From assembly GCA_001004905.1 (NCBI GenBank), contig LCRY01000002.1, forward strand, positions 269,873-333,872: a stretch of 64,000 bases of DNA. Reading direction: 5' to 3'. Numbering within the stretch: position 1 is the first letter of the stretch; each line of letters opens with the position of its first letter. Of the stretch, positions 1 through 64,000 are shown one piece after another. Position numbers and translations under genes: made by a program. Source of the DNA: Parcubacteria group bacterium GW2011_GWA1_56_13. GTDB taxonomy: Bacteria; Patescibacteriota; Minisyncoccia; Phycocordibacterales; Phycocordibacteraceae. A model generated the notes under the pieces. It did no database searches. It had not been told where the DNA came from and saw nothing but the letters and a program-made list of their open reading frames with translations.

Positions 1-937
1 GCCGCGGCCGCCGCTTGCGCGGTCGCGGCCGGACCATGCACGATCTCCGTTACGAGCCGCGCCAGGGTTTCCTGGGCCTGCCGGTCGCCCGGGCTGCGCG
101 CGTGCAGTTCCATAAGCGCGGAAATCTCGATAAGCGACAGGAACGTGTACACCTTGAGATACTTCTCGATGCTCTCGTCGGGCAGGTTTATCCAGAATTG
201 GTAGAAGCGGAAGGGCGAGGTCTTCTTCGCGTCGAGCCAGACGGCATTGCCCTCCGACTTGCCGAACTTCTTCCCTGTCGCATCGGTGATGAGCGGCATC
301 GTGAACGCATACACGTCTTTGCCGAGTTTCTTATGGATGAGGTCGACGCCGGAAAGGATGTTCGTCCACTGGTCACTCGCGCCGAACTGCAGGTCGCATC
401 CGTACTTCTCATGCAAGACGAGATAATCAAACCCCTGGAGGAGCGTGTACGAGAATTCAGCATACGAAATGCTCTCGTCAGGGGTTTCGATGCGCTTCCT
501 GACCAGGTCGCGCTTGATGAGGTCGTTGACGGTGAAAAATTTGCCGACCTCGCGCAGGAACGGAAGCAGTTTTACTTTTGAGAGCCAGTCGGCATTGTCC
601 ACTATCTTAAAAGGAACGCTCCCGAGAATCCTTTTAATCTGGGTTTTGATTGCGCGCGTGTTCGCCGCAACCGTCCTCTCGTCTTGCATTGGTCTCTCCC
701 CTTTTTCCTTCGGGTCGCCGATCTGGCCGGTGCCGCCGCCGACGAGGAAGATGAGCGTATGCCCCGCCTCACCAAGGCGCTTCATAGTCAGAATAGAGGC
801 AAGATTACCTATCTGCAGCGAGTCGGCGCTGGGGTCGAATCCGTTGTATGCAACCCGCGGGACGGAGAAAATCTTCTCTGGCGCCGTGGAGGAATGCTCA
901 ATAAGGCCGCGCGCTTTCAGTTCTTCAGCGAGAGTCA
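1..937 (-). CDS. tyrS: tyrosine--tRNA ligase (TyrRS), 3'-partial; ORF runs off the window start and is absent from the ORF track
   Basis: Manual reverse-complement translation from the ATG at 937 gives MTLAEELKARGLIEHSS...FDPSADSLQIGNL (HIGH-like motif) ... KFGKSEGNAVWL (KMSKS-like motif). No stop codon down to position 1. Confidence 0.85.
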
Positions 938-953
938 TGCAAAAACTATACCA

Positions 954-1476
954 CTAGCGGGCGAGGAAGAAGAGGCCAACGGCGGGAGAAACGAACCACC
1001 AGAAGAAATATCTTTCCGGGGCGAACAGGATGTCGAGAGCCGGTGTGAACTGGTACACGGGGGCGACCGGAAACATGTGGTACGCAAGCGCGAGCAGGAA
1101 CGCCGCGCCAAGGAAGGAGAGCGCAATGACTCCGAATATGCCAATGTAGAGGAAATCGGAAACGACAACGCGCCGGAGGACGATGTAGAACAGGAACGCG
1201 AGGCCGGCAAAGAGTCCGGCCTGGGCGAGAAGCGCGGTCATCGCCGGGGCCGTGGGTAGAAGCGACTTGTAAGGAAAGGCGATGTAGAGCGCGTAGGCGC
1301 AATAGAACGAAAGTAGGACCGCGACGAGCTGGCCGCGGCCGACGTACCACGCAAAAAGAAAGAAAACGGAGAGTAGGACGAGAATGATGAGAAAATCGCC
1401 CGCGGCGTTCCACGCCGTGAGCGCGGTGTGCGTTGCGAGCGTATTCACCTGCGCAAGTCCTTCGGTGGCAGTCATG
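954..1476 (-). CDS. hypothetical integral membrane protein (multi-TM)
   Basis: ORF 954..1601; start moved to the internal Met (MTATEGLAQ...) to avoid overlap with dnaJ. Hydrophobic helices throughout. Confidence 0.5.
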
Positions 1477-1491
1477 CCCCCAGTATACGGC

Positions 1492-2592
1492 CTAGAGCCC
1501 TTCGGATTTGAGGTCGTCAACAACCTTGCGGGCTTTGCCGGAGAGCTTCTGCGGAAGCGCGACTTCAAGCCGGATGATAAGGTCGCCCCGGCCGCCTTCA
1601 AGCGGTATTCCCTTTCCTCCCACCCGCAGCAGCTCCTCCGCGCGTTTCATCGGCGGTATCTTCACCTCGAGCGCCTTTCCCTCCAGGGTTTCGATGGAGA
1701 CGGTAGTGCCGAGAAGCGCGTCGGTGAGCTTTACCGGCAAGCTCATAACGAGATTCCCCCCGTCACGACGGAATTGCGGATGCGGCTTCACGTGTATCTT
1801 GACGTACAGGTCGCCCGCAATACCGGTCTTGACCGCCTCCCCCTTCCCCTGCATGCGTATCATTTCCCCGTTATCAATGCCGGAAGGAATGCGAATGTGC
1901 ACTTCTTCCTGCTTGCGCCGTGTGCCATGGCCTCTGCATTCGGGACATTTCTCCTTCGGTATCTTCCCGCTGCCCTCGCAGGCGGAACAGACGCGGACGG
2001 TAGTGAATTGCCCGAGAATGGAATTGCGCGTCTCGTGGACGCGGCCACTGCCGTTGCAGGTGGAACACTTCTCAAGCTCGGTACCCGGCTTCGCTCCCGA
2101 GCCGCGGCAAAGGTCGCAGGTGGAAACTTTTGCGATGAGGACGTTCCGGGTCGTGCCGAAGATAGCGTCCTTGAACGCTATTTCGAGGTCAATAGAAATG
2201 TCGCGTCCCCGGGGAGTCTGCTGACGCGCGGCCCTGCCGGAGAATATGTCGCCGAAGATATCGCCGAAATCTCCGCCGAATGCGGGTCCGCCTTCGGTGG
2301 AGAATTCAAAATTACCGTTCCGGAACATGTCATTGAAATCAAATCCGCCGAATGGATTGCCACCCGCAGGTCCTGAACCCCCGGCGAACGCTTGGCCGTA
2401 CGCGTCGTACTCACGACGCTTTTTGTCGTCGCTTAAGACCGAATAGGCCTCGGTAATTTCTTTGAACTTCGCTTCGTCGGTGCCCCCCTTATCGGGATGG
2501 TATTTATGCGCGAGCTTCCGGAAGGCCTTTTTGATATCCTCCTTGGTGGCCTTCCGGTCCACCCCGAGCACGTTGTAATAGTCCTTGGTCAT
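1492..2592 (-). CDS. dnaJ: molecular chaperone DnaJ
   Basis: J-domain with HPD motif (YHPDKG), Gly-rich linker, four CxxCxGxG zinc-finger repeats, C-terminal domains. Confidence 0.97.
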
Positions 2593-4493
2593 GGTTTTTC
2601 TTTAAATTCCGCGTCGGTCGGACCGGAAGATTCGGGGGGAGGATTCTGCGTCCCTCCTGCGTCGGGACCTGCGGCTGCACCTCCGGTCTGCTGCGCTTTC
2701 ATGACCGCTTCGCCTATCTTCATCATTGCCTGCGAAAGGTTGTCGGTCGCGGTTTTGATGGTCGCGGGGTCCTCGCTGTTGCGAGCGGTCTTGAGGGCGT
2801 CTATCTTGTCCTGCACTTCCTTCACTATCTCGGCCCCTACTTTTTCACCGTTGTCTTTTATCGCCTTCTCGGCGGCATACACGGCCTGGTCGGCGACATT
2901 GCGCGCCTCGACAAGCTCCTTGCGCTTCGCGTCGTCGGAGGCATGCGCCTCGGCATCGGCCGCCATCTTCTCGATGTCGGTCTTCGAGAGGCCCGTGGAG
3001 CCCTCGATGCGGATACTCTGCTCTTTGCCGGTCGTCTTTTCCTTCGCCTTCACCGTGAGGATACCGGAGGCGTCCACATCGAACGTCACTTCGATCTGCG
3101 GCATGCCGCGCGGGGACGGCGGGATGCCGTCGAGCATGAATTTGCCGAGCGACTTGTTGTCGGCGCTCATCGCGCGCTCGCCCTGCGTGATATGGATCTC
3201 GACCGACGGCTGGTTGTCGGCGGCGGTAGAAAATACCTGCGAGCGGCTGGTCGGGATGGCCGTGTTGCGCTCAATGAGCTTGGTCGCCACGCCGCCCATC
3301 GTCTCGATCGCGAGCGACAGCGGGATAACATCAACGAGCAGGATGTCTTTTACGTCGCCCTGCAGGATGCCCGCCTGGATGGCCGCGCCCACCGCAACAA
3401 CCTCGTCGGGATTAACGCTCATGTTCGGCTTCTTGCCGAAGAATTTTTCGACTTCCGCCTGGAGCTTCGGCATGCGGGTCTGGCCGCCGACCAGGATAAC
3501 CTCATTGATATCGGCCACCGTAAACGGCGACGCGTCCATCGCGCGCTTGGTGATGCTCATTGCGCGCTCGATGAATTCCGCAGCAAGGTCTTCGAGCTTC
3601 GCGCGTGTCATCTTGATGAGCATGTGCCGCGGGCCGGAGGCGTCCGAGGTGAGGAACGGGATATTTATCTCGGTCTCCATCGCGCTTGAAAGTTCTATCT
3701 TCGCCTTCTCGGCGGCCTCGTCGAGCCGCTGGCGCGCGAGCGCATCGCCACGCACATCGATGCCGCTCTCTTTTTTGAATTCGTCGGCAAGCCAGTTGAT
3801 TATCTTCTGGTCGATATCCTTGCCGCCCAGGTGCGCGTCGCCGTCGGTACTCTTCACCTCAATGACATCGCCGCCTACATCGAGTACCGAAATGTCGAAT
3901 GTTCCGCCGCCGAAGTCGAAGACCGCTATTTTCTCGTCTTTTTTCTTGTTGAAACCGTATGCAAGCGCGGCCGCCGTCGGCTCGTTGATGATGCGCTTCA
4001 CTTCAAGCCCGGCGATCTGCCCCGCGGCCTTGGTCGCGCTGCGCTGGTCGTCATTGAAGTACGCGGGGACGGTAATAACGGCTTCGGTTATCTTTTCGCC
4101 CAGCCTCGCTTCGGCGTCGGCTTTGAACTTGCCGAGTATCATCGCGGATATCTCTTCCGGCCGGTACCACTTATCCGTCATCTTGACCTCAATGCCGCCA
4201 TTGTCCGCTTTGCGCATTTCGAACGGCACGGCCGCCTTGTCTTTCTGCGCTGCAGGTTCGTCAAAGGAGTGGCCGATGAAGCGCTTGATCTGGAATATGG
4301 TGTTGAGCGGGTTCGTGACCGACTGACGCTTGGCAAGGGTGCCGACGATCCTCTCGCCGGTCTTCCCCACCGCCACAATGGACGGGGTGGTACGGGCGCC
4401 TTCGGCGTTCTCGAGCACGCGTGGCTCGCCGCCTTCGACGATAGCCATCGCGGAATTGGTCGTGCCTAGATCTATACCGAGAATTTTTGCCAT
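2589..4493 (-). CDS. dnaK: molecular chaperone DnaK (Hsp70)
   Basis: [22 protein letters not shown]..., full Hsp70 ATPase and substrate-binding domains. 4-nt overlap with dnaJ. Confidence 0.98.
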
Positions 4494-4548
4494 AGTGTTT
4501 TTAAAGTTAGGAACCTATTTTACGTAAATCTTCATTCTCATGCAACAT

Positions 4549-5112
4549 TCAGGTCTGCTTGCCGGCGACCTGGTCGAAGTGCCCGACGCGAACTTTTGCC
4601 GGACGAATGACAGTGGGGCCTATCCTCCATCCTTTTTCCAAGAGTGCCGTGATGGTGTTGTCTGCCTCCATCGAATCTACCGTGTCTTGTCCGAATGCCT
4701 CGTGAAGCGCAGGGTCGAACATTCCGCCAATGTGGCCCACCTCTTCAAGACCGAGCGCGGCGAAGGCACTCTCAAGCTGGCGCGCGATCGCGAGAAAGCC
4801 CTGTGATATCTCCCCATGCTCCTTGGCGCGCTCGAGGGCGTCAAAGGCCGGCAGAAGCGTCTCCACCGCCTTTATCTTCCCGGCGAGTTCCGCCGTTTTA
4901 ACGTCTCCTTCGAACCGCTTGAGCGCGTTTATGTAATCGGCTTTGGCCCTCTGCCATCCGTCCATGTATTCCTGCTTTTCTTTTCGGCACGCCCCAAGCT
5001 CCTCTCGAAGTTTTTTTACCTTCGCGGACGCTCCCTCGGGGGACTCGGGATCTTCGGACCCGCCAGAAGCTTCTGGGTCCTCGGCTATGATTTTTACTTC
5101 GTCCTCATCCAT
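4549..5112 (-). CDS. grpE: nucleotide exchange factor GrpE (start taken at the MDEDEV Met; the longest ORF would extend to 5223 and overlap the upstream regulator)
   Basis: Acidic N-terminus, coiled-coil, and a C-terminal GrpE domain (FDPALHEA...IRPAKVRVG). Sits in the grpE-dnaK-dnaJ operon. Confidence 0.85.
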   Translation of the reverse strand: MDEDEVKIIAEDPEASGGSEDPESPEGASAKVKKLREELGACRKEKQEYMDGWQRAKADYINALKRFEGDVKTAELAGKIKAVETLLPAFDALERAKEHGEISQGFLAIARQLESAFAALGLEEVGHIGGMFDPALHEAFGQDTVDSMEADNTITALLEKGWRIGPTVIRPAKVRVGHFDQVAGKQT

Positions 5113-5154
5113 TTCCCTACTATGCCCGAAAATGCATGCGGAGTCAAAAAGATA

Positions 5155-5180
5155 ATCGCGGGACCGAACGGCCCCGCGAT
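5155..5180. promoter_or_regulatory. perfect inverted repeat ATCGCGGG-N10-CCCGCGAT in the grpE leader; candidate operator
   Basis: Seen directly: 8-bp perfect arms with a 10-nt spacer, 13 nt after the regulator stop and upstream of the grpE start. No canonical CIRCE (TTAGCACTC-N9-GAGTGCTAA) is present. Confidence 0.4.
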
Positions 5181-5191
5181 CGTTAGCTTTG

Positions 5192-6109
5192 TCATACATG
5201 GACAAGAGAGTAGCCAATCCCACGTTCGGTTTTTATCGCGTAGGGACAGCCATTCAAGAACTTCCTGAGCCGCGTCACAAGCGCGTCCACCGCCCGCTCC
5301 TCAATGAACACGCTCGGTCCCCATACCGCGTCCAGGATGGCTTGCCGGACATGGAGACGGCCGACGGGATTGGCGAGGAAGCGGAGCAGATTATACGAAC
5401 GCGTGCGGATGACGTCCCGCCGAGGATTCGTGACGCCAATTTCCACCTCAAAATTGTCGTAGACGGTTATTCCCTCGAGGATGAGCAGAGGTCTTGACCC
5501 GGGTTTCGGTTCAGGCGCGATAAGAACTGTTTCTTTGTGCTGTTCTTTCGACCTGTCAAGGACCAGAAACCCCCGGCGTACTGCCTCAATTACCGCACAA
5601 ATTCTGTTCGGCGTAGAGAGTTTCCCGAGAATATGCCCCACGTGATTTCTGACCGTTTCCTTGGAGATCTGGAGGATGGAACCGATTTCCGCATTGGTTT
5701 TCCCCTCCGCTATCCACCTCAATACGTCCTGCTCCCGCGATGAAAGCAAGGATGGCATGTTTCCTCCCTGAAGAATTGTTTGCGTAAAGGGTTTGGGTGC
5801 TGATTTTGCTGCGGAGTTTTCATGATCCCTTTGCTGATCCTTCTGTATAGGACAGATCGCGCTCAATGTGCGCTCCAATTCCGCCATGTGCATCTCAACC
5901 TCAGAGCCACGGAAGATAACAAATCCATGGGAGGTCGCTTCCTCCACGACACGGAAACGCTTCCGGACCGAAAACGCCGCAAGGATATTGTGTACATCCT
6001 GGGCAACTTTATTTCTGGAGATGTCGAGGATCTGACTGATTTCGTCATTTGTTTTCCCCTTCGCCATCAGCTCGAAGACCCTGAGGCGGCGGTGTACATA
6101 AGGTTTCAT
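5192..6109 (-). CDS. unusual transcriptional regulator: two LuxR/GerE-type HTH domains plus a C-terminal OmpR/PhoB-type winged-helix domain; sits in the HrcA position
   Basis: First HTH: RLRVFELMAKGKTNDEISQILDISRNKVAQDVHNIL. Second HTH: LSSREQDVLRWIAEGKTNAEIGSILQISKETVRNHVGHILGKL. C-terminus: LLRFLANPVGRLHVRQAILDAVWGP...RLRKFL...IKTERGIGYSL (trans_reg_C-like). GGAGG lies 5 nt before the MKPYV start. Confidence 0.6.
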   Translation of the reverse strand: MKPYVHRRLRVFELMAKGKTNDEISQILDISRNKVAQDVHNILAAFSVRKRFRVVEEATSHGFVIFRGSEVEMHMAELERTLSAICPIQKDQQRDHENSAAKSAPKPFTQTILQGGNMPSLLSSREQDVLRWIAEGKTNAEIGSILQISKETVRNHVGHILGKLSTPNRICAVIEAVRRGFLVLDRSKEQHKETVLIAPEPKPGSRPLLILEGITVYDNFEVEIGVTNPRRDVIRTRSYNLLRFLANPVGRLHVRQAILDAVWGPSVFIEERAVDALVTRLRKFLNGCPYAIKTERGIGYSLVHV

Positions 6110-6205
6110 TACGCCTCCCTGACGAATGTATCCAAGCGGGATTGCCTGGTCTAAGATGAGGTATAGCATAAAAAATCGCCGTGGTCGGTACTAACCGCTG
6201 CACGG

Positions 6206-6238
6206 AGTAAAAAGAAGACCCCCGCTGAAGCGGGGGTT
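6206..6238 (-). terminator. intrinsic terminator after the Cys-rich small gene
   Basis: Stem ACCCCCGC / GCGGGGGT with a tgaa loop, followed by a T-run on the minus strand. Confidence 0.7.
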
Positions 6239-6260
6239 CCCATTAACGGCCGCGCGGTGA

Positions 6261-6488
6261 CTACCCATCGGCGTCGTCCAGTGCGCACTGGTTGGAGCAG
6301 TAGACGGCGAGGTGTGCCGGAGAAAGTGGCACGTCACAAGCTCCGTTCATGCAGTGCCTGCCCGCCGGGTGATTCTGGGGAACGAGCCATCCTCGGCCGA
6401 GGCATACCTCGCACCCATGTCCTCCGCAGGGGTCGCATTGCACGCTATCCGGCGGATAGTTTTTATCCTTCGGAATGCTCGTATCCAT
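6261..6488 (-). CDS. small Cys-rich protein with two DnaJ-type CxxCxGxG zinc-finger motifs plus CxxxxC and CxxxC pairs
   Basis: MDTSIPKDKNYPPDSVQCDPCGGHGCEVCLGRGW...CMNGAC...CSNQC. AGGAG Shine-Dalgarno 7 nt upstream; own terminator. Confidence 0.55.
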   Translation of the reverse strand: MDTSIPKDKNYPPDSVQCDPCGGHGCEVCLGRGWLVPQNHPAGRHCMNGACDVPLSPAHLAVYCSNQCALDDADG

Positions 6489-6501
6489 CTCGGTTCTCCT
6501 C

Positions 6502-6708
6502 TCAAAAAGAGTTTGCTGGGCGAATGAGCGTCGCATCCGGTTTTCCATTGATCTTGGTGCCGACGAGTGCCGACGGTACCGGCTCCCATTTCCCGGTCGT
6601 GGAGTCGTATACGTCGGTTTTCTTCAGCTCTTCCCCGGCGCGAAGACAGCGTCCAAAAACCGCTTCTTCCTGGTTCCGGGGATGCAAATGCAGAATGTTC
6701 ATTCCGTT
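6502..6708 (-). CDS. small hypothetical protein, paralog A (~68 aa)
   Basis: MNGMNILHLHPRNQEEAVFGRCLRAGEELKKTDVYDSTTGKWEP...IRPA, a paralog of ORF 7555..7746. Strong Shine-Dalgarno AGGGAGAG; conserved promoter. Confidence 0.55.
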   Translation of the reverse strand, partial: NGMNILHLHPRNQEEAVFGRCLRAGEELKKTDVYDSTTGKWEPVPSALVGTKINGKPDATLIRPANSF

Positions 6709-6750
6709 CATGCTCTCCCTTTCTTTCAAGGACTGGAACTGTCCAGGCGA

Positions 6751-6779
6751 ACTCTATTCCTGCATTTACACCAAGTCAA
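6751..6779 (-). promoter_or_regulatory. sigma70-like promoter of paralog A (TTGACT-N17-TAGAGT)
   Basis: Same architecture and spacing as the promoter upstream of paralog B. Confidence 0.45.
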
Positions 6780-6781
6780 AT

Positions 6782-6812
6782 CCCATGGCGGGCACGTAGT
6801 GCCCGCCATGGG
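6782..6812. repeat. 31-nt perfect palindrome (14-bp arms) cccatggcgggcac-gta-gtgcccgccatggg
   Basis: Seen directly, between the LUD gene stop and the paralog A promoter. Could be a terminator hairpin or an operator. Confidence 0.5.
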
Positions 6813-6827
6813 ATGCGGTCCAGGAAA

Positions 6828-7448
6828 TTAAAAGCCGAGCTTTTCGTTGACGAAGATAACGTGGACTCGCCTGTTCTGTTTCTCCTGATGCAGTATCACG
6901 GTCTTGCTGTGCGCCGTGTGAGAGCCGTATTTCTTCAGTATATTCACGTCTTCGAGCGGCAGGATGTACGTATCTATCCGTTCAAAAGCATCTGGTAAAT
7001 CCCGGACTATCTTCTGCGTGCCAACGACAAGTATGATGTTCGGCGAGGTATATACCACGTGCGGCAGCTGACTGCCGGTATTGGACGCGATGACGATTTC
7101 CCCGGCCTCGGTGATGGCGTGCGCACTGCCGAGGTAATAGTCCGAAATGACCGATAATTTGCGCAGTTCCTTTTGCCGTTCCGGGTCCTTTTCGACGAGA
7201 ACGGCCGCGTGGAGATTATTCCAGCCGTGCGTGCCGTTTTTCAAGTACTCGACAAAACCGATTTCCTCGAGAGTGCGCGAGGAGCCGTTCATGACCGACG
7301 CCCCCGCCGGAATGAGACGTGTAATACGCGCAAGCGCGTCGGCACTCGTCGGAGCTACCTCAGGCAGGAATCCCCGCCCGGCGAGCCCTTTCGTTACTTT
7401 TGCGAGGACCTCTATCGGTGCCAATACGTCAAATGTTCGTGTTTTCAT
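6828..7448 (-). CDS. LUD-domain protein (LutC / YkgG-like lactate-utilisation family)
   Basis: Domain-level similarity to DUF162/LUD; 206 aa. Confidence 0.6.
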   Translation of the reverse strand: MKTRTFDVLAPIEVLAKVTKGLAGRGFLPEVAPTSADALARITRLIPAGASVMNGSSRTLEEIGFVEYLKNGTHGWNNLHAAVLVEKDPERQKELRKLSVISDYYLGSAHAITEAGEIVIASNTGSQLPHVVYTSPNIILVVGTQKIVRDLPDAFERIDTYILPLEDVNILKKYGSHTAHSKTVILHQEKQNRRVHVIFVNEKLGF

Positions 7449-7502
7449 ATCCCTTCACTATGCCCTATCTAAAAACCGGGGCACCCTGTGGACAACTTTT
7501 GA

Positions 7503-7536
7503 GGGTAAAAAGAAGCCCCGCTGGAAGCGGGGCTTT
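7503..7536 (-). terminator. intrinsic terminator after paralog B
   Basis: Stem AAGCCCCGC / GCGGGGCTT followed by a T-run on the minus strand. Confidence 0.65.
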
Positions 7537-7554
7537 AGTTTTCCGAACTCTGTT

Positions 7555-7746
7555 CTACGCGGGACGAATGAATATCATCTCCGCGTTTTCCGGCACCGGG
7601 GTACCAACAGCTTTCCCGGATATCGACTGCCATCCGCTTATGGAGTCGTATACGTCGCCTGTCTTTCGTAGCTCTCCTGGCCCAAGGCGACGTCCTAGAA
7701 CGACGTCTTCGTCGAAACGTGGATGATGATACTTTCGTGCATCCAT
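7555..7746 (-). CDS. small hypothetical protein, paralog B (63 aa)
   Basis: MDARKYHHPRFDEDVVLGRRLGPGELRKTGDVYDSISGW...IFIRPA. Shine-Dalgarno AGGGAGAGGGAG. Confidence 0.55.
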   Translation of the reverse strand: MDARKYHHPRFDEDVVLGRRLGPGELRKTGDVYDSISGWQSISGKAVGTPVPENAEMIFIRPA

Positions 7747-7784
7747 TTCTCCCTCTCCCTAAAGTGGGCAATTGACCCGTCCTG

Positions 7785-7813
7785 ACTTTATTCTGACCTC
7801 CCCATCAAGTCAA
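7785..7813 (-). promoter_or_regulatory. sigma70-like promoter of paralog B (TTGACT-N17-TAAAGT)
   Basis: Conserved with the paralog A promoter. Confidence 0.45.
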
Positions 7814-8025
7814 ATACCACTTCTTACGCCGCTTGAAATGCGGTATGGTGAGAAAAGACAGATAAAGGAGTATGTCCGTGGAAAATACGCACATCGTCGA
7901 TGGACGAATGTTTATGGAGCAGGCGCGGGCCGAACGAGTAGTGAGCGCTCATCTTGCCTGCCTCCGTTGTGAGCAGGGGGTTTTGAGCAAGGACTACCCT
8001 TGCTCACGACGTTAGGGCCTGTGGA

Positions 8026-8658
8026 TTATAAGATGCCTCTCTTTTTCAGTTCCCGTTCTCGAATCCGTCTCTCAGCTCGGGTTTCTCCCAGATTATTTCT
8101 ATGAGCTTCAGGAATGAAATCGATTTCTCTCAAAGATGGTTGGCAGTAAGAAAATGTTGTTCGTCCATTGAAATTTGTGACAGCAAAGTCACCTGCCCCA
8201 ATAATATCCATACCAATCAGTACCTGTGTATGATCTTTCTCGTCAGCTCCATCGTCTGGGATTAAATCCGCTTCTGTGACACGGACTTGTCCGAACATAG
8301 ACCGACTCGGTAACCCGATATTTATAAGATACGTATTTGTCGAGGACTTTCCTTTGGCATGACGTACCTCTGCTACTCCCGAAGGTTTCAGTCCCAAATC
8401 TCGTACCACCCTTTGAGTGATTGCCGAATTAGTTGCTCCCGTATCCCAAATGGCCGTATATTCTCGAAGTTGATACCCTCCTCTTTCCACCTCCTCTAGC
8501 GTCGCTGCCTCTCCTATCTTCACTTTGTTTGTAAGCACACGCACACGACCTGAGATTTTTGTAGTGAAAGCAAGATGCTGTACCATAACCCGAACTGTTA
8601 ACGGAACAAGGCTCTTGAATGAAATGTTTGGGTGTAGGATTCTTCGCCAGGACGACAC
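8026..8658 (-). CDS. retropepsin-like (clan AA) aspartic protease; start uncertain
   Basis: IWDTGATNSAIT (DTGA active-site motif) and LIGMDIIGAGDF. Lies in a low-GC segment. Confidence 0.6.
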   Translation of the reverse strand: MSSWRRILHPNISFKSLVPLTVRVMVQHLAFTTKISGRVRVLTNKVKIGEAATLEEVERGGYQLREYTAIWDTGATNSAITQRVVRDLGLKPSGVAEVRHAKGKSSTNTYLINIGLPSRSMFGQVRVTEADLIPDDGADEKDHTQVLIGMDIIGAGDFAVTNFNGRTTFSYCQPSLREIDFIPEAHRNNLGETRAERRIRERELKKRGIL

Positions 8659-8846
8659 TCCTGAATAAGGAAAGTACCCAGATCAAATCTCTCCTTGGCT
8701 TCGGTATAAGCTTGGATTTCAGAATCATAATCACCCTTCACTTCCTCGTCCTTGATGACGAGAAATTTCCCTTCATATTTAGAAACCAACTCAGCTTGAT
8801 GTCTCTTAAAATATTCAAGTTCTTTCTGAAGATTTGGTACGTTCAT
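8598..8846 (-). CDS. small hypothetical protein of the kind often paired with retropepsin-like proteases (DUF5678-like; family name from memory)
   Basis: MNVPNLQKELEYFKRHQAELVSKYEGKFLVIKDEEVKGDYDSEIQAYTEAKERFDLGTFLIQ. Confidence 0.4.
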   Translation of the reverse strand: MNVPNLQKELEYFKRHQAELVSKYEGKFLVIKDEEVKGDYDSEIQAYTEAKERFDLGTFLIQECRPGEESYTQTFHSRALFR

Positions 8847-8872
8847 TTTTAGAGAATAGCACAATAGTTGTT

Positions 8873-8901
8873 AACGCTTCGACCACTGCGGGGCGTTGTG
8901 G
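8873..8901. repeat. imperfect direct repeat, copy A: duplicate of the rpsI 3' end; would encode ...APQWSKR*
   Basis: 23/29 identical to 9374..9402, with the same reading frame and peptide as the S9 C-terminus. Confidence 0.7.
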
Positions 8902-8906
8902 ACGAC

Positions 8907-9128
8907 TTACGCCGCAATTGAAAGTCCAGAGGAGATCTTTACTGGAATCCCATTACGCATGTTCTTCTGAAGTTGATTGCCTGCATCGAGAAGTTCAATA
9001 CCCAAAATATTTCCCTTCTTGTCGAGATCAACGATAAGTTGCTCTTTCATTTCCACGGTTCTAGCCACCTTGCCTTTGCGCAAAGTCATATAAATAGCAT
9101 CCGCCACCTTGTCGTAGTTGATGTTCAT
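8907..9128 (-). CDS. DUF2283 family small protein (antitoxin-like partner of DUF4258)
   Basis: MNINYDKVADAIYMTLRKGKVARTVEM...ILGIELLDAG. Confidence 0.65.
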   Translation of the reverse strand: MNINYDKVADAIYMTLRKGKVARTVEMKEQLIVDLDKKGNILGIELLDAGNQLQKNMRNGIPVKISSGLSIAA

Positions 9129-9364
9129 AGATAGTAAGCCGTGCTTATAATGTATTCATTACTTTTGTCTCGAAAACCGTCCTTCCAGTATACCACAACT
9201 ATTGTTTTTGAGCCGATTTTCTTACGAACTCTAGTTCTTCCTTCGAATACAGCTTCTTTTAAATCAGGGTCACGAATTGCCTTTTTTACATGTTCAATCT
9301 GGATATTTCGTTCCTGCATTCGAACTTGAAAGTGATTTGTAAGACGTAATTTCACTTTCGACAT
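9125..9364 (-). CDS. DUF4258 family protein (toxin-like); start at the MSKVKLRL Met
   Basis: MSKVKLRLTNHFQVRMQERNIQIEHVKKAI...; overlaps the DUF2283 gene by 4 nt. Confidence 0.6.
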   Translation of the reverse strand: MSKVKLRLTNHFQVRMQERNIQIEHVKKAIRDPDLKEAVFEGRTRVRKKIGSKTIVVVYWKDGFRDKSNEYIISTAYYL

Positions 9365-9371
9365 ACGAATT

Positions 9372-9767
9372 CTAACGTTTAGACCACTGTGGGGCCTTGC
9401 GAGCCTTTTTGAGACCGGGTTTCTTGCGCTCTTTGGCACGCGGGTCTCGCTTGAGGAAGTGCGCCGCCTTGAGCACTTTGCGGGTCTTCGGCTCCGCCTT
9501 TATTATGGCGCGGCTGATGGCGTGGCGCAGTGCGTCTGCCTGCGCGGCGACGCCGCCGCCCTCCACGTGCGCGACCACCGCGTAGTGTTGTGCGCTCTCC
9601 GCTGTGGCGAGCGCCTCTTCGGCGACCTTGGCTCGCTCGTCCGTCTTAAAATATTCTTTCGGGGTCTTGCCGTTCACCGTCACCGTACCTTTGTCCGCGG
9701 GCGTCATGCGAACCGTCGCGATGGCGGTCTTCCTGCGTCCGACTGCGGTAACAAATTGAGTTGCCAT
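9372..9767 (-). CDS. rpsI: 30S ribosomal protein S9
   Basis: Clear uS9 sequence ending ...KAPQWSKR. Confidence 0.97.
   Translation of the reverse strand: MATQFVTAVGRRKTAIATVRMTPADKGTVTVNGKTPKEYFKTDERAKVAEEALATAESAQHYAVVAHVEGGGVAAQADALRHAISRAIIKAEPKTRKVLKAAHFLKRDPRAKERKKPGLKKARKAPQWSKR
9374..9402. repeat. direct repeat, copy B (the functional 3' end of rpsI)
   Basis: See copy A at 8873..8901. Confidence 0.7.
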
Positions 9768-9768
9768 G

Positions 9769-10140
9769 TTATTCGTTGACGATGAGGTTCTTCATGCGGG
9801 GCGTGCGGAGTTTGTTGCGCGGGATCATCCCGTCCACCGTCTTCTTCACGACTGCCGCGATGCCCTTCTTGGCTATCATTTCTTCCATGCTCATGGAATA
9901 AAGACCGCCCGGATAGCCGGTGTAGCGGGTGTAGACCTTGCCTTTCGTGCGGCGGGCAGGCAGGTGCATCTTGCCCGCATTGTTCACGGTGACTTTGATA
10001 GGCAGCGCCTGATTCTTCGCGAAATGCACGGAACGCTTGCCGAGAAGCGCGTGCGCCGCCTCGCTCGCCACGCGCCCGAGCGTGCGGTCGGTCGCATCTA
10101 TCGTATAGGTGGTTGCTTGCGGTTTCGTGTTGGATGTCAT
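9769..10140 (-). CDS. rplM: 50S ribosomal protein L13
   Basis: uL13 sequence. Confidence 0.95.
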   Translation of the reverse strand: MTSNTKPQATTYTIDATDRTLGRVASEAAHALLGKRSVHFAKNQALPIKVTVNNAGKMHLPARRTKGKVYTRYTGYPGGLYSMSMEEMIAKKGIAAVVKKTVDGMIPRNKLRTPRMKNLIVNE

Positions 10141-10241
10141 ATTAATAATTGAACCTTACACTACGCTCCACTTTTGCGGAAGTGCCCGCAAAAGTCTCGC
10201 TCAGTGTTAAGTGAAATATAGTCGTCATACTCCTTATTTCT

Positions 10242-10595
10242 CTAAACGAACGCGATATACGCAAGTGTGCGGGCGTCGTTGCTGCCGCGTTTCGCGCGCT
10301 TGGTCACGCGAGTGTAGCCGCCGGCTCGGTTGGCGTAACGCGGACCAATGGTCGAAAAAAGCTTTTTCACCGCTTCTTTGTCGCCGAGACGACTCACGGC
10401 GAGCCGACGGCTCGCGAGCGTGTTCTTCTTCGCGTATGTCACGAGGCGCTCCACGAACGGGCGCAGTGCCTTCGCCTTCGCTTCGGTGGTCGAAATACGC
10501 TCCTCAAGCACGAGGGAACGCGCGAGCGAGCGGATAAGCGCGCGCCGCTGTCCGGCCTCTCTATGGAACGTCTGTCCTTTCGTAGTGTACGCCAT
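10242..10595 (-). CDS. rplQ: 50S ribosomal protein L17
   Basis: bL17 sequence. Confidence 0.95.
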   Translation of the reverse strand: MAYTTKGQTFHREAGQRRALIRSLARSLVLEERISTTEAKAKALRPFVERLVTYAKKNTLASRRLAVSRLGDKEAVKKLFSTIGPRYANRAGGYTRVTKRAKRGSNDARTLAYIAFV

Positions 10596-10600
10596 GATGA

Positions 10601-11439
10601 TTATTCGCTCTTGAGAGTGAGGCCATGGCCCGCGAGCGCGACCGAGATCTCCTCGATGGCCTTGTCGCCGATGCCGTCGAGTTCCTTGAGTGCGCTCGCC
10701 GACTTCCTCGCAAGGCCGGCTGCGCTCTTGATACCCGCGTCCTCGAGCGCGGAAGTGATGCGCGCCGAGAGATTGAGGTCGGCTATCTTTATCTTCGCGC
10801 CGGAGGGAGGCGCCGTCTCGGCGGCCGAGGTGCCTTCAAGTGAAACGGTCGGGACGCTCTCCTGGAAGCCGATGATGGCCTGCAGTTGATGGATCATGGT
10901 CTCGATGGACTTCTCAAGCGCCTCGCGCGGAGCAACGGTGCCGTTGGTCTCGATGAGGATGCGCAGACGGTTGAAGTCGGTGCGGTCGCCGACGCGCATG
11001 TTCTCCACTTCGTAATTCACGCGGCGGATGGGAGTGAACGTCGCATCAAGCGCGATGGTGCCGATGTCTACCTTGTCCTTGGTCAGCACTTCCCGCGATA
11101 CGTAGCCAAGCCCGCGCTCAATGGTCGCTTCAAGCTCGAGAGATGCCTTTCCTGAAAGATCGGCGATGTGCTGGTCGGGATTCCGTATCTCGACCTGGCT
11201 CGGAAGTTTGAAATCCTTCGCCGTCACCGCGCCCGTGCCCTTTGCCATAAGCGAAATGACCTGCGGCTCGTCGCCATGGAGCACGAAATGTACGCGCTTG
11301 AGGTTCAAAAGGATTTCCATAACCGTCTCGCGAGCGTATGGCCGTAGCCCGGATAGAGCGAATCTATTTCGTAGACGCCTTGCATGCCTTCTTCAGAAAC
11401 GATACGGGGCTTACTCGGAAGTGTGATGTGGTATTCCAT
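10601..11439 (-). pseudogene. rpoA: RNA polymerase alpha subunit, disrupted. The N-terminal 44 codons (11308..11439) are in one frame and the rest (10601..11320) in another, and about 38 N-terminal-domain codons between the ALRR motif and the ILLNLK motif are missing
   Basis: N-terminal piece: MEYHITLPSKPRIVSEEGMQGVYEIDSLYPGYGHTLARRLWKSF*. Second piece starts MEILLNLKRV... and continues through the alpha C-terminal domain. Compared with E. coli RpoA from memory. Confidence 0.7.
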
Positions 11440-11489
11440 AACGCAATCGTAATTACCAATTATTAATGGGAACGTGCACTGAAATAATA

Positions 11490-12104
11490 CTACCTCGTAT
11501 AGAACGAGAGCACCGCGACCAGATCGCCCGCCGGGTCTGCCGACGCGGCCGTCGGACGCTCCTTGACCTTCCCTTCCATAGACGACGGATTCCACAAAAG
11601 CCATGAAGGCAGGGGGCGCTCCGCGAACCGCTCGGCGAAGCCGACGAGTACGCCATGCTTTTTCGAGCCCTCGCGGATGCTCACGGTGTCGCCGACCGAC
11701 AGCATGTGCGACGGGACGCGTGTCTTTTTCCCGCCGACCATCACGTGCCCGTGCGCGACCATCTGGCGCGCGGCACGGCGCGTCGGCGCAAGGCCGAGCC
11801 GCCAGACGACATTGTCGAGACGGAGCTCGAGAAGCTCGTGGAGGCGTTCCGTCGGCTGGACGGTATGGGCGGCGGCGAGCGACTTGCGCACGTAATTGCG
11901 GAACTGCCGCTCGGGCAGTCCGTACGTCATGCGTACCTTCTGCTTCTCGAGCATCTGCTTGCCGTATTCGCTCTGGCGTCCGCGGCTGCGGCGCTTATTT
12001 TTCGCGCTGCGGTCGGCAGAGAGCGCGAATTTCTGCGTCTGCGCTTTCTCGAAGACGGAGGCGCCGAGGCGTTTCGCTATTTTGTATCGTGGTCCGGTTT
12101 TCAT
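11490..12104 (-). CDS. rpsD: 30S ribosomal protein S4
   Basis: uS4 sequence. Confidence 0.96.
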   Translation of the reverse strand: MKTGPRYKIAKRLGASVFEKAQTQKFALSADRSAKNKRRSRGRQSEYGKQMLEKQKVRMTYGLPERQFRNYVRKSLAAAHTVQPTERLHELLELRLDNVVWRLGLAPTRRAARQMVAHGHVMVGGKKTRVPSHMLSVGDTVSIREGSKKHGVLVGFAERFAERPLPSWLLWNPSSMEGKVKERPTAASADPAGDLVAVLSFYTR

Positions 12105-12107
12105 AGA

Positions 12108-12542
12108 TTAGATGCGGCGGGGCTTCGGCGGACGCGGGCCGTTATGCGGCACCGGCGTCATGTCCTTGATGGAGCGTATCTGCACCCCCTTACCGGAAAA
12201 AGCGCGCAGCACAGACTCGCGGCCGGCACCGACGCCGCAGATAACGACCGACGCCTCTTTGAGCCCTATCATCATGCCCTTCTCGCCGAGGAACTCACCG
12301 ACCTTCGCCGCCGCGTATGGCGTGGACTTCCTCGCACCGGAGAAGCCGAGCGCGCCAGCGCTTGAGGAGACGACGGCATTCCCCTTCTCGTCCGTAAGCG
12401 TGGCCTTCGTATTATTGAACGTCGCCTCGATATGCAGGACGCCCTTTTCCAGATGGCGCTTGGTGACTTTCGAGAGGGCGCGTTCTTTGCGCCCTGCGTC
12501 GAGCCCGCGACCGCTCTTTTTGATGATGCGTTTCTTTCCCAC
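12108..12542 (-). CDS. rpsK: 30S ribosomal protein S11
   Basis: uS11 sequence. Confidence 0.96.
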   Translation of the reverse strand: MGKKRIIKKSGRGLDAGRKERALSKVTKRHLEKGVLHIEATFNNTKATLTDEKGNAVVSSSAGALGFSGARKSTPYAAAKVGEFLGEKGMMIGLKEASVVICGVGAGRESVLRAFSGKGVQIRSIKDMTPVPHNGPRPPKPRRI

Positions 12543-12747
12543 GTTAGTTTTTGTTAGCGAGTCCGCTCGCGTTACTAAAACTTACGCCCCGCCCTACTTT
12601 TGCCTGACAATCGTCCCGGCGACCCGCGGGCGAATAGCCCGCCCCTATTCGGGGCAGGGTCGCCAGGACCTTGTTGGGATATTCGTAATTGTGTTGAGTA
12701 GGTGACATAAGGTTTTGCAAAAGTAGGGCTGGGGTTTCCAAAAACGA
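12543..12747 (-). ncRNA. 205-nt highly structured spacer between rpsM and rpsK: nested hairpins closed by a long outer stem. Candidate regulatory leader or MITE-like element
   Basis: Outer inverted repeat ccccgccctacttttgc / gcaaaagtagggctgggg; inner palindromes gcgggcgaatagcccgc and cccctattcgggg; further pair ggcgaccc / gggtcgcc. Confidence 0.35.
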
Positions 12748-13128
12748 TTACGTTTTCTCCAACGTACGACGGCCCGAGGTCATCGTCTTGCGGACGTTCC
12801 CTCGGCGTGTGCGCGAGTTCGTCTTCGTGCGCTGGCCGCGCACGGGGAGCCCGCGCGCGTGACGGTCGCCGCGGGCCGAATGGATGTCTTTCAAACGCTT
12901 GATGTTCTGACCGATTTCGCGGCGCAACTCGCCCTCGATGGTAAATCCTTCGGCAAGCGAGCGTATTTTCTGCTCTTCTTCACTCGTGAGCTCACTGCCC
13001 TTCTTGGCCGGACTGACGCCGGCGGTTTTCAGGATGTCGCGCGCGCGCGTCGGTCCGATGCCGTAGATAAGCGGCAGCGCATACGCGAGCTGTTTGTTAT
13101 CGGGAATGGTGACTCCGGAAATACGCAT
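12748..13128 (-). CDS. rpsM: 30S ribosomal protein S13
   Basis: uS13 sequence. Confidence 0.96.
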   Translation of the reverse strand: MRISGVTIPDNKQLAYALPLIYGIGPTRARDILKTAGVSPAKKGSELTSEEEQKIRSLAEGFTIEGELRREIGQNIKRLKDIHSARGDRHARGLPVRGQRTKTNSRTRRGNVRKTMTSGRRTLEKT

Positions 13129-13138
13129 GCAAAAAATA

Positions 13139-13255
13139 TTATCCCTGGCGCGCTTTGCGGCGCGGGTTTTTCTTATTGATACGGTACAAATGCCCGCCTC
13201 TGCGGACGAGCTGATCTCCCGGCTGTTGTACCTTGATCGACGCGCGAACTTTCAT
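13139..13255 (-). CDS. rpmJ: 50S ribosomal protein L36, cysteine-free (non-zinc C-minus / YkgO-like form); 38 aa, below the ORF-track length cutoff
   Basis: Manual translation: [38 protein letters not shown]; sits between infA and rpsM as expected. Confidence 0.8.
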
Positions 13256-13272
13256 CTTTGATGGCTTAATTA

Positions 13273-13518
13273 TTATGTTAAACGACGCACTATCCGCGCT
13301 CGGCCGCCATACGGGTCGAGCACCATATCTACCTGATCGCCGACGAGGACGCGGATGCGGTGCAGGCGCATCTTGCCTGCAAGATACGCGAGCACGAGCG
13401 GTTGTTCCGCGCCCTCCTCCCCTTCTGCGGGTTGCAGACGAACCCGGAAGAGCGAATTCGGCAATACTTCCTCAACGGTGCCGACTGCTGTCGGCCTAGC
13501 TTCTTCGCCTTCCTTCAT
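13273..13518 (-). CDS. infA: translation initiation factor IF-1 (with a short insertion)
   Basis: S1-like fold motifs: [14 protein letters not shown]...[28 protein letters not shown]. Confidence 0.85.
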
Positions 13519-13610
13519 TTATCCGTCTCTCTCCATATAGATACCGTATCAATCTAGCAGAGGTCTCTGAAGTCGTCAAACAAGCGATGTTTCATCGTGC
13601 CTTACGGCGT

Positions 13611-14825
13611 CTATGGATTGATCGTCACGACGGATATCGAGGAAGGGTCCTGCGGGAAGGTCTGCCTCCAGAACGGCCGTAGGATGATGACCGCGCGCTT
13701 GACCTCCGGGTAGTTGGAGACGGCGACTTCGGCGCCAGAGCGTGTCTTTCCCGCGACCGCGGCGGCGATGCGGTTAGAATCCACGCTGTAGATAAGCGAC
13801 GCCGTGCCGGCAAGCGTGAACGGGAAGGTCTGTGCATCAGGACCGGGCATAGTCACCGCGGCCAGCATGAGATTATCGGCCGAAACCAGCGTGAGCGGCT
13901 CGCCCTGGTATGAGAGTCCAGCGACCGAAGACGCGATGGTTTTTGCGAGCGCGGGGTTGGGGAAAATAACCGCCGTGATGGTGCCCTGCTCCTTCACTTC
14001 GACCATGCCGGTCGTCGCGGAAGATGTCGGCGTGAGCTCCTCATAGACAGTGGTCGCGGCGCCAGGCAGGAGCACGTACCCGTCGGGAACCTGCGTTTTG
14101 ATGCTTGCGGCAAGATCGGGACCAAGCGCGGCCTGCAAAGCGCTTCGCGTCTGCTGCTCAAGCGCCGCATCAACGACCGGTACGGTCCCCGAAGCGCCGC
14201 CTGTCATAGTACTCGTCGAGCGCGCGTACACCATGGTCTCCTGCGGAGTTCCGGCGAACCCAGGAACGGTGAACGAGGTCGGGCCGACGTTATACGAGGC
14301 ACCCGGCTGATCGGCATAGACCTTTGCCGTTATGCTGCCGGGTTTTGCCGTCGTACCGCCTGGAATGGTTATCGCCGTGCGAATGCGGAAGATAAGCCCC
14401 GCAGCGGTCGCGAAACGCGTATTCGCAACGAGTCGTTGCTCCTTCGCCTGGGTATTGTAGATCGTGATGGTGCCGGATGCCGAAGAATTGACCGTTTTTG
14501 TTCCGCTTCCTTTCACGCTCTGAGACGCGATCTTCTGCGCGGTAATGGTCTCGAACGGGAGAACACCGCTGCTGCGGTTGGCCGTGAAAGAGGTCTGGAC
14601 CGCGGCCGAGACCGCGCTCGGGGTTACTTCGACTTTGGCGGTGGAAAAGTAAAACAGCGCTCCCACGGAAACGACGATGACGAGCAACACGACGACCATC
14701 GTCGTATACGGAAACCGCGGCGGTCGGTCTTGGGAAAGGTCAAGCGATGCTCTGCCCGGAGGACTAATAAGCGGTCCCGCGTCTTTACGGCGGGACGGTG
14801 GGATAATGTCATTGAATGTACGCAT
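13611..14825 (-). CDS. hypothetical bitopic membrane protein, possibly PilN-like (short cytoplasmic N-terminus with an INLLP-like motif FNDIIPP, then a TM helix and a large Thr/Ala/Ser-rich extracytoplasmic domain)
   Basis: N-terminal motif plus TM helix; adjacent to a PilM-like gene. Confidence 0.35.
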   Translation of the reverse strand: MRTFNDIIPPSRRKDAGPLISPPGRASLDLSQDRPPRFPYTTMVVVLLVIVVSVGALFYFSTAKVEVTPSAVSAAVQTSFTANRSSGVLPFETITAQKIASQSVKGSGTKTVNSSASGTITIYNTQAKEQRLVANTRFATAAGLIFRIRTAITIPGGTTAKPGSITAKVYADQPGASYNVGPTSFTVPGFAGTPQETMVYARSTSTMTGGASGTVPVVDAALEQQTRSALQAALGPDLAASIKTQVPDGYVLLPGAATTVYEELTPTSSATTGMVEVKEQGTITAVIFPNPALAKTIASSVAGLSYQGEPLTLVSADNLMLAAVTMPGPDAQTFPFTLAGTASLIYSVDSNRIAAAVAGKTRSGAEVAVSNYPEVKRAVIILRPFWRQTFPQDPSSISVVTINP

Positions 14826-14843
14826 GGAAAAAGTATACCACCT

Positions 14844-15887
14844 TCATTTGTCAAAATGATACCGCCAGTAAAGCGCCATGAAGAGAAGCGGGAGATCGGG
14901 AGAGGCGGGAGCCGCCTGCTGAACGAATTCGCTCAAGTGACTCGGCAGGACTGAGACAATCCTTGGAGGATTATCGGAGAGCCAGAGTCCGCCGAGCCGC
15001 ACCGCCGTCAGCGCCTCCTCAAGCGAAGGAATATCTTGTTCCTGGGCAAGCAGGAATATGGTGCGCGGCAGCGGGTACCGCTCCGCGAGCTTGGTAAGCT
15101 CGCTCACGACCTTTTCCGTCCACCGGTCGGCGCTCTTCACGGAAACGCTCTCTGGCATTTCGGTCACCGCCACCAGAAAACCCTTCCGCACGAGCGCAAT
15201 GGAGAATAGTGGACCGATAATGTCGAAAATGAGCGCGTTGCGCTCATGCGGGAAGGCAGCGCGCATCGCCTGATAGCGCAGTGAACTGCCGGCGATCGAA
15301 AAAAGACTTTTGGTATGAAAGAGGCCTCGCAATATCTGAACGATGCCTTCGGAGACCTTGGCATCTATGAACGAGGTCAGGACGATGATGGTCGCCCGTG
15401 TTACTTTTTTTCCGTAGGGCTCGCGTGTCTCGTATCCGTTGAGGGTGGTACCGATGACGCTTTCGTCCGCGAGAACCTTTTCCGGCACCGTGATGCTTGT
15501 TTTCTCGAGCGCGGTGGTGACCATGCTTTTCGTGAACGTAAACGGGGTCTTGCGCTCGAATGATTCGGTGCGCACTTTCGTTTCCTGCCACGGGGCATCC
15601 ACCGAAAAAAACACTGCGTCGGCGCTTCCGCTTCCCGTGTGGCGCATGAGTATCGGCGCCCCTTCGCTGATAAGCGCGGAACCGAGCGCGTTAAGAGCGC
15701 GCAGCATCGCGCGCTCATGCGGTTCACCTCCCTGTATCTCTATGGGAAGGCGGCGCGAATACAGCAGGGCGGGCGGCGCACCTTCTTGGTAATGGGCATA
15801 TCCCCCGGCGACCGACCCAGAGCTGATGTCTATGAGCACGAGCGACTGCGTGCGCGCGGAATGAAAGAGCTTACCGAAGAAACCCAT
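14844..15887 (-). CDS. actin-like ATPase fold protein, PilM/FtsA-like
   Basis: MGFFGKLF...LVLIDISSGSVAGG resembles the PilM N-terminus. Confidence 0.4.
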   Translation of the reverse strand: MGFFGKLFHSARTQSLVLIDISSGSVAGGYAHYQEGAPPALLYSRRLPIEIQGGEPHERAMLRALNALGSALISEGAPILMRHTGSGSADAVFFSVDAPWQETKVRTESFERKTPFTFTKSMVTTALEKTSITVPEKVLADESVIGTTLNGYETREPYGKKVTRATIIVLTSFIDAKVSEGIVQILRGLFHTKSLFSIAGSSLRYQAMRAAFPHERNALIFDIIGPLFSIALVRKGFLVAVTEMPESVSVKSADRWTEKVVSELTKLAERYPLPRTIFLLAQEQDIPSLEEALTAVRLGGLWLSDNPPRIVSVLPSHLSEFVQQAAPASPDLPLLFMALYWRYHFDK

Positions 15888-15951
15888 CCTCTCATTCTAA
15901 CACCCCATTAGAGACGCTCGCGAACTCGCGCTCTAACGGGACAGGCCGCTT

Positions 15952-17819
15952 TTATTCCAGAACCGCTTTTATTCGCCGCACTCCCGCAGAGGATGCTTCC
16001 TCTTTTAGTATTTTAAAGGTAGCCCTCCGGTCGGAGCCGTCGGGCTCGCGAACACTGCCGAGCTCAGCAGTGTTCGCGACATGCGGCCCGCCGCAAAATT
16101 CTATGGAAAAGGCGTTCTCAAGGGGGCCGACCGAATACACGCTCACCTGCTCCGGGTACGAGGCACCGAATTCATGTTCAGCGCCGAGTTCCTCTGCTTC
16201 CTCCTTCTTCATCACCGTGCGCACGACCGGCAGACCTTCGGCTATCTTCTGATTCACGATACGCTCGACTTCGGCTTTCTGCTCCGGCGTCATCTTCTGC
16301 CCATACGAGAAATCGATGCGGAGCCGCTCACTCGTGATATTGCTCCCCCGCTGGTGCACCTCCGGCCCGAGCACCATTTGAAGCGCTTTGAGAAGCAAGT
16401 GGTGCGCGGTGTGGTAACGGACGGTCTGCTCGGCGTGGTCAGCGAGTCCGCCAGCGAATTTCTGCGCCGCTCCCATCCGGCTTTTCGCTTGATGCTCGTC
16501 TATCCGCTTTTGCACCGTTTCCATGTCTACCTTCTGTCCACGCTCCGCCGCTATTTCTGCGGTAAGTTCTACCGGGAATCCATAGGTAGTGAAGAGCATG
16601 AAGGCATCAATGCTATTCCCCATCTTTTCGAGCTCGCGCATGCCCTGTGCGAGCGTCTTTCGGAACTGCTGCTCCTCTTTTTCGAGTTCTTCCCTTATGC
16701 GACCGGCGCTTTTATATATGAAGGGGTAGTGGTTGCGATAGGCGGCACCGAAGCTCTCGGCGACCTCGGCGAGTACCGTTTCCTTGATGCCGAGCTTGTC
16801 CGCCTCGCGGATGGAGCGGCGGATGAGACGCCGGAGCACATAGCCCTGTTCGGTGTTCGAGGGACGGACGCCGGAAGCGATGATGAACACTGCCGCCCGC
16901 ATATGGTCGAGAATGATGCGAAATGAACGCGTCGCGGAATACAAGGTGGAACCTTGTACGCCAGAATTCAAGGTTCCACCTTGTACTTGGTACTGCTTGC
17001 CGGAGCGTTTTTCAAGCACGGTGCGCGCGGCGTCAAAAGCGTCAATGAGGAACACGTCGGAATTATTGCGCGTCGCGGCAGTAAGGCGCTCGAGGCCGCC
17101 GCCGAAATCCACGTTGCGCTTCGGCAATTTCCCGAACGAGCCACTAGCGTTCTTGATATATTCCATAAAGACGGAATTGCCGATTTCCATGAACCGCCCG
17201 CAGTCGCAATTGGGATGGCACTCCTTCCCAAACGCCGGGTCGTGCTGAACGCTCGTGAATTCATAAAAAATCTCGGAATCGGGGCCCCCGGGTTCCCCCG
17301 CCGGCATCTTATCCGGAGTACCGGAGCGGCTCCACCAATTTTTCGTCGCATCGTAAAAAAGTATCCGTTCCTGTGGCATTCCTATTTTCTTCCATATTTC
17401 CTCCGATTCCGTATCCTTCGGCAACCCAAGAGATTCGTCTCCTACGAAGCAAGTAACCCAAAGACGGTCCTTCGGAAGTTTTAATTCTTCCGTGAGGAAC
17501 TCATAAATCCACGGTAATTGTTCTTTTTTGAAATAATCACCGAGAGACCAGTTGCCGAGCATCTCGAAGAAGGTCGTGTGGCGGTTGTCCCCCACCTCTT
17601 CGATGTCTCCCGCGCGGAACGAGAGCTGGGAATTGGCGAGACGTTTTCCTTCTGGGTGCTCCTGCCCGAGAAGGTATGGCACCAAGGGCTGCATCCCGCT
17701 TGAGGTAAACAGTGTTGTCGGGTCGTTCTCGGGCACGATGGGCGCCGAGGGGATGATGGCGTGCCCCCGCTTGGCGAAGAAATCCAGATATCGCTTACGC
17801 ACCTCGCTGACGGTCATAC
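15952..17819 (-). CDS. alaS: alanine--tRNA ligase, short form lacking the C-Ala domain; start taken at MTVSEVRKRY
   Basis: Class II catalytic core, tRNA-recognition and editing domains (HxxxH...CGGPHV). The ORF-track N-terminal extension to 18033 is judged spurious. Confidence 0.92.
16940..16985. repeat. 46-bp compound palindromic element inside alaS, causing an in-frame ~14-aa insertion (QVQGGTLNSGVQGST)
   Basis: tacaaggtggaaccttgtac-gccagaattc-aaggttccaccttgta; a 17-bp inverted repeat around an EcoRI site. Confidence 0.5.
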
Positions 17820-17840
17820 CGAAAAAGATAGCACAGATCA

Positions 17841-19808
17841 TTATACGCCGATGGATCTGAGGAACGCCTTGTTGTTTGGCTTGCGGCCGAGGAATCCGCG
17901 GACGAGATCTATTTCCTCCTGGCTCGAACCTTTTTCCAATATCCAACGGCGGTAATCTCTGCCGGTCTTTGGATTCAACACACCCTCTTTTGCGAACCGG
18001 CTGAACATATCTTCGGCATAGACCCGAGACCACAGGTAACCGTAATACCCGGCATCGTAGCCATGCGCGATATGGCCGAAACCGGCGAGCATGAGTTGGC
18101 GCCTCGGTGGCGCGATGCCGATCATCTCTCTGCTCAGTTTTGCGTATAGCGCCACGGGGTCTTTAGAACCTTTGGTATGGACGATCATGTCGAGCGAAGC
18201 GAGCACCAACTGACCTCGCACGTTCCATGCCTCGCCGAATGGACGCGCCTTGATAATACGCTTGATAAGGTCCGTCGGTAACGGACGACCGGTTTTATAA
18301 TGTTTCGAAAGGCGCTTCAACATCTGGGGGTCCCACACCCAGTTCTCAAGCATTTGCGACGGCGCTTCTGCGAAGTCCCAGGCCACATTGAAGCCCGCCT
18401 GCGCTCGATAGCGCGCTTTTGTCAGAGTGAAATGCATTACATGTCCGAATTCGTGGAAGAAGGTTTCCACCTCGCCATGGCTCATGAGCGACGGGTTCTC
18501 GGCGCTCGACTTCGGGAAATTCGCGACCATCGCGGCGAGCGGAGCACGATACGATTTTCCCTCTTGGCGTCCGTAGGTTACATCGAAGACGGCTGCATGT
18601 CCGTATTTTCCTTCGCGTGGGTAGAGATCGAGAAGAAAGCTCGAGAGGTACCCGTCGCGTTTGTCGTACACATCGTACATTTGCGCGTCGCGGTGCCAGA
18701 ACTTCACGCCTGACCGCTTTTTGAAAACGACTCCAAGCAATGTCTGGTATGTGGCGAGTGTCGCCTCCTTCACGTGCTCGAACGGAAAATATTCCTTCAC
18801 GAGGTCTGAATCAATATTGAATTTTTCCTTTCTGATCTGCTTGAATAAATACGCGATATCGTGCGAACCCAGAACTGCTTTCGCGTTACCGGTGCGACGG
18901 CGCTTATCAGCGTTAAGCATCGCCACGTCCTTGGCAACCCGCTTCTTCGTTCGTCGCTCAAGGTCGTTGATAAAGCGCCACACATTACGGGCAGATTTTG
19001 CCATGCGAAGCTCTGTTTGAAAGTCCGCATAGGAGCGGTAACCGAGCTGTCGAGCGATTCCACTGCGAAGCTTGAACATTTTCTTGAGGATGGAGATATT
19101 CTCTGGGCCGCCTCTTCGGAGGAATTTCTCGAGAAGTTCACGGCGGCGGTCTTCGTCATGAGCGCCGGCCATGTACGGATGGACGTCCGGATATGCCATC
19201 GTTACTTTGTACTTCCCGTCCACTTTCGTCAGGTTGGCACGATAGCTCTGTGGCAGTCCGTCGAGCTCCGACTCAGTGACGAGAATATAATCCTTGTTTT
19301 CGTTCAGATTTCGGTCGAAGGCGAGAGCCAATTTCCCAAGCATCTTGAGATTCGCCTTCAGTTTACTGAGCTGTGCCCTTGGTAGATCGAGACCCATGCG
19401 GGCGTACCCTTTCATCATATCTTCAAAGAGAATTTTTTCCGGACCGCCCAGCTTCTCTCTTTTCTTCGCATACTCTTTCAGCGCTCGGTACATCCGCGGG
19501 TCAAATTCGATTTCGACAAGTTTCTTCTGCAGTAGTTCGGCGGTCTCGGACGCCGCGGCGCGCACTTTGGGATCGGGGCTGACCTCTTTCAAAAGGCCCA
19601 CGCGATAAATCTCGTCCGTCGTCTGGTCATCGGACGCTTCGAGCGCATATACCGTATTCTCGAACGTACGCTTATCCGCCGGTATAGCGCGAATCCTCGC
19701 ATAATCTCCTTTCTTGCGGCGAACGATTCCGGCAAGAATTTTCCTAAAATCGGACTTGTTCCATTTTACCCATCTAAAATCCGTTCTCGTATACGGTTTA
19801 CGCTTCAT
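17841..19808 (-). CDS. M3-family zinc metallopeptidase (oligopeptidase A / Dcp-like)
   Basis: HEFGH zinc-binding motif (FFHEFGHVMH) and overall M3 architecture. Confidence 0.9.
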   Translation of the reverse strand: MKRKPYTRTDFRWVKWNKSDFRKILAGIVRRKKGDYARIRAIPADKRTFENTVYALEASDDQTTDEIYRVGLLKEVSPDPKVRAAASETAELLQKKLVEIEFDPRMYRALKEYAKKREKLGGPEKILFEDMMKGYARMGLDLPRAQLSKLKANLKMLGKLALAFDRNLNENKDYILVTESELDGLPQSYRANLTKVDGKYKVTMAYPDVHPYMAGAHDEDRRRELLEKFLRRGGPENISILKKMFKLRSGIARQLGYRSYADFQTELRMAKSARNVWRFINDLERRTKKRVAKDVAMLNADKRRRTGNAKAVLGSHDIAYLFKQIRKEKFNIDSDLVKEYFPFEHVKEATLATYQTLLGVVFKKRSGVKFWHRDAQMYDVYDKRDGYLSSFLLDLYPREGKYGHAAVFDVTYGRQEGKSYRAPLAAMVANFPKSSAENPSLMSHGEVETFFHEFGHVMHFTLTKARYRAQAGFNVAWDFAEAPSQMLENWVWDPQMLKRLSKHYKTGRPLPTDLIKRIIKARPFGEAWNVRGQLVLASLDMIVHTKGSKDPVALYAKLSREMIGIAPPRRQLMLAGFGHIAHGYDAGYYGYLWSRVYAEDMFSRFAKEGVLNPKTGRDYRRWILEKGSSQEEIDLVRGFLGRKPNNKAFLRSIGV

Positions 19809-19876
19809 AATTCGAAAAGCATATCACATACCTGTGTACGAAACCATTTTGATAATCTGTAGTATTCTTAGCCCAA

Positions 19877-20245
19877 ATGTACACCTCATCCCCGGTCATC
19901 GCGTTTGATTTCGACGGAGTCATCGCATCATATTCCGGGTTCATAGCGCATGACGATGTGCAGACGCCGAACGCCGAAGTGGTGAAAGCCATGAAACTGC
20001 TACGGGGACAAGGTTGTAAGATACTCATCCATTCCACTCGCGGGGATGAGTTCCTGAGGAAGTACTGCGAAAAATTTTCGATACCGTTCGATTACATAAA
20101 CCGGCGACCGGACCTCGAGGGCGAAAATCCGGGGAAGCCTATCGCATCCGTCTATGTGGATGACCGAACCATCTGCTATCGCGGAGAGGACGCGCAGACG
20201 CTGATAGCAAAGATCGCGCAGTTCAAACCGTATTGGAAAGAATAG
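19877..20245 (+). CDS. small HAD-superfamily hydrolase-like protein
   Basis: Motif I: IAFDFDGVI. Confidence 0.5.
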   Translation: MYTSSPVIAFDFDGVIASYSGFIAHDDVQTPNAEVVKAMKLLRGQGCKILIHSTRGDEFLRKYCEKFSIPFDYINRRPDLEGENPGKPIASVYVDDRTICYRGEDAQTLIAKIAQFKPYWKE

Positions 20246-20278
20246 CCGCCTCACTTGGCGGTGAGACCGCCAAGTGAG

Positions 20279-20974
20279 TTATAGCCAATCAATCGGAGTT
20301 TTGCCGTGAGCGACGAGGTACTCGTTCGCCTTGCTGAAGTGCTTGCAGCCGAAGAAGCCGTTCGCGGCGGAAAAAGGGGACGGATGCGGCGCTTCGAGCA
20401 CGAGATGTTTGTTCCTATCGATGTGCGCGCCTTTTTGCTTCGCATAGTTGCCCCACAGCATGAAAACGAGATGTTCCCGGCAATCGGAGAGCGCGCGGAT
20501 GGCGGCATCGGTGAACAGTTCCCACCCCTTGCCTTGGTGGCTTCCCGCGCTCGCCGCCCGGACGGTCAAAGTCGCATTCAACAACAGAACGCCCTGTCTT
20601 GCCCAGCGCGTGAGGTCGCCCGTTCGGCCTGCTGGCCTCAGGACTTCCTCGCTCTGCGCTCGGTCGCCCCCAACATCGTTTTGTATTTCCTTAAAGATAT
20701 TGTTAAGCGAAGGCGGGATGGGTACATGTTCGTCCACAGCGAACGCAAGGCCGTTGGCCTGCCGCGCGCCATGGTATGGGTCTTGTCCCAGAATAACGAC
20801 TTTTACGTTCTCGAATGGGCACAAGTCGAATGCGCGGAAAATATTCTTCGGCGGCGGATATATCCTGTCTCCCGCATATTCTTTCTTCACGAACGCCGTG
20901 AGTTCGGCAAAATACGGCTTTTCGAACTCTGCCGCGAGCTTCTGCTTCCACGACGGTTCGATTTGTACTTCCAT
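20279..20974 (-). CDS. ung: uracil-DNA glycosylase, family 1
   Basis: GQDPYH and HPSPFSA motifs. Confidence 0.93.
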   Translation of the reverse strand: MEVQIEPSWKQKLAAEFEKPYFAELTAFVKKEYAGDRIYPPPKNIFRAFDLCPFENVKVVILGQDPYHGARQANGLAFAVDEHVPIPPSLNNIFKEIQNDVGGDRAQSEEVLRPAGRTGDLTRWARQGVLLLNATLTVRAASAGSHQGKGWELFTDAAIRALSDCREHLVFMLWGNYAKQKGAHIDRNKHLVLEAPHPSPFSAANGFFGCKHFSKANEYLVAHGKTPIDWL

Positions 20975-20975
20975 G

Positions 20976-21241
20976 CTAGAGGCGCACCCCTTCCGCCTTG
21001 AGCAAGGCGCGTTTTTCGGCGAGGCCGCCGCGATTGTAGCCGCCGAGCGCGCCGTCGGCGCGGATGACGCGGTGGCACGGCACGCTTGGATCGTAGTTAC
21101 GCTTCATCACCATGCCGACCGCACGTGCCGCCCCGGGGTAGCCAGCGGCGCGCGCAACGTCGCCATAGCTCTTCGTCTTCCCTTTCGGGATCTGGCGGAC
21201 GGCATCCCGGACGCGGCGTGCGAACGAAGTTTCTTTCATAT
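20976..21241 (-). CDS. MGMT-family alkyltransferase C-terminal (DNA-binding) domain protein
   Basis: PCHRVI active-site motif and the helix-turn-wing region; start at MKETSF. Confidence 0.75.
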
Positions 21242-21246
21242 TAGAT

Positions 21247-22080
21247 CTATTCCTTCTTTTTGTTCCTGCTGTGAAGCTCGCGCAGTATCCTTCCGGCATT
21301 TTCACGGTACGTGCAGTATTCGCACGGTCCTCCGCCGAACGAAGTGCCGATGGCGGGAATTTCCTCGCTCATGAGCATCTTTTTCAAGTCGAAAATCGCC
21401 GGCTCGACCCACGTGTCGCTCCCGGTATACGGGATAAGCTCTATGTCGAACTCGAGCTTCCCGTCGAAGGCCTTTGCGTCAGATTTTCCGTTCACGTATA
21501 CGAAATAGCTGGTCGGCGAAACCGGAAAACCGCTCTTTCGGAACAGCCACTGATAGATCTCCATTTGCCGCTTGTACGAATCATAGAGGTCGTCCTCGGT
21601 CGTCGGCCCCACCTTTTTACTGGTCGCCTTGTAGTCCACGATGATGAATTCTCCCGCCGGGTTGGTCCAGACGTCGTCGACACCTCCTCGCACCAGAATA
21701 TTCGTCGGCGCGTGCAGGAAGCTCACGCCTCGACGAAGCGCGTCGCGCCATTCTTCCATCCGTTCATCGGCGAGCGGTACCGCATCGAGCCCGTAGCGCT
21801 CCATGAGCGGGTGCTTGGTGCCTTGCGCGCGGTGGGTATCGAATTCGCGTTTGAGGAGTTCATCAACCGCATTGTTGAGCGTGAATGCCGGCATGGAAGG
21901 ACGCTTCACGCCAAGCCGCAGGTCGAGATAGGCGCAGCGCGGGCACTCGGTAAAGAGGTCTATTTTTGAGCGACTCACCCTGAACGGCTCCGGCAGGGAT
22001 GGATCGAACGGTCCGCCCCGACGTCCCTTCGGCGAAGCCGTTTTCGCTGCGTGTTTCGGTTTTGCATGTGATCCCTTCAT
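21247..22080 (-). CDS. PD-(D/E)xK nuclease family protein with Cas4/RecB-like Cys cluster (CPRC ... CEYC)
   Basis: IVDYKAT (D..EXK) plus four Cys in the N- and C-terminal regions. No CRISPR array nearby. Confidence 0.6.
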   Translation of the reverse strand: MKGSHAKPKHAAKTASPKGRRGGPFDPSLPEPFRVSRSKIDLFTECPRCAYLDLRLGVKRPSMPAFTLNNAVDELLKREFDTHRAQGTKHPLMERYGLDAVPLADERMEEWRDALRRGVSFLHAPTNILVRGGVDDVWTNPAGEFIIVDYKATSKKVGPTTEDDLYDSYKRQMEIYQWLFRKSGFPVSPTSYFVYVNGKSDAKAFDGKLEFDIELIPYTGSDTWVEPAIFDLKKMLMSEEIPAIGTSFGGGPCEYCTYRENAGRILRELHSRNKKKE

Positions 22081-22970
22081 ATCATCTGGCGCTGGAGGGG
22101 GGCGCCGGGCATAACATGCACGGGCGCCGCAGGAAGTTCGAGAAGTCCCTCCGCTTCAGCAAGAAGCTCCCCCACTCGTGTGCTTGAAAGGTGAAGAGGG
22201 TTCAGCGTACGACGGTCTTGCACGATCTCATCCACTGCGATGGTGCCGCCTTCGATTAGGATCCGCTTTTCAGCGCGCGAAAGCCCGGTGAGCGTCGTGA
22301 TCGGATATATCCGGGCGCGGCTCATGCGTACAAAAAGGTTATCGTCGGCAGGATGGCCCCAGCCCAAGAGCTCGACTCCGGAGCACTGCGCATACGCGAT
22401 CGCCTCGGAGGTGAATTTCGTGTTGGTGATCAGGATGCCGCGGTCGATGGAACATGCGCGGACCTTGGGGTCGCAGTTGAAAATATCGTCGAAACGGCTT
22501 TTCACGTACAGCGCGACCTTCAGGTCGGTCTTGTAGCCCGGATCGTTATGATACTTGAGCTCGGCGGCGAGGAATTCGTTTTTTTCAGGATGCGAGGCGT
22601 AGAAATCGACTTCATGCGGCACGCATTTCCCCCGGATGACCTTGCGCGTCTCGACCTGCCAACCTTCTGCACGATACAGATGCGAAACAAAATCTTCAAA
22701 AGGGTGCCCCGACGGGCCAAGCTCAAGAAGAGCCCTCCGCAAAGCATATCGAGCGGCAACGGGGCGTGCCTCTCTGCGCAGAAGTGCGAACGCGCGCGTA
22801 TAGACCTCTCTCGAAGAAGTGTCCGGTACGACGCTGCCGGTAATGACCCGGGCGATGCGCTGCGCCGTAAAAGGCCTCGCGCCCGAGCGCTCGAGCGACA
22901 CGATAAGACGCTGCGGATCGAAGATCTCTTTTGAACCGTCCGCTTTGACGATGAGGGGAAGTGCGGTCAT
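22077..22970 (-). CDS. ATP-cone domain fused to an Mrr-like restriction-endonuclease domain; start at MTALPLIV
   Basis: LIVKADGSKEIFDPQRLIVSLERSG (ATP-cone); FEDFVSHLYRAEGWQVE...VDFYA (Mrr_cat-like). Confidence 0.55.
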   Translation of the reverse strand: MTALPLIVKADGSKEIFDPQRLIVSLERSGARPFTAQRIARVITGSVVPDTSSREVYTRAFALLRREARPVAARYALRRALLELGPSGHPFEDFVSHLYRAEGWQVETRKVIRGKCVPHEVDFYASHPEKNEFLAAELKYHNDPGYKTDLKVALYVKSRFDDIFNCDPKVRACSIDRGILITNTKFTSEAIAYAQCSGVELLGWGHPADDNLFVRMSRARIYPITTLTGLSRAEKRILIEGGTIAVDEIVQDRRTLNPLHLSSTRVGELLAEAEGLLELPAAPVHVMPGAPLQRQMI

Positions 22971-23380
22971 GACGGAGTCGTGCTTGCGATGGAACCGTTC
23001 ACTGTCGCCGTTATCGGGAGTGCGGCCGGCGCCGAAACCGTCGTCTTGAAATCGGCGCGCGTGGGAACCTGGAGACAAACGCACGAATCGCTCTCGAGGA
23101 TAAGAGCGACAAGGATCCCCTCGGTGTTCGAGGCGCTGCCGGAAACGCTCGCCGAAGCGGAGACCGTCGTGCATGCATCCGGTGTTTCAACCGAGCCGGT
23201 GATCGTGTGCGTGCCGTTCTTGAACGCATCCCGGAGGGCAACCGTGGGCACCGTTGCCGCAGGAGCGATAGACGCGGATTCCGGCCCCAAATCGCGGGTG
23301 TGCGGAACCGAGAGAGCGAAGGCGACCAGTATCACGAACGCGATAATGGCGGCGGAGATCCAAAGGCGCATGCGATTCAT
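22967..23380 (-). CDS. small secreted hypothetical protein (N-terminal TM/signal, Thr/Ser/Ala-rich)
   Basis: MNRMRLWISAAIIAFVILVAFALS... Confidence 0.4.
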   Translation of the reverse strand: MNRMRLWISAAIIAFVILVAFALSVPHTRDLGPESASIAPAATVPTVALRDAFKNGTHTITGSVETPDACTTVSASASVSGSASNTEGILVALILESDSCVCLQVPTRADFKTTVSAPAALPITATVNGSIASTTPS

Positions 23381-24417
23381 CCCGCTATGATACCACCGCC
23401 GACGAGTTCGTCATCTGTATAGAAAACGACCGATTGGCCGGGGGCGGGAATCTCGGGAAGTGCGGTATCGCTTACAAAATAATTGTCCTCGCTTATATGA
23501 CCTCTCACGCGCGGCCCGCGATAACGGTACTGCGCTTCTTGTGCGAACGCCGGGGACTGAAACCAATTAGCATCCTTGAAACGTATTGTCTGTTCGGAGG
23601 ACGCTCGTGTTTTCGAGACCTGTATCTCTTTTTTCTCGACGTCCTTGCCGACTACGTACCACGGTCCCTTTTTCGCCAGAGCTTCGGAGGGCAGACTTTC
23701 AGAACTGACTCGTTGGCCGATGGTATATAAAAGCGCGGGATTATCGGTTCCGAGCTCCGCCCGTAAGAATTCTTCGATGGAAACGCTGCCGAGAAAACAC
23801 ACTCCCTGGCTGTCCTTTTTCTCGGCAACCGGCAGACGAAACCGTTTTGCAAGCATCCGCACATCTTCTTTTCTATGGTTCCCTACCGGAAATATCGTCG
23901 CGGCCAGGATATCCCTCGGCACGGCCCAGAGGAAATAGCTCTGGTCTTTCTCGCCGCTGCGATAGTGCCCGGTCGCGATGGTGTCCGCGCCGTGCGCTTT
24001 TGCGAAGCGATAAAATGCCCCACATTTCACTTCCCTATTGCACATAACGTCGGGATTCGGCGTCCGTCCGGCGCGGTACTCCTCGACCAAATAATTAATA
24101 ACGCCTGTTTTGTATTCCGCGCTTGCGTCAAGCGTGAGGAACGGAATGTGGAGTCGCGCCGCGACCCGCATCGCGTCGCGTCGTTCCGCCGCCCAGGTGC
24201 AAGGCATTCCGGGCGGATACCACCCCTTGATGAACACGCCTGTTACTTCCGCGCCTGCTTCTTTCAACAGTGCCGCTGACACGGCAGAATCCACCCCGCC
24301 TGACAGTCCCACGAATATCTTCTTCCCTTGTACGTCCACCCCATTAGAAGTCCGGCTCGCATGCGAGTCGGCAGACATTTCCAATGTCTTGCTTCTAACG
24401 GGGTCCATATGCGTCAT
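23377..24417 (-). CDS. mnmA: tRNA-specific 2-thiouridylase MnmA
   Basis: PP-loop SGGVDS; MnmA fold. Confidence 0.92.
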   Translation of the reverse strand: MTHMDPVRSKTLEMSADSHASRTSNGVDVQGKKIFVGLSGGVDSAVSAALLKEAGAEVTGVFIKGWYPPGMPCTWAAERRDAMRVAARLHIPFLTLDASAEYKTGVINYLVEEYRAGRTPNPDVMCNREVKCGAFYRFAKAHGADTIATGHYRSGEKDQSYFLWAVPRDILAATIFPVGNHRKEDVRMLAKRFRLPVAEKKDSQGVCFLGSVSIEEFLRAELGTDNPALLYTIGQRVSSESLPSEALAKKGPWYVVGKDVEKKEIQVSKTRASSEQTIRFKDANWFQSPAFAQEAQYRYRGPRVRGHISEDNYFVSDTALPEIPAPGQSVVFYTDDELVGGGIIAG

Positions 24418-24533
24418 CTAATCACGTGCCGCAGAATTATAAAAGCGAGCCACCGATCCGATGCATGAGAATAAGACTCGGCCAAGCGGTTCGGAGCGGC
24501 TCATGCACAACATATGCGGCGAAGCTGTTTGGT

Positions 24534-25499
24534 TTACCGCAAATACTTCGCTTGGTTCGCCTGATGGGCGGCGTAGGTCATGGCGTAATGCATCACGCCA
24601 TTTCTGTCGGTGAGGTAATACAGGTAATCGGTCTTCGTCGGATGCAGGGCGGCGTTGAGAGCATTGAGCCCGGGATTGTTGATAGGGCCCGGCGGGAGTC
24701 CGACATGGGTATAGGTATTGTAAGGAGAGTCCACGGTGAGATCTGCGAAGGAAGGCGAGTAGGTATCGCGATTGAAGATGTAGCCGAACACAGCATCGAC
24801 TTGGAGCGGCATGCCGAGCGCGAGACGATTCCATAAGACGCCCGCGACGAGACGTCTGTGTTCGGTCGTGCGCGCCTCCTTTTCGATGAGAGATGCCATG
24901 ATAACGACGGATCCGAGTGAGTGCCCCGACGCTCGTATATCGGGAAGCAGTGGGCGTATCTTCGCGTCGAAGTTCTCCCGCATGGTGGCGACTATTTTTT
25001 CAATGGTCGTATCGGGGGGAAACAGATAGGTGTCGGGGAATAGGTATCCTTCGTTCGGCTTTCCCGCTCGTATGAAATCCTCCGCAGGGAGAAGCGGCAA
25101 CGCGCCTGCGACCCGGAGCGCCATCTCACGCACCGTCGTGCCCTCAGGAAAGGTGATGCGTGCCGGAGGGAGGTCATACGCGCCCACGGCCAGCCGGTAC
25201 GCGACAGTGAGCGCATTTTCCGGTGTTCTGAAAAAGTACGCACCCGCCTGCACATGAGAACCGGCGCCCGAGATCCGCAGGACGAAGCGCAGGACCTCGG
25301 GATGCTTGACGATGAGGGCGTCGGAGAGCTGTCGCGCTATGTCGGGCACTGACGCTCCCTGGGAAATGGAAATGATATCGCCGGAGGGAAAGTCCCGCGG
25401 CGGCGCAAGCACGAAGACGTACCCGATAACGAGAACGAAGGCAAGAGCGAGTGCTCCAACCATTCGGATATTCCGCTGTGAAAAATCGAAGCGGTTCAC
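24534..25499 (-). CDS. mltG: endolytic murein transglycosylase MltG (YceG-like)
   Basis: YceG domain with an N-terminal TM helix. Confidence 0.88.
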   Translation of the reverse strand: MNRFDFSQRNIRMVGALALAFVLVIGYVFVLAPPRDFPSGDIISISQGASVPDIARQLSDALIVKHPEVLRFVLRISGAGSHVQAGAYFFRTPENALTVAYRLAVGAYDLPPARITFPEGTTVREMALRVAGALPLLPAEDFIRAGKPNEGYLFPDTYLFPPDTTIEKIVATMRENFDAKIRPLLPDIRASGHSLGSVVIMASLIEKEARTTEHRRLVAGVLWNRLALGMPLQVDAVFGYIFNRDTYSPSFADLTVDSPYNTYTHVGLPPGPINNPGLNALNAALHPTKTDYLYYLTDRNGVMHYAMTYAAHQANQAKYLR

Positions 25500-26866
25500 A
25501 CAGGCAGATCAGGAGGGGCTTCGGCCGTCGGCGACTGAATGCGACGGAGTCCGGGCGTCGCAACGGTGCTCGAAGGAACGTGAAAAACAGTGGCGATCTC
25601 CTCCGTGCTCATGACCATTGCATTGTCCATGGCGAACGGTTCGTGGAAATACTGCCGGCGACGGAATGCCTGCACGATCTGCCTGCGGAAAGCATCCTTG
25701 CGACGCTCATTTCCGAACTCCCAGGGATAATCGCTGAACTCCATGCCGAAGTGGGTCGCTTTGACGCCGTTCCAGCCCTCCGAGTTGAACGCTTTGAAGA
25801 GGCTGATCATGCCGGTGATGAAGGTAGGATTGAAATGCTTCGGTTCAGCGATATAGACACCGCGACCACCGACGTCAAACGCGAGTTTTGACACATTGCG
25901 CTCAATGGCGGCGATGGTCTCCGACTGTCCTTTCGTCGGGTTCGGAAAGCCTTCGGTTTCGATCATTTTTCCGCTCGCCGAATCGAAGTATTTGAATTTC
26001 CTCGTCGTCTCGCGGCGTATCTTGTCCACTTCTTCGAGCGCTTGGTCGCGCCAGGTAAACCGCTTACCTTTCTCGTTTTTCTTATTGTATTTCTCGCCCG
26101 CGTGCACGCGGATGATGAATTGCAACCAGAAATACTGATGCTTTCCTATCGAACCCATGAATTCGACGATGCTTGCGAAAGGGTCTACCTGCTCGGGCTC
26201 CTTCTGCGTCTTGTCGAGGCCGTACTCGACATATGTCTTGATCGGGTACGCGTCGATCGGCTGTGTGTGTTTATAATCGCAGCCCCATACGCCCCACTCT
26301 CCGGGTTCCGCGCTGATGGTGCGCGTATAATCCATCGCCTCGACCATTTGCACGCCGGGATACTGGGAATAAAACGCGTTCTCGACGAGCTTGCGGAAAT
26401 CCGCGCGCGTCCACACGAAAAAATGTATCTCTCCCTCGAACGAAGCGATCTCCAACGACCAATACGGACGTACCTGGCCCTGCCAATATATCTGGAACCA
26501 GTTGCTCTCGCCCTTCGTATAGTGGATGCTGGATAATACCGTTTCCATGGCAAGCGGCGTTTTTACCAAATTTCGCGGCAGCTTGATCTCGAGCAGGACA
26601 TATGGTCGGGTCGCGATGAATTCGGAGCGTATGTACACGAGCCACAGCGTGAATGCGCCGCCCACGAGAAGGAACGGCAGCCACAAGGGCGCAAGGAAAA
26701 GCGCGAGCGAAAGGGACGCGGCGACCTGGGCCGGGAAAAATACGTAGGCGAGGAAGAGGAGAGTTATTCCCGCAATGAGGGGTGGCCACCGGAACGGGCG
26801 GATGCCCACGGTGTCGCGCGCATCGTTGACCAGCTTCGCAAGCTTGTCGTAGAAAGGAAGTAACAT
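25496..26866 (-). CDS. hypothetical membrane protein (2 N-terminal TM helices plus a large domain)
   Basis: ORF only. A TATACT -10 box lies 8 nt upstream of the ATG (possibly leaderless). Confidence 0.45.
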   Translation of the reverse strand: MLLPFYDKLAKLVNDARDTVGIRPFRWPPLIAGITLLFLAYVFFPAQVAASLSLALFLAPLWLPFLLVGGAFTLWLVYIRSEFIATRPYVLLEIKLPRNLVKTPLAMETVLSSIHYTKGESNWFQIYWQGQVRPYWSLEIASFEGEIHFFVWTRADFRKLVENAFYSQYPGVQMVEAMDYTRTISAEPGEWGVWGCDYKHTQPIDAYPIKTYVEYGLDKTQKEPEQVDPFASIVEFMGSIGKHQYFWLQFIIRVHAGEKYNKKNEKGKRFTWRDQALEEVDKIRRETTRKFKYFDSASGKMIETEGFPNPTKGQSETIAAIERNVSKLAFDVGGRGVYIAEPKHFNPTFITGMISLFKAFNSEGWNGVKATHFGMEFSDYPWEFGNERRKDAFRRQIVQAFRRRQYFHEPFAMDNAMVMSTEEIATVFHVPSSTVATPGLRRIQSPTAEAPPDLPV

Positions 26867-26920
26867 GCCGCTTTAGTATACCACCACACTAATTTCAGAA
26901 TCATATTGGTGCGGTGGTAT

Positions 26921-26957
26921 ACCAACAAAATCGGCGGCGCTGAGTAGCGCCGCCGAT
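26921..26957 (-). terminator. intrinsic terminator after the sigma-region-4 gene
   Basis: Stem atcggcggcgc / gcgccgccgat followed by a T-run on the minus strand. Confidence 0.65.
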
Positions 26958-26972
26958 TTGCACGGATAAAAT

Positions 26973-28052
26973 TTATACGGCCGCGTAACGACCGTCGCGC
27001 AAACGCTTGAAGTAGCGTGAATCATTCAGGTTCACGAGGATGGTGTTGTCCTTCACGAAGCGTGCTTTCTTGACGTGCTTGATTATCTCGTCTTTCTTCA
27101 GAGGACCGGTCCGTTCGAGGGTCTCGCGAATGACATCGCGCACGACGCCCGGTGTGTAGCCCCATTCGGTGAGCGCGTACAACCCGCGGCCCACCAGAAC
27201 GAAGCGCGGGTCCTTAATGAGTTCGTTGTGCGTGGTGGCGATATGGGCTTTCTTGGAGAAAAGCGAGCCAATCGCCGCGGCGACAGCGGAAAAGTGCATC
27301 GGAGCGCCGTGACGCTTGATGGCGAGATAGGCGTAGTCGCGAACGCCTTTGATGCGGATGGCGGGTGCCGTGGCGCGCCCCCATTCGGCGAGCGGATTTT
27401 TGCTGATGCGTTTGGAAAGCGAGAGCCAGCGTTTTAGTACTTCTTCGTTCTTGTACGCATCGTTGACGTCTTTAAGCTCCTCAAGAAAGCGGTCGAGGAG
27501 TTCTCCCTCCGGCATGACTTCGTCATCGGACAAAGAAGCATACAGTTTTGAGAGCGCTTCGTGAATATGCTTCGCCGTGGCGTGGTCAACGTGCCAGCGC
27601 GCAAGAAAATCGTTCGTTTCGCGCTCGCGGAAAAATCCCGAATCGAGCATTAGAAAAAAACGGAACCGATTGCGGCTCTTCTCGTCCTTTCCGAGCACGG
27701 ACAAAAGCGTTTCCTCGGGTATGACGGCGCCGAGCGACTCGATGTACCGAGTGAGTTCGCCGAAGGCCGCGTTCGCTTCCTTGAAGGCCTTGCTTGCGCG
27801 TACCGCCTCGAGTCCGGCCGCCTCTATCTGACGGACGCGCTCGCGTGTGATGCCCGTACGGTCGCCGATGGATTCGAGGGTTTCGCGTTCCGGAGCTGCG
27901 CCGAGCCCGAACCGGCGGATAAGTATCTCGCGGGCCCGTTCCGGAGCGGCCGAGAGGAGCTTCTTCGTGAGGGCGGCGCTGTCAAACGAAAACGAGGCGG
28001 CCGGGGCTGTGCGGTTCTTCGCCTGCATGCTTGTTTTGCTGACCTGATTCAT
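26973..28052 (-). CDS. sigma-70 region-4-like HTH plus C-terminal HARE-HTH domain protein
   Basis: RAREILIRRFGL...TLESIGDRTGITRERVRQIE (region-4-like); C-terminus IKRHGAPMHFSAVAAAIGSL...DPRFVLVGRGLYALTEWGY (HARE-HTH-like). Confidence 0.5.
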   Translation of the reverse strand: MNQVSKTSMQAKNRTAPAASFSFDSAALTKKLLSAAPERAREILIRRFGLGAAPERETLESIGDRTGITRERVRQIEAAGLEAVRASKAFKEANAAFGELTRYIESLGAVIPEETLLSVLGKDEKSRNRFRFFLMLDSGFFRERETNDFLARWHVDHATAKHIHEALSKLYASLSDDEVMPEGELLDRFLEELKDVNDAYKNEEVLKRWLSLSKRISKNPLAEWGRATAPAIRIKGVRDYAYLAIKRHGAPMHFSAVAAAIGSLFSKKAHIATTHNELIKDPRFVLVGRGLYALTEWGYTPGVVRDVIRETLERTGPLKKDEIIKHVKKARFVKDNTILVNLNDSRYFKRLRDGRYAAV

Positions 28053-28100
28053 GTGGTCTAATTTATAGCAAACGCACCATAAACAGTCAATGGGTTCGGT

Positions 28101-30941
28101 TTACGCTACGAGATTAACGATTCTGCCCGGCACATACACGACGCGGGAAGGGGTCTTCCCCGCCAAAGCGGCTGCGACGGCTGGAAGTTTCAAAGCTTCA
28201 GCCAACGCGTCAGCTTCGCCGGCCTCGTTCGGTAACCGAATGCTGCCTCGCTTGCGGCCGGCGACTTGTACAACGACTTCCGCCGTATCCGAAACGAGGT
28301 GCGCCGGATCGTATGCGGGCCAGGACGCAAGGTGGATGGAATACGGTTCGCCAAGCCGCTCCCAGAGTTCCTCGGTGATGTGCGGTGCAAATGGCGCCAA
28401 GAGCCGTAAAAACGCGCTCCACTGTTCATGACCGATCTTCCCCTCCTTCTCGACCGCGTTGAGGAAAATCATCGCCTGACTCACCGCCGTATTGAATTTG
28501 AACGTTTCGATATCTTCCCCTATCTTCTTGATGGTTTGGTGGACAAGCGGGTCGAGTGCCGCAACCGGAGCATCAACGACGAGTTCCTGCCCGGCCCACA
28601 GCCGTTCGAGGAAGCGGGCCGTACCCGCGATAGAGGCCATGCTCCATGCCGTCGTGTTCTCGAACGGACCCATGAACATCTCGTAGGCACGGAATGCGTC
28701 GGCGCCGTACTGTGCGACGACGTCGTCAGGATTGATGACGTTCCCGAGCCGCTTGCTCATTTTGCGTCCGTCTTCGGCGAGGATGAAGCCGAGGAATTCG
28801 AGGCGCGCGAACGGCTCGCTAGTGCTCACGACTGCGATGTCGTACAAAAATTTGTGCCAGAAACGCGCGTAGATGAGATGGCGTACGGCGTGGTCGCCGC
28901 CCACATAGACGTCCACCGGCGCCCAATGCTTTTCATTCTTGGCAGAGACCAATTCGTGGTCGTTATGCGGGTCCATGAACCGGAGGTAATACCAGGAGGA
29001 GCCCGCCCACTGCGGCATGGTGTTCGTTTCTCGTGTCGCGGGACCGCCGCATTTTGGGCAAGACGTGTTGACCCAATCATGTATCGCCGCGAGCGGTGAT
29101 TCGCCCGTCCCGGTCGGTTCATACTGGTCGACGTCGGGAAGCTGTACCGGCAGATCTTCATAGGGGACCGCGACAGCGCCATCCTTCTCGCAGTGGATGA
29201 TGGGGATCGGTTCGCCCCAGTAGCGCTGGCGGGAGAACACCCAGTCGCGAAGTTTGTACCGCACGACTTTTTTCCCGCCTACCGCTCCGGTCATTTCCCA
29301 CTTCGCCTCATCGCTGTTCCTGCCGGTATACTCGCCGGAATTAACGAGCGATCCGGTTCCGGTATACGGAGCCGGCCCGTTCTGCAAAAGACGCAACGAG
29401 TGTTGATGCGTCTCCGGCGTGAGGAATTTCGCAAGCTTGTCGGGCGTAAGCCACAATAATTCGTGCTTTGCTCCTTCTTCGGGTACCACGTCTTCCCGAG
29501 CGTCATCGGCAAGCTCGACGGAAAATATATGTGCATGGACGAGCTGATTTTTCTGTTTCGGCACGTGATAGAAAAGCCCGTCCACGACCCCGAGTTTCCC
29601 CGCGATCCTCGCGTGCAGATAGCCCGTTTCTTCACGGATTTCTTTCAGCACGGTTTCTTCGGGGGTCATTCCCTCTTCGACACCGCCGGTAAGAAATGTA
29701 CCCCAGGTGACATCCTTCCATTTGAGCCCGAGATATTTCTTCTCCTTCCAGTGCCGAATGATGGCGATAACGCCATTCTTTTCCAGGATCGGTTCGCCGG
29801 GACGATAGACGCCCGGCTGCGTCGTCTGAGTGTATCGCTGCGCGATGACCTGCCGGATAGGAAGATCCATCGCGCGTGCAAATTCGAAATCGCGCTCGTC
29901 GTGCGCGGGCACGGCCATGATGGCACCCGTGCCGTATGAGCCAAGCACGTAGTCGGCGACGTATATCGGTATTTCCTCCTTGGTCGCCGGATTCGTCGCC
30001 GTGACGCCTTCAAGCTTCACGCCGGTCTTTTTTTTCCCTTCCGCGCCGCGTTCTATCTCCGTTTTTGCCTCGGCGGCTTTGATATACGCCTCAACTTCCC
30101 TTGTATTCGCGATGCGTTCAAGGAGCGCTTGTCCCGTGGGGCCCTGGCGGAGCAGCGGATGCTCGGGCGCGAGTACGAGGTAGGTCGCGCCGAAGATCGT
30201 GTCCGGACGGGTGGTGAAAACCGTCACGGATCCGTCACCTACCACAAACGGTATCTCCGCGCCTTCGGAGCGGCCGATCCAATTGCGCTGCGCCTCCTTG
30301 ATGTGTTCGGGCCAATTGAGCGCGTTCAGGTCATCGAGCATGCGGTCGGCGTACTCGGTGATCTTGAGCACCCACTGCGGCAGGCGCTTCTTGATCACCG
30401 GCGTTCCGCAGCGCTCGCACACGTTCCCGTCAAGGTCTTCGTTGGCGAGTCCGGTCATGCACGACGGACACCAGTTAATGGGCTCGTCCGACTGGTACGC
30501 GAGTCCTTGCTCGAACAGTTTCAGGAATATCCACTGGGTCCATTTGTAATAGGCGGGGTCCGTCGTGTTTATTTCCCGCGTCCAGTCGTAATCGAAGCCG
30601 AGATGCGCAAGCTGCGCCTTGAAGCGGGCGATGTTCTGTTCGACGGCTTGGCGCGGGTGCGTTTTATTCTTGAGAGCGAAGTTCTCCGCGGGCAGGCCGA
30701 ACGCGTCCCAGCCCATGGGATGCAACACCGAGAATCCCTGCATGCGCTTTTTGCGCGAGAAGACGTCGGTTGCGATATATCCCTTCGGATGGCCAACATG
30801 CAGTCCTTCGCCCGACGGATACGGGAACATGTCGAGAACGTACACCTTCTCTTTCTCCGCGTCTTCGTTCGTGCGATAGAGGCCGTCCCGCTCCCAGCGT
30901 TCCTGCCACTTCTTCTCAATAGATGAACGGTCGTAGGCCAT
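28101..30941 (-). CDS. leuS: leucine--tRNA ligase with an inserted NUDIX-like domain
   Basis: HVGHP, editing domain, KMSKR. About 160 extra residues (aa ~368-528) contain a Nudix-box-like GGVEEGMTPEETVLKEIREETGY. Confidence 0.95.
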   Translation of the reverse strand: MAYDRSSIEKKWQERWERDGLYRTNEDAEKEKVYVLDMFPYPSGEGLHVGHPKGYIATDVFSRKKRMQGFSVLHPMGWDAFGLPAENFALKNKTHPRQAVEQNIARFKAQLAHLGFDYDWTREINTTDPAYYKWTQWIFLKLFEQGLAYQSDEPINWCPSCMTGLANEDLDGNVCERCGTPVIKKRLPQWVLKITEYADRMLDDLNALNWPEHIKEAQRNWIGRSEGAEIPFVVGDGSVTVFTTRPDTIFGATYLVLAPEHPLLRQGPTGQALLERIANTREVEAYIKAAEAKTEIERGAEGKKKTGVKLEGVTATNPATKEEIPIYVADYVLGSYGTGAIMAVPAHDERDFEFARAMDLPIRQVIAQRYTQTTQPGVYRPGEPILEKNGVIAIIRHWKEKKYLGLKWKDVTWGTFLTGGVEEGMTPEETVLKEIREETGYLHARIAGKLGVVDGLFYHVPKQKNQLVHAHIFSVELADDAREDVVPEEGAKHELLWLTPDKLAKFLTPETHQHSLRLLQNGPAPYTGTGSLVNSGEYTGRNSDEAKWEMTGAVGGKKVVRYKLRDWVFSRQRYWGEPIPIIHCEKDGAVAVPYEDLPVQLPDVDQYEPTGTGESPLAAIHDWVNTSCPKCGGPATRETNTMPQWAGSSWYYLRFMDPHNDHELVSAKNEKHWAPVDVYVGGDHAVRHLIYARFWHKFLYDIAVVSTSEPFARLEFLGFILAEDGRKMSKRLGNVINPDDVVAQYGADAFRAYEMFMGPFENTTAWSMASIAGTARFLERLWAGQELVVDAPVAALDPLVHQTIKKIGEDIETFKFNTAVSQAMIFLNAVEKEGKIGHEQWSAFLRLLAPFAPHITEELWERLGEPYSIHLASWPAYDPAHLVSDTAEVVVQVAGRKRGSIRLPNEAGEADALAEALKLPAVAAALAGKTPSRVVYVPGRIVNLVA
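29358..29840 (-). other. NUDIX-hydrolase-like domain inserted in LeuRS between the editing domain and the re-entry to the catalytic core
   Basis: Alignment from memory to E. coli LeuRS around ...VPGHDQRDYEFA...IKPVI...GVLFNSGEFNG... shows ~160 inserted residues; the Nudix box resembles MutT GGKIEMGETPEQAVVRELQEEVGI. Confidence 0.6.
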
Positions 30942-30970
30942 TTCGCCAAGTAGGTGACACCAGCCCGCCG

Positions 30971-31915
30971 TTAGAGTTGTTTGGTGAGCGGCGGATAGAA
31001 GCTAGGGTCAATGGTGCGGTCAAAACAGACCTGACCGCTCCCGTGCTGCCAATTGTCCTGCGCCATTCCCTTGATGCCCTCCGGCACTGCCGGAACGGAA
31101 CGCGCATAGTTCACCCGACTTTCCTTGTTGAACTCCGCGCAAAGCTTGAAGGAAAGCGCTCCGGTAGCCTGATAGATATACTGCTTTCCGGTCTGCGGGT
31201 CTGTCGGCAAAGGGCCGTAGGAGAGAGGGTCGCTTAGAGCCGCAAGCGACGACGGCAGCTGCCGCTTCGCCTGCCAATAGCTCGTAACACGCGACTGGAT
31301 GTCTTGGAGACCGGACACCTTCTGCGCATCGAGCCGTGCGAGGCGCGCATCGGCCGGAGTACCGACGATGAAGAAACCCGACAGTATCGTTACGAACGCG
31401 AGAACCCCGACGCCGATGCCCACAAAGCGTTTCCGTCCGGGGAATCGCTCCCAATACCCCTTGAGGTCGGCGCTGAAGTGCATAAAAGCGCCGGCAGCAA
31501 TGAGCAGGATGACAAGTACCTTGAGAAGAAATGCGGTTGTAAGCTCCTCTCCGTTGAGGAACGTGGTGAGGAGCATGATGAGGTCCACCGCTATCGCTAC
31601 GCCAGCGACAAAAAGCGTGAGAATAAGCGCCCAGCGGCGCACCCAAATGTCCTTGCGGGACGGGTCGCGGGCGATATCTGCGCGAATGAGCCGCATGAGG
31701 AACATATAGAGCGGCAGAAGGACGATGACGGATGCCATCTGGTAACTGATACCGCTCTGGTACGGGTCGGAGGGATAGTACGTGAGTACGTTCGGGAACG
31801 TGTAGTCGATGTAATTGAAAACAAGGAAGATGAACGCGATAATGCTCCAGTAAAATGCGACCATCGCGCCCGCCCACAAAAAGAAATCTTTTGCAGTTAT
31901 TTTCGGTTTGTCCAT
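30971..31915 (-). CDS. hypothetical polytopic membrane protein with a C-terminal extracytoplasmic domain
   Basis: ORF only. An extended -10 (TGGTATAAT) lies 9 nt upstream of the ATG (leaderless-like). Confidence 0.5.
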   Translation of the reverse strand: MDKPKITAKDFFLWAGAMVAFYWSIIAFIFLVFNYIDYTFPNVLTYYPSDPYQSGISYQMASVIVLLPLYMFLMRLIRADIARDPSRKDIWVRRWALILTLFVAGVAIAVDLIMLLTTFLNGEELTTAFLLKVLVILLIAAGAFMHFSADLKGYWERFPGRKRFVGIGVGVLAFVTILSGFFIVGTPADARLARLDAQKVSGLQDIQSRVTSYWQAKRQLPSSLAALSDPLSYGPLPTDPQTGKQYIYQATGALSFKLCAEFNKESRVNYARSVPAVPEGIKGMAQDNWQHGSGQVCFDRTIDPSFYPPLTKQL

Positions 31916-32052
31916 AGAGGCGGATTATACCATAAAAATGATTCACCCCACCGTCCGAGTCCCTGTCGGGGGTGGGGTGTTTGCTACTGCGTCTTGCGGC
32001 GAGGGAGCGGGCGGTCATCGTAGGCCGCCCGCGCCCAGCCGGCGCCCGCGGT

Positions 32053-32154
32053 TCAGCGGCGTAAGCCCTGGACGGCGACCGTCATGCCGAAGTTCATCGA
32101 AATAAGGCCTCTGGCGGTGCTGTTGCGCGGCGGATCCGTTGTGTGCCTTTTCAT
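32053..32154 (-). CDS. candidate 33-aa small ORF with a strong Shine-Dalgarno (AAGGAGAG, 5-nt spacing): MKRHTTDPPRNSTARGLISMNFGMTVAVQGLRR
   Basis: Seen directly, in the intergenic region downstream of ychF. No recognisable homology. Confidence 0.25.
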   Translation of the reverse strand: MKRHTTDPPRNSTARGLISMNFGMTVAVQGLRR

Positions 32155-32254
32155 CTTCTCTCCTTGAAAGAAAAAGAACGCCGCTCCTCCCACATGGCGA
32201 TGTGGTAAGCGACGAAGATATAGTACAACGGTCATTACCTATTTGTCAAGTGCG

Positions 32255-33352
32255 TCAGCCGTGGAGAAAAATTACGACGTCGCCGTCCTGTACGATATAG
32301 TCCTTCCCTTCTGTGCGGACTTTCGCCGCTTCGCGCGCGGCAATCCAGCTGCCTGCGGCAAGCAGATCGTCGGTGGAGACGACTTCGGCGCGAATGAACT
32401 TTTCCATGAAGTCGTGGTGGATAGCGGCGCCCGCGACGGGCGCCGCGCTCCCGGCGGGCACTGTCCACGCGCGGGTCTCGTCCTCTCCGGTCGTGAAAAA
32501 TGAGATGAGGCCGAGCGTGTCATACGCGCCGCGGATAAGACCGGCGAGACCGTCCTCATTCACGCCGAGCTCCTGCCGGAAACCCTGCCGGTCGCTGTCG
32601 GCGACATCATTCAGTTCCCGTTCGGTCGCCGCATCAACCATGACGAAACGCGCGTCGAGTGATTTGATGAGTTCATAGGCGCGCTCCGCGCGACCGTCGA
32701 CAAGCTCGTCGAGGTTATGCCCACCGTTCTTCTGATTGAGCGCGTAGAGAACGGGTTTCATCGTGAGGAGATTCAGGTGCGCGACGCTTTTCTTTTCATC
32801 ATCCGTGAGCGCGGCATGAAGCGCGAACGTTCCCATAGAAAACGCCCGTTCGAGTTTCGTGAGTGCGGCGTCTTCAATTATCGCCTTCTTGTCGCCGGAC
32901 CTGAGGTCTCCGGCGAGCTTATCGCGCCGCTTCCTCACCTGCTCCGCATCGGCAAGCACGAGTTCGAGATTGATTATTTCCATGTCCCGATAGGGTTCAA
33001 CATTCTCTTCCACATGGAGCACGTTCGGGTCATCAAAGAAACGGACGACTTGCAGTATCGCGTCCGTCTCGCGGATGTGCGTGAGGAACTGATTCCCGAG
33101 CCCCTGACCTTCTGCGGCACCCTTTACGAGCCCCGCAATATCCACGAATTCTATGGCCGCCGGAATTGTTTTCGCCGATCTGGAAAGTGTTGACAGTTTT
33201 TCCAGCCGCGCATCCGGGACTCCCACTATCCCGACGGACGGGTCGATGGTGCAGAACGGATAGTTCTCCGCCGGTACCGAGGCCTTCGTCAGTGCGTTAA
33301 ACAATGTCGACTTCCCCACGTTGGGAAGTCCTACGATGCCTATTTTCAGCAT
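32255..33352 (-). CDS. ychF: redox-regulated ribosome-binding ATPase YchF (Obg family)
   Basis: GLPNVGKST, G-domain, TGS domain. Confidence 0.95.
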   Translation of the reverse strand: MLKIGIVGLPNVGKSTLFNALTKASVPAENYPFCTIDPSVGIVGVPDARLEKLSTLSRSAKTIPAAIEFVDIAGLVKGAAEGQGLGNQFLTHIRETDAILQVVRFFDDPNVLHVEENVEPYRDMEIINLELVLADAEQVRKRRDKLAGDLRSGDKKAIIEDAALTKLERAFSMGTFALHAALTDDEKKSVAHLNLLTMKPVLYALNQKNGGHNLDELVDGRAERAYELIKSLDARFVMVDAATERELNDVADSDRQGFRQELGVNEDGLAGLIRGAYDTLGLISFFTTGEDETRAWTVPAGSAAPVAGAAIHHDFMEKFIRAEVVSTDDLLAAGSWIAAREAAKVRTEGKDYIVQDGDVVIFLHG

Positions 33353-33449
33353 GGAGCTACTATCTCATACCTTCAGGATTTATTCACCCACTCCCGATCT
33401 ACCGGGGCGGTCGAGTTGCCCGACAGTCGAGCTCGTGAGGACAGAACGA

Positions 33450-33680
33450 CTATTTCTGCATCAGTGCGGTAAGTTCGGAGCGGTATTTTTTCATTACCTC
33501 CATCGCCGCCTTCATTTCGCTCTCGCCGCCCTTTTTGCGCCGCTCAATCTCCTCGCCTATTTTTTTGAAAAGCTGCGGGTCCTTGGTAACGAGCGCGGTC
33601 ATCTGTTCGCGCTGTTCCTTCGGCACGTCTTTCATTTTCCACTTGGCGTACAGGTTGAGAAGAAAACTTTGAAATGACAT
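33450..33680 (-). CDS. small hypothetical protein
   Basis: ORF only. Confidence 0.35.
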   Translation of the reverse strand: MSFQSFLLNLYAKWKMKDVPKEQREQMTALVTKDPQLFKKIGEEIERRKKGGESEMKAAMEVMKKYRSELTALMQK

Positions 33681-33714
33681 AGGGGGATATGGTAGCACGC
33701 GAATCGAAACGGTG

Positions 33715-34131
33715 TTAGAACCTTGGTCGTTGGGTGATGCCGCGAATGGTGCGCGTACTCAAATACAGGGCGACAAGCGAAAGGATCGCGAGTATCTCGA
33801 CGTACAGGAAGGATGGTTCGAACAAACTTATTCCCGCGCGATAGTGACTCACGGCGGCGATACCGAAAATGAGCGTGCCGAGAGCGGCCAGGATCCCGTT
33901 GAACCAGTGAATTCCCCGTTGAGCCGGGTTGGTAACGCCCGCCGCAACGACGAGTATTACGGCCGAGAACACCGCGCCGGTGGTCGAAAGCGGAAGCTCC
34001 GCGCCGGTAGACTGCGCGACGATGATGAGAACCGCGCCGACCACGAACAGCGCCCGGACCCCGTCGCCGTGATAGTGCGGTATCTCCCGTCGCGGTGGGA
34101 CGCTCTCTCCGCCATCTTCGCCGAAGGCCAT
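33715..34131 (-). CDS. small hypothetical membrane protein
   Basis: Four predicted TM helices. Confidence 0.45.
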   Translation of the reverse strand: MAFGEDGGESVPPRREIPHYHGDGVRALFVVGAVLIIVAQSTGAELPLSTTGAVFSAVILVVAAGVTNPAQRGIHWFNGILAALGTLIFGIAAVSHYRAGISLFEPSFLYVEILAILSLVALYLSTRTIRGITQRPRF

Positions 34132-34229
34132 ATCTCCCCAAGTATACGCCTGTCAAGATATGCGCAAGCCCCCATGGGGATAGCCAAAAAAGACCGCGAC
34201 GCGTGGTCGCGGCCCGTCCTCCGAGGATA

Positions 34230-34700
34230 TCAGGCGCTTAGGAATATCCGGTTGTCTTCCCAAGCGAACTGCCCGCCTCTTTTGACGCGAATCCGCCTGC
34301 CAGGTCCGCGCTCGACGACAAGGTACGAGCCTTTCCTTGGGTGCAATTCGGCGACGATGGCCATGAGGAGCGCCCACGCGGCTTTCGAATTGTCCTTCGT
34401 GTAGTTGCAAAGCTGTACTTCGCCCTGCAGGTGAAGGTCCTGCGGCCACGTTTCGGTCCGTACATGCGATTCCTGGATCGATTCGAACACCGACATCGCT
34501 CCCGGTTCCCAGCCATGACCCTCGTCGACGAAACCCGAGCGCCAGGTCATTTCGACCCGTTTGATCGCTTCGCGGATGACCCGGCGGAGATTTTCCCGCT
34601 CGAATATGCCGAAGCGCTTTGCGTCTTCCGCGGTGAAGTACAAGTCGAACAGGATGTTCGTACTGCCGCGCCCGCGTTGGCGCGATGTCCCTTGCTCCAT
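34230..34700 (-). CDS. hypothetical protein
   Basis: ORF only; plausible composition compared with the Arg-rich overlapping frame. Confidence 0.4.
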   Translation of the reverse strand: MEQGTSRQRGRGSTNILFDLYFTAEDAKRFGIFERENLRRVIREAIKRVEMTWRSGFVDEGHGWEPGAMSVFESIQESHVRTETWPQDLHLQGEVQLCNYTKDNSKAAWALLMAIVAELHPRKGSYLVVERGPGRRIRVKRGGQFAWEDNRIFLSA

Positions 34701-34881
34701 GATGTGTCTCCTTCCGTAAGGACATCCGCACCATTGCGGATGCTGACTATACTAAGGAGTAGTATAGGAAAAATTACAGAATACGTATGCCCAAAGGCAA
34801 CGCCTGTGGACAGCGTGTTGCGTATCGCCCAAGGGAGTATACTGTACGGGTCTGTTAGCATTAAGAAATAAACCCTGCACT

Positions 34882-35133
34882 ATGGCAATGAATCCAGCTC
34901 TGTCTAAGCCGCTTAATCTCTCCGCCGACCTCGAAGCGGTCGTCGGCAAGGGACCGCTCCCGAGAACCGAAGTGGTGAAGAAACTGTGGGAGTACATCAA
35001 GAAGAATAACCTTCAGAATCCGCAAAATAAGAGGAATATCCTCGCGGATGACAAATTGAAGGCGATATTCGGCGGCAAGAGCGAAGTTACCATGTTCGAG
35101 ATGACCAAACTCGTCTCGGCGCACATGAAATAG
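34882..35133 (+). CDS. SWIB/MDM2 domain protein
   Basis: LPRTEVVKKLWEYIKKNNLQNPQNKRNILADDKLKAIFGG...MFEMTKLVSAHMK. Confidence 0.85.
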   Translation: MAMNPALSKPLNLSADLEAVVGKGPLPRTEVVKKLWEYIKKNNLQNPQNKRNILADDKLKAIFGGKSEVTMFEMTKLVSAHMK

Positions 35134-35149
35134 CGCCGATAGGCATACG

Positions 35150-35187
35150 GAAGCAAAACCCGCCAAAGGCGGGTTTTGCTTTTACGG
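35150..35187. terminator. bidirectional intrinsic terminator between the SWIB gene (+) and mscL (-)
   Basis: gcaaaacccgcc-aaa-ggcgggttttgc, flanked by A/T runs on both sides. Confidence 0.75.
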
Positions 35188-35583
35188 AACGGCCTGCGTG
35201 CAGAATTTACAGCGCTTTGCGGTGATAGGTATCTCGCTTAGGCACTCCTGGCATTTTTTGGTCGTTGGGTCCGCCGGAGGCCCTTTATGCGAATGGGAAA
35301 TAAGCAGGTTTATCGGTTTTACGATAAAAAAGAAGACGGTTGTGGCGATGAGCAGGAAGGAAATGAGCGCGTTGAGGAAATGTCCGTAGAGGAACTTGCT
35401 GCCATTCACCGTGAAAGAGAGGTCGCTAAAATCAGGGACCATGGCGATAGCCGCGATGAGTGGGGTGATGAAGTCCGAGACGAGCGCCGTCACCACCGCT
35501 CCGAAAGCCGCGCCGATCACGACGCCAACGGCGAGGTCGATCACGTTCCCGCGCAATAGGAATTGTTTCAGTTCTTTCAGCAT
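35182..35583 (-). CDS. mscL: large-conductance mechanosensitive channel MscL with a C-terminal Cys4 zinc-ribbon tail
   Basis: MLKELKQFLLRGNVIDLAVGVVIGAAFG...; C-terminus KKCQEC...RCKFC. Confidence 0.9.
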   Translation of the reverse strand: MLKELKQFLLRGNVIDLAVGVVIGAAFGAVVTALVSDFITPLIAAIAMVPDFSDLSFTVNGSKFLYGHFLNALISFLLIATTVFFFIVKPINLLISHSHKGPPADPTTKKCQECLSEIPITAKRCKFCTQAVP

Positions 35584-35622
35584 GGGGAAAGTATACCAGG
35601 ACCGATCCGTTCACTGAATTTG

Positions 35623-35695
35623 TGGACCCGAGGGGAATCGAACCCCTTGCCTCGTGCATGCCATGCACGCGCTCTACCAAGTGAGCTACGGGCCC
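35623..35695 (-). tRNA. tRNA-Ala (anticodon GGC)
   Basis: Manual cloverleaf: acceptor GGGCCCG with the G3:U70 Ala identity pair; anticodon loop ATGGCAT. Confidence 0.85.
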
Positions 35696-36381
35696 TTTTT
35701 ACTAAAACTCGTCATCACCTGTTGGGCTATTCGTTTCAGTTCCAAATCAACGGCCGAAGAGAAATAATCGATGCGGCATACTCCTTTGTACTCTCTCTTC
35801 TCAGAGACTCGTCCCAAAGTCCGTTTATCGACCCGCGCTCCGTAGAACTGACTAAGAGGAATTCTCGTTGTTTCTGACCAGAACTTTTCAAGTTTTTTGA
35901 TATCCTGGTCGGCCCTACACTGCAGGGTGCAGCGGAACTTTCGTTCGTCTAATTTGTAGCATTCTCTCATTAAGTTTACAAACATAAGCACTATCGCTGG
36001 ATCAGAATTGCCGAACATCAGCGAGCCACGAGATGATTTGGACCCTTCGGCGAGATAAAGGACGGCTAAGACAATCTTTCTTGTGCGATTGTCTGCGGCA
36101 AAAACATGGAGTAAATCCTTATTTTGCGCGTCCAAACTTTCAAAGAAGGCTTGTTGGCGCTCTTTTCTCTTTCTGGAGGAGATCTCCTGGGCTTTGGCGA
36201 AGTTCAACTTGTTCAGCTTTTGTACCTTAACGTGATAACTTCTCGGCAAAGTGATATTCCGGCACCAGTAACTCAATGTGCTCTTGGGAATGTCAATCTT
36301 CAGAAGCCTCTTGATTTCAGAGTACGTCTTGCCTTTCCGACGAAGCTGCGCCGCTCGTTCTTGCGATGATACCGGCAACAT
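35686..36381 (-). CDS. low-GC ORF with an N-terminal HTH and a LAGLIDADG-like motif (LAVLYLAEGS); putative homing-endonuclease-like protein; the stop overlaps the tRNA-Ala(GGC) 5' end by ~10 nt
   Basis: Motif comparison with LAGLIDADG (LAGLIDADGS); local GC ~45% versus ~60% background. Confidence 0.4.
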   Translation of the reverse strand: MLPVSSQERAAQLRRKGKTYSEIKRLLKIDIPKSTLSYWCRNITLPRSYHVKVQKLNKLNFAKAQEISSRKRKERQQAFFESLDAQNKDLLHVFAADNRTRKIVLAVLYLAEGSKSSRGSLMFGNSDPAIVLMFVNLMRECYKLDERKFRCTLQCRADQDIKKLEKFWSETTRIPLSQFYGARVDKRTLGRVSEKREYKGVCRIDYFSSAVDLELKRIAQQVMTSFSKKGP

Positions 36382-36436
36382 GGGAATATTGTACCCCTAA
36401 TACCTCCATCGGCACTTGCGCACCGTGTACAATTTG

Positions 36437-36474
36437 TGGACCGTAGCGGATTTGAACCGCTGACCTCGTCAATG
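36437..36474 (-). repeat. tRNA-Ala 3'-half fragment (anticodon-stem 3' strand, variable loop, T-arm, acceptor 3' strand)
   Basis: CATTGACGAGGTCAGCGGTTCAAATCCGCTACGGTCCA; pairs with the 5' half at 36593..36623, including G3:U70. Confidence 0.7.
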
Positions 36475-36499
36475 TTCACCCCGTTAGATATCTCTTCGG

Positions 36500-36572
36500 T
36501 GGACCTGGGGGGATTTGAACCCCCTACCTCGTCAATGCGAATGACGCGCTCTACCAATTGAGCTACAGGCCC
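36500..36572 (-). tRNA. tRNA-Ala (anticodon CGC), flanked by 12-bp inverted repeats and nested between two halves of another tRNA-Ala
   Basis: Cloverleaf: GGGCCTG...G3:U70; anticodon loop TTCGCAT. Flanks ccccgttagata (36479..36490) and tatctaacgggg (36577..36588). Confidence 0.85.
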
Positions 36573-36592
36573 ATATTATCTAACGGGGCGCG

Positions 36593-36623
36593 TGACGCGC
36601 TCTACCAGCTGAGCTAACGGCCC
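36593..36623 (-). repeat. tRNA-Ala 5'-half fragment (acceptor 5' strand, D-arm, anticodon-stem 5' strand)
   Basis: GGGCCGTTAGCTCAGCTGGTAGAGCGCGTCA. Confidence 0.7.
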
Positions 36624-36744
36624 AAACATGAACAGAACGGACTGGCGGGCAGGCAGGTAAGGATAACGCGCTCTACTGCAAGAAGCGAGGCGAAATAAAA
36701 TTCGATTTATTTCTGCCGAGCGCCGCAGCAGAAAGCCCGCAGGG

Positions 36745-36767
36745 CTTACCAGCTGAGCTAACGGCCC
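36745..36767 (-). repeat. second copy of the tRNA-Ala 5' fragment (GGGCCGTTAGCTCAGCTGGTAAG)
   Basis: 21-nt identity with the 5' half at 36593..36623. Confidence 0.6.
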
Positions 36768-36821
36768 GTGCGAAACATGCTAACACGCTCGAATATTATT
36801 TTCATCGGGCCACCGGGAATC

Positions 36822-36908
36822 GGTCACGGATAATTTTCTCGCCGTCGCTCGAAAATTTCCTCGACCCCGTCTCGCCGTTCGGCTTGCTAGCCGAACAGTG
36901 CTCCGACT
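36822..36908. repeat. ~88-nt structured direct repeat R1 (tRNA-linked)
   Basis: ~90% identical to R2 at 37233..37320; internal hairpin gttcggc-tagcaa-gccgaac. Confidence 0.7.
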
Positions 36909-36919
36909 TTCGATTCCTT

Positions 36920-36990
36920 TCGGGCTACCGGGAATCGAACCCGGACTGCATGACCCCCAGCCACGCGTACTACCACTATACGATAGCCCG
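36920..36990 (-). tRNA. tRNA-Pro (anticodon GGG)
   Basis: Cloverleaf: CGGGCTA (C1:G72), anticodon loop CTGGGGG, T-arm CCGGG-TTCGATT-CCCGG. Confidence 0.7.
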
Positions 36991-37142
36991 TTTTCGGAGA
37001 TGTTCTGTGTCGGGCCGCCGGAAATTGGTCACGCAGAATCCCGTGCTCGGGATTTGCGCGACCCCGCCTCGCGCCGTCGCGCTCCGGCCTTCAATTCCCG
37101 ACGACATGGCGCCCTCTTCGGGAGGTGTTCTCTGTCGGGCCG

Positions 37143-37213
37143 CCGGGAATTGAACCCGGTCTACACGCACCCGAAGCGTGCGTACTACCGGCATACTCCG
37201 GCCCGACACAGAA
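37143..37213 (-). tRNA. tRNA-Pro (anticodon CGG)
   Basis: Cloverleaf: CGGGCCG (C1:G72), anticodon stem CACGC/GCGTG, loop TTCGGGT. Confidence 0.8.
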
Positions 37214-37232
37214 CACCTCCTTGTGGTCACGG

Positions 37233-37320
37233 ATAATTTTCTCGCCGTCGCTCGAAAATTTCCGCGACCCCGCCTCGCGGTTCGGCCTACTGACCGAACA
37301 TCGCTCCGGCTCGCACAAGG
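37233..37320. repeat. ~88-nt structured direct repeat R2
   Basis: See R1. Preceded (minus sense) by a 15-bp perfect hairpin caaggggcacgagaa-gcatgt-ttctcgtgcccttg directly after tRNA-Val. Confidence 0.7.
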
Positions 37321-37350
37321 GCACGAGAAACATGCTTCTCGTGCCCCTTG

Positions 37351-37424
37351 TGCGCTCTGGAGGATTCGAACCTCCGACCTTTCGCGTGTGAAGCGAACGC
37401 TCTAACCAACTGAGCTAAGAGCGC
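37351..37424 (-). tRNA. tRNA-Val (anticodon CAC)
   Basis: Cloverleaf: GCGCTCT..., anticodon loop TTCACAC. Confidence 0.85.
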
Positions 37425-37577
37425 GATGCACGGCTTACCTTAGCAAGAAAAAGAAGCTCCTACAAATCACATGTACCCGCGAGGAGCGCGAAAAATATGA
37501 GTAAGGGAGTCCTGGTGCGCATGGCCATTGTGCGGCGCTTCATGATAGCAAAGAGGCCGTTTGTTATACTCCCTGCC

Positions 37578-38009
37578 ATGAACACAAACGCATGGGCGGT
37601 TCTCACCGTGCTGATTATCCTGGTCGGTCTCGGGATTTGGATCATCGCGCCGCAAATCGCCGGGCAGCCGGGCGGCCCCTCCGCTACGACAACGGCGACC
37701 GGCACGAGCACTTCCCCTACTTCGGCCGATAACGCGCCACCGGGGAGCATCCATAACCTGCCGGTGCCACAGGCGGTTTCCGCAGCGCGCGCTTACGCCG
37801 CCCGAGCGCTCGGCGTCTCCGAAGGGCTCGTCATCGTCATGACCGCGTATGAGAAAGAGTGGACGGATAGCTGTTTGGGCCTTGGCGGGCCGGCCGAGTC
37901 CTGCGCGCAGGTCATCACGCCGGGTTACGAGGTCACCGTTCAGGCGAACGGAAAACAGTACATGTACCGCACGAACGCGACCGGCGAAGTTATCCGTCAG
38001 GCAAAATAA
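37578..38009 (+). CDS. small secreted/membrane-anchored hypothetical protein; start at MNTNAWAV
   Basis: N-terminal TM helix; a TATACT -10 box lies 7 nt upstream of the ATG (leaderless-like). Confidence 0.45.
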   Translation: MNTNAWAVLTVLIILVGLGIWIIAPQIAGQPGGPSATTTATGTSTSPTSADNAPPGSIHNLPVPQAVSAARAYAARALGVSEGLVIVMTAYEKEWTDSCLGLGGPAESCAQVITPGYEVTVQANGKQYMYRTNATGEVIRQAK

Positions 38010-38016
38010 ACTTCAG

Positions 38017-38112
38017 TGGACCCGACCGGACTTGAACCGGTGACCCCTTCATTGCAAATGAGATGCTCTACAGCAAGGAGAGAGGCCGAAGGACTTACCA
38101 GCTGAGCTGGGG
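38017..38112 (-). pseudogene. decayed tRNA-Ala(TGC)-like copy with an insertion after the D-loop and no intact acceptor 5' strand
   Basis: ...GCTCAGCTGGTAAG-[27-nt insertion]-GTAGAGCATCTCATTTGCAATGAAGGGGTCACCGGTTCAAGTCCGGTCGGGTCCA. Confidence 0.55.
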
Positions 38113-38126
38113 ATTCAAAACTTGGG

Positions 38127-38199
38127 TGGACCTGACCGGTTTCGAACCGGTTACCTCCTCATTGCAAATGAGGCGCTCTACCAATTGAGCTACAGGCCC
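38127..38199 (-). tRNA. tRNA-Ala (anticodon TGC)
   Basis: Cloverleaf: GGGCCTG..G3:U70, anticodon loop TTTGCAA. Confidence 0.85.
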
Positions 38200-38260
38200 A
38201 CCCAAGTTTTCAATCTTATTTCTTGATCCTACAATATCATTTTCGGCCGATTATTTGAAG

Positions 38261-38854
38261 CTAATTCTTTCGGCTGATAAAATTGAGGTAATTTTTAGAA
38301 CGGGGCTTAAATTGCTCGAAGTACACGACGGAAAAACCGTGTTCGCGCAGCAGGTCCTCAACCTCTTTTTTTCGATAATAGCTAAACCAGCGCGGCAAAT
38401 GCACTCCTGAACTCTCCTTGTACTGCTCGACGTCACCCTCTATAAGCCCCAATCCGAACGTCCCTCCTTTCACGAGAACACGGGCCACCTCCGAGAGAGC
38501 CGCGCCAACGTTTGCCTTCGGCACATGCAATAAGGTGGTATACGACCACACGCCCCCGAAGCTTTCGCTCGGGAACGGCAGTACGCTGAAATCGCCCAGC
38601 ATGGAATTGAGACCTCTGGACGCTGACAAAGCGACCATCGCCTCGGAGGCGTCAAGACAAACGATGTCCAATCCTTTCTCTTTCAGAATAAGGCCGTCCC
38701 GCCCGGGGCCGCTTCCCACATCCAGCACCCGTCCGTTCGTCATGCGAGCGAACGTGTCTATAACCGTCCGCGGGAACAAATCCCAAAAGCCGGCGGTCTC
38801 GGCGTCATAGGCAAGTGCAGTGCGGTTATAGGTGTCGATCGTAACCTTATCCAT
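38261..38854 (-). CDS. class I SAM-dependent methyltransferase
   Basis: Motif I: VLDVGSGPGRD. Confidence 0.8.
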   Translation of the reverse strand: MDKVTIDTYNRTALAYDAETAGFWDLFPRTVIDTFARMTNGRVLDVGSGPGRDGLILKEKGLDIVCLDASEAMVALSASRGLNSMLGDFSVLPFPSESFGGVWSYTTLLHVPKANVGAALSEVARVLVKGGTFGLGLIEGDVEQYKESSGVHLPRWFSYYRKKEVEDLLREHGFSVVYFEQFKPRSKNYLNFISRKN

Positions 38855-38927
38855 GGCCGCAAACGTTCTGCATAGAAAGCAAGTATACCAGGATGGGATA
38901 CCGCGTGAGAAAATGAGTGACGGCAGA

Positions 38928-39374
38928 TTATCTTCGCAGATAGGCGGTCATGGAGAACGTCGTGCTACCGATCGTAAGCAGCGCCCGTATTCCTTCCGGT
39001 CCCGGTCCCGCGGCAGGGATACCCGTAAACGTGAGATCACTCACGAACACGTTGCTGCTCGTAAGCGGAAGGAAATCGCCGTCTTCTTTCATTTCCACCT
39101 TGGTTCCGTTCAGCTTCACGTTCACGGTCGCGCCGCCATATCTTGTTACGACGAGCTCGTGAGCGTCCGGGATGCTGAAACCGGATGCCGAAGAAAGCGC
39201 CCACCCTATCTTTCGCATGACAAAATCCCCTTCTTCACGCGCGACGGCCATCGCGCTGATGCGCCCGGAACTTCCGGTGAGGTGGTACGCCATAGCCACC
39301 GCGCCGCCGATGATGAACGCGAGGAGCGCGATGTACAGCATGGTCTCTACGAGCGTGAATCCTCGCATATTCAT
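38928..39374 (-). CDS. prepilin-type N-terminal cleavage/methylation domain protein (type IV pilin / pseudopilin)
   Basis: MNMRGFTLVETMLYIALLAF (G/FTLxE class III signal). Confidence 0.85.
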   Translation of the reverse strand: MNMRGFTLVETMLYIALLAFIIGGAVAMAYHLTGSSGRISAMAVAREEGDFVMRKIGWALSSASGFSIPDAHELVVTRYGGATVNVKLNGTKVEMKEDGDFLPLTSSNVFVSDLTFTGIPAAGPGPEGIRALLTIGSTTFSMTAYLRR

Positions 39375-40810
39375 GGAGTGGTAATGACCGATAGTGAACC
39401 ATTGTTGCCCGCATCGTTCGACGCGGCATAGAATGCGTTCCCTTCGCAGTCCATGGACGGTTCGTAGGCACTGCCGCTTGCAGGCAGGGCGACGGAAGAC
39501 AGTTGGGCGGTGCTTGTCGCGCTCACGACCGTGAAAGCCGCGTTTGTCAGGACAAAAGAAAGGAAATCGCGCGTGACGAGCCCGTTTATGCTGCTGCCCG
39601 TTTCCTTGGTGAGCGGGTCCGCGTTCGCACTCTGGATGGCCGAGGGATCCGCTATGTTGAGTTTGTAGTATTCAGGCCCCGCATTCGGTGCGGTCTTCCC
39701 GAGAAAAAGGGACGTACCGATCGCGTACAAGCTCTTGCCATTGCCGCCTCCGACGGGCGCGTTGAATCCCGCGACATACTGCGGAGATGCGGGAACCGCG
39801 ATATTCAGAACCGTGACCTCTTGCGCCGCCGGCGACGCTACGTAGGCGTAATGCCCGCTGATGGCGATGGCATTCACGTCGTGTCCGCCCGAAGCATAGC
39901 CGCCGACCCACACGGGAGCGGAAGGGTCCTGTACGTTGATGATGTCGAACTCGTCGCCGCTGGTGGAAGTGAGACCGAGATAGACGTACCCATCGCGGTA
40001 CGCAAGCGCATTGCCGAGGCCCGCAGAGGGGACATGCGTGAGCGGTATTTTGTAAGTCACCAAAACACGAGGGCGTGCCGCACCCGTTACGTCGAATACT
40101 TGCAGCTGGCCGCTCGCAAAACTGCTCGCGCTTGCGGCAAACGCGTATACGACGCTGGCCGCACGGTCTTCGACAATGCGGACGGCGGCAAGGCCGCCGG
40201 TATTCGCCGGCGCATTATCGAGTGTGCCGAGCAACACCGGATGAGCGGGGTCGGCTATGTCGAAAATGAAAAATGTCGGGTCCGTTTTGTACGGCGTGCG
40301 CGCAACCGACACGTAGAGTTTCCCGCGATACGCATTGACGTCGCTTATCGGGTACGGCCCCGTGCTCGTCGCGATGAGGTCCAAAAACGGAACGCTGGTG
40401 AGGGCGGGGCGTGTCCAATCGCCGGTGACGATGGAGCTGCATGTGTCGTCGGAGAGCGAGCGCGAGTCGGTCAGTATGGTGGCGAGCTCGACGGAGAACG
40501 GGCGTCCCGCGCTTTCCCACGTCACCGTGCTCGTCGCCTGCTTGGTAAAAAAGTCGCTCTGCGATACTGCGACCGATGCGTTGTAGACGAGTGGCCCCGC
40601 CTCCACGACCGTCGTGGTTGAATTTGCCAGGCGGAAATCCTGCCGCGCGAGCGCCCTCTCTTCTTCGAGCATTTTTTGAGCGAGGGAGAGCGCGGGACCG
40701 CTCGCTTCGGCGTCAACGATGAGTGCTTCGTCTCCGAACGCAAGCAGAATGATCGCTGCAAGGCAAAGCGTGAAGACACCGAACGCGATCAGCATCTCTA
40801 ATGTCGACAT
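39371..40810 (-). CDS. pilin-like N-terminal helix plus beta-propeller (LVIVD-like repeats) protein; putative pilus-associated protein
   Basis: MSTLEMLIAFGVFTLCLAAIILLAF; repeated YAYVA / YVYLG strands. Confidence 0.45.
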   Translation of the reverse strand: MSTLEMLIAFGVFTLCLAAIILLAFGDEALIVDAEASGPALSLAQKMLEEERALARQDFRLANSTTTVVEAGPLVYNASVAVSQSDFFTKQATSTVTWESAGRPFSVELATILTDSRSLSDDTCSSIVTGDWTRPALTSVPFLDLIATSTGPYPISDVNAYRGKLYVSVARTPYKTDPTFFIFDIADPAHPVLLGTLDNAPANTGGLAAVRIVEDRAASVVYAFAASASSFASGQLQVFDVTGAARPRVLVTYKIPLTHVPSAGLGNALAYRDGYVYLGLTSTSGDEFDIINVQDPSAPVWVGGYASGGHDVNAIAISGHYAYVASPAAQEVTVLNIAVPASPQYVAGFNAPVGGGNGKSLYAIGTSLFLGKTAPNAGPEYYKLNIADPSAIQSANADPLTKETGSSINGLVTRDFLSFVLTNAAFTVVSATSTAQLSSVALPASGSAYEPSMDCEGNAFYAASNDAGNNGSLSVITTP

Positions 40811-40859
40811 GCGCGCGAATGGACGCCCATCGGGCCATTGTAACGCGGTACCGTTCGCG

Positions 40860-41921
40860 TTATTGATACTGGATATAGATGGGCGCGGGAGTGAGTTTGA
40901 GGACTTCGGCGGGGGTCAGTAGGCCGGTCGAGGGTGGTTTAATATCGTTCTTGTAAAAAAGCTTGATGCCCGTGAACTGCACCGGCTCGGGTGCCACGAC
41001 CCTGTTGTACGTCCCGTACTTCTTCTCCTTCGAGCCGAAACCGTCCATGTCTATCACGATCTGGACCTCCGGCAGAGGCGTTATCTTCTTGTAGTTCGTC
41101 ACCATCGCGGAAGTGAAGCGGTGCACGACGAGTATCTTCGGCGGCAGATGATATTGCGTTACCAGCTCCGCGAGATAGCGCGCGGCGTAGTTCACGTCGG
41201 CCGCGTCGAATGTGCCGATGACCGTTCCGGGCGGGTTGCCGTATTTCATCGAGAATTCCGGGTCGATGGCCAGATGCACCTGCGGCATCCGGAGATACTT
41301 CTCCAAAAGCGGCAGTTCGCGTTCAAGCGAACTCATTCCCACCTGTATATCGAGGAAGACGATGCCATGTATCCGTCGTGCCAGGTCAAGTGCGTGGTCG
41401 ATCTGGTCGTCCGGCATCCGGAGAATATAGTTCCCTTCCCTGCCCGCGCTCGCCTGCGCGACCACCGCGATGTAGTGGATAGCGGGTATGGTCGGCGTCG
41501 CGGGGTCGGCGGCGGCCCACATCTCGCTTGTCGAAGAAAGCCTTGCAAGTACGATGTCTTCCGGATATTCCCCGAGCACTCCCATGCCTCTTGAATAAAA
41601 GTTCCCGTAGTAGGCGACGACGCGTTTGAAAGGCAGAATGGCCCCCGCGTTCGGATACACCGTTTTCACCGGCCAGAGAAACGGTGTGGAGGAAGCGGCT
41701 GGCGCTTTGCCGGTGAATACTGCCGCGGTCGTGGTGCCGGCGTGCGCGAGCGCGAGAAGCCGCGCGTCGTACTCGGCGGTGTCCAGGGTCGGCAACGGGA
41801 AAAAACGTTCGGTGACCTGCGAACGGTACTCGCTTGAAGCGAGCGGCGAGAAACCGAACGCATAGACGAGTGCGAGCGCGCCGACACCCGCCCCCGCCGT
41901 TCGCCACAGTACTACGGACAT
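40860..41921 (-). CDS. hypothetical secreted protein
   Basis: N-terminal signal/TM; no confident family assignment. Confidence 0.4.
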   Translation of the reverse strand: MSVVLWRTAGAGVGALALVYAFGFSPLASSEYRSQVTERFFPLPTLDTAEYDARLLALAHAGTTTAAVFTGKAPAASSTPFLWPVKTVYPNAGAILPFKRVVAYYGNFYSRGMGVLGEYPEDIVLARLSSTSEMWAAADPATPTIPAIHYIAVVAQASAGREGNYILRMPDDQIDHALDLARRIHGIVFLDIQVGMSSLERELPLLEKYLRMPQVHLAIDPEFSMKYGNPPGTVIGTFDAADVNYAARYLAELVTQYHLPPKILVVHRFTSAMVTNYKKITPLPEVQIVIDMDGFGSKEKKYGTYNRVVAPEPVQFTGIKLFYKNDIKPPSTGLLTPAEVLKLTPAPIYIQYQ

Positions 41922-41975
41922 GATGGACCTATTTTAGCGGAAATGCCGCGAAAATGCTAAATAACGGCGTCCGAA

Positions 41976-43226
41976 CTATTCGTATCGCAGGGCGTCGATC
42001 GGATTCTTTCGAGCGGCCTGGCGGGCCGGATACAGGCCGAACGCGATCCCTGCGATGCCCGACACCGCGAGTCCGAGGACAACGGAAGAAAGGGGGAAGG
42101 CGAAGACCCAGCCGATCGAGGGGAAAAACGTCGTGAGAACGAAATACGCCAGGCCAACTACGCCGGCGCCAAGGGCGATGCCGATGATGCCACCGGCGAA
42201 CGTGAGCAGGACCGACTCGATGAGAAATTGCTGCAGAATATCGCCATTGGTCGCGCCAACCGCTTTGCGGAGCCCTATCTCGCGCGTGCGTTCCGTAACG
42301 GCGACCAGCATGATGTTCATGATGCCGATGCCGCCGACGATGAGCGAGATGGATGCTATCGCAGCGAGAAAAAGGGTGAGGACGGAAGTGATGTTGCCGA
42401 GGAGCGAGAGAACGTCTTCCTGGGTCCGTATGTCGAAATCGTCCTTGTTCGGGTTCGTGATGCCGTGATTCTGGCGCAGTACGGAAGTGATGCGTGCTTT
42501 CACGAAGTCCACGTCGTACGCCGCGTCGCCCTCGACGATGATATCGTTGAAATAGGTGATGCCGAGGAGCTGTTTCTGCGCGACCGAGATCGGCATGATG
42601 ACCAGATTGCCCTGGTCAACGCCGAAGGGCCCGCTTCCCCCCTTGCTCAAGACCCCCACGACGCGGAACGACACGTCTTTGAGCCGCACCGTTTTGTTGA
42701 CGGGCGAGACGGTAGTGCCGAATAGCGTCTCCGCGAGCTCGGGACCGAGCACGACGATATGGTTCCCCGAACTGATATCTCCCGCCGAGAGGCGTTGACC
42801 AACTTTCACATCGAGATTCCTGATGGAGAAGAAATCGGACGTCACTCCCTGGTAGCCCACGGTGGCGCTGTTGTTTCCGTATACCACTTCGGCTTGTCCG
42901 CGCACTTCCCCCGCGGCACCGCTTATCGACGGCTCGCGCTTGAGCGTATCAATGTCCCTTTGCACCAAACTGGTGATGATGATGCCCTGAGAGGACGCGG
43001 GCGGCGCGAATTTCCCGTTCGCGGGCGCGCCCGGTATCACGATGATAAGGTTCGATCCGATGCCCTGCACCTGGTTGAGGATGATGTCCTGAGCCGATCG
43101 ACCGATGGACATCAGGATGATGACGGACGCGATGCCGATGACGATGCCGAGCATCGTGAGTATCGAGCGCATCTTGCCGTGCGCCAAACTGCGGGTAGCG
43201 GTTTTGAAAGCGTCTCGTACCAGCAT
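41976..43226 (-). CDS. ABC transporter permease, FtsX/MacB family
   Basis: MacB-like periplasmic domain plus four FtsX TM helices. Confidence 0.9.
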   Translation of the reverse strand: MLVRDAFKTATRSLAHGKMRSILTMLGIVIGIASVIILMSIGRSAQDIILNQVQGIGSNLIIVIPGAPANGKFAPPASSQGIIITSLVQRDIDTLKREPSISGAAGEVRGQAEVVYGNNSATVGYQGVTSDFFSIRNLDVKVGQRLSAGDISSGNHIVVLGPELAETLFGTTVSPVNKTVRLKDVSFRVVGVLSKGGSGPFGVDQGNLVIMPISVAQKQLLGITYFNDIIVEGDAAYDVDFVKARITSVLRQNHGITNPNKDDFDIRTQEDVLSLLGNITSVLTLFLAAIASISLIVGGIGIMNIMLVAVTERTREIGLRKAVGATNGDILQQFLIESVLLTFAGGIIGIALGAGVVGLAYFVLTTFFPSIGWVFAFPLSSVVLGLAVSGIAGIAFGLYPARQAARKNPIDALRYE

Positions 43227-43228
43227 AT

Positions 43229-43936
43229 TTATTTCAGCGTCCCGCGCCGAAGGCGGTCCGCGGTGATTGGATTATCGCTTTCCACCATCCCGTCCTTCAC
43301 CCGGATGATGCGGTCCGCGAACTCCGCGGTTTGGGTTTCGTGCGTCACGAGGACGACCGTCCGCCCCTTTCTGTTGAGTGACGCGAGTATCTCCATGACC
43401 TGCAGGCCCGACTGCGAATCGAGATTGCCGGTCGGTTCGTCCGCGAAAATGACGTTCGGGTCGGTCACCAGGGCGCGGGCGATGGCGACGCGCTGTTTCT
43501 GGCCGCCGGAAAGTTTGCCGGCCTCCGTATACAGTTTTTCTTCAAGACCGACGGAGCGGACGGCTTCCTCGACCAAGGTGCGGCGCTTCTGCGCCGGAAT
43601 GGTGGAATATAGAAGCGGTATCTCGACGTTGTCATAGACGGTCAGGCGGGAGAGCAGATTGAACGATTGGAACACGAACCCCATGTCTTTGTTGCGGACC
43701 TGTGCGAGCTCCCGGTCGGTCATGTCGTCAATACTGCGGCCCAGAAAGGTGTACGAGCCGCCCGTCGGACGGTCAAGGAAGCTTAGAATATGGAGAAGCG
43801 TGGATTTGCCCGAACCGGAAGGCCCCATGACGGAAACGAATTCTCCTTTTTCAATGGAGAACGTCATGCCGCGCAGCGCCCGCGTCGGCGTCTCTTCTTC
43901 CGGATATTCCTTCTGCAGGTCCCGTATCTCTATCAT
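43229..43936 (-). CDS. ABC transporter ATP-binding protein (MacB/LolD-type)
   Basis: Walker A GPSGSGKST, signature LSGGQKQR, Walker B. Confidence 0.95.
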   Translation of the reverse strand: MIEIRDLQKEYPEEETPTRALRGMTFSIEKGEFVSVMGPSGSGKSTLLHILSFLDRPTGGSYTFLGRSIDDMTDRELAQVRNKDMGFVFQSFNLLSRLTVYDNVEIPLLYSTIPAQKRRTLVEEAVRSVGLEEKLYTEAGKLSGGQKQRVAIARALVTDPNVIFADEPTGNLDSQSGLQVMEILASLNRKGRTVVLVTHETQTAEFADRIIRVKDGMVESDNPITADRLRRGTLK

Positions 43937-45360
43937 TGCGACTTGAGTCCGATATTGAGCACCTCTTCCCCGAACCCGACGCCGGAAAGCACTTCCACGT
44001 TCCCGTTCTGGTCCTGGATGCCGAGCACGACGGGATGCTTCTTCACCTCCTTATCTTCAAGCGTTTCGACGAACGTCCCTTCATCGTTCTGAAGGATGGC
44101 GTATTGCGGAAGGATGAGTGCGTCGTTTTTGTGATCTGTCTCTATATCGATATTCGCGGTGAGTCCGCTCTTGAGACGCGGATCGTTCCTGTCGAAGGAA
44201 ATTTTCACCTCGTAGCTCACGACGCCCTGCGTGTTCGTCTCCGCCGGCGCGATGTAAAAGACCTTTCCGGAGAATGTCTCATTGGGGAATGCGTCCAGTG
44301 TCATCATTACCTTGTCCCCCATCATGATCTTTCCTATATCCGTCTCGGACGCACCGGCGTCCACTTCGAAGCCGCCGGTGCCGATGATGGAAACAAGCGG
44401 TGTGCCGGGCGCGGCGAACTGGCCGACCTTCGCGTCCTGCTTCGTGATGATGCCGCTCATGGGCGCGACGATGCGTGTGCCCTGAAAATTCGCCTCCGCA
44501 GCGGCGACGCCGGCCTGCGCCTGCTCGACGCTCGCATCGGCGACCGACGTCGCCTTGGAGCTGTTCGTTCGGTACGTGTCGCGGGCGGTCGAAAGCGTGG
44601 CGAGGAGCGTCGTCACGCTCGAGCGCGCCGTCGCAAGGTCGGTGAGTTGGGCCGCCGTGGCGCCCGAATTGATGTCGGTTGCCGCGACGGCGAGCTTGTC
44701 GAGGAACGTATTCACTTCCTCGGTGACGACGCTCGCCGCATCAAGAAGCGCGAGCGGGTCGGTCGAGCCCGCATTCGGAAGGGCGTCCGTATAGTCGTTC
44801 ATCCGCGCGGCAATGACAGCTCGGTCGCGCGACAATTCGCCAAAGGCATACATGGGCGCGGCGATGAGCAGCTGCGGGCCGTAGGCGCCCGAACTGCCGA
44901 AGAACACATCTACGTCGTTCTCAAGCGCGGTATCGAGCGTCGTGTAGGCGGAAAGATAGGCATTGCGCGCCACCCTCTCGGTTTCGGCAAGCGAAGTCGA
45001 AGAGCGCGATGCGAGCGCGGAATCATACGCGGCTTGTGCCTGCTGGAGCGCCGCATACAAATTCGCCGTATTCAGCACGGCGATGACTTCTCCCGCGCCC
45101 ACCGATTCGCCGAGCCCGCGATACACGCGCGCGATGGTGCCGGCGTTCTGGAATCCGAGCGACACGCTCTGCGTCGGCGCCGTATTCCCCGTGAGCGAAA
45201 CCGTTTCGGTGATGGCTCCGCGTTCCACCGTTATGAATTGATAGTCGGGAGCGTGGCGAAAAAAAGTGAAGTACGCGCCCGTGATGAGGATGAGCGCGCC
45301 TGCTATGCCGAGCGCTATCTTGGACCGCATGAGATCTTGCAAGGCGGAAGGGAGCGCCAT
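43933..45360 (-). CDS. efflux periplasmic adaptor (HlyD/MacA-family membrane fusion protein)
   Basis: N-terminal TM, coiled-coil and beta-barrel domains; its stop overlaps the start of the ABC transporter ATP-binding protein gene (43229..43936). Confidence 0.85.
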   Translation of the reverse strand: MALPSALQDLMRSKIALGIAGALILITGAYFTFFRHAPDYQFITVERGAITETVSLTGNTAPTQSVSLGFQNAGTIARVYRGLGESVGAGEVIAVLNTANLYAALQQAQAAYDSALASRSSTSLAETERVARNAYLSAYTTLDTALENDVDVFFGSSGAYGPQLLIAAPMYAFGELSRDRAVIAARMNDYTDALPNAGSTDPLALLDAASVVTEEVNTFLDKLAVAATDINSGATAAQLTDLATARSSVTTLLATLSTARDTYRTNSSKATSVADASVEQAQAGVAAAEANFQGTRIVAPMSGIITKQDAKVGQFAAPGTPLVSIIGTGGFEVDAGASETDIGKIMMGDKVMMTLDAFPNETFSGKVFYIAPAETNTQGVVSYEVKISFDRNDPRLKSGLTANIDIETDHKNDALILPQYAILQNDEGTFVETLEDKEVKKHPVVLGIQDQNGNVEVLSGVGFGEEVLNIGLKSQ

Positions 45361-45429
45361 AATGCGGAATATTTTATCAGATTATGACGCGAGAGTCAAA
45401 ATTACCTTATCGGGCGGCAGTCCCGTTCT

Positions 45430-46065
45430 CTATTCCTCGTCAGGAAGTATCGGGATCTTCTCTCCCTCATACATCGGCCTCCGGTGCGTGAGGAGGTCGA
45501 ACGCGGCCTTTTCATTCGCGAACACTTCGCGGACGTAGTTGCTGAAGAGGATATGGCCGACATCGGTGTTCACGCCGTACGCTTCCATCCCGAGGCGGCG
45601 CGCAATGAAGATGGCGCGCGGCAGATGGAACGACTGGCTTGCGATGAGAACGGACGAGACGCCGAATATCTCCCGCGCGCGGTACATGGTGCTGTAGGTG
45701 TCGAAGCCCGCGTGGTCGAGGAAAATGTCTTTGTCGGGAATCCCATTCTGAAGCAGGTAGTCGCGGACTGGGTCGACTTCATTGTGGCCCGCCGTTCCGT
45801 TGTCTCCCGACACCAGTATTTTCGGCGCCTTGCCGCGCGTATAGAGCTCGATGGCCGTGTTCACGCGGTCTATAAATACGGGCGCGGGCGCGCCGCTCGG
45901 AAGCACGGGCGCGCCCGGAATGAGTATCACACCGGCGTGCGGTGCGGCCGCCGCGTCGTTATAGAGATACGGCCGCGCCTCGCCGTACACGGCCGCGTTG
46001 ACGGCGAGAATAAGCAGCAGCAACGACCCGAGGCCGAGTGCGGCGAAGGAAGCGAGGCGTTTCAT
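45430..46065 (-). CDS. SanA/YdcF (DUF218) family protein
   Basis: Family-level similarity. Confidence 0.7.
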   Translation of the reverse strand: MKRLASFAALGLGSLLLLILAVNAAVYGEARPYLYNDAAAAPHAGVILIPGAPVLPSGAPAPVFIDRVNTAIELYTRGKAPKILVSGDNGTAGHNEVDPVRDYLLQNGIPDKDIFLDHAGFDTYSTMYRAREIFGVSSVLIASQSFHLPRAIFIARRLGMEAYGVNTDVGHILFSNYVREVFANEKAAFDLLTHRRPMYEGEKIPILPDEE

Positions 46066-46220
46066 CCCGCTAGTATACGCATTTTCCCGGCTGCGGCACC
46101 GGTAAGAAGGGGGTGGGCGTTCCGTCGCCTTGTGTAGAGGTCTGGTTGGGTACGCCCGCGCCGGCCTTGAGGCGGTGCTGCATGCTGCACATTGCCCTTT
46201 ACGAGCTAAATAAAGGAATA

Positions 46221-47168
46221 ATGAAAAACGACACGCTCAGGACGCTGCTCGGCTATGTGCTTGCGGCGTCGCTCGCGCTTTCTCCCGCCATGGCATTTGC
46301 CAAGGAAAACGGACGGGGAAACGCGCGAGCGAGCGTGAGCGCAAGCGAGCGCGCGGACGTGCGTGCGCATACTGACGCGGATGAACAGGAGGATGCGGAT
46401 GAAAACGGACGGAAAGACGGGCGCGCGAACGTCGCTACGTGCCTGACTGCGTTCGGGCATCTCATCGCACCGGGATGGATAAAGCATCATGGAACGACGA
46501 CCGTCGCTTCCCACTGCTTCCTTCCTTTCGGCATTGCCAAGAAACTCGGACTTGAACGCCCGTCTCGCCCGGCAACGACCACTCCGCAGGACATGACCGC
46601 CCCGTCCGTCTTCGTCGTAACGTCGGGCACGGGAACGACCACGGCGACGATAACCTGGTTCACTACCGAACACGCCGATTCGCAAGTCGCGTACGGCACG
46701 ACCACGTCGTATGGCTCGGTGACCGCCCTTAACTCGGGCATGACTTTCCTCCACTCGGTCACCATCACCGGTCTTGCTCCCGCGACGACCTATCACTTCC
46801 AGGTGAAGTCGCGTGACGCAAGCGGCAACCTCGGCACCTCTGCCGACGGCACCTTCACGACCAAATCACTCCCCGACACGGCCGCGCCGGTCCTCTCGGC
46901 GCTCTCGGTCTCCGGCCTCGGCTCCACGACCGCGACGATATCGTGGGCGACCGATGAGCCGGCAACAAGCAAGGTATATGTCGCTTCCGGCACGTCGCTC
47001 GATCTCGCAACTGCCGATGCGGTGCTGAACACCGACCTCGTGACGAATCACGCGATAACGGTGGGCGGCCTCTCGGCTTCGACGACCTACAGCTTCGCTG
47101 TACGGTCGCAGGACGCCGCGGGCAACACTGCCACCTCAGGAACGAGTTCGTTCGTGACTGGCTTATAG
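46221..47168 (+). CDS. secreted protein with two fibronectin type III-like domains; start at MKNDTLRTLLG
   Basis: Signal peptide; repeated TTATITWxT...Y.FxVxSxDAxGN. Confidence 0.6.
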   Translation: MKNDTLRTLLGYVLAASLALSPAMAFAKENGRGNARASVSASERADVRAHTDADEQEDADENGRKDGRANVATCLTAFGHLIAPGWIKHHGTTTVASHCFLPFGIAKKLGLERPSRPATTTPQDMTAPSVFVVTSGTGTTTATITWFTTEHADSQVAYGTTTSYGSVTALNSGMTFLHSVTITGLAPATTYHFQVKSRDASGNLGTSADGTFTTKSLPDTAAPVLSALSVSGLGSTTATISWATDEPATSKVYVASGTSLDLATADAVLNTDLVTNHAITVGGLSASTTYSFAVRSQDAAGNTATSGTSSFVTGL

Positions 47169-47191
47169 TCGGTACCTGAAACGAACGGGAA

Positions 47192-47225
47192 CAGGGCGCC
47201 CTCCGGGCGCCCTGTTTCTTTTTTA
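47192..47225 (+). terminator. intrinsic terminator of the FN3 gene
   Basis: cagggcgccc-tccg-gggcgccctg followed by TTTCTTTTTT. Confidence 0.8.
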
Positions 47226-47229
47226 CTGA

Positions 47230-47264
47230 AAAAATAAAAGAGCGGGAGCCGTGCGGCTCCCGCG
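47230..47264 (-). terminator. intrinsic terminator for the minus-strand gene 47297..47725
   Basis: gcgggagccg-tgc-ggctcccgc followed by a T-run on the minus strand. Confidence 0.7.
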
Positions 47265-47296
47265 AATCACTCGAATTTCGTTCTTTTGAAATGATG

Positions 47297-47725
47297 TTAC
47301 TGCGGCCCTTGGTTCGTGCGCCTCCGCATTTCCAGGATGCTCTCCAGGTGCCGTAGCTGCAGACAGAAGAACCACACGGCCGCGATGACGGATAGCACCG
47401 CGAGCGCCCAGTAGAGCACGGCGACCGGAAGCAGGTCCGGGAAAGCGATGCGGACGTACATTCCCCGGTTGTAGAGGCCGATGGCGAAGGCCATCGCTAC
47501 GCCGAAAAATGTGATCCAGGCCACGTCTTTCAATTTCCACCGCAGGAGGTCCGCAACCGCGAGGGCGACAGCCCACCAGACGGCGTCGGAAAGCGCCATG
47601 ACGGTCATCTTCGTGATGACGGGCGGGTTCGCCCAGACGGCAAGCCCGACGAACGCCAAGAGGACGATCCAACAAACCACGATGCCGTGAATCCAGAAAA
47701 GAACAGCTGTCATCTCCTGCCGCAT
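47297..47725 (-). CDS. hypothetical 4-TM membrane protein
   Basis: ORF only. Confidence 0.45.
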   Translation of the reverse strand: MRQEMTAVLFWIHGIVVCWIVLLAFVGLAVWANPPVITKMTVMALSDAVWWAVALAVADLLRWKLKDVAWITFFGVAMAFAIGLYNRGMYVRIAFPDLLPVAVLYWALAVLSVIAAVWFFCLQLRHLESILEMRRRTNQGPQ

Positions 47726-47843
47726 AAGACCTCCCTTCCGGTTAGGAATACTGGCACGATTTCAGTGCTGTGATTATATTAAAAATTCGCTTGCTGTCAA
47801 CGTTCGCGGTGGCCGGCGCGCCTCACGGGGTATACTTGAGCGA

Positions 47844-49019
47844 ATGCGGAAAAGAAGATCTGCGCCGCCGAAGAAGTTCTTTTGGAGCATTGCGCTTGGC
47901 GGCCTGCTACTCGTGGGCGTCGGCGTGTCCGCGTGGCTTGGTGCCGCGGGCGACACGGAGGAGGCGCTCGGCTCGACAACGCAGGCGGTGCCGTATCCGG
48001 CTCAATATTCCGACGCGCATATCACCGAGAATGCGGTGGTTGCCGATCCGCGATTCAAAGATATCGCTATTCCACGGCGGATAAGTTTTCTGGCAAGCGT
48101 TCTCCCGGGATTCCCGCCGTCCAGGAGTTTCGCGCCGGACACTTCCGAGCCGGAACAAGGCACGTGGCTATGGACCCCGACGCTCGACATCACCCCGCAG
48201 TACCGGGACGCCGTCATCGCCGAAGCGCGCAACAACGGCATCCGGAATATCTATCTCTCGATAGATTCCTATCTGGACATCTACGTCATGCCGGACGGGC
48301 CGGAGAAATACGCAAAGCAAAAAGCGTTCGACAAGGTGCTCGAGGACTTCATCGCCACGGCGCGCGCAAGCGGCATCGCGGTTGACGCGGAGGGAGGGTG
48401 GAGGAATTGGGCGGAAAAGGGGCACGTGTACAAGCCGTTCGCCCTGCTGGAGTACGTCAAAGGATTCAATGCCGCCCATACCGAGAAATTCCGCGGATTC
48501 CAGTACGACATCGAGCCCTATCTCCTCTCCGAATATCAGGGCGATAAGAGACGGGTGTTGAGCGACTATCTCGACCTCATGGGCGAGACGGTGGCGCGGC
48601 TCGACAGCACCGATCTGCTGTTCTCCGTCGTCATCCCCTATTTCTACGATGACGGTGACGAAACACCCCGGTTCGTGTACGGCTTGCGCGCCGGATATGC
48701 GCTCGACCACCTGTTCGCGATACTCGAGCGCCGGCCGGGGAGCAAGCTCATCGTAATGGCGTATCGCAACCATAGCGACGGCGCGGACGGGTCTGTAGAG
48801 ATCTCCCGCGGCGAGATGAAAATGTCGGAACGTTTTGCGACCAAGGTCGTCATCGCACAGGAAACGGGCGATGTCACGCCGTCCTTCGTCACCTTTTACA
48901 ATACGTCGCGTTCGCGCCTGAACGCGCAGCTGCAGAACATACACGACGCATTCGCCGAGAACAAAAGATACGACGGCACCGCCATTCACTATCTCAACGC
49001 CCTGTTGGCGCTCAAATAA
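47844..49019 (+). CDS. hypothetical secreted protein (TIM-barrel-like? no confident family)
   Basis: Signal/TM N-terminus. Confidence 0.45.
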   Translation: MRKRRSAPPKKFFWSIALGGLLLVGVGVSAWLGAAGDTEEALGSTTQAVPYPAQYSDAHITENAVVADPRFKDIAIPRRISFLASVLPGFPPSRSFAPDTSEPEQGTWLWTPTLDITPQYRDAVIAEARNNGIRNIYLSIDSYLDIYVMPDGPEKYAKQKAFDKVLEDFIATARASGIAVDAEGGWRNWAEKGHVYKPFALLEYVKGFNAAHTEKFRGFQYDIEPYLLSEYQGDKRRVLSDYLDLMGETVARLDSTDLLFSVVIPYFYDDGDETPRFVYGLRAGYALDHLFAILERRPGSKLIVMAYRNHSDGADGSVEISRGEMKMSERFATKVVIAQETGDVTPSFVTFYNTSRSRLNAQLQNIHDAFAENKRYDGTAIHYLNALLALK

Positions 49020-49047
49020 AAAAGGGTTCGCCGATGGACCGGGAGGT

Positions 49048-49830
49048 CTAGTATTCGATGACTATCGGGAACGAGACGGAGGCGTCGTTGGCGGGAAGGC
49101 CCGAGGGGTTGTCCTTGTTCAGGACGATGGTTGCCCGGCCGATGTAGGATTCGGGCACCGAGACGTCGACGGCGAACGGTACGAAGTCGGTGGTCATCCA
49201 GTCGCTTCCCGCCTGGGCAACGACGATGGCAAGCCGCTCGCCGTCGTCGCCGAATACTTCTATCGGGAACGACGCTTCGAAGAACCAGTTGCCGCGGGCC
49301 TGTCCCGAGATCCGGAACGTCTTGCCGGTCACCGAGCCCGGCTGGGGCGTATCCACCTTGATAAGGTTTGCGGAAGCATTCCGGTAGGTAAAGGCGCGAG
49401 GTTCGACTTTGAAGGTGAAGCGGTAGTCGGAACTCTTGAGCGATACGGTCGAGACCTTTGCTGGTTCGACCGATACGAGCGTGACCGCCTCCACCTCGGT
49501 CGTGACGGGCTCGCCAACCAGGAATACCTGGTTGGCGGTGCCGAGGCCGCTCGAGAGCGTCGCGCGCAGGCGCACGCGCCCCGCCTGGATGCACTGCACG
49601 TCCGTCGGACAGCGGCTGTCCTCGACTACTTCGCGCGGCGTAAGCGTCACTGCCCCGACCGAGCCGGTCTCGCCGAGCGCAAGCGTGATAAGCCCGCCCT
49701 CTTGCTCGTCGGTACTGGCGGCCGGAGGCGCTTCCCCGCCCTTCCGATATGTATTCCAGGCGGACCATCCGCCGACCACCATCGCGATACCGATCGCCGT
49801 CGCCAACAGTATTTTTACGTTCGGGGTCAT
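49048..49830 (-). CDS. hypothetical membrane-anchored protein with a GerMN/Gmad2-like beta-rich domain
   Basis: Weak family-level similarity only. Confidence 0.4.
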   Translation of the reverse strand: MTPNVKILLATAIGIAMVVGGWSAWNTYRKGGEAPPAASTDEQEGGLITLALGETGSVGAVTLTPREVVEDSRCPTDVQCIQAGRVRLRATLSSGLGTANQVFLVGEPVTTEVEAVTLVSVEPAKVSTVSLKSSDYRFTFKVEPRAFTYRNASANLIKVDTPQPGSVTGKTFRISGQARGNWFFEASFPIEVFGDDGERLAIVVAQAGSDWMTTDFVPFAVDVSVPESYIGRATIVLNKDNPSGLPANDASVSFPIVIEY

Positions 49831-49963
49831 ATGCGGTTATTCTACCAAAAACGTTCCCATATCACACGCGAAGCGTCTCTGGCCTCGACGCGTGACGTGG
49901 GAATGAGCGAATATCGACCGGTCCATTCTCGCCTGTATCGCATGAGATTCGGATGAACTCGAC

Positions 49964-50000
49964 GATTAAAAAAGCCCGCGTCCCTCTTGACGCGGGCTTT
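49964..50000 (-). terminator. intrinsic terminator
   Basis: aagcccgcgtc-cctcttg-acgcgggctt followed by a T-run on the minus strand. Confidence 0.7.
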
Positions 50001-50017
50001 GAGGATGCCTATTGCTT

Positions 50018-50260
50018 TTATTCGACGAGGTGTGCAAGGACTCCCATTTCGTCCGGTTCGAGGAAGACCGTGGCGCCTTCGAGCATTTCAGCGAAAGCAT
50101 GGTCATCGGGAATTTCCGCCTCGAAGGTCTTTTCGTATGGTTCTCCTTCTTTTCTCCCGGCCATTGCCGCTTTCGTTGTCTCAAGCTGTGCATGGTCCCT
50201 GCTGAGGGAAACCACGACTCCCTTGCCGTAGATCTGCCACTGCTGCACTAGGACTCGCAT
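50018..50260 (-). CDS. small hypothetical protein (start at MRVLVQQW)
   Basis: The longer ORF-track version overlaps the PspC gene and is judged spurious. Confidence 0.35.
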   Translation of the reverse strand: MRVLVQQWQIYGKGVVVSLSRDHAQLETTKAAMAGRKEGEPYEKTFEAEIPDDHAFAEMLEGATVFLEPDEMGVLAHLVE

Positions 50261-50417
50261 GGGTTCCCCTCCTTGCGCAATTTCGCATATGTTTCCGACT
50301 TCAAGGTATCGAGCGGATTCACGCGACCTCCTAAGAAGAGTTTGAGTGTACGTATAACCTACTCTGCGTACAGAGATATCACGAGGAAAGCCAGAAATCA
50401 AAGGAGGGCCGGGCGTG

Positions 50418-50612
50418 TCAGAGTGCGCTCTTTTCGGGCGCGAGCGGGACGAATATCCACGCGGCGATGTAGGCGATGAGGAACGCGCCGGAGAACATGA
50501 GGCCGAACGTGACGAGCCGGACGATGATGGGGTCAATGTCGAAATATTCGGCAAGCCCTCCCGCCACTCCGCCGATGATTCTGTTGGTCCGCGAACGATA
50601 AAGTTTTTTCAT
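50418..50612 (-). CDS. PspC-domain membrane protein
   Basis: MKKLYRSRTNRIIGGVAGGLAEYFDIDPIIVRL. Confidence 0.85.
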   Translation of the reverse strand: MKKLYRSRTNRIIGGVAGGLAEYFDIDPIIVRLVTFGLMFSGAFLIAYIAAWIFVPLAPEKSAL

Positions 50613-50911
50613 CCTGTAGTGAAATTTTGGTTTGTTAAATCCTTCGACCTTTCCTTATATAGGAACTCTTTTAATCTCCTCTTTAATAGTCTACCACCTT
50701 GGGTTGTCTTCAAATACCCCTCTCGCCTTTTGGCATCAACGTCATCGAGACAAGCCTCGTAGTAAATAATTTGCCATGGTAGATATCGCTTGGTCGACGG
50801 ATTTAACCCTTGATTATGTTCTGCCAACCTTCTTTTTAGGTCGGTAGTATACCCGACATACAACTCATTATTTTTCTTACTCTGTAGAACGTAGGTATAG
50901 AACATAATCAA
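50609..50911 (-). CDS. GIY-YIG nuclease family protein
   Basis: FYTYVLQS...ELYVGYTTDLKRRLAEHN. Confidence 0.8.
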   Translation of the reverse strand: MIMFYTYVLQSKKNNELYVGYTTDLKRRLAEHNQGLNPSTKRYLPWQIIYYEACLDDVDAKRREGYLKTTQGGRLLKRRLKEFLYKERSKDLTNQNFTTG

Positions 50912-50950
50912 ACCAAAATTCTACTACGGGATTCATGCGTACAGTATACC

Positions 50951-51319
50951 TCAGTCGGCACTCGCTTTATTCGCCTTCGCTTTTGCCTTTAGCATTCGCT
51001 GTATGACTGTCGCCGGAACTTTTTGGTCGAATCGTATCTGTACGGTTTTACTGCCGGTCGTATAGCCCTTCTTTTCAAGCGCTTTGCGGTCTTTGTTTGG
51101 GAGCGCGGAGGCGAAGCCGAATCCGGCGTGATTCTTGAACGCGGCAAATCCGGCAAGAAGCCCGTGATATTTGTAGAACGGTATGCCCCAGCTTATTCCC
51201 TCTTCCGCTTTCGGAATGGCCGACGTTATGACTTTCCGGAGCTCTTTGAGCGTCGGACGGGCTTCTTTGCCCGAACCGGCGATGTAAGCGTCAACATCTT
51301 TTGCGCGATAGTTCCTCAT
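50951..51319 (-). CDS. DUF1801 (YdhG-like) domain protein
   Basis: Family-level similarity. Confidence 0.6.
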   Translation of the reverse strand: MRNYRAKDVDAYIAGSGKEARPTLKELRKVITSAIPKAEEGISWGIPFYKYHGLLAGFAAFKNHAGFGFASALPNKDRKALEKKGYTTGSKTVQIRFDQKVPATVIQRMLKAKAKANKASAD

Positions 51320-51362
51320 ATGCCTGGTCGGGTGATTTTACCATTTTGACCCTCTTCGGAAT

Positions 51363-52139
51363 TTATATTCTTTCAGTGTTCTGAACTAAGTTATTCAGTT
51401 CTGCATATAACCTTACGAAGAATTTTTTCATATCTAATTTGTGAGTTTCGCCAATTGGAACCTTCGACTTCAATATTCCGCCAACTTGTTTACTAAATCT
51501 AGAGTTTGTCTTACCGCCTGAATGTAAAGTAATATTTCTTAAAGCGTTGAGGAGTTTCAGCCTTTCGAGATCCTTCTTAGTTTTAAATATTTTTATGCCA
51601 AAACGTTGTGTCAGAAAAGTGGCCCAAGTATCTATATCTTGGGATTTTTCAATGGCTATGGAATCAATAAAGTAGTTCTTGACCTCTAAAACCTTTTTAA
51701 AATCCTTAACATCTTCAAACTTGAGAACTCTTTCCGACTGAAACGATGACGGGTATTTTTTAAATAATTCTTTTAGTATCTCAAACATAAAACATTCAAA
51801 GTTTGCAAATAACGCTATAAATCCTAGTTCGTAGAGCTTCACCATTTGATTGTCGTTAATTTCCAGGTATTTTTTAAACTGTCCGTATCCCGGGTGAGTT
51901 TTTGCCTTCGTAAAATCAAGTAGTTGCTCGGTTGCTCCAATCTGCGCCTCTAACGCATGAATTAGTAGGTATGTCTCCTGAACCTCTTTTTTTAGGTTGA
52001 TTAAGGATTTTAGATTTTTAGAGTTAATTTTTTCATAAAATTCTTCGGAGTCCGAAACTATCTCAAACGGCACATTCGGCCTACTGGCCTCAGTACACCT
52101 TCGCTCTCGCTCAGTTGCTGCCCGATGGGATTTGGTCAT
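51363..52139 (-). CDS. hypothetical protein with a possible HEPN-like Rx4H motif (ALRNITLH); Abi-like? low GC
   Basis: Motif only. Confidence 0.3.
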   Translation of the reverse strand: MTKSHRAATERERRCTEASRPNVPFEIVSDSEEFYEKINSKNLKSLINLKKEVQETYLLIHALEAQIGATEQLLDFTKAKTHPGYGQFKKYLEINDNQMVKLYELGFIALFANFECFMFEILKELFKKYPSSFQSERVLKFEDVKDFKKVLEVKNYFIDSIAIEKSQDIDTWATFLTQRFGIKIFKTKKDLERLKLLNALRNITLHSGGKTNSRFSKQVGGILKSKVPIGETHKLDMKKFFVRLYAELNNLVQNTERI

Positions 52140-52151
52140 ATATAAGGAGGA

Positions 52152-53084
52152 TTACTGAGAGAAATCTTTTAGTTTGAAACTGATCTCATATAGAAAGACT
52201 TCGATATTGGGGACCATCCGGAGTGCGTAATCTAGACGTTTGTCGTAAGATCCGGCGACTATAACTGCTTTCACATTATCGTCTCCCTTATTGGCCTTTA
52301 TCCAACCCATATATCGCGTAGCTTGCCCAACCGTGTCATCACTTGTTTGATTCCGCTTTAGTTCAATGACCACATGGCTACCAGTCTTTTTATCCTTTGC
52401 GAGAATATCAATCGGACCTATATCCGTTTTGTATTGCTGGCTCATGAGTTCTCCATCTTCAACAATTAAGTCGAAGCGTTTCCCAAGCTCTGTGTTATCC
52501 CAATTATGAATTAGAAAGTCCTCAAGTTGCTTTTCCATGTAAAAAAGACCTTGGCTCGTCGGGGATTTCTCGTCCCGAATCTTAAGAGAAGCTACTTTGC
52601 CATAATATTCGAGCAACGTCTGAAGATCTGATTCAAGTTCTTTATCTCCAGCTAACTCTCCGCTTTTAGCGTATACGATTGCGAAACTATCACTGTGTTT
52701 CGCAAACTGTAATTGATATACCTTGAAAACAAAAGAATCTCCGTATCGAGGAACCTTCTCTCCAAAGAAAGCTTCAATAGTGTTAGCTTCATTTTGTATT
52801 TCCACTGGCCAAGCTTCTGCGTATGCTTCAGTCTCGCTCACTCCATATGCAAGAATTAGTGTTTGACGATCTTTGTAATAAAGATATACGGGGTAAAAAC
52901 CCTTACTCACTTTCATTTCCGGAGTAGTGAACGCAATCCAAGGAACTCTTGCGGGAGATCCCATACCAAATGACACCTGCATCCGGAAATCGGCTAGAGT
53001 TCTAGGGTAAATAGCTGTTTTAAGTTCCGTGGAATTAGCTTGAACGATAAAGTCTCTAAGGGTTTTGGCAAAGCCGTCCATCAT
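52152..53084 (-). CDS. DUF3578 (McrB-N-like modified-DNA-binding) domain fused to a DUF91/NucS-like PD-(D/E)xK nuclease; putative single-chain modification-dependent restriction enzyme
   Basis: N-terminus VPWIAFTTPEMKVSKGFYPVYLYYKD; C-terminus DIGPIDILAKDKKTGSHVVIELKRNQTSDDTVGQATRYMGWI. Confidence 0.55.
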   Translation of the reverse strand: MMDGFAKTLRDFIVQANSTELKTAIYPRTLADFRMQVSFGMGSPARVPWIAFTTPEMKVSKGFYPVYLYYKDRQTLILAYGVSETEAYAEAWPVEIQNEANTIEAFFGEKVPRYGDSFVFKVYQLQFAKHSDSFAIVYAKSGELAGDKELESDLQTLLEYYGKVASLKIRDEKSPTSQGLFYMEKQLEDFLIHNWDNTELGKRFDLIVEDGELMSQQYKTDIGPIDILAKDKKTGSHVVIELKRNQTSDDTVGQATRYMGWIKANKGDDNVKAVIVAGSYDKRLDYALRMVPNIEVFLYEISFKLKDFSQ

Positions 53085-53177
53085 ATAATTTCCAATCTAA
53101 TCCGCCCTAGTCACAGGTACGGTGTCCCGATTTGCTGCCTGCGATTCCTGTATCTGATATCGTCTCCAGCATATGGC

Positions 53178-53214
53178 AAAATCATCCCACAAAATCTTCA
53201 TTTTTGCGACTCCC
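53178..53214. repeat. 37-nt perfect direct repeat, copy A (leader module upstream of the DUF3578-DUF91 gene)
   Basis: Identical to 53926..53962; on the minus strand it reads GGGGAGTCGCAAAAATGAAGATTTTGTGGGATGATTT (Shine-Dalgarno plus the start of a uORF MKILWDD...). Confidence 0.8.
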
Positions 53215-53287
53215 CCGCCCTGCAGCGGGTATCCCCAAGTAGGAGAGTTCACTTGAATTTAAGAATGCTTTTGGCTATAATGGGGGC

Positions 53288-53361
53288 ATCTTTTGGTCCT
53301 CGGACTGAAAGGGTACTACATCCAAGAGCAGCCCTCCTCACGGAGGGCTGCTTCTATTTTT
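53288..53361 (+). ncRNA. candidate ~70-nt small RNA: near-consensus promoter (TTGAAT-N16-TATAAT at 53254..53281) and an intrinsic terminator (53328..53361). Its 3' end converges on the NYN gene stop
   Basis: Seen directly; no + strand ORF in the interval. Confidence 0.35.
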
Positions 53362-53920
53362 GCCGGTGCAGGAGTTGCCTGCCCCAAATATCATCTTCAA
53401 TAGTGAGGATATCGGTATATCCGTCCCCACCGGTTTTGAGTTCGCGCGAAATATTGTTTTTCGAGGAAAAGACATATGTCTTTTTGCCACCGTTGCGAAG
53501 GTATCTGACAAGAGCTAGGAAATCCGAATCGCCGGTAAAGAAAACTGCTGTGCTGTAGGAATCGCGATGATGCATTGCATCGATTGTTATCTCGACATCC
53601 ATGTTCCCTTTTTCTTCAAATGAATCGCCATTCTCGCCATGGATAGCGATGCGCTTCAGTTCTTTCTTTCGGACAATAAAGCCAAGTCCTTTTTTAAGAT
53701 AAGTATAGAATTTATGTTTGCCTTCGAGACTATAAGTCCGTGTCCCTTTTGCTGGGTACGCAGTATAGAAAAATATCCTAACTAATTTTGGTTTGAATCT
53801 ATTTTGGAGATATTTTTGCAATTTCTGATAGTCAAAGACCCGGCCTTTCGCTTTCTGAGCTTCCCACACATTTGCCGCATCAATAAAGACGGCGATGCTA
53901 TCGTGAATTGCCCGCGCCAT
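53354..53920 (-). CDS. NYN-domain (LabA-like) putative ribonuclease
   Basis: IAVFIDAANV...; NYN fold residues. Confidence 0.8.
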   Translation of the reverse strand: MARAIHDSIAVFIDAANVWEAQKAKGRVFDYQKLQKYLQNRFKPKLVRIFFYTAYPAKGTRTYSLEGKHKFYTYLKKGLGFIVRKKELKRIAIHGENGDSFEEKGNMDVEITIDAMHHRDSYSTAVFFTGDSDFLALVRYLRNGGKKTYVFSSKNNISRELKTGGDGYTDILTIEDDIWGRQLLHRQK

Positions 53921-53925
53921 ACATT

Positions 53926-53962
53926 AAATCATCCCACAAAATCTTCATTTTTGCGACTCCCC
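53926..53962. repeat. 37-nt direct repeat, copy B (leader module upstream of the NYN gene)
   Basis: See copy A. Confidence 0.8.
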
Positions 53963-54014
53963 TACTGCCCGACAGGAACCGCGAGTACGCCTTGTGAAGG
54001 TGTCTTCGGCGGAG

Positions 54015-54629
54015 CTACCCTAAGTCCAGCTTTCGGAGAACAGCTTGTGTGTCATCCTCCTGTTTTCTGACTTCCACCCATGGATAACCGTATTTCTCGA
54101 CATCTGCCTTTAGCAGATGGCTGAATAGGGTTGCCCACTCAACCTCTTTTTCCTTTACTTCGTCGGGATACGTCCGTGCGCCATCCCATAAACCACGCTT
54201 AAAGATGACTTCGCGCATCCTGTCCGCATCCTCGTCTACTAGGAAAACCGCTTTAACATGAGGAGTATTGCTGAAGTCCCTTGCGACTAGGTGCGGTAAA
54301 ATGGCGACGCCCTCCACGACAAAACCCTTGCGCCACGGGTATTCCTCTTCAATAAGCTTCTTTACCCCAGGCCACGTTGCCTCTCCCTTCTCCATCTCCA
54401 TGCGCACTATTTCTTGGGCCGAAAATTCGGTGAGGAACTTTTCTCCTGAATAGCCCTCGTCGCTGAAAAGGTTCGGTATTTCCGAGGGGTTAGCAACGGT
54501 CCGCATTATTTCCTGTACTTGGTCCGTTGATATCCAAGGAACATTCAGATGCGCCGCAACTGCTTCGGCAATAGTTGACTTGCCGACCGTAGGAGCACCG
54601 CCTATCAAAATAATCTTTCTGTCTTTCAT
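54015..54629 (-). CDS. P-loop NTPase / kinase-like protein
   Basis: Walker A: GGAPTVGKST. Confidence 0.6.
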   Translation of the reverse strand: MKDRKIILIGGAPTVGKSTIAEAVAAHLNVPWISTDQVQEIMRTVANPSEIPNLFSDEGYSGEKFLTEFSAQEIVRMEMEKGEATWPGVKKLIEEEYPWRKGFVVEGVAILPHLVARDFSNTPHVKAVFLVDEDADRMREVIFKRGLWDGARTYPDEVKEKEVEWATLFSHLLKADVEKYGYPWVEVRKQEDDTQAVLRKLDLG

Positions 54630-54804
54630 ATACGTGATTATATCGCACCACCAAAATCATGTATTTGAACGCGTCTGCAACGCAAGAACCTATCCCAAAC
54701 TGGTACGTTCGGCCTGGGACGGTATTGGAACTTCACCCGAGTCTAATGAATCCTAAGTTAGGATGTTGCTCACGTACCGTGAAATTCTATCGTACGCATA
54801 CATG

Positions 54805-55278
54805 ACGTCAAAAAATACCATTTGCCTCTGGTTTGATAAGGATGCGCAGGGCGCAGCGGACTTTTATGCCGCTACGTTTCCCGACAGCAAAGTAGGTACT
54901 GTTTTCCATGCACCCAGTGATTTTCCTGATGGCAAAAAAGGCGATGTGCTTACGGTAGAATTTACCGTCTGCGGAATTCCGTGTATCGGTCTGAACGGCG
55001 GTCCTGCGTTCAAGCAAAGCGAGGCATTTTCTTTTCAAATCGCGACGGATAATCAGGAAGAGACGGACCGCTATTGGAATGCAATCGTGGAAAACGGCGG
55101 AAAAGAGAGCGCGTGCGGATGGTGCAAGGACCGCTGGGGAGTATCATGGCAGATTACGCCGCGAACGCTCACCGAGGCACTCGCCGCTGGCGGCGCAGAG
55201 GCAGAGTGTGCCTTTAACGCGATGATGACAATGAGAAAAATAGACGTCGCCGCTATTGACGCCGCCCGACGGGGTTAA
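54805..55278 (+). CDS. PhnB/3-demethylubiquinone-9 3-methyltransferase-like (VOC/glyoxalase-fold) protein
   Basis: MTSKNTICLWFDKDAQGAADFYAATFPDSKVG... Confidence 0.65.
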   Translation, partial: TSKNTICLWFDKDAQGAADFYAATFPDSKVGTVFHAPSDFPDGKKGDVLTVEFTVCGIPCIGLNGGPAFKQSEAFSFQIATDNQEETDRYWNAIVENGGKESACGWCKDRWGVSWQITPRTLTEALAAGGAEAECAFNAMMTMRKIDVAAIDAARRG

Positions 55279-55386
55279 GAAGAACGTCCTGGGACGATGT
55301 TTGAACTATGTTAACCAAACGCGAACGAAAAATAAAGGGCGGCCATCTTTCGAGTGGTCGCCCCTTGTCACACGGCGCGTATGGAC

Positions 55387-55665
55387 TTATTTCTTTTTCG
55401 CTCGCCTCCGCGAGTTGGTCACATACTCCCTTTCCGCAACCTCGAGAAGATGTTGGGTCAGCCTCAGTAGCCACTCATTACCATCGGAGCGTCCGTACAA
55501 CTGGAGGAGACGTTGCTGGAACGCCGACAAGCCGTTCCAATTCTTGAACACCTCGTCAGTCGCACTGGGCTCGACGCAATGCTCGAATTGAAACATTGAT
55601 CCGTCGATCGTAAAGCGAAGGCCGAGCCGGTAATTTTCATACTTCAAGAAGAAAGTTTGGGGCAT
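55387..55665 (-). CDS. hypothetical protein
   Basis: ORF only. Confidence 0.3.
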   Translation of the reverse strand: MPQTFFLKYENYRLGLRFTIDGSMFQFEHCVEPSATDEVFKNWNGLSAFQQRLLQLYGRSDGNEWLLRLTQHLLEVAEREYVTNSRRRAKKK

Positions 55666-55770
55666 ATCACCTCCGCAGTTGCCCAATGTTGATAATGAAA
55701 CCCTGCTGTTAGCATACATTATTTAAACATGATGTCAAGTTTTGCTGCCGGGTTTGGATTCGAACCAAAA

Positions 55771-56187
55771 TTAGAGACCTTCAGGGAAAAGCAACTTTAC
55801 GGTCGCTTTAATGATTTCCTGGTGGTCGCCTTGTGCTTGTTCGAGGGTGACGGCAACCTGATCGAGGGTAAATCCCTCGAACCTGGGTTTCAATTCGTTA
55901 ATGTCGCAGAGGGTAAGAAAGCACAGCGTCGCCGTTCTCTTGTTTCCATCGGTAAACAGGTGATCATTGATGAGGAAATAGAGATAGGCAACCGCCTTCT
56001 CCTCGGGAGAGGGATACGCTTCTACTCCGAAATATGAGTTATTTATATTCGCGACGATCGCGTCGGCCTTGGCCTCCGCATCTTGCGTCAGTGGGAACGA
56101 GACAAGGCCTCGGCTATGAAGCAGAGTGTAAATCTTGCAAACGCTGCTTGACGTTAGTAGTTCGAATGTCTTTCTTGCCGGCGTCAT
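55771..56187 (-). CDS. Doc/Fic-family toxin (death-on-curing)
   Basis: Fic/Doc motif HLFTDGNKRTA. Confidence 0.7.
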   Translation of the reverse strand: MTPARKTFELLTSSSVCKIYTLLHSRGLVSFPLTQDAEAKADAIVANINNSYFGVEAYPSPEEKAVAYLYFLINDHLFTDGNKRTATLCFLTLCDINELKPRFEGFTLDQVAVTLEQAQGDHQEIIKATVKLLFPEGL

Positions 56188-56302
56188 AATCACGCAGGGA
56201 TTCAATCACGTCACGGTGCCGATTGAGCTGCCGTTCAGCAACCTTCACGACCTCTTTTTGAGGGGTCTGTTTATTCTTCGTAGATTTGAGGAACCCTAAC
56301 AT
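56114..56302 (-). CDS. putative antitoxin upstream of doc (overlap unusually long; boundaries uncertain)
   Basis: Position only. Confidence 0.25.
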   Translation of the reverse strand: MLGFLKSTKNKQTPQKEVVKVAERQLNRHRDVIESLRDYDAGKKDIRTTNVKQRLQDLHSAS

Positions 56303-56359
56303 GCACTAAGTATACCATAACGCCCTATAACCGCTAAACGAGGGCTCTCCTGCACACAG

Positions 56360-56430
56360 CTGGGGGACTTGGAATCGAACCAAGATACTGGGCTTCAAAG
56401 GCCCATGTCCTACCGTTAGACGATCCCCCA
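56360..56430 (-). tRNA. tRNA-Gln (anticodon TTG)
   Basis: Cloverleaf: U1:A72, anticodon loop CTTTGAA, T-arm CTTGG-TTCGATT-CCAAG. Confidence 0.8.
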
Positions 56431-56473
56431 GCCGTGCGCACGAATTTCAAAGGCCGCTCGGATAAACTCTACA

Positions 56474-57559
56474 CTATTTTTGCTTCTCGTCCGCGAACAG
56501 TTCGAGGACGGCGAGCTCCAAGGGGAGCGCAGGGATGGGCGCGTAGCGGATGCGCTCGGCGGCGGTAAGGAACGCGAGCATCGCCGCGTGCGTAATGCCC
56601 CCTGCCCCGAGCTTTGTCGAGGGGTCCTCTTTGCCTGCACTGAGCGGAGTCGAAGTGGCGAATTTCTCAAGCGCGGAAAATTCGTCCGCGCCGAGCTCGT
56701 CGGCGAGCGAGGCGCGCAGCTCGGGTGCGTAGCGGATGAGGAGCGTGGCGCGCAAGGCCTCAAGCACGAGCTCCAGGAAAATCCTCATATCCACGTCGGC
56801 TTTCGCCGCCTGCTCGATAGCCGCAAGCGCCTTGCCGCGCTCGCCGCGGGCGAGCGCGGCTATGAGCGCGTGTACGTGTTCCCTCCTCGGCGCTCCGGTA
56901 GCGGCTTCCACCGCCTCGCGCGAGAGCGCCTTCCCTTCCGCGCCGGCAAACACTTTCTGCAGTACCGAGAGCGCGTCGCGATAGGAGCCGTCGCCCAGGA
57001 TCGCGATGAGCTCGGCGGCGTCGCTCGCGAGAGCATATCCTTCCTTCTTCGCGACCACCGATGTCATTTTGGCGAGCACGGCGCGCGTCGGCTTCTTGAA
57101 CTCGAACACCTGACAGCGCGATTGCACCGTGTCCGGCACCTTCTCGAGCTCGGTCGTCGCGAGGATGAAGACCGCGTGCGCAGGCGGCTCTTCAAGCGTC
57201 TTCAAAAACGCATTCCACGCGCTCTTCGAGAGCATGTGTGCCTCGTCGAGGATATACACCTTGTAGGGAGAGCGGAACGGCAACGTGTACACGCCCTCGG
57301 TGAGCGCGCGAATATCCTCCACGCTGTTATTGCTCGCCGCGTCTATCTCGTAGAGGTCGTTTTCCTTGCAGCCGATGGCCTCCGCGAAAATGCGCGCGAC
57401 CGAGGTCTTCCCGAGCCCGCGGCTCCCCGCAAACAGATACGCGTGGCCTATTTTTTTTGACTTCGCCGCCTCCTCGAGCGGCTTCGTGACCTGTTCCTGT
57501 CCCAGCACATCGCTAAACGCCGCCGGGCGGTAAACCCTATAGAGTGCCTGATGCGCCAT
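56474..57559 (-). CDS. dnaX: DNA polymerase III subunit gamma/tau (short form)
   Basis: AAA+ Walker A GSRGLGKTS, box VII, SRC motif. Confidence 0.93.
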   Translation of the reverse strand: MAHQALYRVYRPAAFSDVLGQEQVTKPLEEAAKSKKIGHAYLFAGSRGLGKTSVARIFAEAIGCKENDLYEIDAASNNSVEDIRALTEGVYTLPFRSPYKVYILDEAHMLSKSAWNAFLKTLEEPPAHAVFILATTELEKVPDTVQSRCQVFEFKKPTRAVLAKMTSVVAKKEGYALASDAAELIAILGDGSYRDALSVLQKVFAGAEGKALSREAVEAATGAPRREHVHALIAALARGERGKALAAIEQAAKADVDMRIFLELVLEALRATLLIRYAPELRASLADELGADEFSALEKFATSTPLSAGKEDPSTKLGAGGITHAAMLAFLTAAERIRYAPIPALPLELAVLELFADEKQK

Positions 57560-57596
57560 GACGGAAGTATACAGGGCGTCGGCAAAGCAGGATAGG

Positions 57597-57634
57597 CGTA
57601 CAAAGAAGCGGCCGGCTGGTTTTATCCAGTCGGC
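57597..57634 (-). terminator. intrinsic terminator upstream of dnaX
   Basis: ggccgactgg-ataaaa-ccagccggcc followed by GCTTCTTTGT on the minus strand. Confidence 0.65.
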
Positions 57635-57649
57635 CTTGTGCAGGAATGT

Positions 57650-57997
57650 CTAACGGGCGGCCCTGTGGCGCATCTCGGCCAACGTCCCCTCGACAATCGC
57701 GCTTATCTTCTCGACCAGTTCCTCGGCCTCCGCAATTTCTTCCAGGAGCAAGGCTTGGGCCGCCTTGTTGCTTTCCGGGATGTAGTAATGGCCGTTCTGT
57801 TCATCGAACGCTTCAAGGGCCGATAGTTTTGATTTCAGCTCTCTCACTTCCCCATCAAGCCCGTGAAGCTGTGCCTGCTGCACACGAAAGAGATGAGCGA
57901 CATTGCCGACCTGCAGCGGCTCTTCTTTCTGCCCCCTCTCCGACGATAGTGCTTGAGGGATGCGTCCTCGCGTCCGTGTGAAAAACGCCGTCGCCAT
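57650..57997 (-). CDS. hypothetical coiled-coil protein
   Basis: ORF only. Confidence 0.4.
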   Translation of the reverse strand: MATAFFTRTRGRIPQALSSERGQKEEPLQVGNVAHLFRVQQAQLHGLDGEVRELKSKLSALEAFDEQNGHYYIPESNKAAQALLLEEIAEAEELVEKISAIVEGTLAEMRHRAAR

Positions 57998-58116
57998 GAT
58001 GAACCTCCCTAAAATGTTCAGTCGTGCCCGGGGAGAGTGTACGCTCCCCTTATGGGTTCCGCAATATGAATGAAACAGCCGACTGCTCGTGCAGTCGGCC
58101 GCAGTGCAAGCACCGC

Positions 58117-58332
58117 TTAGTTCGAGATCGTCGACTTGACGGGCATGTCCAGTTCGGTAGAGGGGCTGGCGATGCTAAGCGTCCTGCGGATCGCGCCGAC
58201 ATGAAAAGCCATCGTCGCCGCCCACTCCCGCGTCGCACCGGCGACCAGAGTCCTGTCGCTGGTTTCCTCGATGCGTTTGGCAAGCTTATCGAGCTCGCCT
58301 AACGAATGCAGCAGAGTTTCCGTGTTCATCGT
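58117..58332 (-). CDS. small hypothetical protein (start at MNTETLL; strong Shine-Dalgarno GAGAGGAGGG)
   Basis: ORF plus ribosome-binding site. Confidence 0.4.
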   Translation of the reverse strand, partial: TMNTETLLHSLGELDKLAKRIEETSDRTLVAGATREWAATMAFHVGAIRRTLSIASPSTELDMPVKSTISN

Positions 58333-58369
58333 ATTCCCTCCTCTCGTTGTGTACCGTCCGCACCCAACA

Positions 58370-59347
58370 CTATCGGGACGAGGCAGTGGCGTCAAGCACG
58401 ATCTTTTCTATCCCGTCCGCGTCGTCGGCTTCCATCAGTTTCGCGCGCAATTCGGCGGCGCCGGGAAAATCGGCGACGAACGCTTTGGTGTGCTTTTTCA
58501 GGACGGCGAAATGCTTCGGCGGTGAAAGTTTCTCGAAGCCGTGCGCGAGCTCGACAAGCGCGGCGAGCTTTTCGGAAAGCGGTATCTCCGCGCCGTTCTT
58601 GCCCACAAAGACCCATGGATTGCCGAACATGGCGCGGCCGAGCATCGCGCCGTCGCATCCCGATTCGCCTACTTTCAGCCGCGCGTCGCCCAGGTCGCGC
58701 ACGTCGCCATTGCCGATGAGCAACACGTCCGGATTCACCCGGTTGCGTATCGCCACCGCCTTTTTCATCTGCTCCCAGTCGGCCGATACGAGCGACAGCT
58801 CTTTGCGCGTGCGCAAATGGAGCGTGATGGCCGCCGGCGAGGCCTTGAGAAGAACGGTCAGCCACTCATCGAGCGATTCTTTGTTGTATCCGATGCGCGT
58901 CTTCACCGACACCGGCAGCGGGCTCGCCTCTTGCGCCGCGCGGATGATGGTCGCGGCGAGTTCCGGATTCTGTATCATGGCCGCTCCGGCTCCTTGCTTC
59001 TCGATACTGCGGTCCGGACAGCCCATGTTGATATCCACGCCGTCGAAGCCGAGCGCCGCGGCGAGCTTCGTTGCGTAGGAGATCATGTCGGGCTTCGACG
59101 AGAATATCTGCGCGATGATGGGCCGCTGGCCGGCCTCGAACGAGAGTTCCCGCATGAGCGGATTTTCGTCATCCTTCATTTTTTTCACCTCACGCGTGTG
59201 ATACAGGCCGTCCGCCGAGACGAACTCGGTCCAAAACACGTCCGGCTTGCCGCGCGAAGCCACGAGCGCGCGAAAAGCGGCATCGGTGACGTCCGCCATG
59301 GGAGCGGCGACAAAAAACGGCCTTGGGAGCTTTTGCCAGAACGACAT
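58370..59347 (-). CDS. dus: tRNA-dihydrouridine synthase
   Basis: FVAAPMADVTD..., DINMGCP, TIM-barrel FMN-binding motifs; start at MSFWQK. Confidence 0.88.
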   Translation of the reverse strand: MSFWQKLPRPFFVAAPMADVTDAAFRALVASRGKPDVFWTEFVSADGLYHTREVKKMKDDENPLMRELSFEAGQRPIIAQIFSSKPDMISYATKLAAALGFDGVDINMGCPDRSIEKQGAGAAMIQNPELAATIIRAAQEASPLPVSVKTRIGYNKESLDEWLTVLLKASPAAITLHLRTRKELSLVSADWEQMKKAVAIRNRVNPDVLLIGNGDVRDLGDARLKVGESGCDGAMLGRAMFGNPWVFVGKNGAEIPLSEKLAALVELAHGFEKLSPPKHFAVLKKHTKAFVADFPGAAELRAKLMEADDADGIEKIVLDATASSR

Positions 59348-59523
59348 GCCGGTAACACTATCAAAAATCCCCGCCTCGCCTAGTGCCCACCCGATTCCGT
59401 GCCTCCCTGCGGGAGGGGTGCGGGGGCGGCCACCAACGCACGAAACAGCACCGGAGCCGCCGTTTATGGCGGCCTGGCCCAAGGGACAGTGACGACCGGT
59501 TCTCGGTCCTCTCCTGTCCCTTT

Positions 59524-60405
59524 TTATTTTCTTTTTACGTACACTTTGCCGTCGAAACGCAGGTCAACGTATTCAAGAGAACCATCCGAGAGGTTCAGAT
59601 TTTCGCGCGCGGAGACAAGCGCGGTAAAGGCGTCCTGCTCATGCCCGAGCACATAGGTCACGCGGGTACCGCTTGCAAGATAATCATTCACTTCGCCGTC
59701 GTGGATAGCGATGCGCGTTGTCGGTGAACCGAGCGTCGCGAGTTCGCGCGCGAAATCGAACACGGCGGGAAGTTTTTCAGCGTCCGCAATGGTTGCCTCG
59801 AGCGGTTCGGTTTCGCTCGCCGCAGGCGGCCCGCCCCGAGCAGGATCGAGGGGCGCGTATACGGCGAAAGCGTTCACCGTCTGGGTCGAAGACGCGGCGG
59901 CATAGATAAAGCCGCTCGCGTCAAAGACGTAGCACTGCTCTTCGGGCGGCCCCGCCTGTGGCGGGGTCGCCGAACCGCACCAGCGTGCGATGGGAGTCCG
60001 GGTGTCTACTTTTAGCGAGAGGCCGGTAAAGCCGTTCCGGAATATTGAAACGGCGGCGATATTCCGATGAGCGGCGAGGATGCCGGAACGGATGCCGTCT
60101 TCAGGGAAGAAAAAAATCGAATCGCGCGGGATGATGCCCCAATACCACCCATGCATCGCGTCGGTCACGTAGCGCGAAAGCGAGGCATCCGCGCCTGCCT
60201 GCCCTGCATGCGCAGGCATGGCAGACAGGCCGAATATCTCGACATGCGAAATGCGCACGGCGCTCTGCCGCAGGCCGTATACCGTCGCGAAAAGCAGGAC
60301 CAAACACAGTACGAAAAACGCGAAGAGGACGCGGCGCCGCCGGGAGCGGCGGCGCTTAGCAAGCCGTTCGATGCTACGCTCCGCCGATGATGCTCTTCCC
60401 AACAT
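59524..60405 (-). CDS. ftsQ: FtsQ/DivIB-like cell division protein (TM plus POTRA domain)
   Basis: N-terminal Arg-rich region, TM helix, POTRA-like VRISHVEIFG... Confidence 0.6.
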   Translation of the reverse strand: MLGRASSAERSIERLAKRRRSRRRRVLFAFFVLCLVLLFATVYGLRQSAVRISHVEIFGLSAMPAHAGQAGADASLSRYVTDAMHGWYWGIIPRDSIFFFPEDGIRSGILAAHRNIAAVSIFRNGFTGLSLKVDTRTPIARWCGSATPPQAGPPEEQCYVFDASGFIYAAASSTQTVNAFAVYAPLDPARGGPPAASETEPLEATIADAEKLPAVFDFARELATLGSPTTRIAIHDGEVNDYLASGTRVTYVLGHEQDAFTALVSARENLNLSDGSLEYVDLRFDGKVYVKRK

Positions 60406-61639
60406 ACGGCACGAGAGCTTCCGGTACCCTGATGGTGCCGTCTTCCTGTTGATAATTCTCGATAATGGAGACCAGAATGCGCGGTGTAGGAATGGCCGTC
60501 GAATTCAGGGAATGGGGGAACCGCATATTTCCTTCGGAGTCGCGGTAGCGGATGTTAAGCCGGCGTGTCTGGAAGTCGTGGAAGTACGATGCGGAGCTTA
60601 TCTCGCGGTATTTTTTCTCTCCGGGAACCCAAAGCTCGATGTCGTATTTCTTGACCTGCCCAAGTCCCAAATCGCCGCCGCAGTTCGCGACCATGTGATA
60701 CGGGATTTTCAAGAGCTCGATGAATTCTTCGGTATTGCGGTTCAACCATTCGTGCGTGCGGACCGATTCGTCGTGTTCCGCTCTGCAGAGAACGACCTGC
60801 TCCCATTTGAAGAATTCATGCACGCGGATGAGACCCCGCACGTCTTTGCCGTGCGCACCCGCCTCTCGGCGAAAGCAAGGGGAAAATGCGAGAAATTTCA
60901 CGGGAAGCGCGCTCGCCTCAAGCGTCTCGTTCATGTAATATCCCATCGTCGCGACTTCGCCCGTGCCGGCCAGGTATTCGCCGTCCTGCGTTTTGTAAAG
61001 GTCTTCTTCGCCTTGCGGCAGATAACCGGTGCCCATAAATGATTCGCGGCGCACCAAACTGGGCACGCTCATGAGCGCCAGTCCCTTCGCGGAGAAATGC
61101 TTTAACGCCAACTGCCAGACCGCATTCGCCAAGAGGACGCCGTCGCCTTTAAGAAAGTATCCCCGAAAGCCGGCGACTTTCGCGCCCCTCTCAAAATCGG
61201 CGATATCGAGCGCCGTCATGAGCTCCACATGGCTTTTCGGCTCGAACGAGAATTGCGGGAGCGTACCCCACTTCCTGACTTCGAAGTTGTCGGCATCGCT
61301 CTCGCCGTCGGGCACCGACATATCCGGCACGTTCGGCACCATGAGCATCAGCTTTTGCCACTCGGCCATCACTTCCTTCAGCTTCTCCTCCTGCTCGCTC
61401 ATGCCGTTTTTCAGGTGCCGCATCGCCTCGAGCAGTTTTTCGCGCTCCTCCCCTTCTGCGTTCCGCATCTCGCTACTGCGCCGCGTCTGTTCCGCGCGCT
61501 TGGTATCGAGCTCGAGCCGGATGCGTTTGCGCTCGTCGTCGACGGCGAGGAGGCGGTCAATATCGACGTCAATGTGCTTCTTTACGGCGCCCGCTTTCAC
61601 GATGTCCGCGTTCTCCCGGATAAAATGTATGTCGAGCAT
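60374..61639 (-). CDS. serS: serine--tRNA ligase
   Basis: N-terminal coiled-coil; class II motifs 2 and 3. Confidence 0.95.
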   Translation of the reverse strand: MLDIHFIRENADIVKAGAVKKHIDVDIDRLLAVDDERKRIRLELDTKRAEQTRRSSEMRNAEGEEREKLLEAMRHLKNGMSEQEEKLKEVMAEWQKLMLMVPNVPDMSVPDGESDADNFEVRKWGTLPQFSFEPKSHVELMTALDIADFERGAKVAGFRGYFLKGDGVLLANAVWQLALKHFSAKGLALMSVPSLVRRESFMGTGYLPQGEEDLYKTQDGEYLAGTGEVATMGYYMNETLEASALPVKFLAFSPCFRREAGAHGKDVRGLIRVHEFFKWEQVVLCRAEHDESVRTHEWLNRNTEEFIELLKIPYHMVANCGGDLGLGQVKKYDIELWVPGEKKYREISSASYFHDFQTRRLNIRYRDSEGNMRFPHSLNSTAIPTPRILVSIIENYQQEDGTIRVPEALVPYVGKSIIGGA

Positions 61640-61699
61640 GTGCCAACCAGTATAAAACGAAAGCCCACGAGAAGCACGGGGCTTTCGTGGACAGGCGGT

Positions 61700-61963
61700 T
61701 CATCGTACGGCGGGCACGCGGCGCCAAAACGGCGTATCACAGGTAATCGTGATCTTGTGGCCGCCTACGCCTCCTTCTTGCTCGACAACGAGTTTCTCAT
61801 CATCGAGCATGATCTTGCAACGTTTGGGATCAAGACCGTAGCTCGCTACGAACGTACGCCCGGACATACGGCCGGGTATGCGAGAAGCTCTCCACTCCGA
61901 AAGGAGCGCGGTAATGATCTCGAATTCTTCCAACTTGAGCGTCAGATCCGGATCTGGCATCAT
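61700..61963 (-). CDS. small hypothetical protein
   Basis: ORF only; followed by a terminator at 61650..61688. Confidence 0.35.
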   Translation of the reverse strand: MMPDPDLTLKLEEFEIITALLSEWRASRIPGRMSGRTFVASYGLDPKRCKIMLDDEKLVVEQEGGVGGHKITITCDTPFWRRVPAVR

Positions 61964-62135
61964 CGTCTCTCCCGCAACGGCATTTGTTTGAAATAGGAGC
62001 GGATACCTTAAAAGAACTGCTCAGTATCCGCGCACTATGGTAAATAACGCATCATAAATATACGATGAGCTCTCCTACTTGGCGGTTCCACCGCCAAGTA
62101 ACTGCCACGGGGAGGAGATGATTTATACTGGTCGC

Positions 62136-62990
62136 ATGGAAGTACGGGAATTGAGACGAAGCGAATGGCCGAAGCAATTGCAGGAGATTCCGCAGCCGCC
62201 GAAACGGCTCTGGATACGGGGCTCCCTGCCGGCTGCCGGAACGAAGATCCTTGCGGTCGTCGGTAGCCGTGCGATGACGCGCTACGGGCAGGAGGCCTGC
62301 GAAAAGCTCATCGCCGGGCTTGCGGGCTACCCCATTTCCATCGTGAGCGGGCTGGCGCTCGGCGTGGACACCTGCGCGCACAAGGCGGCGCTCTCCGTCG
62401 GCCTCCATACCATCGCCATTCCCGGTTCGGGGCTCGACGATTCGGTCATCAGCCCGCGCACCAACCTGCTCGTGGCGAACAATATTCTCGCAAAAGGCGG
62501 CGCGTTGGTGAGCGAACACGAGCCACGGTACGTTCCGCGCGCGTACGATTTTCCCTCCCGCAATCGCATCATGGTCGGGATGAGCGACGCGGTCCTCATC
62601 GTGGAAGCGGGACCGAAATCCGGCACGCTTATCACCGCGCGCCTCGCCAGCGAATACAATCGAGAACTGTTGTGCATACCTCACCGCATCGGCGATGTAC
62701 ACGGTTTCGGACCGCACCTGTTCATCCGCCTCGGCGCCGCGCTCGCGTCCGACTCGCTGCACATCCTCGAGGCGCTCAAGATACCGCCGCGCGAAGCGCC
62801 TGCGGGCGCGGCGCCGAGCGACCTTGAGGACACGGAGCTCGTTATCTGGAATATGCTCGAAGAGCCGCAGACGCGTGACGAGATACTTCGCGCAAGCAGC
62901 CACGGCGCAGGCGACGCTCTCACCGCGCTTGTCGCGCTCGAGCTCCGAGGCCTTATACGCGAAGAATTCGGCGCATGGCGCAGGATATAG
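62136..62990 (+). CDS. dprA: DNA-processing protein DprA (SMF family)
   Basis: Rossmann-like DprA core: ILAVVGSRAMTRYG...GVDTCAHKAAL. Confidence 0.88.
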   Translation: MEVRELRRSEWPKQLQEIPQPPKRLWIRGSLPAAGTKILAVVGSRAMTRYGQEACEKLIAGLAGYPISIVSGLALGVDTCAHKAALSVGLHTIAIPGSGLDDSVISPRTNLLVANNILAKGGALVSEHEPRYVPRAYDFPSRNRIMVGMSDAVLIVEAGPKSGTLITARLASEYNRELLCIPHRIGDVHGFGPHLFIRLGAALASDSLHILEALKIPPREAPAGAAPSDLEDTELVIWNMLEEPQTRDEILRASSHGAGDALTALVALELRGLIREEFGAWRRI

Positions 62991-63012
62991 TTCGACTACC
63001 CCCACTAATACA

Positions 63013-63786
63013 ATGACCATTTATTCCTGGAACATCCTGTACCGAAATCGCCGACTTGACCGCGTATTCTCATTTATCGCGCAAAGCGATTTCGATATTT
63101 TTTGCCTACAAGAGGTGCCGGAATATTTTCTTAAACGGCTGCAAACCCTTCCCTATTCCATCGCGTACCGCACCGACGTCGAGCGGCTTTTCAAGCGGGA
63201 TATCGTCCGCAATTTCAACGTCATACTGTCTCGGCATCCCATCACTGCGCAGGGTGAAATACCGCATGACGAGTACTGGCCGCTCCTGCCGTTCTATACG
63301 CGCTTTTTCGTGCGCCTCATACCGTCGTTCAGCAAGGTCCGCAACCGCGGCGGCCTGTACGCCGATATAACAGCGAACGCAGTCTCTCTGCGCATCTTCA
63401 ATCTCCACCTCATCCTGGCCCATCCCGCGTGGCGGCTGAAAGAATTCGAAGCGGCGATGGCAAAACGCGATGCGTCCCGGCCGACGATCGTGTGCGGCGA
63501 TTTCAACACGCTTGAGGCGCGGCATATCGCCCCGCTCAACTGGATCCTCGGCGGCCGCATAAGCGATGCGCTGTTCCATAGGCGCGAGCGCATCCGCATT
63601 GAACAGCGCTTCGTCGAACACGAACTGGTCAACGCTCTTTCCGGAGAGATCACTCACCCCTTCTCCCGCTCTCAACTGGACCACATCCTCGTTTCCCAGT
63701 CGCTGTCCATCAAACATGCGGAGGTGTTGCGGGACCGCATGGGCTCCGACCATCATCCGATACGGGTCGAACTTGCTCCGATGTAA
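63013..63786 (+). CDS. endonuclease/exonuclease/phosphatase (EEP) family protein
   Basis: SWNILY, CLQEV, GDFN, SDHHPI catalytic motifs. Confidence 0.85.
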   Translation: MTIYSWNILYRNRRLDRVFSFIAQSDFDIFCLQEVPEYFLKRLQTLPYSIAYRTDVERLFKRDIVRNFNVILSRHPITAQGEIPHDEYWPLLPFYTRFFVRLIPSFSKVRNRGGLYADITANAVSLRIFNLHLILAHPAWRLKEFEAAMAKRDASRPTIVCGDFNTLEARHIAPLNWILGGRISDALFHRRERIRIEQRFVEHELVNALSGEITHPFSRSQLDHILVSQSLSIKHAEVLRDRMGSDHHPIRVELAPM

Positions 63787-63834
63787 CGCGGGCGGGGCTT
63801 GACCATATATAGGTATACGCGCTATGAGTGGATT

Positions 63835-64000
63835 GTGACCAAACGACTGCTTATCGTGGAGTCGCCGACCAAGGCGCACACCATTCAGCATTACTTGAGC
63901 AAGGATTACACCGTCCTTGCTTCGGTCGGCCATATCCGCGACTTGCCGAAATCAAACAAGGACGCCGTTGATATCGAAGGCGGGTTTGTCCCACGGTACG
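63835..64000 (+). CDS. topA: DNA topoisomerase I, 5'-partial at the window end (GTG start); absent from the ORF track
   Basis: [38 protein letters not shown] (TOPRIM N-terminus). Confidence 0.85.

Follow-up and report, generated by a model that had tools for sequence, protein, structure and literature searches.

The window, the whole 64,000-nucleotide stretch of DNA analysed here, comes from a Candidatus Kaiserbacteria (CPR) genome and contains a minus-strand tRNA cluster whose features are collected in Table 1. The sequence-only reading of the region listed five intact tRNA genes (Val-Pro-Pro-Ala-Ala); all five were present, and an intact tRNA-Ala(GGC) gene was found in addition. The other features that it described were likewise present, with minor shifts in position. 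ARAGORN run with intron options gave no additional or intron-containing tRNAs in the cluster. The tRNA-Pro(CGG) gene was flanked by a 16-bp inverted repeat in its leader and trailer (37206-37221 and 37119-37133), and its flanks were the same in the relatives L062 and L093. A perfect hairpin with a 15-bp stem had been described directly after tRNA-Val. The hairpin is there, but its stem measures approximately 18 bp with one bulged G and begins within the last 4 nt of tRNA-Val. The 3' arm of this hairpin, CCTTGTG, doubles as the 5' strand of the closing helix (P1) of element copy c described below, and the same architecture with a different sequence was observed in strain L007 and in L062 and L093. 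Prediction on the minus strand of the cluster gave neither a sigma-70-type promoter nor an intrinsic terminator, which we count in favor of co-transcription.

Table 1. Features of the tRNA cluster and its surroundings, with positions in the window.
Feature	Position	Strand	Evidence or remark
tRNA-Ala(GGC), intact	35622-35695	-	tRNA calls
231-aa ORF	35686-36381	-	Ends with a stop codon that overlaps the tRNA-Ala(GGC) 5' end
3' half of split outer tRNA-Ala(CGC)	36437-36473	-	Sequence, fold, relatives
Insert in outer anticodon loop, with inner tRNA-Ala(CGC) inside	36474-36592	-	MFE fold
tRNA-Ala(CGC), intact, inner gene	36498-36572	-	tRNA calls
A2, 5' half (positions 1-31) of split outer tRNA-Ala(CGC)	36593-36623	-	Pairs with 36437-36473
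A1, 5' part of resident tRNA-Ala(CGC), native position	36661-36767	-	Sequence and 21-nt exact repeat
Copy a tail	36805-36822	-	18-nt direct copy of tRNA-Pro(GGG), C56 to A73, 1 mismatch
Element copy a, intact	36812-36917	-	Covariance model R1, 113 bits, E 8e-25
tRNA-Pro(GGG)	36920-36990	-	ARAGORN and Rfam
Copy b tail	36996-37027	-	32-nt direct copy of tRNA-Pro(CGG) from C56 through discriminator plus 14 nt of trailer
Element copy b, degenerate	37017-37098	-	R1, 48 bits, E 2e-9
tRNA-Pro(CGG)	37134-37205	-	ARAGORN and Rfam
Element copy c, intact	37215-37320	-	R1, 117 bits, E 7e-26
Long hairpin behind tRNA-Val	37312-37354	-	Sequence
tRNA-Val(CAC), cluster head	37350-37424	-	ARAGORN and Rfam
Decayed tRNA-Ala(TGC) copy, positions 8-76	38017-38108	-	83% identical to intact gene
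tRNA-Ala(TGC), intact	38123-38200	-	tRNA calls

The two repeats of approximately 88 nt noticed in the earlier reading were 89.3% identical over 84 nt (36822-36905 and 37225-37308), and a third, degenerate copy, which that reading had missed, lies between them. The repeats are three copies, two intact and one decaying, of a structured non-coding element of approximately 105 nt. Helix P1 is formed by GGAATCG/CGATTCC in copy a and by CCTTGTG/CACAAGG in copy c; CACAAGG also occurs directly 3' of tRNA-Val as a 7-nt direct repeat. Copy b has no hairpin 1, and its hairpin 2 is shortened. The identity between copies a and c (88%) was no higher than that between copy c and elements of other genomes.

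The tRNA-Pro 3'-end fragments reported at this locus exceeded chance: the 18-mer from the tRNA-Pro 3' end gave 3 matches at ≤3 mismatches against 0.14 expected from shuffling. The copy a tail is followed by native spacer (TGAAAA..), which matched the Pro(GGG)-Ala(CGC) spacer of the relative L062. The copy b tail was 90.6% identical to 37121-37152 and constitutes the 3' strand of P1. Each fragment pairs with an antisense segment across the repeat. The earlier reading recorded neither these antisense partners nor the split outer tRNA-Ala described below. In each copy, one strand of P1 was shown to be antisense and the other to be a direct copy of the 3' part of the adjacent tRNA, beginning at C56 of the T-loop and reaching the tRNA 3' end or passing it. 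Because the 3' strand of P1 is a tRNA 3' copy, the fragments are junction parts of the element and not products of random decay. Their interpretation as att-like partial duplications was supported, since they are direct tRNA copies from C56 and the inserted DNA that they flank is missing in relatives. Two tRNA-like interpretations were rejected. The units were considered as tRNA-like genes derived from tRNA-Pro(CGG) because a 7-nt loop carries CGG, but the covariation of the family puts this stretch in a different helix. An antisense copy of the acceptor 3' strand before the upstream hairpin, which would form a tRNA-like minihelix, was exact in only 2 of 13 cases and is not general.

The repeat units also occur elsewhere. 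The 22-nt core pattern CGAGNGACGNCGAGNAAATTAT matched at least 120 stretches of a species-representative genome collection, and among the matches listed all titles were of CPR/Patescibacteria-type MAGs or plain 'bacterium'; no match was observed among 2.9 million viral contigs. The element folds as a three-way junction of approximately 105 nt on the tRNA-sense strand. In an alignment of 82 sequences, 89% of the cells were paired, compared with 36-50% in slid-partner controls, and 578 cells carried double changes, compared with 84-162 in the slid controls. The observed score was reached by 0 of 500 shuffles, and 27 of the 38 pairs changed on both sides. G·U was kept at 61-97 in 67 of the 82 sequences and at 63-95 in 23, and the tandem G·A pairs of CGAG/CGAG were invariant. 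The compensatory changes and strand-specific G·U pairs of a structured RNA are thus both present. The core contains 28 invariant columns with a median pairwise identity of 72%, and so many fixed positions in an element of only about 105 nt must be of consequence, whether for the cell or for the spread of the element. We also observed a sequence subclass tied to tRNA-Glu, an enlarged variant with an extra domain of approximately 90 nt, and tandem arrays in L028, L082, and L113. The suggestion that the repeats might be tRNA-linked structured RNAs is supported to the extent that they are structured, linked to tRNA genes, and conserved across many CPR lineages.

We found no description of the element in Rfam or in the searchable literature. 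Searches of Rfam 15 with units a, b, and c at E values up to 10 gave only chance-level matches well below the gathering score (E ≥ 0.12), and scans of 10 loci at the gathering threshold returned only tRNA, RNase P, and LOOT RNA elsewhere in the loci. The enlarged variant, seen in L044, likewise had no convincing Rfam match. Nothing relevant came from the literature either, which was searched for tRNA introns and structured RNAs of CPR and for the sequence of the core; a TIGR-Tas paper that surfaced is unrelated to the element.

The linkage to tRNA genes was counted for 139 R1 copies with an upstream limit of 200 nt. A same-strand tRNA lay 1-171 nt (mostly 20-80) upstream of 81 copies, and 25 copies followed another copy; 27 had neither a tRNA nor another copy within this distance, and an opposite-strand tRNA or copy was the nearest upstream feature within 200 nt in 0 of 139. 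The tRNAs carrying elements represent 16 amino-acid specificities, and the junctions Lys(ctt)-element-Leu(tag), Val(cac)-element-Pro(cgg), and Leu(gag)-element-His recurred in different lineages. The tail held an exact tRNA copy of 6-18 nt in 34 of 71 tRNA-adjacent copies (≥8 nt in 30), compared with 1 of 67 control pairings that reached 8 nt. In these 34 the duplication started in the T-loop or T-arm, mostly at C56, and it often ended at the tRNA 3' end. The P1 strands vary between copies and track the adjacent tRNA. The flanking duplications span about 5 to >44 nt, and flanking repeats of the 3'-end class (5-7 nt) were not clearly above chance.

Another explanation would be a cis-acting switch of tRNA maturation, in which the antisense segment pairs either with the T-arm and 3' end (or trailer) of the upstream tRNA or with the downstream copy, so that two exclusive folds would control processing or read-through of the cluster. 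In copy c, CCTTGTG can close either the long hairpin abutting tRNA-Val or P1. Furthermore, in the MFE fold of the 651-nt cluster the leader and 5' acceptor strand of tRNA-Pro(CGG) pair with the distal copy and not with the proximal 3' end (z = -10). This explanation leaves the conserved three-way-junction core unaccounted for, a ligand or protein trigger is without evidence, and the 27 copies lacking an upstream tRNA or copy also speak against it; we consider it improbable.

Comparison with relatives showed that the element occupies different positions. In L062 and L049, the Pro(CGG) and Pro(GGG) genes lie 18-26 nt apart without an element, and the site of copy b is empty. L049 carries an element behind Ala(CGC) instead, and L013 carries one between its two Pro genes; solo CCGTGGAC/CGTGACC remnants were found in spacers of L049 and L013. 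Copies a and b are missing from relatives and hence specific to the lineage, for which insertion is the simplest explanation. Metagenome contigs were scanned twice for the empty sites predicted for both copies, without a match. Strain L007 shares 99.5% identity with the window as far as the T-arm of tRNA-Val and then continues as another allele, and all 12 differences between strain L005 and the window fall inside unit b (37022-37116). Apparent deletions in assemblies L001 and L005 were scaffold gaps of N and were discarded as variants. The allele switch and the clustered differences support the earlier proposal that the cluster is a recombination hotspot.

The strong conservation of the core among lineages and tRNA types fits an RNA of use to the host no less well than a selfish insert. 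The elements could be host-beneficial non-coding RNAs from tRNA-operon spacers, released by RNase Z and RNase P and not mobile; selection and gene conversion with the neighboring tRNA would keep the tail and antisense segment, and differences between genomes would represent loss. The covariation of the core across lineages, the strict tRNA orientation, the recurrent tRNA-element-tRNA junctions, the tRNA-Glu subclass, and the extra domain of the enlarged variant, a frequent occurrence among functional RNAs, all agree with this explanation, as does the failure to find a cis-encoded mobility protein. We nevertheless regard it as rather unlikely, because the tRNAs that have an element behind them differ between the window and the related Kaiserbacteria/Paceibacterota clusters of L062, L049, and L013, because one duplication boundary is fixed (C56) and the other variable with native flank on the distal side only, and because the tandem arrays, the decaying copy b, and the short remnants resemble insert turnover.

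An integrase, recombinase, transposase, or reverse transcriptase was not found within approximately 9 kb on either side of the cluster, and no protein family was enriched within 3 kb of the elements in approximately 115 loci, where only housekeeping genes were seen. The 231-aa ORF is missing between the two Ala genes in L062. Its predicted structure (pLDDT 92.7) contains the motif LAVLYLAEGSK and an alpha/beta C-terminal domain. LAGLIDADG endonucleases have a helix with a metal-binding acidic residue and an alpha-beta-beta-alpha-beta-beta-alpha fold. The ORF had no Pfam match, a fold search of solved structures gave no match to the LAGLIDADG family, and a profile comparison with I-CreI gave a probability of 0.2%; comparison with viral structures gave weak matches to homing endonucleases and intein-bearing proteins (E ≥ 0.08).

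The sequence-only reading had envisaged repeated integration and excision at tRNA genes. Scars of large integrase-encoding islands or prophages would account for partial tRNA duplications at all three classical sublocations (T-loop, 3' end, and anticodon loop). The DNA between the duplications, however, is the same covarying element of approximately 100 nt in more than 100 genomes and not a set of varied remnants, the whole insert is an element of approximately 100-150 nt, and neither the neighborhood nor the viral contigs yielded the expected integrase or core pattern. An origin from such islands is therefore very improbable. The integration-and-excision reading and its structured-RNA alternative each hold in part.

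In regard to the tRNA-Ala genes, the debris is different in origin from the Pro/Val features and belongs to separate recombination events at the same hotspot. Its components are a split tRNA with another tRNA inside it, additional 5' halves, insertions in D-loops, and the decayed copy of Ala(TGC). The second tRNA-Ala 5' end reported earlier is an exact 21-nt repeat at slightly shifted coordinates (36603-36623 and 36747-36767; 2 matches versus 0.00 expected from shuffling). A1 is broken after the 5' strand of the anticodon stem, and its D-loop carries an insert of approximately 69 nt. A2 is orthologous to the uninterrupted tRNA-Ala(CGC) of L062 and L093. The acceptor halves of the outer tRNA-Ala pair, including G3:U70, and the MFE fold of the region consists of nested cloverleaves (z = -4.3): the resident tRNA-Ala(CGC) is split at its anticodon loop by an intact tRNA-Ala(CGC). 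The insert is only 119 nt long, comprising the tRNA and a flanking helix; the inner gene is flanked by the inverted repeat CCCCGTTAGAT / ATCTAACGGGG, and its T-arm type resembles that of the tRNA-Ala(CGC) of L049. As the 'intron' is a complete tRNA-Ala(CGC) with the same anticodon, the simplest view of the outer gene is that of a disrupted pseudogene. Group I introns are the known type of bacterial tRNA intron, and Rfam Intron_gpI had no match in 35400-38400. The bulge-helix-bulge motif consists of two 3-nt bulges 4 bp apart at the exon-intron junctions. Between the outer anticodon stem and the 11-14-bp helix, the two strands have 5 and 7 unpaired bases, and a 4-bp helix is missing. An archaeal-type intron or split tRNA was rejected on this geometry and on the bacterial host.

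The decayed tRNA-Ala(TGC) copy was confirmed; it lies 18 nt downstream of the intact gene and has a 25-nt D-loop insert. No matches in the other loci were obtained for the inserts in the D-loops, for the sequences on either side of the nested tRNA, or for the spacer between A1 and A2, which are therefore lineage-specific. Ordinary segmental duplication of tRNA genes followed by decay, with hairpins arising by chance, is plausible for part of this debris, as the pseudo-copy of Ala(TGC) and the additional 5' halves of tRNA-Ala have that appearance. As an account of the whole cluster we give it hardly any credence: it is contradicted for the Pro/Val features, where it leaves the family-wide conservation, covariation, and fixed C56 junction unexplained, and the matches far exceed shuffle expectation.

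Taking these results together, we lean slightly towards the interpretation that the repeats are small non-coding elements which insert into tRNA genes and bring along a new 3' end for them. The elements would be inserted DNA, entering at the T-loop of a tRNA gene or at its 3' end; the incoming replacement 3' end would leave the tRNA intact and shift the native 3' end downstream, a geometry that would correspond to the att sites of tRNA-targeting integrative elements. Having no recombinase of its own, the element would depend on a host function acting in trans or on homologous recombination in which conserved tRNA genes serve as arms. Its transcription is probably joint with that of the tRNA cluster, and a stable folded RNA is probably released from the transcript by RNase Z and RNase P. 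The conserved fold would then be what the mobilizing or processing machinery recognizes, and folded single-stranded DNA may be the relevant form. Counted against insertion are the 5' side of the element, whose complementarity to the tRNA-derived tail is not accounted for by simple integration, the lack of a nearby recombinase, the empty sites not found, and the 3'-end-class repeats close to chance. A broader interpretation, which we put forward tentatively, is that of a new class confined to CPR, either RNA-structured tRNA-specific mobile elements or, just as well, abundant RNAs encoded in tRNA operons. In such a class, a sense tRNA 3' copy and a matching antisense 'guide-like' segment would surround the three-way-junction core, and a trans-acting protein with the cognate tRNA, or the T-loop of its gene, as its target would use the core as a handle.

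CPR/Patescibacteria genomes are approximately 1 Mb in size, and to our knowledge few mobile elements or regulatory RNAs are recognized in them. The element stands behind tRNAs of 16 specificities in more than 100 species-level genomes. If mobile, it would be a tRNA-targeting insertion element of unusually small size, moving without an enzyme of its own; if a processed RNA, it would be a non-coding RNA that defines the lineage and derives from tRNA operons. In both cases, it accounts for assembly breaks and gaps at the tRNA clusters of such genomes, and covariance model R1 is ready for use in annotation.

Several known systems share some of these properties. Archaea possess split and intron-containing tRNAs, such as the split tRNAs of Nanoarchaeum and bulge-helix-bulge introns (PMC4390854, PMC4090602). 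The outer tRNA-Ala is likewise in two halves whose flanks form an 11-14-bp helix extending the anticodon stem, but it is bacterial, lacks bulge-helix-bulge geometry, and has a whole tRNA-Ala(CGC) as its 'intron'. MALAT1-mascRNA offers a comparison of the tRNA-ncRNA type. Plants have dicistronic tRNA-snoRNA genes processed by RNase Z, according to references given in PMC12045711. As in such dicistronic genes, a structured non-coding RNA lies on the same strand 3' of a tRNA and could be freed by tRNA-processing enzymes, whereas box C/D or another known motif is absent and the element holds a tRNA 3' copy with its antisense.

Small non-autonomous repeats of bacteria include MITEs, Correia/CREE, REP/BIME, and RUP. 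The element resembles them in being short, multi-copy, and intergenic, in its transcript hairpins, in its assembly breaks, and in its presence or absence among strains. It differs in that its terminal inverted repeat comes from the target tRNA, its duplication varies in length over the range given above, its core is kept across many CPR lineages, and its linkage to tRNA is strict in position and strand. A MITE or IS-derived element has its own terminal inverted repeats and a fixed-length target duplication; neither was seen here, and this candidate was rejected. IMEX such as the CTX phage exploit host XerCD, and the folded single-stranded attP of CTX is the substrate. The target here is a tRNA gene and not dif, no dif-like site was recognized, and the size is approximately 100 nt as opposed to kilobases; as in IMEX, the element is without its own recombinase, and a folded, mismatched single strand could be the recognized form. 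Genomic islands and prophages with tyrosine integrases are integrative elements that target tRNA genes, reportedly at three sublocations, the T-loop, the anticodon loop, and the 3' end, as Williams is said to have described in 2002. Compared with these, the present element is only approximately 100-150 nt long, carries no integrase or other protein, has no representative in the viral contigs, and has an RNA-like three-way junction as its interior with a left side antisense to the duplicated segment. It shares with them the duplication of the tRNA 3' part from the T-loop flanking the insert, the intact tRNA, and the distal position of the native end and flank.

The window encodes bacterial proteins of the CPR/Patescibacteria type, including a leucyl-tRNA synthetase, YchF, MscL, and a DUF5671 protein, and identical proteins are present in the Candidatus Kaiserbacteria MAG GCA_003531405.1 and several metagenome assemblies. 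The leucyl-tRNA synthetase (946 aa) carries a NUDIX domain (residues ~392–514) inserted after the editing domain. ARAGORN and Rfam identified tRNA-Ala(GGC), Ala(CGC), Pro(GGG), Pro(CGG), Val(CAC), and Ala(TGC) in the tRNA cluster. A sequence-only reading had described tRNA fragments and two repeats of ~88 nt here, as an integration hotspot or as tRNA-linked structured RNAs, and all of the features that it listed were confirmed on the minus strand. The duplicated 21-nt 5′ end of tRNA-Ala had two exact occurrences (0.00 expected). The tRNA-Pro 3′ fragment was an 18-mer repeated with one mismatch (three matches with ≤3 mismatches versus 0.14 expected), and the second fragment was a 32-nt duplicate of the 3′ end and trailer of Pro(CGG). 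The two repeats, estimated at ~90% identity, were 89% identical over 84 nt. A third, degenerate repeat copy and a second, split tRNA-Ala surrounding the intact tRNA-Ala(CGC) had been overlooked. Many assemblies sharing the window's proteins stop or have N-gaps inside the cluster, and positions 37131–37135 are spanned by no other assembly fetched, so the join there rests on the window's own contig.

Coordinates of features in the window and in loci from other genomes or assemblies (L-numbers)
Feature	Position	Strand	Remark
Element copy a	36812–36917	−	113 bits (covariance model)
Element copy b	37017–37098	−	48 bits; degenerate
Element copy c	37215–37320	−	117 bits
tRNA-Pro 3′ fragments	36805–36822; 36996–37027	−	18-mer; 32-nt copy
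Leucyl-tRNA synthetase	28101–30941	−	
231-aa ORF	35686–36381	−	stop codon overlaps tRNA-Ala(GGC) 5′ end
Outer split tRNA-Ala	5′ half 36593–36623; 3′ half 36437–36473	−	orthologue of uninterrupted tRNA-Ala(CGC) in relatives L062 and L093
D-loop inserts, decayed tRNA-Ala copies	36676–36746 (69 nt); 38066–38093 (25 nt)	−	site GGTA^AG..^TAGAGC
Leader/trailer pair, Pro(CGG)	37206–37221/37119–37133		
Leader/trailer pair, Ala(TGC)	38201–38215/38112–38126		
Leader/trailer pair, inner Ala(CGC)	36573–36592/36474–36497		
Assembly breaks or N-gaps in cluster	L001 ~9300; L005 ~9750; ends of L003, L004, L006, L007, L008		
Enlarged element variant	L044 5509–5700; L031 4310–4475; L095 2390–2562; L027; L088		
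Element remnants	L049 2256–2280; L013 992–1042		
LOOT RNA	L062 1656–1775	+	RF03000, 86 bits
Genes of the 231-aa family	L129 3001–3675; L130 493–1164; L131 3001–3678; L133 3001–3690; L092; L023; L123; L030; L020		

We aligned 82 distinct copies of the element to which the ~88-nt repeats belong. The consensus, a three-way junction, has a closing helix (P1), an arm with a CG(G)AG/CGAG internal loop at its start and a variable hairpin at its end, and a long hairpin, GGTCGCGG-AAATTTN-CGAG-C-GACG-G-CGAG-N'AAATT(A)T-CCGTGACC. Standard pairs filled 89% of the cells versus 36–50% with the partners slid by 1–3 columns, both sides had changed in 578 cells versus 84–162 in the slid controls, and the observed covariation score was reached by 0 of 500 shuffles. 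The G·U pair at columns 61–97 was conserved (67 of 82 copies), that at columns 63–95 was common (23 of 82), and CGAG opposite CGAG was invariant, which gives tandem G·A pairs. Such features are those of a single strand folded in the tRNA-sense orientation, not of a double-stranded palindrome. The strand is most simply read as RNA, with folded single-stranded DNA as the alternative; on the RNA reading, the covarying fold and the same-strand linkage to tRNA genes partly support the earlier suggestion of tRNA-linked structured RNAs.

Within the 64-kb window, the covariance model detected three copies and no more, all of them in the tRNA cluster; 96 other loci yielded 143 copies. The 88-nt repeat also recurred when 22 nt of the most conserved hairpin were searched against one genome per species: this core pattern matched at least 120 stretches of the species-representative genomes. 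Among the matches listed, the sources were Kaiser-, Lloyd-, Nomura-, Yonath-, Zambryski-, Taylor-, and Adlerbacteria, Paceibacterota, similar MAGs, or records titled 'bacterium'. The same pattern had no match in 2.9 million viral contigs. An enlarged variant carries an extra domain of ~90 nt (..GGGTGAG..GCAAGAC..CCTGTAAGGA..) between CGAGNCGGGG and the long hairpin. Rfam 15 gave no convincing family match for the element, even at E values up to 10, or for the enlarged variant, and literature searches found no description of the element. The chance that it represents a new RNA class is substantial. The LOOT RNA on a related Paceibacterota contig (L062) is unrelated to the element.

The position relative to tRNA genes was analysed for 139 copies. 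Eighty-one lay ≤200 nt (mostly 20–80 nt) downstream of a same-strand tRNA gene, 25 came after another copy in tandem arrays, 6 were at a locus edge, and 27 lacked any tRNA or copy in the 200 nt upstream. In no case (0 of 139) was the nearest upstream feature within 200 nt a tRNA or copy on the opposite strand. The upstream tRNAs represented 16 amino-acid specificities. Directly 3′ of the conserved ..GTGAC follows a direct copy of the upstream tRNA: an exact block of 6–18 nt that begins in the T-arm or T-loop, at C56 in most cases, was found in 34 of 71 tRNA-adjacent copies, and blocks of ≥8 nt in 30 of 71 versus 1 of 67 control pairings. The tRNA copy frequently stops at the 3′ end of the tRNA and in some cases extends 8–25 nt or more into the trailer. 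In P1, this tail supplies the 3′ strand, and its antisense, the 5′ strand, changes with it between copies; all six P1 pairs covary. The 'tRNA-Pro 3′ fragments' of the window are exactly element tails. A second class, which includes copy c (CACAAGG), has only 5–7-nt repeats at the extreme tRNA 3′ end, and these were not clearly above chance.

A hairpin separates the tRNA from the element in many loci (e.g. L041, L047, L049, and L052); its loop is often CTGC, and in AT-rich genomes it resembles an intrinsic terminator. In several copies (L049, L111, and L042), it splits the antisense strand at the exact boundary between the part pairing with the acceptor strand and that pairing with the T-stem strand.

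We compared the window with related clusters. The close strain L007 is 99.5% identical as far as the tRNA-Val T-arm and then differs in sequence with the same architecture, namely a hairpin and a homologous unit with a compensatory stem change. Another strain, L005, shows 12 differences over 1581 nt, every one of them within unit b and its 5′ spacer. The element-bearing tRNA varies among the clusters: L062 has the order Val-element-Pro(CGG)-18 nt-Pro(GGG)-37 nt-Ala(CGC)-30 nt-Ala(GGC), L049 has an element behind Ala(CGC) and none between Val, Pro, and Pro, and L013 has one between its two Pro genes. For copies b and a, ~94–99 nt separate the two copies of the tRNA segment; the spacer 3′ of the distal segment of copy a is that seen in L062, which indicates that the distal copy is the native one. 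The element-free spacers of L049 and L013 contain short remnants, CCGTGGAC and CGTGACC, corresponding to the last 7–8 nt of the element, and these may be deletion footprints.

The conserved covarying fold, the strict linkage to tRNA genes in position and strand, the duplication from C56, and the varying placement between related clusters are observed directly, and we consider it probable on balance that a small element inserts at tRNA genes. The main rival, a vertically inherited RNA useful to the host, is favoured by the extreme conservation of the core and by junctions that recur across lineages; we judge it rather unlikely. For the insertion element, integration at tRNA genes with att-like duplications had been proposed, and the geometry held, whereas no integrase or transposase was found within ~9 kb of the cluster. 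No protein family was enriched near the elements. The element would enter a tRNA gene bringing a replacement 3′ end, moved by a trans-acting recombinase or by homologous recombination between conserved tRNA genes. On its minus strand, the cluster contains no predicted sigma-70-type promoter or intrinsic terminator, and on these predictions the elements are probably transcribed together with the tRNAs. RNase Z and RNase P could then free the element from the transcript.

In regards to the tRNA-Ala genes, pairing between the halves of the outer split gene persists, G3:U70 included. A 119-nt insert in the anticodon loop of this gene consists of a complete tRNA-Ala(CGC) of another sequence type and a flanking 11–14-bp inverted repeat, and the fold of the whole region is one of nested cloverleaves (z = −4.3). 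The insert has no bulge-helix-bulge motif or group I core and the inner tRNA has the same anticodon, so the outer gene would most simply be a disrupted pseudogene. An extra tRNA-Ala 5′ part lies upstream in the native position (36661–36767) with a 69-nt D-loop insert, and the decayed copy near tRNA-Ala(TGC) comprises positions 8–76 with a 25-nt insert at the same site; the two inserts share their first ~8 nt. The inserts of this region had no matches in the other loci analysed and are regarded as separate recombination products of the same hotspot. Leader/trailer inverted repeats of 11–16 bp flank the intact Pro(CGG), Ala(TGC), and inner Ala(CGC) genes; in the precursor, they would lengthen the acceptor stem. 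Conservation of the Pro(CGG) pair extends to L062 and L093.

The 231-aa ORF beside tRNA-Ala(GGC) is missing from the corresponding L062 spacer. Its family has at least 899 homologues of ~225 aa and no Pfam domain, and its genes lie directly upstream of a tRNA gene and end in a stop codon that abuts the 5′ end of the tRNA or overlaps it. Homologues of >50% identity adjoin tRNA-Ala(GGC) in four further loci from distinct assemblies, and this subfamily is always beside that tRNA; paralogues of ~30% identity precede tRNA-Val, Trp, Tyr, and Gly genes by ≤~90 nt or overlap them, on the same strand. A confident structure prediction (pLDDT 92.7) shows a helix-turn-helix at the N-terminus together with a long helix and an alpha/beta domain. 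There are only hints of a LAGLIDADG assignment, and the gene could be a homing-endonuclease-like selfish gene.

We file the element as a variant form of tRNA-targeting insertion element that matches no Rfam family. A classical MITE was rejected, since the inverted repeat of the element is derived from the target and its duplication varies in length. The element shares its geometry with tRNA-targeting integrative elements; these have a defining integrase, whereas the element has none and its insert is a structured RNA-like module of ~100 nt.

Follow-up and report, generated by a model that had tools for sequence, protein, structure and literature searches.

Promoters of leaderless mRNAs that carry an extended -10 element (TRTGn) have been mapped in Actinobacteria and other bacteria, and TRTGn is likewise the extended -10 motif of Gram-positive promoters. 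Convergent antisense small RNAs are found in type I toxin-antitoxin loci, e.g., RatA/txpA and SR4/bsrG of Bacillus subtilis. Reuse of a promoter before non-homologous genes is an established phenomenon as well; putative mobile promoters, for which the published definition asks an identity of at least 80% across a stretch of at least 50 nt lying -150 to -50 from the start codon (Matus-Garcia, Nijveen & van Passel 2012; PMC3575422), are near-identical upstream sequences before non-homologous genes of one genome, with related copies in other genomes, and both properties recur at the locus described here. Within the window (the whole 64-kb stretch of Patescibacteria DNA that was analysed), a 37-nt sequence (GGGGAGTCGCAAAAATGAAGATTTTGTGGGATGATTT) occurs in two exact copies, both on the minus strand, at 53179-53215 (copy A) and 53926-53962 (copy B), against 0 expected by chance. 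We propose that a lineage-specific promoter cassette is most likely present here twice, one that CPR bacteria of groundwater set directly before restriction and other accessory genes, giving leaderless mRNAs; that the 37-mer would be a core promoter belonging to a reused cassette family, and not a translated leader, we put at a probability of roughly 0.78.

The duplication of the repeat before a DUF3578-DUF91 nuclease gene and a NYN gene, which a preliminary description had reported, is borne out by the two exact copies, and the general idea of a cis-acting control element common to both genes is supported. Similarity between the copies breaks off sharply at both edges of the 37 nt. Copy B occupies -42 to -6 relative to the NYN start codon, with 5 nt between its end and the ATG (53920), while the end of copy A lies 94 nt before the ATG of the nuclease gene (53084). 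A search for more copies, as had been advised, found none in the 64 kb with up to 3 mismatches; a related block is present in other genomes.

Read as a promoter on the minus strand, copy B comprises a -35-like TCGCAA (53951-53956), a 17-nt spacer, an extended -10 element TGTGG (53934-53938) and a directly abutting -10 hexamer GATGAT (53928-53933), with the NYN ATG 7 nt downstream. It has the features of a sigma-70-type leaderless promoter, i.e., A at position 2 and T at position 6 of the hexamer, a start codon within 5-9 nt and no Shine-Dalgarno sequence. TGTGG plus GATGAT fits the TRTGn motif; GATGAT differs from TATAAT at two positions, but A(-11) and T(-7) are retained in all family members. 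The -35 of the window copies is weak (3/6 consensus matches), whereas that of the family, TTCCCA, matches at 4/6 and lies at 17 nt, within the expected 17 +/- 1 nt. Copy B would thus be the native NYN promoter, with the mRNA starting at or beside the start codon, and the same block stands at the same distance in the NYN orthologues of loci L015 and L018-L022. The corresponding elements of copy A are a -35 at 53204-53209, TGTGG at 53187-53191 and a -10 at 53181-53186, with an ATG 8 nt after the hexamer; this ATG opens, in leaderless position, a 21-codon mini-ORF (MLETISDTGIAGSKSGHRTCD, then a stop codon; 53107-53172, minus strand) that ends 22 nt before the ATG of the fusion gene. Copy A is predicted to be a second promoter that heads the next gene cassette, made up of the nuclease gene, the gene for a 258-aa protein and probably the DUF1801 gene; a transcript begun from it would have its 5' end at about 53172, with about 88 nt of leader. 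In five other genomes, too, the NYN-small RNA module has a copy of the NYN promoter block behind it. The fusion gene has in addition a proximal -10-like hexamer, TAGATT, 9 nt before its ATG, and an orthologue that is 90% identical (locus L007) has TAAACT there and lacks the cassette. Since the fusion gene carries this hexamer of its own, copy A may be redundant. We infer initiation by RNA polymerase at the 37-mers from geometry and conservation; the assignment of the fusion gene to copy A in preference to TAGATT, and the route by which the copies arose, are inferences as well.

The architecture of the window agrees with this promoter reading. Hexamers of the -10 type form a sharp peak at 6-9 nt upstream of the ATG, where 21 of its 45 ORFs have one, against about 0.6 per position elsewhere, dnaX and the kinase gene among those that follow the pattern, and no Shine-Dalgarno peak was detected upstream of the window's ORFs; the genome is largely leaderless. 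Like the extended -10 promoters of leaderless mRNAs described in Actinobacteria and others, the 37-mers have a hexamer bearing A(-11) and T(-7) at 6-9 nt from a start codon, a TGn upstream of it and no Shine-Dalgarno sequence. They differ in having GATGAT instead of TANNNT and in the conservation of spacer and -35, which is block-like and shows partial dyad symmetry.

Where NYN orthologues occur in other genomic contexts, the 3' two-thirds of the 37-mer (...TTTGTGGGATGAT) are again found in the corresponding position, 7-8 nt ahead of the ATG and also without a Shine-Dalgarno sequence. The block is not restricted to these genes: a scan of the collection with a pattern covering its variants yielded 19 metagenome loci, and in these and the NYN orthologues the family consensus TTCCCnAAAATGAAGATTTGTGGGATGAT stands 6-9 nt before the start codons of unrelated genes, without a Shine-Dalgarno sequence. 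Among the 28 family-type instances pooled from both sources, 21 are followed by an ORF of at least 40 aa that starts 6-9 nt after GATGAT, against a chance rate for a start codon at that spacing that we roughly estimate at 1/28. Several copies may share a locus (three each in L018 and L021, four in L019 and two in L020, some of them before unrelated genes; five in about 3 kb in L113; three in L104). By Pfam, the genes behind the block include those for Mrr, Tsp45I, DpnI, type ISP and N4/N6 methyltransferase proteins, NYN, MazG-like and DUF3800. The cassette family would be reused before many unrelated genes, mostly restriction and defence genes, in Kaiserbacteria-like groundwater CPR genomes. 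Because copies within one genome are nearly identical while those of different genomes differ, local copying or gene conversion probably makes the copies as gene cassettes are added. The resemblance to putative mobile promoters (PMC3575422) lies in near-identical sequence upstream of non-paralogous genes, here NYN and the nuclease in the window and Mrr, DpnI, Tsp45I, type ISP and methyltransferase genes elsewhere. By contrast, the block here measures about 30-37 nt, contains the -10, abuts the start codon and is found mainly in one CPR lineage, ahead of its restriction and defence genes; with 37 nt and an NYN copy at -42 to -6, the window repeat is shorter and closer to the start codon than the published definition, and the repeats of L019 (107 nt) and L018 (62-79 nt) would reach its length.

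Between the two copies lies a small-RNA gene (53253-53361, plus strand), identified by a promoter and terminator scan, that converges on the NYN gene (53354-53920, minus strand; 188 aa, LabA/DUF88-type RNase; Pfam NYN, 7.7e-23). Its promoter, TTGAAT-17-TATAAT, spans 53253-53281, and the RNA of about 75 nt (about 53288-53361) consists of a 5' hairpin, a conserved single-stranded GGGUAYUACAUCCAAG, and a terminator made of a GC-rich hairpin (53326-53353) with a U-run. The small-RNA promoter often has a DnaA box directly beside it. In each of the 82 NYN orthologue loci that were examined across Patescibacteria, the neighbouring RNA is conserved and covaries; an alignment from 80 loci beside NYN shows covariation in 13 of 22 pairs (0/500 shuffles), the window's copy matches the covariance model with 85.8 bits, and no Rfam family matched. 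We thus describe an apparently undescribed and strongly conserved small RNA paired with a NYN nuclease gene. The earlier classification of NYN as a defence gene is not supported, as NYN is a very widely conserved Patescibacteria gene (2254 homologues, 65-87% identical) that always occurs with the convergent small RNA. Similar to the antisense RNAs of type I toxin-antitoxin loci, the small RNA has its own promoter and converges on a gene that is potentially toxic, with a hairpin common to both where the RNA overlaps the 3' end of that gene. The partner in those loci is, however, a small membrane peptide and not a 188-aa NYN RNase, and the invariant single-stranded segment suggests protein binding or a trans target. 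Conceivably, the module is an RNase under antisense control (toxin-antitoxin-like), or one for which the RNA serves as a dedicated cofactor or substrate.

A tentative alternative, which we consider possible though not probable, is that the NYN-small RNA module is a mobile cassette which inserted just downstream of a resident promoter, and that the 37-mers arose in this event, either as a long target duplication or as the scar of a Campbell-type recombination. The downstream gene would then have had copy A as its promoter from the outset, with copy B duplicated from it, or the other way round, which is compatible with both being promoters. Of 69 loci, 7 have the NYN module enclosed by exact direct repeats 25 nt or more in length, whereas the longest repeats in the controls were 15 nt (between loci, 410 comparisons) and 13 nt (in inverted orientation). 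The bracketing repeat corresponds in L041 to the 3' end of a flavoprotein gene of the host and in L075 to a host terminator, and the module is found in many contexts and has, in the window, a lower GC content than the host genome. Furthermore, the copies to the right of the module in L018 and L019 are cut inside the -10, as for a junction, and so cannot be selected as promoters. However, the module encodes no transposase or integrase, the repeat lengths (25-104 nt) are unlike enzyme-defined target duplications, and the block also precedes genes that do not flank NYN (L018, L019, L113 and L104). An empty site was not found, which is a weak negative since the collection evidently does not include the organism's own contig.

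It appears unlikely that the block serves mainly to bind a dimeric regulator, at a dyad of TTCCCAAAA and TTTGTGGGA centred on GAAG, by which a set of defence and accessory genes would be co-regulated, with a promoter role that is secondary or dependent on this regulator or an alternative sigma factor. Spacer and -35 region are conserved far past what an ordinary sigma-70 promoter needs, so another factor is also acting, e.g., a regulator site or recent common descent, and the genes that follow the block form a functionally coherent set of restriction, modification and nuclease genes. Of the 9 positions compared between the left arm and the reverse complement of the right arm, 7 agree on average; the mean in shuffles is 5.0, and about 6% of the shuffles reach 7; in the search pattern that recovered these copies, the left arm was largely unconstrained, while the right arm and centre of the dyad were fixed. 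The symmetry is, however, modest and degraded in the window copies (GTCGCAAAAA), no candidate regulator gene is linked to the block, and recent copying alone could account for its conservation. Just as doubtful, taken as a whole, is a broader scheme in which the cassette is the dyad operator-promoter of a lineage-specific defence regulon, copied before new restriction and defence cassettes to yield leaderless co-regulated transcripts, and in which NYN and its invariant small RNA form an undescribed Patescibacteria RNA-protein module; this module may often be under DnaA-box control and may move between genomes, leaving long direct repeats.

Very improbable, finally, is the model of the preliminary description, by which the 37-mer supplies a Shine-Dalgarno sequence plus the start of a short upstream ORF (MKILWDD...) whose translation couples or attenuates the NYN and nuclease genes: both upstream ORFs do exist (34 codons, 53201-53097, ending 12 nt before the nuclease ATG for copy A; 16 codons, 53948-53898, overlapping the NYN start for copy B), with GGGGAG 9 nt before their ATG, and are translatable in principle on a read-through transcript from the kinase gene, but what is conserved is a nucleotide block under no coding constraint, in which the ATG is missing from four of seven close NYN orthologue copies (L015, the copy at 2981 in L019, L020 and L022), a 1-nt indel or substitution shifts the frame among the rest (ATGAAGATTTTGTGG, ATGAAGATTTGTGG and ATGAAGTTTTGTGG, giving MKILW, MKICG and MKFCG), and GGGGAG is replaced by TTCCCn in the family. 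A distance of 6-9 nt from block to main start allows no constant frame relation for such an ORF, and this fixed distance to the starts of many unrelated genes is the geometry of a leaderless -10; the ATG would fall in the untranscribed spacer of the predicted promoter, the genome is without any Shine-Dalgarno signal, and no minus-strand terminator was found between the repeats and the genes.

With regard to the gene behind copy A (52152-53084, minus strand), the Pfam matches of its 310-aa product, MrcB_N (1e-12) and NucS_C (1.2e-14), describe a single chain that joins a McrB-N (DUF3578) reader to a NucS/YhcG-like PD-(D/E)xK nuclease. The reader also matches the NCBIfam McrB N-terminus (1e-16) and is homologous to the EcoKMcrB N-terminal domain (PDB 3SSC, 4e-16), from which it keeps Y64 and L68, residues with a role in methyl contact (PMC3874153), while Y41 is replaced by Met. 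Across the family, W49, Y64, D226, E241 and K243 are invariant (the last three, the catalytic D...ExK, across 28 sequences) and L68 is conserved in at least 90%. Pocket and catalytic residues are thus intact, which supports the earlier assignment of a single-chain reader plus nuclease, and the protein is a putative modification-dependent (type IV-like) restriction enzyme. A reader fused to a PD-(D/E)xK nuclease, with no methyltransferase partner, is shared with the single-chain type IV enzymes Mrr and MspJI; the protein has neither a GTPase motor nor McrC, and its nuclease is NucS/YhcG-like and not of the Mrr-cat or MspJI type. PADLOC matches it to PDC-S02 (3.8e-47), a candidate system under which only the nuclease half is listed.

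The Pfam searches likewise support the domain calls made earlier for the NYN protein and for a small GIY-YIG nuclease (50609-50911, minus strand; 5.9e-18), a DUF1801 protein (50951-51319, minus strand; 2.3e-17) and a 2-phosphoglycerate-kinase-like P-loop kinase (54015-54629, minus strand). The GIY-YIG gene is flanked by 24-nt inverted repeats (I1), and its stop codon overlaps the PspC start. The kinase gene has its own leaderless-type promoter (TATAAT, 7 nt, ATG). The all-alpha 258-aa protein (51363-52139, minus strand), earlier called HEPN-like, has no Pfam match, nor have its 48 homologues; a model with a pLDDT of 85 found no PDB fold match. R201, N202 and H206 (RNxxxH, within the Rx4-6H motif) are invariant in 35 sequences, and the protein is a possible HEPN-type RNase. 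Its first approximately 34 residues are not conserved in the homologues. These genes form part of a compositionally distinct block (GC 0.35-0.51, against about 0.60 in the flanks) that adjoins core genes, as previously noted, but reaches further than described: the remainder (54763-56302) holds a PhnB/3-dmu-9_3-mt-like gene (54763-55278, plus strand), a Fic/Doc toxin gene (55771-56205, minus strand) and a small ORF upstream of it (56114-56302, minus strand), and tRNA-Gln(UUG) (56359-56430, minus strand) marks the right boundary. Locus L007 carries the fusion gene only, beside the same tRNA-Gln and dnaX. Composition, tRNA neighbour and variable content are those of a tRNA-adjacent island; with regard to integration, the nine island ORFs and PspC (50418-56302) encode no integrase or recombinase domain, and the search for direct repeats of the tRNA 3' end returned only a 28-nt fragment (55744-55771, 79% similar).

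There is almost no experimental knowledge of transcription signals in CPR/Patescibacteria, and this locus provides a concrete, testable promoter family in a lineage of which at least this genome is overwhelmingly leaderless, a style that bears on gene-start calling and expression design for these bacteria. With more than 1500 members among bacteria and DPANN archaea, the McrB-N/NucS family offers a good candidate for modification-dependent restriction by a compact enzyme, and the NYN-associated small RNA represents a clean new covarying RNA family. The presence of the same cassette before Mrr, DpnI, Tsp45I, type ISP, methyltransferase and McrB-N/NucS genes suggests a way in which defence genes gained by horizontal transfer can be expressed immediately in an ultra-small genome, possibly in a co-regulated manner.

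Two exact copies of a 37-nt repeat, both on the minus strand, are present in the window at 53179-53215 (copy A) and 53926-53962 (copy B), where the window search gave a chance expectation of none. As the preliminary description had claimed, they precede the DUF3578-DUF91 gene (52152-53084, minus strand), which encodes a 310-aa protein joining a McrB-N reader to a NucS-like nuclease, and the NYN RNase gene (53354-53920, minus strand; 188 aa), respectively. Copy B stops 5 nt short of the NYN start codon (53920), and 94 nt separate copy A from the ATG of the 310-aa gene (53084). A third copy was not found in the 64-kb window, even allowing three mismatches, Rfam gave no match at either repeat, and alignment of the two neighbourhoods showed that identity starts and stops abruptly at the 37-nt limits. 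This repeat, real and non-random, marks shared control of the NYN and nuclease genes. Of the shared control proposed previously, the common element marking both genes is retained and the translated leader is not, as the control is read as transcriptional; the 37-mer is most likely a reused leaderless promoter cassette, as predicted from sequence comparisons.

In NYN orthologues in unrelated contexts, the 3' two-thirds of the 37-mer is kept at the equivalent position (...AAAGATGTGTGGGATGATTTAATGCATG in comparator locus L015; L018-L022 are alike), with 7-8 nt from the end of this block to the NYN ATG in every case and no Shine-Dalgarno sequence between block and ATG in these orthologues, while more distant NYN orthologues carry plain TATAAT-like hexamers 6-8 nt upstream of the start. 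The block is also found upstream of a DUF3800 gene, a MazG-like gene and the gene for a 740-aa methyltransferase in NYN-orthologue genomes. A scan of metagenome contigs, using a pattern built to cover the observed block variants, identified 19 loci; when these were pooled with the NYN-orthologue loci, 21 of the 28 family-type instances had the start codon of an ORF of 40 aa or longer 6-9 nt past the GATGAT hexamer. The family consensus, TTCCCnAAAATGAAGATTTGTGGGATGAT, comprises a -35-like hexamer, a 17-nt spacer, TGTGn and a -10 hexamer that keeps the critical A and T. Genes behind the cassette encode Mrr, Tsp45I, DpnI, a type ISP enzyme, N4/N6 methyltransferases, NYN proteins and an XRE regulator. 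The suggested check for copies before other genes was borne out by the variant pattern, which found the block family upstream of unrelated genes elsewhere; the exact 26-mer core of the repeat had no match in the genome_contigs or viral_contigs collections. L113 carries five family-type copies within approximately 3 kb and L104 carries three, and in these small-gene arrays (L113 4447-7234 and L104 4089-5937) a near-identical cassette copy stands ahead of each gene, with the L104 copies including a GC-rich palindrome upstream. A different module (AACAATCRATATTGTAYGAGGCG...TATAAT) is repeated ahead of two adjacent genes in L016 (approximately 5955-6000 and 6740-6775), indicating that promoter reuse in CPR genomes goes beyond one motif.

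The window's genome itself appears, from its sequence, to be largely leaderless. Among 45 window ORFs, -10-like hexamers peak 6-9 nt before the ATG (21 ORFs, including dnaX and the kinase gene) and no Shine-Dalgarno peak was found upstream; examples of TATAAT-like hexamers are those for 13611-14825, 25496-26866, 35182-35583, 47844-49019 and 56474-57559. The 310-aa nuclease gene may likewise have its own leaderless-type promoter besides copy A, with a -10-like hexamer 9 nt upstream of the ATG (TAGATT, 53092-53097). Given this proximal hexamer, which is matched by TAAACT at 2797-2802 in L007 (the locus with the closest different nuclease orthologue), the role of copy A as a working promoter of the nuclease gene is uncertain.

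The short ORFs that begin within the 37-mers, to which the preliminary description had attributed translational control through a Shine-Dalgarno sequence, do exist as ORFs in the window, but the block is conserved at the DNA level and independently of frame. The upstream ATG is absent from L015, L019 (NYN copy), L020 and L022, and, where it is present, the frames differ between genomes (MKILW in the window, MKICG in L019 and L021, MKFCG in L018) through either a 1-nt insertion/deletion or a substitution. The supposed Shine-Dalgarno sequence, GGGGAG, is not conserved across the cassette family, and the real start lies at a variable distance of 6-9 nt, so that there is no fixed frame relation between the upstream ORF and the main gene. 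The possibility that the upstream ATG provides an N-terminal extension of the downstream proteins was rejected, since this distance and the length of the T-run both vary and no constant frame results. Under the predicted promoter, the upstream ATG would occupy a spacer position and would hence be untranscribed.

With regard to the origin of the two copies, a tRNA source was rejected, as GGGGAGTCG, common to the 37-mer and a tRNA-like fragment in L007, covers 9 nt only, with nothing similar beyond it, and was treated as chance. A viral origin was rejected because the promoter block and the core of the small RNA described below are both absent from viral_contigs. Two mutually compatible explanations remain, namely that the promoter is copied locally as cassettes are added, or that the duplication is made as a module comprising the NYN gene and the adjacent small-RNA gene inserts. 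Cassette copies are identical or nearly identical within a genome and different between genomes (the window, L018, L019, L021 and L022). In 7 of 69 loci, the NYN module lies between exact direct repeats of 25 nt or longer, compared to maxima of 15 nt in 410 cross-locus comparisons and 13 nt in inverted orientation. Insertion is favoured by the repeats in L041 (2873-2918 and 3774-3819; 3' end of a flavoprotein gene) and L075 (1525-1544 and 2606-2625; a terminator), which duplicate host sequence, and by the right-hand copies in L018 and L019, which are cut within the -10; repeats in L064 (2900-2941 and 4288-4331) also consist of host sequence. These repeats hint that the module may insert with long, variable duplications. 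A hybrid pattern representing the empty site had no match in metagenome_contigs, a collection evidently without the organism's own JGI contig; as a pattern matching the window 37-mer failed to return this known contig (Ga0209210_1002867), the collection is incomplete and negative results from it are weak.

The element between the two copies, adjacent to the NYN gene, is a real structured RNA and, as judged from promoter and terminator, conservation and covariation, a complete small-RNA gene of approximately 75 nt, convergent with NYN (53253-53361, plus strand; promoter at 53253-53281, terminator at 53326-53353). The region past the NYN stop codon is conserved in all 82 orthologue loci examined, with a family layout of a TTGACn-17-TATACT promoter, a 10-bp hairpin, a near-invariant GGGUAUUACAUCCAAG, a 12-bp GC-rich hairpin and a U-run. 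In an alignment of 80 sequences, 97.8% of cells were paired and 13 of 22 pairs showed compensatory changes; the covariation score was 0.40, versus 0.20 in shuffles (0 of 500 reached 0.40) and no more than 0.12 with partners slid, and G-U pairs are abundant, which assigns the RNA to the strand opposite NYN. A covariance model found one match in the window, and a second match in L104 beside a 192-aa ORF driven by a cassette copy. Rfam contains no matching family; its sole match, a sub-threshold Phe_leader in L061, was taken as chance. In 25 of 75 loci (among them L024, L026, L029-L031, L048, L051, L076, L080, L089, L092 and L093), versus 3 of 75 control windows, a DnaA-box-like motif (TTATCCACA, at most one mismatch) sits directly against the -35 of the promoter of the small RNA, and it is degenerate in the window (7/9, approximately 53229-53237); this suggests possible DnaA-dependent control or origin proximity. 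Pairing in trans between the linker and the NYN coding sequence, first prompted by GGAUGU at the invariant NMDV codons, was rejected, as it showed no excess over shuffled linkers.

The 310-aa protein is, as a well-founded prediction, a compact modification-dependent nuclease, based on homology of residues 8-118 to the 5-methylcytosine-binding domain of E. coli McrB (PDB 3SSC, E = 4e-16) and on invariant pocket (W49, Y64) and nuclease (D226, E241, K243) residues, with L68 kept in at least 90% of the family. This family (approximately 308 aa) has 1592 matches in bacteria and DPANN archaea, with identity of at least 58% among the best 120. The protein is predicted to belong with the known class of type IV-like nucleases; the DUF3578 literature checked contains no specific description of McrB-N/NucS fusions. 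Orthologues in L009, L010 and L011 (70% identical) have upstream a Vsr-like gene and a 158-160-aa ORF, the end of which abuts or overlaps the nuclease start, and adjoin a type I R-M system, clearly a defence-island context. The neighbouring 258-aa protein belongs to a small family (48 matches, none with a known domain) with an invariant RNxxxH motif. Its structural model is confident and all-alpha; as Foldseek yielded no PDB match, its putative assignment as HEPN is unproven. It is not a conserved nuclease partner, as the nuclease has other neighbours in L007, L009 and L012.

The low-GC block around these genes is compositionally distinct, as initially described (0.35-0.51 versus approximately 0.60 in the flanks), with wider limits of approximately 50,600 to 56,350, ending at tRNA-Gln(UUG) (56359-56430), which adjoins dnaX. 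Pfam backs the earlier GIY-YIG, DUF1801, MrcB_N plus NucS_C, NYN and P-loop kinase assignments, and in NCBIfam the kinase comes closest to 2-phosphoglycerate kinases; the additional part of the block carries a PhnB-like gene and a Fic/Doc toxin gene with a small upstream ORF, in appearance a toxin-antitoxin pair. Directly past the Fic/Doc stop codon is a tRNA 3'-end-like fragment (T-arm and acceptor, TTTTGGTTCGAATCCAAACCCGGCAGC, 55744-55771), which matches the tRNA-Gln 3' end nearby with 79% similarity and looks like a putative old attachment-site remnant. The small GIY-YIG gene is precisely flanked by 24-nt inverted repeats (50611-50634 and 50909-50932; 88% complementary), with which it may form a miniature mobile unit; the inverted-repeat motif CAAACCAAAAT recurs at 53784-53799 and 55760-55771. 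For comparison, L001-L006 and L014 were left out, as they share at least 99.9% identity with the window, derive from the organism itself (a Candidatus Kaiserbacteria MAG, from groundwater of the Rifle type) and provide no comparative information. The nuclease orthologue in L007 (90% identical) directly adjoins tRNA-Gln and dnaX without NYN, kinase or Fic genes; the 37-mer is absent from L007, whose DNA becomes alignable to that of the window no earlier than 46 nt ahead of the nuclease ATG. These differences indicate that the block is a variable region at a tRNA-Gln hot spot. In L007, the intact tRNA-Gln has a tRNA-like 5' fragment (GGGGAGTCGTCTAATGGTAAGC, 2421-2445) immediately upstream, and remnants of tRNAs are common at the hot spot.

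On this reading, the 37-mer is a further case of known classes, namely reused promoters and leaderless promoters, and the association of the cassette with defence genes is worth following up. The NYN gene, previously considered a defence gene, is better seen within a widespread NYN-plus-small-RNA module; we found no paper linking the NYN domain with Patescibacteria. The small RNA is also worth following up, and we hypothesize that it partners the NYN RNase, either as an antisense RNA or by binding the protein.
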